Part shown: positions 1 through 743 of the stretch, piece by piece
Numbering within the stretch: position 1 is the stretch's first letter
How the letters are laid out: each line of letters starts with the position of its first letter
Source: Escherichia coli
GTDB lineage: Bacteria > Pseudomonadota > Gammaproteobacteria > Enterobacterales > Enterobacteriaceae
Strand: one strand, 5' to 3'
Assembly (NCBI RefSeq): GCF_003334335.1
Contig: NZ_QOWQ01000152.1
DNA length: 743 nucleotides
Position numbers and translations under genes: made by a program
The notes under the pieces: generated by a model
What the model was told of the DNA's origin: nothing
What the model saw: only the letters and a program-made list of their open reading frames with translations
Databases searched by the model: none

Positions 1-464
1 GGTAACGCAACACCTGCTGGCTGAGGAAAGGCTTTACCATCGGTTTCCGCTACGGATGCAGCTTCCGGCTCTGCCGGTAAATCAGCGCCCGGTATGCAGT
101 AACGAAATTTACCACCCTGATTCACGCGAATCAGACGCCCTTTGCTGATTGCCATGGCCAGCGATGAATTCGCCCGGCGGGAGGTAATCCCGAACATCAG
201 TGCCAGCTCATCCGCCGTTTGTGGGCCATGTTGTTCAATCGCCTCAGTCAGCATTTGCGCTGTCACTTTCGGTACCGGTGACACCGGTTCACTTTCACCA
301 GCCTGAATCAGCCACCACATCGAACCCTTGTTATCCGCTTCACCGCGGCGCTTCAGTTTCCACAGTTCGTTGACCGCATCTTCACGGCTGATTCCAAGGC
401 GGGCCGCCACTACCTGTGAAGAGGCTCTTTTCAGTGCTTTCAGTGCGTCAAATACGGTTTCCAT
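1..464 (-). CDS. Partial CDS: start codon in window, 3' end runs off at position 1. Hypothetical protein with two tandem winged-helix-like segments; putative DNA-binding regulator, family not recognised.
   Basis: Hand translation of the reverse complement from ATG at 464..462 gives 154 codons with no stop to the window edge: [160 protein letters not shown] Shine-Dalgarno lies 7 nt upstream of the ATG. Codon usage is rich in CTG, GCG, CCG, GAA and AAA. The product call is inference from sequence pattern only. Confidence 0.8.
263..296. repeat. 15-bp palindrome (ACCGGTG-a-CACCGGT, 274..288) flanked by 8-bp direct repeats (tcactttc at 263..270 and 289..296)
   Basis: Read directly. The palindrome has 7-bp arms around a single central base, with GGTACC overlapping at 271..276. 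The whole structure lies inside the downstream CDS, in the segment encoding [12 protein letters not shown] between the two winged-helix-like segments. Confidence 0.85.
429..446. repeat. Perfect tandem duplication of a 9-bp unit (plus strand tttcagtgc x2)
   Basis: Read directly: 429..437 and 438..446 are both tttcagtgc. On the minus strand this is GCA CTG AAA twice, encoding ALK-ALK at residues 7..12 of the downstream CDS. Confidence 0.9.
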
Positions 465-471
465 TAAAATT

Positions 472-477
472 TCCTCC
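472..477 (-). promoter_or_regulatory. Shine-Dalgarno / ribosome-binding site for the downstream CDS
   Basis: Plus-strand tcctcc at 472..477 reads GGAGGA on the minus strand, with a 7-nt AU-rich spacer (AAUUUUA) before the ATG at 464..462. Confidence 0.75.
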
Positions 478-497
478 GACAAAATCGTTTCTCAGAT

Positions 498-737
498 TCA
501 AATAAAACCAGCTGCCTTCCGGCGTTCGTATTCCTGTTTCAGCCGTTCAATTGGCGTTGGCCCTTGCGGGTGTTTCGCCCCTTCCAGTTGTCGTCGCACT
601 GGCGGAACACTCATCCCGTTACCAACATGCTTTGCCCATTTCGTCAGTTGCCGTTCCGCAAGTCGTTTTAACTCACCCTGCGTCATCTGGCGCTCAATCC
701 CTCTGGTACGCATTTCGAGGCAGATGTGGTACAGCAC
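498..737 (-). CDS. Hypothetical small basic protein (79 aa as given by the ORF track, using GTG at 737..735). Start is uncertain and the frame remains open to the window edge at 743.
   Basis: Supplied ORF track; my re-translation matches it, with TGA stop at 500..498. Net charge is strongly basic (about 16 K/R against 8 D/E). Codon usage is mostly enterobacterial with some rare codons (AGA, GGG, CGA). Alternative in-frame ATG starts are at 713..711 and 686..684; none has a convincing Shine-Dalgarno (AGAGGG sits about 12 nt upstream of the ATG at 686). Codons 740..738 (P) and 743..741 (Q) are in frame with no stop, so the gene may start beyond the window. Confidence 0.55.
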   Translation of the reverse strand: MLYHICLEMRTRGIERQMTQGELKRLAERQLTKWAKHVGNGMSVPPVRRQLEGAKHPQGPTPIERLKQEYERRKAAGFI

Positions 738-743
738 AGGCTG

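Follow-up and report, generated by a model that had tools for sequence, protein, structure and literature searches.

What kind of gene pair occupies this locus, and what might its second member do? An earlier note, made from the letters of the 743-nt stretch of Escherichia coli DNA analysed here (the window), had described a small basic ORF followed by a winged-helix-like protein, probably in one operon, and had proposed a regulatory, excision or replication-control module of a mobile element such as a prophage. The window was 100% identical to a segment of E. coli JNEC-KY176 (NZ_AP045172.1) and represents ordinary sequence of a lambda-like (lambdoid) E. coli prophage. In that strain the prophage adjoins potC/potD, and its annotated gene order is int, xis, exo and, further on, cI-like/cro-like, YdaT, O-like, P, DUF1627, nin-like genes, hokD, RusA, Q-like and lysis. 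Inspection of the flanks for an integrase, as the note had advised, located integrase and excisionase genes 8–9 kb upstream of the locus in JNEC-KY176, which confirmed the suspected prophage context. The window very probably spans the junction of two genes in the rightward early (pR-type) operon of this prophage, the pair marking the point where the replication module gives way to the first gene beyond it. No Rfam family matched the window at E ≤ 1; the Rfam matches in the 30-kb locus (DicF, sok, STnc100 and tRNAs) all lay outside it.

A presence/absence comparison across 5426 complete E. coli genomes found a match to the window in 1950 of them, with up to six copies per genome, and the locus is therefore accessory rather than the core-genome locus that the note had named as the contrary outcome. 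Both genes and their layout are already known, the former annotated in RefSeq and the latter standard for a lambdoid early right operon, and as it stands the locus matters little on that account.

Both frames lie on the minus strand. The upstream one (498..743) ends with a TGA at 500..498 and is open to the window edge, running off it at 743. The complete gene, as found in the source genome, is 462 nt long and encodes a 153-aa protein (WP_000139447.1, ‘replication protein P’); the window holds the 3′ 246 nt of this gene, that is, codons 73–153 (the last 81 codons) plus the stop. A 79-aa ORF with a GTG start, given in the ORF listing, was accordingly discarded as a window-edge artefact. Of the ‘small basic ORF’ of the earlier description, the basic character held for the part inside the window (pI 10.4, net charge +8), while the smallness did not, being that of a window-cut part of the 153-aa protein. 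The full protein was matched by Pfam Phage_lambda_P (PF06992; E = 3.7e-15, residues 14–120 corresponding to positions 53–161 of a model 162 long) and by the PHROGs profile ‘P-like helicase loader’ (phrog_109; E = 4.5e-54, profile positions 74–236); no NCBIfam family was found for it. Alignment against PDB sequences with phmmer gave 8v9t (‘Helicase loader’, E = 0.0027) and 8v9s (‘Replication protein P’, E = 0.0059), with residues 20–125 aligned to lambda P 96–202, a weak but family-specific match.

Judged by homology, the upstream frame encodes the C-terminal half of a replicative-helicase loader of the lambda P family, a short one at 153 aa, and the pair is therefore not a regulatory cassette of a small basic and a DNA-binding protein. 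Among the module types that had been suggested, replication control came close and excision found no support, int and xis being located elsewhere in the prophage. The loader gene (L001 14785–15246, in locus coordinates) overlaps by 8 nt the end of an initiator gene (L001 13755–14792) in the early right operon; this O-like initiator has a DnaT-like domain and carries iterons of 10-nt period inside its gene. Together with the initiator, the loader would bring host DnaB to the origin of the phage, in the manner of lambda P.

The junction itself had been described correctly. The two minus-strand genes are separated by a 33-nt spacer at 465..497 (ATCTGAGAAACGATTTTGTCGGAGGAAATTTTA, read directly as 497..465), and the downstream gene begins with an ATG at 464..462, preceded at a spacing of 8 nt by a strong Shine-Dalgarno sequence, GGAGG (477..473), from which this gene would be translated independently. 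A consensus terminator scan flagged a single site at the junction, a marginal hairpin of five pairs, three of them G-C, inside the last loader codons (GCCGG-AAGGCAG-CTGGT, 507..523 on the minus strand, L001 15221–15237), followed by TTTTATTT. This hairpin with its T-run (523–497) is the one feature that would fit two separate transcription units, in which the loader gene would end in a terminator and the DUF1627 gene would have its own promoter, but such an arrangement is highly improbable. The hairpin is weak and did not form in the fold of its own 31-nt stretch (525–495), which as a whole reached only −5.2 kcal/mol; RNA structure across the junction was not significant (101-nt fold, z = −0.53 against shuffles); no promoter-like site was seen in or near the 33-nt gap; and sites of this kind are read through by lambda-type early operons. 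Across the surrounding region, eight terminator-like sites were counted versus 4.7 ± 1.9 in shuffles, which does not make them clearly commoner than expected. A terminator or attenuator at the junction was ruled out by the junction z score and by the absence of the hairpin from its own fold, and the hairpin is probably not a functional terminator, in agreement with the earlier view that none separates the genes.

Co-transcription of the loader and DUF1627 genes, as the note had supposed, is plausible, because the gap is only 33 nt, there is no convincing terminator, and the adjacency is kept with a gap of 33–34 nt in all four P-type prophages examined (JNEC-KY176 and, for comparison, PPompW, E. 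coli 042 and ETEC4073). In lambda, cro-cII-O-P-ren forms a single pR transcript (PMC3640518). Upon prophage induction both genes would be carried on one message from the cro-side promoter.

The downstream gene (L001 15280–15996) has 154 of its 238 codons inside the window and 84 further codons beyond it. Its product, WP_001529168.1, is annotated in RefSeq as a ‘DUF1627 domain-containing protein’ and matched the complete PF07789 model (residues 76–230 to positions 1–155 of 155, E = 8.9e-82) as well as phrog_630 (residues 1–237, E = 4e-116), with no NCBIfam family found. PF07789 was also matched by 32 of 33 aligned relatives. An AlphaFold2 model (mean pLDDT 82, above 90 for the C-terminal helix and for both winged-helix domains) agreed with the winged-helix likeness already noticed, and placed two such domains in the protein. 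The first, WH1, is encoded at 300..464 (minus strand, codons 1–55) and was modelled at pLDDT 95–98 with the pattern H-E-H-H-E-E; residues 1–59 were matched by phrog_16668 and phrog_630. The second, WH2, lies at 90..263 (minus strand, codons 68–125), with the Pfam model beginning at codon 76. At 1..89 (minus strand, codons 126–154) the window contains the start of a disordered, acidic linker (pLDDT 49–61 for residues 131–190), the length of which varies across the family and the mean net charge of which is −4. The codons beyond the window encode the conserved short motif IPSFT..DDLxxPS and, at the C-terminal end, a basic helix with an Arg that is invariant in the family. As modelled, then, DUF1627 has two winged-helix domains of minimal form, followed by the disordered acidic linker, the short motif and the basic helix; within the family, one to three winged-helix domains occur.

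Three residues (L34, W50 and R201) were invariant in the alignment of 33 family members, and R36, P13 and P26 were conserved in a sub-alignment of the C-terminal part. The dN/dS ratio of the DUF1627 gene was 0.3–0.4 in comparisons with four homologues, reflecting purifying selection, with the linker nearer neutral. Given this ratio and the Pfam matches to Phage_lambda_P and DUF1627, both frames are genuine genes rather than chance ORFs. A single-sequence search of the PDB with DUF1627 returned noise only. A profile of the C-terminal motif and helix retrieved only designed helical repeats from the PDB and only DUF1627 itself from Pfam, and this module is, as far as these two profile searches reach, one with no known relative. 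A coiled coil in the C-terminal helix was considered and dropped: the best heptad register had only 57% hydrophobic a/d positions, and dimerisation of DUF1627 is therefore an assumption.

As a tentative proposal, made with low confidence, DUF1627 may be an accessory nucleic-acid-binding protein, probably dimeric by way of its C-terminal helix. A different role would be that of a sequence-specific transcription factor of MarR/ArsR type, tuning early or late phage genes or host genes, in which case the window would hold a replication gene and, behind it, a gene for a regulator. Where the protein is listed as a transcription factor, that entry is no more than a prediction, and we consider this role rather unlikely. 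The winged-helix domains of the model are minimal, and the flanking N- and C-terminal dimerisation helices of MarR proteins are absent from it, on which ground membership of the MarR family was rejected; a variation from one to three winged-helix domains within the family would be unusual for an operator-specific repressor; and the DUF1627 gene and its surroundings showed no convincing repeats that could serve as operator or other binding sites, the only clear iterons being those in the initiator gene.

In every relative examined DUF1627 was the first gene after the replication module, whether this module ended in a P-type loader, a DnaC-type loader, a DnaB-type helicase or a single 315-aa protein, the latter being without a Pfam match and taken as a replication protein from its position. 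Of 5426 complete E. coli genomes, 1912 had a DUF1627 match, with up to six copies in O157-type strains. A replication accessory factor acting at the complex of origin, initiator, loader and DnaB, for example in loader release or in binding origin or fork DNA, would explain the fixed position, and tandem winged-helix domains do occur in the DNA-handling proteins ScpB and AlkX/YcaQ. We nevertheless regard this explanation as unlikely, given that the helicases or loaders preceding DUF1627 are of three or four unrelated types, with no correspondence between type and DUF1627 divergence, that lambda itself has no DUF1627, and that the K-12 Rac prophage carries a truncated one. The DUF1627 of Rac-442/2, which follows a DnaC-type loader, was 72% identical to that of the window, versus 64% for PPompW with its P-type loader. 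Returning to the accessory nucleic-acid-binding protein proposed above, DUF1627 would lie outside the core replication machinery, because it is found behind P-, DnaC- and DnaB-type modules and its sequence identity shows no correspondence with loader type; this part of the proposal is equally tentative.

The same slot invites a comparison with exclusion functions. DUF1627 could be an anti-defence or anti-exclusion factor, a functional counterpart of lambda Ren acting against abortive-infection systems such as retron toxins. It occupies the ren slot directly after the loader gene; it has weak profile matches to Ren-like PHROGs (phrog_142, E = 6.4e-5 with the whole protein, 0.015 with WH2 alone; phrog_16568, E = 0.011); it would be expressed early; and it is an accessory, mosaic gene of which one genome can hold several copies. 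The one experimental hint comes from ydaW, its relative in the Rac prophage of K-12, which in a screen of overexpressed genes blocked RcaT, the toxin of retron-Sen2 (bioRxiv 10.1101/2020.06.22.160242; PMC11951105). Against this, the likeness to Ren is that of a generic winged helix only, the ydaW result came from a screen with no mechanism behind it, and PADLOC defence models gave nothing meaningful for DUF1627 (best E = 0.008). In addition, both Rac 442/2 and Shigella phage 75/02 Stx have a separate gene directly after DUF1627, lygF in the former and one annotated as ‘Ren-like exclusion protein’ in the record of the latter. On balance we hold an anti-defence role to be rather unlikely. A broader version, in which DUF1627/YdaW proteins are widespread, little-studied early factors of lambdoid phages, carried in the prophages of roughly one in three sequenced E. 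coli, that neutralise abortive-infection systems of the host or its prophages, as Ren does with Rex, would explain why a ydaW fragment blocks the retron-Sen2 toxin, and we think it improbable. In this version the proteins would act by means of one to three minimal winged-helix domains, a disordered linker bearing a short linear motif, and a basic helix.

For the accessory nucleic-acid-binding protein, the most likely function would be modulation of phage–host conflict (exclusion or escape from defence) or of early gene expression, although our confidence in this is low. What interest the locus retains resides in DUF1627, which is widespread, always placed after the replication module and the subject of a published anti-retron hint. 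The domain map divides it into a pair of winged-helix domains, the acidic linker, the conserved motif and the basic helix.

Comparison with known folds placed the DUF1627 model among winged-helix and tandem winged-helix proteins, and also returned ADAR1, ZBP1 and PKZ. Neither the tandem winged-helix proteins (ScpB, the SelB C-terminus, ESCRT-II and AlkX/YcaQ) nor the minimal Zalpha-type winged helices (ADAR1, ZBP1, PKZ and ORF112) have a sequence-family relationship to DUF1627, and for its disordered linker, its short motif and its C-terminal helix the PDB offers no counterpart. Binding of DNA and binding of protein are both compatible with the results, tandem winged-helix domains making protein contacts in ScpB, ESCRT-II and UFL1 and RNA contacts in SelB. 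The Zalpha contacts Asn173, Tyr177, Pro192-Pro193 and Trp195 (human ADAR1 numbering) were tested by HMM alignment to ADAR1 together with the family alignment. WH2 has Ala, Ser or Met at the Tyr177 position and lacks the Pro-Pro pair; in WH1, Trp35 is present in this DUF1627 but is replaced by R, Q, H or S across the family, and the wing is three residues shorter. The only Zalpha feature kept is the wing aromatic (W50, or Y/W in WH2). A Zalpha-type (Z-DNA/Z-RNA-binding) reading was rejected, as Asn173, Tyr177 and Pro192-Pro193 are not conserved.

In the pR operon of lambda, ren directly follows the loader gene, the slot that DUF1627 has in the window; the N-terminal part of Ren is a MarR-like winged helix by profile (phrog_1687, E = 1.5e-10), and both proteins match phrog_142, phrog_1687 and phrog_633. 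Ren differs in having 96 aa and a single domain. Orthology of the two was not supported: neither BLASTP (E = 1.7) nor hhalign (probability 19–22% with a single sequence or a 14-sequence Ren alignment) gave a significant result.

YdaW of the K-12 Rac prophage shares with the window DUF1627 both its family (PF07789) and its position after a loader gene, and the intact YdaW of Rac-442/2 is 72–74% identical to it. The differences are that Rac YdaW follows a DnaC-type loader (YdaV) instead of a P-type one, and that K-12 ydaW is a 151-codon N-terminal fragment, left by a deletion, with the two winged-helix domains only. The retron blocker of the overexpression screen was this truncated protein, and its effect could be indirect.

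For the window loader, lambda P (PF06992; 8v9t, 8v9s) is the counterpart by a significant family match and by an equal operon position, its gene likewise overlapping the end of the initiator gene. In lambda P, the C-terminal part binds DnaB, and the N-terminal ~90 residues interact with O. At 153 aa versus 233 aa, the window loader is without the N-terminal ~70–95 residues of lambda P, the alignments starting at about residue 96 of the latter. Nor is its partner lambda O: the initiator that goes with the window loader has a DnaT-like domain instead, and the missing N-terminal region is consistent with this change of partner.

The window was 100% identical to positions 3369283–3370025 of NZ_AP045172.1 (E. 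coli JNEC-KY176), and the locus defined as this match plus 15 kb on either side (L001) proved to be a lambdoid prophage adjoining potC/potD. Its gene order starts with integrase, excisionase, exonuclease, dicB and the adjoining DicF sRNA (10407–10458, minus strand of L001), followed by a relBE-type toxin-antitoxin pair (11894–12375), which directly adjoins the cI-like repressor gene of the immunity region, and by a cro-like gene on the opposite strand to the repressor. On the same strand as the cro-like gene come YdaT (in the cII position), an O-like initiator of 345 aa with a DnaT-like domain, a ‘replication protein P’ of 153 aa and a ‘DUF1627 domain-containing protein’ of 238 aa. These are succeeded by nin-like small genes including a sok/hokD type I toxin-antitoxin pair (19142–19466, plus strand), DUF968, RusA and a Q-like DUF1133 gene, and finally by a DNA methylase, three tRNAs, an esterase and lysis genes. 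The late region (22470–26772) had a layout typical of Stx phages, without stx genes: DNA methylase, tRNA-Ile, two tRNA-Arg, two STnc100 sRNA copies (23952–24160 and 24356–24568) and a SASA-family esterase.

Of 5426 complete E. coli genomes, 1912 had DNA matches to DUF1627, with as many as 6 copies in one genome; 1234 had matches to the P allele group of the window, and in 691 at least 80% of the window was matched. The mobile-element context guessed at in the earlier note was thus borne out, the locus being accessory and prophage-borne.

Both long reading frames of the window lie on the minus strand, and the arrangement described earlier, two genes 33 bp apart, can be read directly from the sequence. 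The upstream frame, open at the window edge (743), ends with TGA at 500..498 and comprises codons 73–153 of the P-like gene. The downstream frame starts with ATG at 464..462, is still open at position 1 and covers codons 1–154 of the DUF1627 gene. The gap (497..465, 33 nt) holds a GGAGG at 477..473, with 8 nt between it and the ATG. A 79-aa ORF starting from GTG at 737, returned by an ORF lister, was rejected as a window-edge artefact.

The full 153-aa upstream protein matched Pfam Phage_lambda_P (E = 3.7e-15) and phrog_109, ‘P-like helicase loader’ (E = 4.5e-54), and its residues 20–125 aligned with residues 96–202 of lambda P in the solved chains 8v9t and 8v9s (E ~0.003–0.006). With a pI of 10.4 and a net charge of +8, the 81 residues within the window are basic, as the earlier note had it; the ‘small ORF’ is in fact the C-terminal half of this loader. 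The P-like gene shares 8 nt with the O-like gene (L001 14785–14792). A 482-position PHROG profile, phrog_15931, spans both proteins end to end, which indicates that they form a single fused ORF in some phage records.

No promoter-like site was detected in or near the 33-nt gap. The sole terminator-like site at the junction, within the final codons of the loader gene, was a marginal hairpin of 5 pairs followed by a T-run; this hairpin was absent when its own 31-nt stretch, reaching only −5.2 kcal/mol, was folded, and structure across the junction did not exceed that of shuffled controls (z = −0.53). Adjacency of P and DUF1627 with a 33–34 nt gap was also kept in PPompW phages, E. coli 042 and ETEC4073, despite their diverged DUF1627 alleles, and in lambda a single pR transcript covers cro-cII-O-P-ren (PMC3640518). 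Taking these observations together, the best reading is that the loader and DUF1627 genes are co-transcribed, and the proposed operon holds as probable.

The downstream protein matched Pfam DUF1627 (PF07789) over residues 76–230 (E = 8.9e-82) and phrog_630 over its whole length (E = 4e-116). The family is small, with only 155 representatives at 50% identity among 1.84 billion proteins and homologues in only 24 phage records, 23 of which were lambdoid Escherichia/Shigella phages. The remaining one (PP818812.1, 56% identity), recorded as an Actinobacillus pleuropneumoniae phage, may either truly infect that host or have been assigned to it in error. Purifying selection acts on the gene (dN/dS 0.3–0.4 against four homologues), with lower values in folded parts for most of these comparisons.

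An AlphaFold2 model, built from an alignment of 33 full-length members (mean pLDDT 82), agreed with the earlier winged-helix call and predicted two such domains, WH1 (residues 1–55) and WH2 (68–125), both with pLDDT >90 and separated by a short variable linker. They are followed by a disordered, acidic, length-variable linker (~126–185), a conserved motif IPSFT..DDLxxPS and a long basic helix (193–237, pLDDT >90) with invariant Arg201. The C-terminal motif and helix had no relative in PDB, nor in Pfam outside DUF1627 itself. Foldseek matched the model to tandem winged-helix proteins (ScpB, SelB, ESCRT-II, AlkX/YcaQ, UFL1), and matches in the viral library were uncharacterised phage winged-helix proteins and tandem-Zalpha proteins. 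Zalpha membership, prompted by ADAR1, ZBP1 and PKZ matches, was rejected because Z-DNA contact residues are not conserved in DUF1627. Relatives carried one, two or three winged helices, the last in tandem (P0164, P0202); in phrog_1888 a single one is joined directly to the C-terminal helix. Two other proteins (P0125, P0149) are chimeras of a replication-initiator N-terminus and the C-terminal part of DUF1627, apparently formed by deletion of the loader gene in decaying prophages.

Prophage context, winged helix and probable operon stand, and the ‘small basic protein’ is set aside. Both window genes already carry annotations that place them in catalogued families, and their sequence is identical to a public genome; the modest remaining lead is the function of DUF1627. 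A literature search found DUF1627 mentioned in three papers, each time in passing, and nothing published on its function. Tentatively, and with considerable doubt, we propose a putative nucleic-acid-binding accessory protein that would dimerise via its C-terminal helix and may act in phage-host conflict or early regulation.

Three concrete rivals fare alike on the present evidence. DUF1627 could be a replication accessory: in every relative examined it was the first gene 3′ of the replication module, whether this held a P-type loader, a DnaC-type loader (Rac-type and Stx phages), a DnaB-type helicase or a single 315-aa protein with no Pfam hit, taken from its position to be a replication protein. 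However, the Rac-442/2 protein, following a DnaC-type loader, was 72% identical to the window protein, and that of PPompW, following a P-type loader, 64%; divergence does not track loader type, which argues against a loader-specific partner role. Alternatively, it could be a regulator, K-12 ydaW having been predicted to encode a MarR-type transcription factor (PMC4797297; PMC9308461), or an anti-defence factor, ydaW being one of the prophage genes found to block the retron-Sen2 toxin RcaT when overexpressed (bioRxiv 10.1101/2020.06.22.160242; PMC11951105). K-12 Rac ydaW is a 151-codon N-terminal fragment with both winged-helix domains only (homologue locus L010, 3242–3694), joined by deletion to a lysis gene, so the published blocking belongs to a protein without the conserved C-terminal module.

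In many relatives the gene directly 3′ of DUF1627 is LygF/DUF977 (L012 4786–5217, L011 3534–3965, L013 3782–4174, L014 3739–4161), and in Shigella phage 75/02 Stx it bears a Ren-like annotation; in the JNEC-KY176 prophage the gene in this slot encodes a different 105-aa protein matching phrog_323, ‘transcriptional regulator, D5-like’.

Compared with lambda P, the loader is shorter (153 versus 233 aa), and the N-terminal third, the part of lambda P that contacts O, is missing from it. This fits the initiator of the prophage, which differs from that of lambda in carrying a DnaT-like domain. A 10-nt-period repeat, TGTCACGAC(A/G), occurs in register five times in the initiator gene, in two clusters ~260 nt apart (L001 13882–13927 and 14163–14219, outside the window); these are probably iterons of the phage replication origin, and the candidate origin would lie inside the initiator gene, as ori-lambda lies inside gene O. 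The whole DUF1627 protein matched Ren-like phrog_142 with E = 6.4e-5 (WH2 alone, 0.015). Neither BLASTP against Ren nor profile-profile comparison with a Ren alignment was significant, and in Shigella phage 75/02 Stx the annotation ‘Ren-like exclusion protein’ falls on a separate gene directly after DUF1627, with lygF in the same slot of Rac 442/2; any relationship is therefore probably no closer than a shared generic winged helix. In position, DUF1627 holds the slot that ren occupies in lambda.

Follow-up and report, generated by a model that had tools for sequence, protein, structure and literature searches.

A 743-nt stretch of Escherichia coli DNA (hereafter the window) encodes a protein directly downstream of a phage helicase-loader gene, and the question is whether this single chain carries two winged-helix domains and binds DNA with both. 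The original prediction described tandem, internally similar winged-helix-like segments at 90–458 and proposed that together they could bind a bipartite or direct-repeat operator without dimerising. That span corresponds exactly to residues 3–125 (residue 3, 458..456; residue 125, 92..90). Of the two peptides quoted, the second is residues 67–125 as numbered, but the first is residues 2–53 rather than 3–54.

The prophage locus and the gene family

A prophage of E. coli JNEC-KY176 (locus L001) contains the window at 100% identity, and both genes in the window lie on the minus strand. The 3′ end of a replication protein P (helicase-loader) gene, comprising the last 81 codons and the stop at 500..498, occupies 498..743 (minus strand) and was assigned from translation, RefSeq and PHROG. 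At the 100% identical locus it is RefSeq WP_000139447.1, 'replication protein P', and the fragment matches phrog_109 'P-like helicase loader' (E 4.5e-54). The Shine-Dalgarno motif of the second gene, GGAGG (477..473), lies in a 33-nt intergenic spacer read from the sequence (465..497, minus strand), 8 nt ahead of the ATG start (464..462, minus strand). This open reading frame exits the window at its left edge after 154 codons, with 84 codons more outside; the window holds the 5′ two-thirds of a ydaW-family gene (Pfam DUF1627, phrog_630). The full coding sequence is L001:8280–8996, and the complete 238-aa protein is identical to WP_001529168.1, the RefSeq 'DUF1627 domain-containing protein'.

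The L001 early region encodes, in order, a cI-like repressor, a Cro-like protein, YdaT, a DnaT-like initiator, P, the ydaW-family protein and nin-type genes (hok, RusA). The host region is a Rac/lambda-like E. coli prophage early region. A promoter scan of the window found no promoter-like site, which fits co-transcription of the ydaW-family gene with P. A terminator scan of the window returned two weak terminator-like hairpins, not above shuffled expectation; a hairpin of this kind, with five pairs and a T-run, lies at 523..507 (minus strand) within the last P codons. An Rfam search of the window gave no match at E ≤ 1. Beyond the window, the next gene (L001:8993–9310, 105 aa, GTG start) overlaps the ydaW-family stop by 4 nt, which suggests translational coupling. 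Its product is a helix-turn-helix protein matching phrog_323 'transcriptional regulator, D5-like' (E 2.3e-25).

Other elements were recorded elsewhere in L001. The prophage immunity region contains a RelE/RelB toxin-antitoxin pair and a YdaT-family gene (L001:4894–5375 and 6261–6686). Two clusters of 10-bp direct repeats, GTCACGnnnn, lie outside the window inside the DnaT-like/O-like gene (L001:6883–6921 and 7164–7213); they were reported as six overlapping 19-nt copies, equal to about four plus five 10-bp units. By analogy with lambda ori, these clusters resemble iterons of a replication origin situated within the initiator gene. A repeat-based operator search across L001:5300–9400 recovered the O-gene iterons and chance-level pairs only, with no candidate operator.

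The fragment in the window matches PF07789 (DUF1627; E 1.6e-37, residues 76–154), and the protein matches phrog_630 (E 4e-116, residues 1–237). With these family HMM matches and its early-region prophage context, the protein belongs to YdaW/DUF1627 and is a tandem winged-helix prophage protein. The search for relatives covered 1.84 billion cluster representatives and returned 155 at E ≤ 0.001. An alignment of 33 full-length homologues with 21–72% identity (alignment A1) was used for family-wide comparisons. At least part of the window (P end and ydaW start) is matched by 1,950 of 5,426 complete E. coli genomes, and at least 80% of it by 691 of the 5,426 searched. Many prophages of E. coli, Shigella and Salmonella carry YdaW-family genes, and relatives of Stx phages are among them. 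The gene is an early-operon accessory gene in Rac/lambda-like prophages of Enterobacterales. It follows the loader gene in L001, in K-12 Rac (L007; ydaV then ydaW), in phage POCJ13 (L008) and in an Actinobacillus phage (L009). In L003 it occupies the same early-right slot after an unannotated 315-aa protein, and L006 is an exception in which it comes after RecE.

The K-12 Rac YdaW is of the same family, has both winged helices and occupies the same place after a helicase-loader gene. However, K-12 ydaW (L007:4753–5313) continues with unrelated sequence after '...AEPKAASV' (residue about 157), and the C-terminal helices are missing. The ydaW of a Rac-type phage record is 74% identical.

The ydaW-family gene is an ordinary prophage gene; it has been catalogued before, as have its family and the MarR-like label. 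YdaW appears in published lists as an uncharacterised MarR-type predicted transcription factor (PMC4797297, PMC9308461). Labels in PHROG, NCBIfam, PADLOC, AFDB50 and the literature are limited to 'unknown function' or predicted regulator. NCBIfam gave no match to the protein, PADLOC gave a single noise-level match (E 0.008), and a PDB sequence search with the single protein as query gave noise only. A fold search of AFDB50 returned uncharacterised DUF1627 proteins only, and models of many YdaW relatives are already present in AlphaFold DB. The present analysis adds a domain map, an unannotated N-terminal winged helix, diverged domain charge and a variable repeat number.

Two winged-helix domains and the internal repeat

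The structure of the 238-aa protein was predicted with AlphaFold2 (AF2) using alignment A1 (mean pLDDT 82.3). Winged-helix domain 1 comprises residues 1–53 (306..464, minus strand), with helix 4–11, strand 13–15, helices 16–23 and 27–39, and strands 43–46 and 49–52 (pLDDT 95–98). An inter-domain linker of variable length in A1 follows (residues 54–67; 264..305, minus strand; pLDDT about 70–80). Winged-helix domain 2 comprises residues 68–125 (90..263, minus strand), with helix 69–79, strand 82–83, helices 84–91 and 95–107, and strands 112–116 and 119–123 (pLDDT 94–97). The order alpha1-beta1-alpha2-alpha3-beta2-beta3 is thereby predicted twice, at residues 4–52 and 69–123, with pLDDT 94–98 (AF2, DSSP). 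The remaining residues in the window, 126–154 (1..89, minus strand), begin a Pro/Ala/Glu-rich, disordered acidic linker (pLDDT about 50–60). In the complete protein this low-confidence linker spans about residues 128–190, and beyond it lie two C-terminal helices, residues 193–222 and 224–237 (pLDDT 91–94). These conserved basic helices are outside the window and were invisible to the author of the original prediction. The pTM of 0.41 leaves the relative arrangement of the domains undefined. The protein is very probably modular, with two tandem winged-helix domains followed by a disordered acidic linker and then by conserved C-terminal helices of basic character.

Database models agree with two domains. 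Domain 1 is covered by phrog_16668 (residues 1–58, E 2.4e-30) and is unannotated in Pfam, where the DUF1627 match begins at residue 76, in domain 2. The Pfam tandem winged-helix model EAP30 spans both domains with a weak match (residues 10–113, E 0.009), and Pfam AlkZ-like matches weakly at residues 65–136. The top Foldseek matches in the PDB are tandem winged-helix proteins, namely DIP2311, ScpB, UFL1/DDRGK1, SelB, ESCRT-II and AlkX/YcaQ, with E values of 3.5e-5 for 3lmm and 2e-4 for ScpB. Two winged-helix domains of one pattern, as originally proposed, are borne out by the AF2 topology, Foldseek, the EAP30 model and a profile-profile match.

The proposed internal similarity held for family profiles but not for the single sequence. 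A single-sequence BLASTP comparison of the two halves was not significant (E 0.70), and Smith-Waterman and global alignments of the single sequence against shuffles gave z of 0.01 and 1.34. Using hhalign, family profiles of residues 1–56 and 66–127 aligned over 52 columns with probability 89.7%, E 1.8e-6 and score 30.8. By comparison, 150 column-shuffled profiles scored 9.2 ± 1.9 with a maximum of 15.0, and the reversed profile scored 10.4. The alignment pairs LGISRED with FGITSRR, G41 with G109 and WWLI with FRYCIP, the register put forward in the original prediction. Neither half gave any hhalign match to the C-terminal region. Judged from these profiles, the internal similarity is real, though visible at the family-profile level only. 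These comparisons show that domains 1 and 2 share common descent or pattern.

The number of modules varies among relatives. Cluster representative P0139 has one winged helix, domain 1, which runs straight into the C-terminal region. Cluster representative P0164 has a third winged helix, which matches the domain-2 profile (97.7%, E 1.4e-12). Copy numbers of one to three among YdaW relatives fit repeated duplication and loss of one module.

Comparison with known winged-helix families

The original prediction likened the shape to that of MarR-like regulators. Each single YdaW domain folds as MarR-, ArsR-, FeoC- and AspA-type domains do, with rmsd of 1.2–2.9 Å, and MarR/ArsR-type domains superpose over 53–66 columns (Foldseek). 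This likeness of single domains does not extend to membership of the MarR family in Pfam. Neither PF01047 nor PF12802 matched at E ≤ 10, and the only MarR-labelled match was a weak one to phrog_1687 'MarR family' (E 2.4e-4, residues 3–47). In MarR structures, N- and C-terminal helices flank one winged helix and form the dimer interface. Each YdaW domain is predicted by AF2 as a minimal winged helix without such flanking helices, and the MarR architecture was rejected. Membership of the PapI/FaeA family, whose general shape the original prediction also invoked, fell away; no FaeA Pfam match was found at E ≤ 10, and the PapI homologue 2htj gave E 0.23 with the YdaW family profile.

Known tandem winged-helix proteins share the consecutive arrangement. 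ScpB, ESCRT-II Vps22/Vps25 (EAP30), the SelB C-terminus, AlkX/YcaQ and DIP2311 have two consecutive minimal winged-helix domains and were matched at E 3.5e-5 to 1e-2. However, their structures superpose on the YdaW model with an overall rmsd of 8–14 Å, the relative domain orientation appears to differ, and there is no family-level sequence relation. They also lack the acidic linker and basic C-terminal helices of YdaW. For ScpB, the Foldseek E value of 2e-4 is accompanied by rmsd of 8–14 Å and TM of 0.21–0.33, with the inter-domain geometry of the model itself undefined (pTM 0.41). An ScpB-like protein would share the relative arrangement of the two winged helices and have a kleisin partner.

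The YdaW family profile also matches AspA, ZBP1 and the Z-alpha/Z-beta domains of ADAR1. In Z-alpha domains, which bind Z-DNA or Z-RNA, helix 3 has a conserved Asn173 and Tyr177, numbered as in ADAR1. These positions face small, non-conserved residues of the YdaW family consensus, and Z-alpha identity was rejected.

Domain charge, conservation and proposed function

The two domains differ in charge and conservation across the 33 homologues. Domain 1 has a mean net charge of −1.4. Its helix 3 averages −1.55 and carries a positive charge in only 9% of homologues; conservation on this helix is confined to core hydrophobics, and no exposed polar residue is conserved. Domain 1 holds one of the family's two most conserved stretches, with L34 and W50 invariant in A1 and conservation highest on helix 1, strand 1 and helix 2. 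Domain 2 averages +3.7 and carries a positive charge in every homologue (100%), with helix 3 at +2.0 and the wing at +3.15. Conservation reaches 80% or more at R97, S101 and G109, R97 and S101 being the Arg and Ser placed at the start of helix 3. The acidic linker averages −5.1. The C-terminal helices average +5.55 and contain a conserved EIRRTK motif in which R201 is invariant.

These features suggest different roles for the two domains. Domain 2, always basic, with its conserved Arg and Ser early in helix 3 and its positively charged wing, is the likely nucleic-acid-binding module; the basic C-terminal helices may assist. Domain 1, with a mostly acidic helix 3 and its strongest conservation on helices 1 and 2 and strand 1, more probably serves protein contacts or structure. 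The family-wide argument against DNA binding by domain 1 is weaker for WP_001529168.1, whose domain 1 has a net charge of +3. The ydaW-family gene, right behind the helicase-loader gene, has a Shine-Dalgarno sequence of its own from which it is translated. In the proposed model, its product would act in early phage development as a DNA-tethered regulator or adaptor rather than as a monomer reading two half-sites. This functional model, drawn from sequence features, is tentative, and we lean slightly towards doubting it. The broader explanation that we prefer, a modular early-operon product of the ydaW family with diverged domains, appears evenly balanced between right and wrong.

ScpB, ESCRT-II and SelB are pure protein or RNA binders. 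Their place among the closest tandem winged-helix structures counts against the predicted DNA-binding model. They are also consistent with a different reading, in which the protein is not a transcription factor but a protein-targeting accessory or anti-defence factor. Its winged helices would serve as protein scaffolds, as in ScpB and ESCRT-II, or as decoys against a host or rival-phage system, for example by blocking a retron toxin or by Ren-like counter-exclusion. The acidic character of domain 1 and of the long linker across the family favours such a role, as does a published screen. Overexpression of K-12 ydaW relieved the toxicity of RcaT, the retron-Sen2 toxin, in the TIC screen that identified it as a blocker (bioRxiv 10.1101/2020.06.22.160242; cited again in PMC11951105). 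The K-12 protein has both winged helices and lacks the native C-terminus, and its block of RcaT points to a protein-targeting role. However, the result comes from an overexpression screen without a mechanism, and ydaW is not named among the 11 blockers re-tested in the source (bioRxiv 10.1101/2020.06.22.160242). PADLOC, moreover, gave only noise for this protein, and the uniformly basic domain 2 and C-terminus suggest contact with nucleic acid.

Protein targeting is also favoured by the position of the gene in the ren/nin slot after the loader. Lambda Ren, a small winged-helix protein of basic charge, is encoded right behind P, in the slot of the ydaW-family gene. Domain 2 matches positions 16–65 of the 116 in the Ren profile phrog_142 (E 6.4e-5) and aligns weakly with a Ren family profile by hhalign (52.7%, E 1.4e-4), a resemblance that likewise speaks for such a role. 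The hhalign score between domain 2 and Ren (26.4) is lower than that between domains 1 and 2 (30.8) and higher than that between domain 1 and Ren (15.6). Ren differs in having only one winged helix, and the conserved motif at its C-terminus, ECRxSxxMKRVLA, has no counterpart in the ydaW-family protein. In the Shigella phage POCJ13 (L008:3501–4717), a DUF1627 gene is followed immediately by a 143-aa Ren-like gene (gp19) that has the Ren C-terminal motif. Membership of the Ren family was rejected on the alignment of the winged-helix part only, the missing motif, the lower score and the side-by-side occurrence of Ren and DUF1627 in POCJ13; a fold-level likeness was kept. The similarity to Ren is at a generic winged-helix level, and a true Ren-like gene adjoins DUF1627, which weighs against a Ren-like function. 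A protein-targeting accessory or anti-defence role is possible but unlikely.

A hybrid form of this idea is a good deal less probable. YdaW proteins, with their one to three winged-helix repeats, could be modular counter-defence factors or adaptors rather than transcription factors, with the conserved, mostly acidic domain 1 and the acidic linker engaging a host or rival-phage protein such as RcaT and the basic domain 2 and C-terminus tethering the complex to nucleic acid. The domain map provides a rational basis for mutagenesis and helps with follow-up of the retron-toxin-blocker hit.

In the original prediction, both winged helices would contact DNA, and one chain could recognise an operator that is bipartite or a direct repeat with no need to dimerise. 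Each chain does have two bona fide winged-helix folds in the AF2 model, and in WP_001529168.1 itself both domains are net positive by residue count, at about +3 each. DNA binders such as AlkX/YcaQ and Pol III C34/TFIIIC are among the tandem winged-helix matches. The direct 10-bp iterons in the nearby O-like gene would also suit such a reader, although iterons are normally the initiator's sites. The family record speaks against it, in that helix 3 of domain 1 is acidic on average (−1.55), positive in 9% of homologues and without a conserved exposed polar residue, while domain 2 is always basic. A fixed spacing between half-sites agrees poorly with the highly variable length of the inter-domain linker. 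Relatives with one or three winged helices occur naturally, and the conserved C-terminal helices are left unexplained. A monomer reading two sites is improbable, and the division of roles between domains 1 and 2 remains our preferred reading. An accessory role in the replication module, modulating origin firing or helicase loading with the upstream O-like protein and P, is very improbable; in most contexts the loader gene is its direct upstream neighbour, and a part in DNA replication is described as likely for lambda ren, which occupies this slot and whose product also interacts with Rex proteins (bioRxiv 10.1101/2021.04.19.439022), but the YdaW family pairs with unrelated replication modules (DnaT-like and P; YdaU and DnaC-like YdaV; others), follows RecE instead in L006, and is not tied to one initiator or loader.

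The C-terminal helices could mediate oligomerisation. To probe dimerisation, two C-terminal regions joined by a Gly-Ser linker were modelled with AF2, giving pTM of 0.50 and mean pLDDT of 45.6–62.6 over five models. Between the acidic linker and these helices, 25 of the 33 homologues in A1 share the motif E-x-[VIL]-x-x-[IL]-P-x-F-[TV]. The acidic tip of the SSB tail is DDDIPF. The motif may loosely recall this tip, a speculative likeness, but it is internal and spaced otherwise. In WP_001529168.1 this site, at residues 170–181 (L001:8787–8822) and beyond the window, is degenerate (LQPSIT).

Follow-up and report, generated by a model that had tools for sequence, protein, structure and literature searches.

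What lies beyond a reading frame that is still open where the available sequence ends? This question is raised by a 743-nt stretch of Escherichia coli DNA (the window, by which we mean the whole stretch analysed), whose minus strand carries a gene that starts inside the window and runs out of it at position 1. The visible product ends in a tail rich in Pro, Ala and Glu, and the initial annotation took this tail to be a flexible linker that joins an N-terminal DNA-binding module to an unseen C-terminal domain, on which it would depend whether the protein is a plain regulator or a DNA-targeted effector. Here we follow the gene past the edge of the window in an identical genomic copy, place its product in a protein family and consider what the complete protein may do.

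Results

The reading frame continues for 84 codons past the window

The gene occupies positions 1-464 of the window on the minus strand, which hold the first 154 of its 238 codons and two nucleotides of codon 155; its assignment to the DUF1627/YdaW family draws on the translation, on a 100% identical genomic copy and on Pfam and PHROG matches. Translation begins at an ATG at 462-464, with a Shine-Dalgarno sequence read directly from the DNA (GGAGG, 473-477, minus strand) 8 nt upstream and an in-frame TGA 10 codons upstream. It meets no stop codon down to position 1, confirming that the frame is open there, and the 154-codon partial translation terminates in ...[30 protein letters not shown].

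A segment of the E. coli JNEC-KY176 chromosome (3369283-3370025), located in a lambdoid prophage, is 100% identical to the window, and many other E. coli chromosomes are 99.5-99.9% identical to it; all such E. coli matches are annotated 'DUF1627 domain-containing protein' and 'replication protein P'. In the JNEC-KY176 locus (L001), the complete frame spans 7748-8464 on the minus strand and encodes 238 aa (WP_001529168.1, 'DUF1627 domain-containing protein'), with 84 codons lying past window position 1 (L001 7748-8000). The protein is therefore larger than its visible part, as had been proposed. Because the frame extends this far, the sequence below position 1 lacks the early stop, within a few codons, that would yield a product of about 160 aa. 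That so short a protein is made has next to no chance of being right: a naturally truncated copy is known, the 186-aa YdaW of the K-12 Rac prophage, but the genomes that match the window at 100% and at 99.9% carry an intact gene of 238 codons.

The product is a regular member of a catalogued phage family

Pfam DUF1627 (PF07789) matches aa 76-230 over its entire model (positions 1-155 of 155, E 8.9e-82), the other Pfam matches being marginal ones to helix-turn-helix (HTH) or winged-helix families. PHROG 630, a family of unknown function, covers nearly the whole protein (aa 1-237 against profile positions 1-252 of 253, E 4e-116). NCBIfam gave no family even at E values up to 1, and a single-sequence search of the PDB returned chance or low-complexity matches only. 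The protein matches both the DUF1627 and the PHROG 630 models in full and shares with these families its length, its block structure and its place after replication genes; nothing essential differs, the sequence of aa 169-192 representing an unusual allele. It is a regular member of the Pfam DUF1627 / PHROG 630 / YdaW family and as such an entity already known. We note that the Pfam model starts only at aa 76, so that it omits the first winged helix and treats the second winged helix, the linker and the helix that follows as one 'domain'.

The family is common. We found 2303 homologues, nearly all named DUF1627, and members occur in 1912 of 5426 complete E. coli genomes (35%), with as many as six matching places in one genome; they are abundant in Stx-type and other lambdoid prophages. 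A literature search for DUF1627, PF07789 and ydaW returned no functional study of a full-length member, only mentions of the family as a neighbourhood marker for the PasA/PasC sRNAs, as an uncharacterised predicted E. coli transcription factor and in a retron screen.

Two predicted winged helices that differ in charge precede the linker

To describe the architecture of the protein, we searched 1.84 billion cluster representatives (E up to 0.001), which yielded 155 relatives; the full-length ones measure 220-267 aa and align over aa 1-230. Thirty-three members of full-length type were aligned for the block, conservation and charge statistics given below, and AlphaFold2 was run on the same alignment (mean pLDDT 82). 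The pTM of 0.41, with the arrangement of the domains undefined, is as expected for beads on a string.

The first bead is a winged-helix domain, WH1 (aa 1-55; window 300-464, minus strand), delimited by AlphaFold2, alignment and charge. It comprises helices at 4-11, 16-23 and 27-39 and strands at 13-15, 43-46 and 49-52, all predicted at pLDDT 95-98. Its length is 55 aa throughout the family, with no gaps and a top-residue frequency of 0.60, and L34 and W50 are invariant. Linker 1 (aa 56-66; window 267-299, minus strand) is a short, variable joint rich in Pro, Ala, Lys and Glu, recognised by its variable length in the family (11-37 aa, 45% gaps, top-residue frequency 0.25) and by a pLDDT of 70-80. 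A second winged-helix domain, WH2 (aa 67-125; window 90-266, minus strand), follows, for which AlphaFold2, Foldseek and PDB profile matches and charge all speak; its predicted helices lie at 69-79, 84-91 and 95-107 and its strands at 112-116 and 119-123 (pLDDT 94-97), and in the family it measures 58-63 aa, with 9% gaps and a top-residue frequency of 0.47. The topology alpha1-beta1-alpha2-alpha3-beta2-beta3 is thus predicted twice, at pLDDT 94-98. No similarity between the sequences of WH1 and WH2 was detectable (BLASTP E 0.68), and an internal duplication was rejected as not demonstrable by sequence.

The two domains differ in charge. WH2 is basic in all 33 members (mean net charge +3.7), whereas WH1 is basic in only 4 of the 33 and acidic or neutral in most (mean net charge -1.6). 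Their ligands are probably different.

Searches with Foldseek against the PDB and viral models returned only winged-helix and tandem winged-helix proteins, MarR-like proteins among them, and left the C-terminal part unmatched. The solved tandem proteins (E 3.5e-5 to 1e-2, sequence identity 12-22%) include ScpB, the C-terminal winged-helix repeats of SelB, ESCRT-II subunits, DIP2311 and the winged-helix region of AlkX/YcaQ, all of which have two consecutive winged helices as here. None of them has an acidic linker and a basic C-terminal helix, so the resemblance is one of fold; TM-scores are low because the relative orientation of the domains is undefined. WH2 also drew recurrent weak matches, from the family profile and the AlphaFold2 model alike, to the Z-alpha/Z-beta winged helices of ADAR1, ZBP1, PKZ, poxvirus E3-like proteins and CyHV ORF112. 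Its identification as a Z-alpha-type winged helix was set aside, as the key Tyr falls off the conserved positions when the domain is aligned by eye with the ADAR1 Z-alpha sequence; a weak PADLOC match of WH2 to SWIM_XIII (E 0.008) was dismissed.

These results qualify the N-terminal DNA-binding module of the initial annotation. The winged-helix fold is present twice, but DNA binding is suggested at the level of the fold, only 4 of 33 members have a basic WH1, and the closest tandem structures include ScpB, ESCRT-II and SelB, which do not bind DNA. Within the window, no operator-like repeated sequence stood out. The presence of such proteins among the best structural matches, together with the net acidity of WH1 in most members, favours a different reading of the protein, as an adaptor or anti-defence factor whose winged helices are protein-interaction modules rather than DNA binders, and which counteracts a host defence or toxin while the phage grows, its linker and helix tethering it to a second target. 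We regard this as possible but rather unlikely. Against it, every member has a basic WH2, which is what a nucleic-acid binder would be expected to have, and PADLOC produced no match of note.

The tail is an acidic tether

The tail itself was located correctly to within one codon at 1-87: the 30 residues shown above correspond to aa 125-154 (window 3-92), and aa 126-154 to window 3-89. It forms the visible part of linker 2 (window 1-89, minus strand), a stretch rich in Pro, Ala and Glu, acidic and predicted to be disordered on the grounds of pLDDT, family gaps and charge, which extends to about aa 168, some 14 residues past the window.

Residues 126-154 consist of 28% Ala, 14% Pro, 10% Glu and 10% Gly, with a net charge of -4. 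Pro, Ala and Glu make up 15 of the 29 residues, a content reached in some 29-aa window by 9% of shuffles of the whole protein; with Gly included the count is 18 of 29, reached by 2% of shuffles. In this single sequence, then, the bias in composition is real but modest. The description of the tail as low in complexity was overstated, because its Shannon entropy is no lower than that of several folded stretches, while the enrichment in Pro, Ala and Glu stands.

The family gives a clearer picture. Across the 33 diverse members, linker 2 (aa 126-168) varies from 17 to 60 aa with 44% gaps, and its top-residue frequency is 0.21 compared with 0.47-0.60 in the domains. Its commonest residues family-wide are Ala, Pro and Glu, and it is acidic in 30 of the 33 (mean net charge -4.1). 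AlphaFold2 assigns aa 131-190 a pLDDT of only 49-61, with a single short helix (170-176), while the flanking domains exceed 90. Predicted disorder and variation in length and gaps within the family thus agree in strongly supporting the view of the tail as a flexible linker. Judged from the model and the alignment, window positions 1-87 are the first two thirds of a flexible, acidic tether rich in Pro, Ala and Glu and predicted to be disordered.

A short conserved module follows the tether

The residues hidden past the window (aa 155-238) comprise about 14 linker residues, a conserved motif of low pLDDT (aa 169-192; L001 7889-7960, outside the window) and a basic amphipathic helix of about 45 residues. 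The C-terminal block (aa 169-225) is nearly constant in the family, with a length of 54-59 aa, 4% gaps and a top-residue frequency of 0.50. In the 33-member alignment the consensus of the motif is I-P-x-F-T...D-D-L-I-x-P and that of the helix is E-I-R-R-T-K..L..L-E-K-L-R.A.R.L.K-H, with R201 invariant. The motif region is acidic in 29 of the 33 members; the helix (aa 193-237) is basic in all of them, with a mean net charge of +6.5. AlphaFold2 predicts helices at 193-222 and 224-237 (pLDDT 91-94), and a conserved hydrophobic face runs along them with a spacing of three to four residues (193, 196, 200, 207, 210, 213, 217, 220, 227 and 230). When two copies of the block were fused through a linker as a pseudo-homodimer, AlphaFold2 arrived at no confident assembly (mean pLDDT 57.8, pTM 0.45, four of five models near 45), a result that speaks neither for nor against oligomerisation.

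The motif of the present protein is atypical, with Q-P-S-I in place of the I-P-x-F of the family, and its aa 169-192 share only 58% identity with relatives whose flanking domains are about 90% identical to its own. A likeness between the SSB C-terminal tip and an acidic linker followed by 'D-I-P-x-F' was set aside because the motif is internal and is not kept in this protein.

Searched alone against Pfam, the C-terminal block matches DUF1627 only (model positions 90-155, E 2.3e-32), and its profile finds nothing in the PDB below E 0.15. No enzymatic or other known domain was found in Pfam beyond DUF1627, in NCBIfam, in sequence and profile searches of the PDB, in PADLOC or with Foldseek. An unseen C-terminal element does therefore follow the linker, as anticipated, but it is small and helical, and none of the libraries searched connects it with a catalytic family. 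This bears directly on the idea of a DNA-targeted effector with a catalytic or otherwise large C-terminal domain past the window. All that spoke for such a protein was the open frame with its linker-like tail, and the idea now appears extremely improbable: the remaining 84 residues amount to linker, short motif and helix, a domain search of this remainder gives DUF1627 and nothing further in Pfam, NCBIfam, the PDB or PADLOC, and family members measure 220-267 aa. Variants of 300-340 aa owe their length to a third winged helix or to an N-terminal replication-like stretch, and have no added C-terminal domain.

The C-terminal block is the constant part of a modular and mosaic family

The winged helices, carried on linkers rich in Pro, Ala and Glu, vary in number from one to three. 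Most members combine two winged helices with the C-terminal block, but the same block follows a single winged helix in P0140 (167 aa), P0155 (138 aa) and P0237 and three winged helices in P0164 (311 aa) and P0202 (308 aa). The constant feature of the family is thus the C-terminal block, not the number of winged helices. In a few longer proteins (P0125, P0149) the block follows an N-terminal stretch which, on inspection by eye, looks like replication proteins; these may be deletion fusions.

Breaks in homology are seen at the level of DNA. Some phages match only window 1-248, with a break in homology at about 245-250 (about aa 73), and in many E. coli copies the match ends at gene position 494-501, about aa 73-75. 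At an identity of at least 99%, 182 records match the window and only 91 the whole gene. Since homology often breaks at linker 1 and the window is matched by twice as many records, the gene itself is, as far as such sequence comparisons go, mosaic, with some of its homology breakpoints at linker 1.

The gene follows replication genes and occupies the position of lambda ren

Upstream of the gene in the window, on the minus strand, lie the last 81 codons and the stop codon of a gene for replication protein P, a helicase loader (498-743, running off at 743), identified by translation and by annotation (WP_000139447.1); it matches PHROG 109, the P-like helicase loaders, with E 4.5e-54. Between it and the DUF1627 gene lie a 33-nt spacer and the strong Shine-Dalgarno sequence. 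A promoter scan of the window found none, an Rfam search of the window found no match at E values up to 1, and the DNA repeats in the window are short pairs at chance level. Two weak terminator-like hairpins, where 0.7 were expected, were treated as chance; the one at 523-507 (5 bp), shortly before the stop codon of P, is probably fortuitous.

In the JNEC-KY176 prophage the gene order is cI-like, cro-like, YdaT, O, P, the DUF1627 gene, nin-type genes, RusA and the Q-region, such that the DUF1627 gene stands directly after an O-like/DnaT-like initiator and a lambda-P-type helicase loader on the same strand. Comparable settings recur in unrelated prophages: the gene follows a lambda-P gene in a relative with three winged helices, an O/DnaD-type gene in a relative of 26% identity and a DnaC-type gene in Rac and phage 666R9; in a distant member (L004) the preceding gene is exonuclease-like and not a replication gene. 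The downstream neighbours vary among loci, which argues against a fixed phage-encoded partner.

Immediately downstream in JNEC-KY176, the TGA stop codon of the gene overlaps, as GTGA (L001 7748-7751, 253 nt downstream of window position 1), the GTG start codon of a 105-aa HTH protein (PHROG 323). This overlap suggests that the two genes may be translationally coupled, and in the relative P0123 a frameshift has fused them. Elsewhere in this prophage are a YdaS/YdaT-type pair, beside the repressor, and, within the immunity region, a RelB/RelE toxin-antitoxin pair (L001 10058-10743 and 11369-11850), with hokD further downstream.

Lambda ren, like the DUF1627 gene, is the first gene after P and lies on the same strand. 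This shared position raises the idea that the protein is a counterpart of Ren, shielding the phage from Rex-like exclusion, and that WH2 is a diverged Ren domain. In support of this, aa 71-120 show weak PHROG matches to 'Ren-like exclusion protein' families (phrog_142, E 6.4e-5; phrog_16568, E 0.0099), and hhalign pairs the whole of WH2 with Ren residues 4-62. Generic HTH families score alike, however (phrog_633, E 5.2e-5; MarR, E 2.4e-4), BLASTP detects no homology to lambda Ren (E 1.7), and the profile-profile probability is only 19% against Ren alone and 23% against an alignment of 14 Ren sequences. Ren itself is a single domain of 96 aa and lacks both the linker and the C-terminal block of this protein. 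We therefore rejected homology to lambda Ren at the sequence and profile level, and consider a Ren-type role very unlikely.

The K-12 Rac copy is a truncated member

The K-12 Rac prophage encodes a relative, YdaW (b1361; L003 3753-4313), which corresponds to about window 48-464 and is 58% identical over aa 1-139 (BLASTP E 3e-56). The two genes share both their homology and their place after prophage replication genes, ydaU-ydaV-ydaW in Rac corresponding to O-like gene, P and this gene here. YdaW has the two winged helices and the first part of the linker. Homology stops after AEPKAASV, inside linker 2, and gives way to an unrelated tail of 35 aa, and so the 186-aa YdaW, unlike the present protein, is without the conserved C-terminal motif and helix. 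Intact YdaW-family proteins of phages such as vB_EcoS-666R9 have the same linker and C-terminal block as described here.

It is this truncated copy that hints at a link between the family and host defence. In a preprint on retrons, K-12 ydaW appears in a list of prophage genes whose overexpression blocks the retron-Sen2 toxin RcaT (bioRxiv 10.1101/2020.06.22.160242), which favours an adaptor or anti-defence function for the two winged helices that the fragment retains. The location of the gene in the accessory nin-type region, where lambda has the exclusion-related ren, points the same way. In the text consulted, however, the blocking of RcaT is one result of an overexpression screen, given with no follow-up, and the C-terminal block is absent from K-12 YdaW.

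Discussion

In our preferred reading, which we hold to be probable, positions 1-87 of the window encode part of an acidic tether rich in Pro, Ala and Glu within a 238-aa accessory protein of lambdoid prophages, built as beads on a string, and not part of a DNA-targeted enzyme. The position of the gene suggests that it would be made together with the delayed-early genes upon induction or infection. The basic WH2, as modelled, would then contact nucleic acid, while linker 2 would contribute only flexibility and reach. Anchoring would fall to the C-terminal basic helix together with the motif that precedes it, the helix either associating with itself or docking on a partner encoded outside the fixed neighbouring genes, possibly a host protein.

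A broader proposal can be made for the family as a whole, although we think it unlikely to hold. DUF1627/YdaW proteins could be widespread lambdoid-phage adaptors, not ordinary transcription regulators, in which one to three winged helices are carried on acidic tethers and the basic helix docks on a host factor, so as to counteract a defence or toxin of the host or else modulate the replication of the phage.

The answer to what the window had hidden is plain: a short conserved helical module and no effector, in a family already catalogued, such that the discovery value is small. The results nevertheless bear on how the family is read. Screens use the truncated K-12 YdaW, without the conserved C-terminus, and this calls for caution in interpreting YdaW results. 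For the family in general, a map of two winged helices, an acidic tether, a motif and a basic helix, with winged helices that vary in number, conveys more than the one Pfam DUF model does.

Follow-up and report, generated by a model that had tools for sequence, protein, structure and literature searches.

The question raised by this locus is whether a palindrome bracketed by a direct repeat, located inside a protein-coding gene of an Escherichia coli prophage, is a working DNA element or an incidental product of the sequence that encodes the protein. The stretch of DNA that was analysed, in the following referred to as the window, comprises 743 bases and is 100% identical to a part of the chromosome of E. 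coli JNEC-KY176 that lies inside a lambdoid prophage. The arrangement of interest extends from position 263 to position 296. A first-pass annotation had placed two ideas next to each other, namely a coding by-product of a repetitive peptide and a symmetric site that might be bound by a protein, for example in autoregulation, or recognized by a restriction-modification system.

Host gene and anatomy of the site

The features of the window that are relevant to this question are given below. The positions that the first-pass annotation had assigned to the two repeat copies, the palindrome and GGTACC turned out to be exact throughout, both by direct reading and by repeat and palindrome scans.

1-464, minus strand: gene of a DUF1627-domain protein, first 154 of 238 codons (translation, Pfam, PHROG, RefSeq and AlphaFold2)
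263-270: left copy of the 8-bp direct repeat TCACTTTC; coding strand G-AAA-GTG-A, from the third base of P65 through K66 and V67 to the first base of T68
271-276: GGTACC, a KpnI-type palindrome that overlaps the 15-mer at its left end and is derived from GTA-CC of V64-P65
274-288: perfect 7+1+7 palindrome ACCGGTGaCACCGGT / ACCGGTGACACCGGT; gene nucleotides 177-191, comprising the third base of E59 and all codons up to and including V64
289-296: right copy of the 8-bp direct repeat TCACTTTC; coding strand GAA-AGT-GA of E57-S58-E59
498-743, minus strand: 3' end of the gene for replication protein P, the lambdoid helicase loader (PHROG 109, P-like helicase loader, E=1.7e-23; RefSeq annotation)

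The gene that hosts the site is a DUF1627 (PF07789) prophage gene in a lambdoid replication module. It starts with an ATG codon at positions 464-462, extends past the start of the window and is separated from the P gene by a spacer of 33 nucleotides that includes a GGAGG ribosome-binding site. The deduced protein matched Pfam family PF07789 with E=1.6e-37 over residues 76-154 and PHROG 630 with E=1.4e-70, both of which are families of unknown function, and the identical locus in RefSeq is annotated as a DUF1627 domain-containing protein beside replication protein P. In all loci examined, the DUF1627 gene is located downstream of a gene encoding either replication protein P or an ATP-binding (YdaV/DnaC-like) protein. 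A search of NCBIfam with the DUF1627 protein returned no family, and a literature search on DUF1627 returned nothing on its function, the sole mention being that of a neighbour of the PasA/PasC sRNA loci. Residues 71-120, which belong to the second winged-helix domain, gave a weak match to PHROG 142, annotated as 'Ren-like exclusion protein' (E=3e-5), and this domain also weakly matched the Pfam AlkZ-like winged-helix region (E=2.5e-4). The DUF1627 gene directly follows P, the position that ren has in phage lambda.

Two further sequence features were noted in the window. A perfect 9-nt tandem repeat, TTTCAGTGC in two copies at positions 429-446 (GCACTGAAA twice on the coding strand), corresponds to codons 7-12 of the minus-strand gene, which specify ALK-ALK within the first helix of the N-terminal winged-helix domain; since these codons read ALKAMGK in other DUF1627 branches, the ALK-ALK repeat is specific to the window-type allele. 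Additionally, a weak terminator-like hairpin of five pairs with a T-run (GCCGGAAGGCAGCTGGT TTTATTTGAA) is present on the minus strand at positions 507-523, where it overlaps the final codons of the P gene together with its stop codon, shortly before the start of the DUF1627 gene. The scan for terminator-like sites yielded two in the window, with 0.7 expected.

An AlphaFold2 model of the DUF1627 protein, computed from a 9-sequence alignment and reaching a mean pLDDT of 69, predicts a first winged helix-turn-helix-like domain at residues 1-52 (helices 4-11, 16-23 and 27-39; strands 43-46 and 49-52) and a second one at residues 69-123, which forms the N-terminal part of DUF1627 (helices 69-79, 84-91 and 95-107; strands 112-116 and 119-123). 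The intervening residues 56-64 have pLDDT values below 50. The model thus supports the earlier proposal that the site falls into a linker between two winged-helix-like segments. With respect to the remainder of the protein, which was modelled from the full gene at 19748-20464 of locus L001, residues 129-186 form a long region of low confidence that nevertheless contains the invariant motif LPAEP…GKA.PQPA, and residues 182-237 are predicted to form one long C-terminal helix, in which the stretch VQKWERVCAALRELNKH is highly conserved; the model suggests that this helix may serve for interaction or as a coiled coil.

On the coding (minus) strand the site reads GAA AGT GAA CCG GTG TCA CCG GTA CCG AAA GTG ACA and specifies the peptide E57 S58 E59 P60 V61 S62 P63 V64 P65 K66 V67 T68. 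The two arms of ACCGGTGACACCGGT comprise seven nucleotides each and are fully complementary about one central base. The same 15-mer can also be described as two self-complementary AgeI-type ACCGGT hexamers that are 9 nt apart plus one extra G/C pair, and each ACCGGT results from a codon ending in A (GAA or TCA) that is followed by Pro-Val encoded as CCG-GTN. The flanking repeat is of a different kind: its two GAAAGTGA copies are read in different frames, as GAA-AGT-GA and as G-AAA-GTG-A, and contribute to the peptides ESE and (P)KVT, respectively, so that the direct repeat does not reflect a repeated peptide. Window position 285, which is gene nucleotide 180 and the third base of codon P60, differs among relatives, the coding-strand base being G, A or T. 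Two forms of the site are set side by side here.

ACCGGTGTCACCGGT
ACCAGTGTCACCGGT

Chance levels and variation among alleles

The frequency with which such an arrangement occurs by chance was determined with two null models. Dinucleotide shuffling of the window (3000 replicates) produced a palindrome with arms of 7 or longer and a loop no larger than 3 in 14% and an 8-mer direct repeat within 40 nt in 34%, whereas a palindrome bracketed by a repeat was found in none (0/3000). In 20000 synonymous-codon shuffles of the gene, which keep the protein and the codon usage, the exact 15-mer was recovered in 1.5% and the linker contained an 8-mer direct repeat in 2.9%; the two coincided in two shuffles (0.01%). 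The single parts are unremarkable, but the peptide does not require the composite, which is rare a priori. Since the composite is rare under these simple nulls, the notion of a coding by-product does not fully predict it. On the other hand, this rarity counts for less than it seems, as the pattern was chosen post hoc and by eye from among many windows and pattern types, and such post hoc selection of an unusual pattern is part of the explanation for the composite. Comparative evidence is a better test than shuffles.

The site was compared in about 170 loci, which were obtained from two scans of viral contigs along with several RefSeq loci. Among 80 viral-contig loci that align without gaps at 93-100% DNA identity, 47 carry CCA instead of CCG at P60, a change that leaves the peptide unaltered and removes the fourth of the seven palindrome pairs. 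Pooling of the data and removal of duplicates yielded 40 distinct window-type alleles. The palindrome is intact in 16 of these alleles and broken by A at gene nucleotide 180 in 22, of which 21 differ within the 15-mer by the silent CCG to CCA change alone and the remaining one (L110) additionally by P63S; the last two alleles are a double variant with a T-A pair (L031) and a diverged sequence (L109). A search of 5,426 complete E. coli genomes with exact 60-mers found the intact palindrome in 238 and the silent variant in 141. Moreover, the strain from which the window derives contains a DUF1627 gene in a second prophage that encodes the identical linker peptide and has a broken palindrome. Homologues of unchanged peptide with a palindrome-breaking synonymous change were thus found at all three levels, in 22 of 40 alleles, in 141 as against 238 genomes and within a single strain, and this is the outcome that the first-pass annotation had named as refuting a functional site.

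The chromosome of this strain (NZ_AP045172.1) matches the window at three places, including 3369283-3370025 and 3130285-3130344. The second place lies in a separate P-DUF1627 module, the DUF1627 protein of which is 91% identical to that of the window, with differences concentrated in residues 157-185. Up to six copies per genome were detected in the collection of complete genomes.

A comparison of variability among the window-type alleles pointed in the same direction as the silent variant. Nine of the 15 positions in the palindrome are variable, whereas in the rest of the gene 100 of 447 are (Fisher p=0.002), an excess that rests largely on the single diverged allele L109; third positions across all 34 nt of the site show ordinary variability. 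The site thus has no excess of conservation and is, if anything, more variable than its surroundings, contrary to what a conserved site would show. Covariation was confined to one pair, and the number of pairs changed on both sides was reached by 429 of 500 shuffles. As to the flanking repeat, the L082-type allele lacks the right copy of TCACTTTC, the bases there agreeing with the left copy at only 4 of 8 positions; this allele has a 5+1+5 palindrome at the same centre.

At larger distances, the linker itself is replaced. DUF1627 genes with 60-75% protein identity have linkers that are unalignable and differ in length, from 10 to 30 residues, examples being NNVQQEQPAPAELPEETTTATVA, GEGESRVTEERPVKSEAQDMLTGEVEQ and IEATEMVTKT, and BLAST matches of such distant relatives stop at about window position 248 and resume at about 352, so that they flank the linker. 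Most of these more distant DUF1627 linkers are free of palindromes with arms of 6 or longer, and a search for an enrichment of linker palindromes across the family detected arms of at least 6 only in the window type and in the PAELP subtype (L087 and L156), with none in the other types. In the latter two loci, the linker (…QPAPAELPEE…) contains a perfect 7+2+7 palindrome of its own, CCGGCAGaaCTGCCGG, at gene nucleotides 190-205, which is not present in sister alleles with PEEQPEE or PTEQPEE and is probably another incidental product of proline (CCG) codons. The N-terminal domain was observed to co-vary with the type of upstream loader gene, encoding either replication protein P or a DnaC/YdaV-like ATP-binding protein, which suggests a shuffling of modules around the linker.

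Alternative explanations

Of the explanations that compete with an incidental pattern, the one that fares best attributes no cellular function to the site either. In this case the sequence would be a mutational hotspot, at which a quasipalindrome folds into a hairpin during replication and template switching, by copying one arm from the other, introduces coupled symmetric changes, among them amino-acid changes in the linker, and repeatedly regenerates perfect palindromes. Mutation by template switching at quasipalindromes is well established for E. coli (PMC7202029). The relevant pair is formed by gene nucleotides 180 and 188, which appear as G-C in the window, as the mismatch A-C in the common variant and as T-A in L031, L082/L095 and L109. 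The L031 allele, which was detected in a single viral contig and in two of the 5426 genomes, has kept a perfect 7+1+7 dyad, ACCTGTGTCACAGGT, by means of two changes on opposite arms, G to T at nucleotide 180 and C to A at nucleotide 188, the latter of which is non-synonymous (P63Q). Neither of the two single-step intermediates occurred as an exact 60-mer in the 5426 genomes, and the intermediate with T at 180 and C at 188, the sole one scanned there, was absent from the viral contigs as well. A hotspot would also be in line with the significantly higher variability of the palindrome positions, an argument that is weakened by its dependence on L109.

The coupled change, however, amounts to a single event, and ancestral retention or recombination accounts for it equally well. 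The T and A residues are common to the outgroup-like alleles L082, L095 and L109, and L031 has further scattered sites in common with them; the simplest reading of these alleles is that the T-A state, with Ser or Pro at position 60 and Gln63, may be the older one and that the G-C pair of the window arose via point changes. Furthermore, the abundant A-C mismatch alleles have not been 'corrected'. The site resembles the quasipalindrome hotspots described for E. coli (PMC7202029) in being a short inverted repeat with perfect and one-mismatch forms and one coupled change, and it differs from them in that this one event is explicable by ancestry with the T-A alleles of the outgroup. On balance, we regard a mutational hotspot as improbable. 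Were it real, DNA secondary structure and not selection on the protein would drive amino-acid change in the hypervariable linker of a prophage protein.

Even less probable is a protein-binding site within the gene, either an operator for autoregulation by the DUF1627 protein or a site for another phage regulator. A perfect 15-bp dyad has the typical shape of an operator for a dimeric helix-turn-helix protein, the encoded protein is predicted to contain two winged helix-turn-helix-like domains, and the composite is rare by chance. The dyad is nonetheless broken silently in about half of the closest alleles and in the second prophage of the same strain, and it is absent from the other DUF1627 linker types. 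Likewise, copies elsewhere are missing. A search of the 40.7-kb prophage locus for ACCGGTGNCACCGGT with up to two mismatches detected the site itself and only one other match, with two mismatches, in a DUF826 gene; in each of the approximately 170 fetched loci that carries the 15-mer, it occurs once and at the same position of the gene, with no second copy near any promoter, in the 40.7-kb locus or in the flanks of the 170 loci. The half-site ACCGGTG was counted 13 times, with 4.8 expected, and its matches fall into coding sequence, including the host genes lolC and ycfT; an interpretation of this excess as a regulon was rejected, as the matches in host genes fit the common codon usage ACC-GGT. 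The scans detected no promoter-like or terminator-like site at 263-296 and no promoter-like site anywhere in the window. Compared with the operators of lambdoid repressor and Cro or of other dimeric helix-turn-helix and winged-helix proteins, the site agrees in its perfect dyad of about 15 bp and in its location in a lambdoid prophage beside genes of helix-turn-helix proteins, whereas it is intragenic, far from a promoter, present in a single copy, not conserved and silently broken. Neither conservation at synonymous sites nor further copies or a placement at a promoter, as known from conserved operators, were found.

The symmetry might also act at the RNA level, in the form of an mRNA hairpin with a 6-bp ACCGGU/ACCGGU stem and a 3-nt loop that causes a ribosome pause between the two domains or contributes to mRNA stability; this appears very unlikely. 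The centroid fold of the sense RNA does contain the 6-bp hairpin, and a pause might conceivably be of use at a point that separates two folding domains. The minimum-free-energy structure, in contrast, lacks the hairpin, the folding energy is ordinary on either strand (z=-0.65 for sense, where 54 of 200 shuffles reached an equal or better energy, and -0.87 for antisense), and the CCA variant removes a central G-C pair in half of the alleles. There was no match in Rfam, and the other linker types are devoid of such a stem. A stability above that of shuffled sequences or covariation in support of a helix, which are characteristic of structured RNAs, was not seen.

A cluster of restriction-modification targets (two ACCGGT, one GGTACC and two CCGG) involved in phage-host conflict is just as hard to sustain, as the three 6-bp restriction-type palindromes within 18 bp follow directly from Pro-Val and Val-Pro codons, one ACCGGT is silently lost in half of the alleles and the locus shows no depletion of ACCGGT (15 occurrences against 8 expected), even though a DNA methyltransferase gene is present in the same prophage. 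AgeI- and KpnI-type systems are not known to be typical of E. coli, which counts against this reading as well. The suggestions of a site for protein binding, autoregulation or restriction-modification thus found no support, given a dyad that is broken silently and a motif that is present in single copy.

Two possible origins of the arrangement were rejected. An insertion with target-site duplication would account for the sequence of direct repeat, inverted repeat and direct repeat, a layout in which the site is similar to the footprint of a MITE or a REP-like element. The L082-type allele (83% identical) and the L109-type allele, however, align without gaps across the site, which excludes an insertion, and an insert of 26 bp would in any case shift the reading frame. 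A tandem 9-nt duplication is not supported either, as the units ACCGGTGTC and ACCGGTACC of the window agree in 7 of 9 bases, compared with 5 of 9 in L031 and 3 of 9 in L082. The units are less alike in L031, with the T-A state that is likely to be older, and the direct-repeat character would consequently have arisen by point changes.

Origin and meaning of the pattern

Taking these comparisons together, we consider the site to be, with a probability of roughly 0.85, an incidental sequence pattern in a disordered and fast-evolving linker rich in Pro, Val, Ser and Glu, and not a working DNA element. The palindrome results from the two Pro-Val dipeptides of the linker, which are encoded as CCG-GTN after codons ending in A and in this way generate ACCGGT twice, together with one extra G/C pair. 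The flanking 8-bp repeat is a chance match of GAA-AGT-GA and G-AAA-GTG-A in two frames. About half of the closest alleles have lost the palindrome through a silent change in the third position of P60, with no visible consequence, and from this we infer that the symmetry is not under selection and that the site has no function of its own. The explanation by a repetitive peptide that the first-pass annotation had offered is accordingly largely right for the palindrome, with its PVSPVP peptide and its position in the linker, and fails for the 8-bp repeat, which is a match across frames.

As in other incidental palindromes in low-complexity linkers of phage mosaic genes, the linker is hypervariable, with length and sequence that differ by allele, and the symmetry, which varies at silent sites, is a product of repeated dipeptides and codon preference. 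The present case differs in that a 7+1+7 dyad with a flanking 8-bp repeat is rarer under shuffling than is usual for such patterns.

The comparison removes a candidate regulatory or restriction site from consideration and indicates that a striking arrangement of repeat, palindrome and repeat can arise in a disordered Pro-Val-rich linker and remain unconserved. The DUF1627 prophage protein is common in Shiga-toxin-producing and other E. coli. With its two predicted winged-helix-like domains, its hypervariable linker and the location of its gene in the position of ren, this protein may merit study more than the DNA motif.
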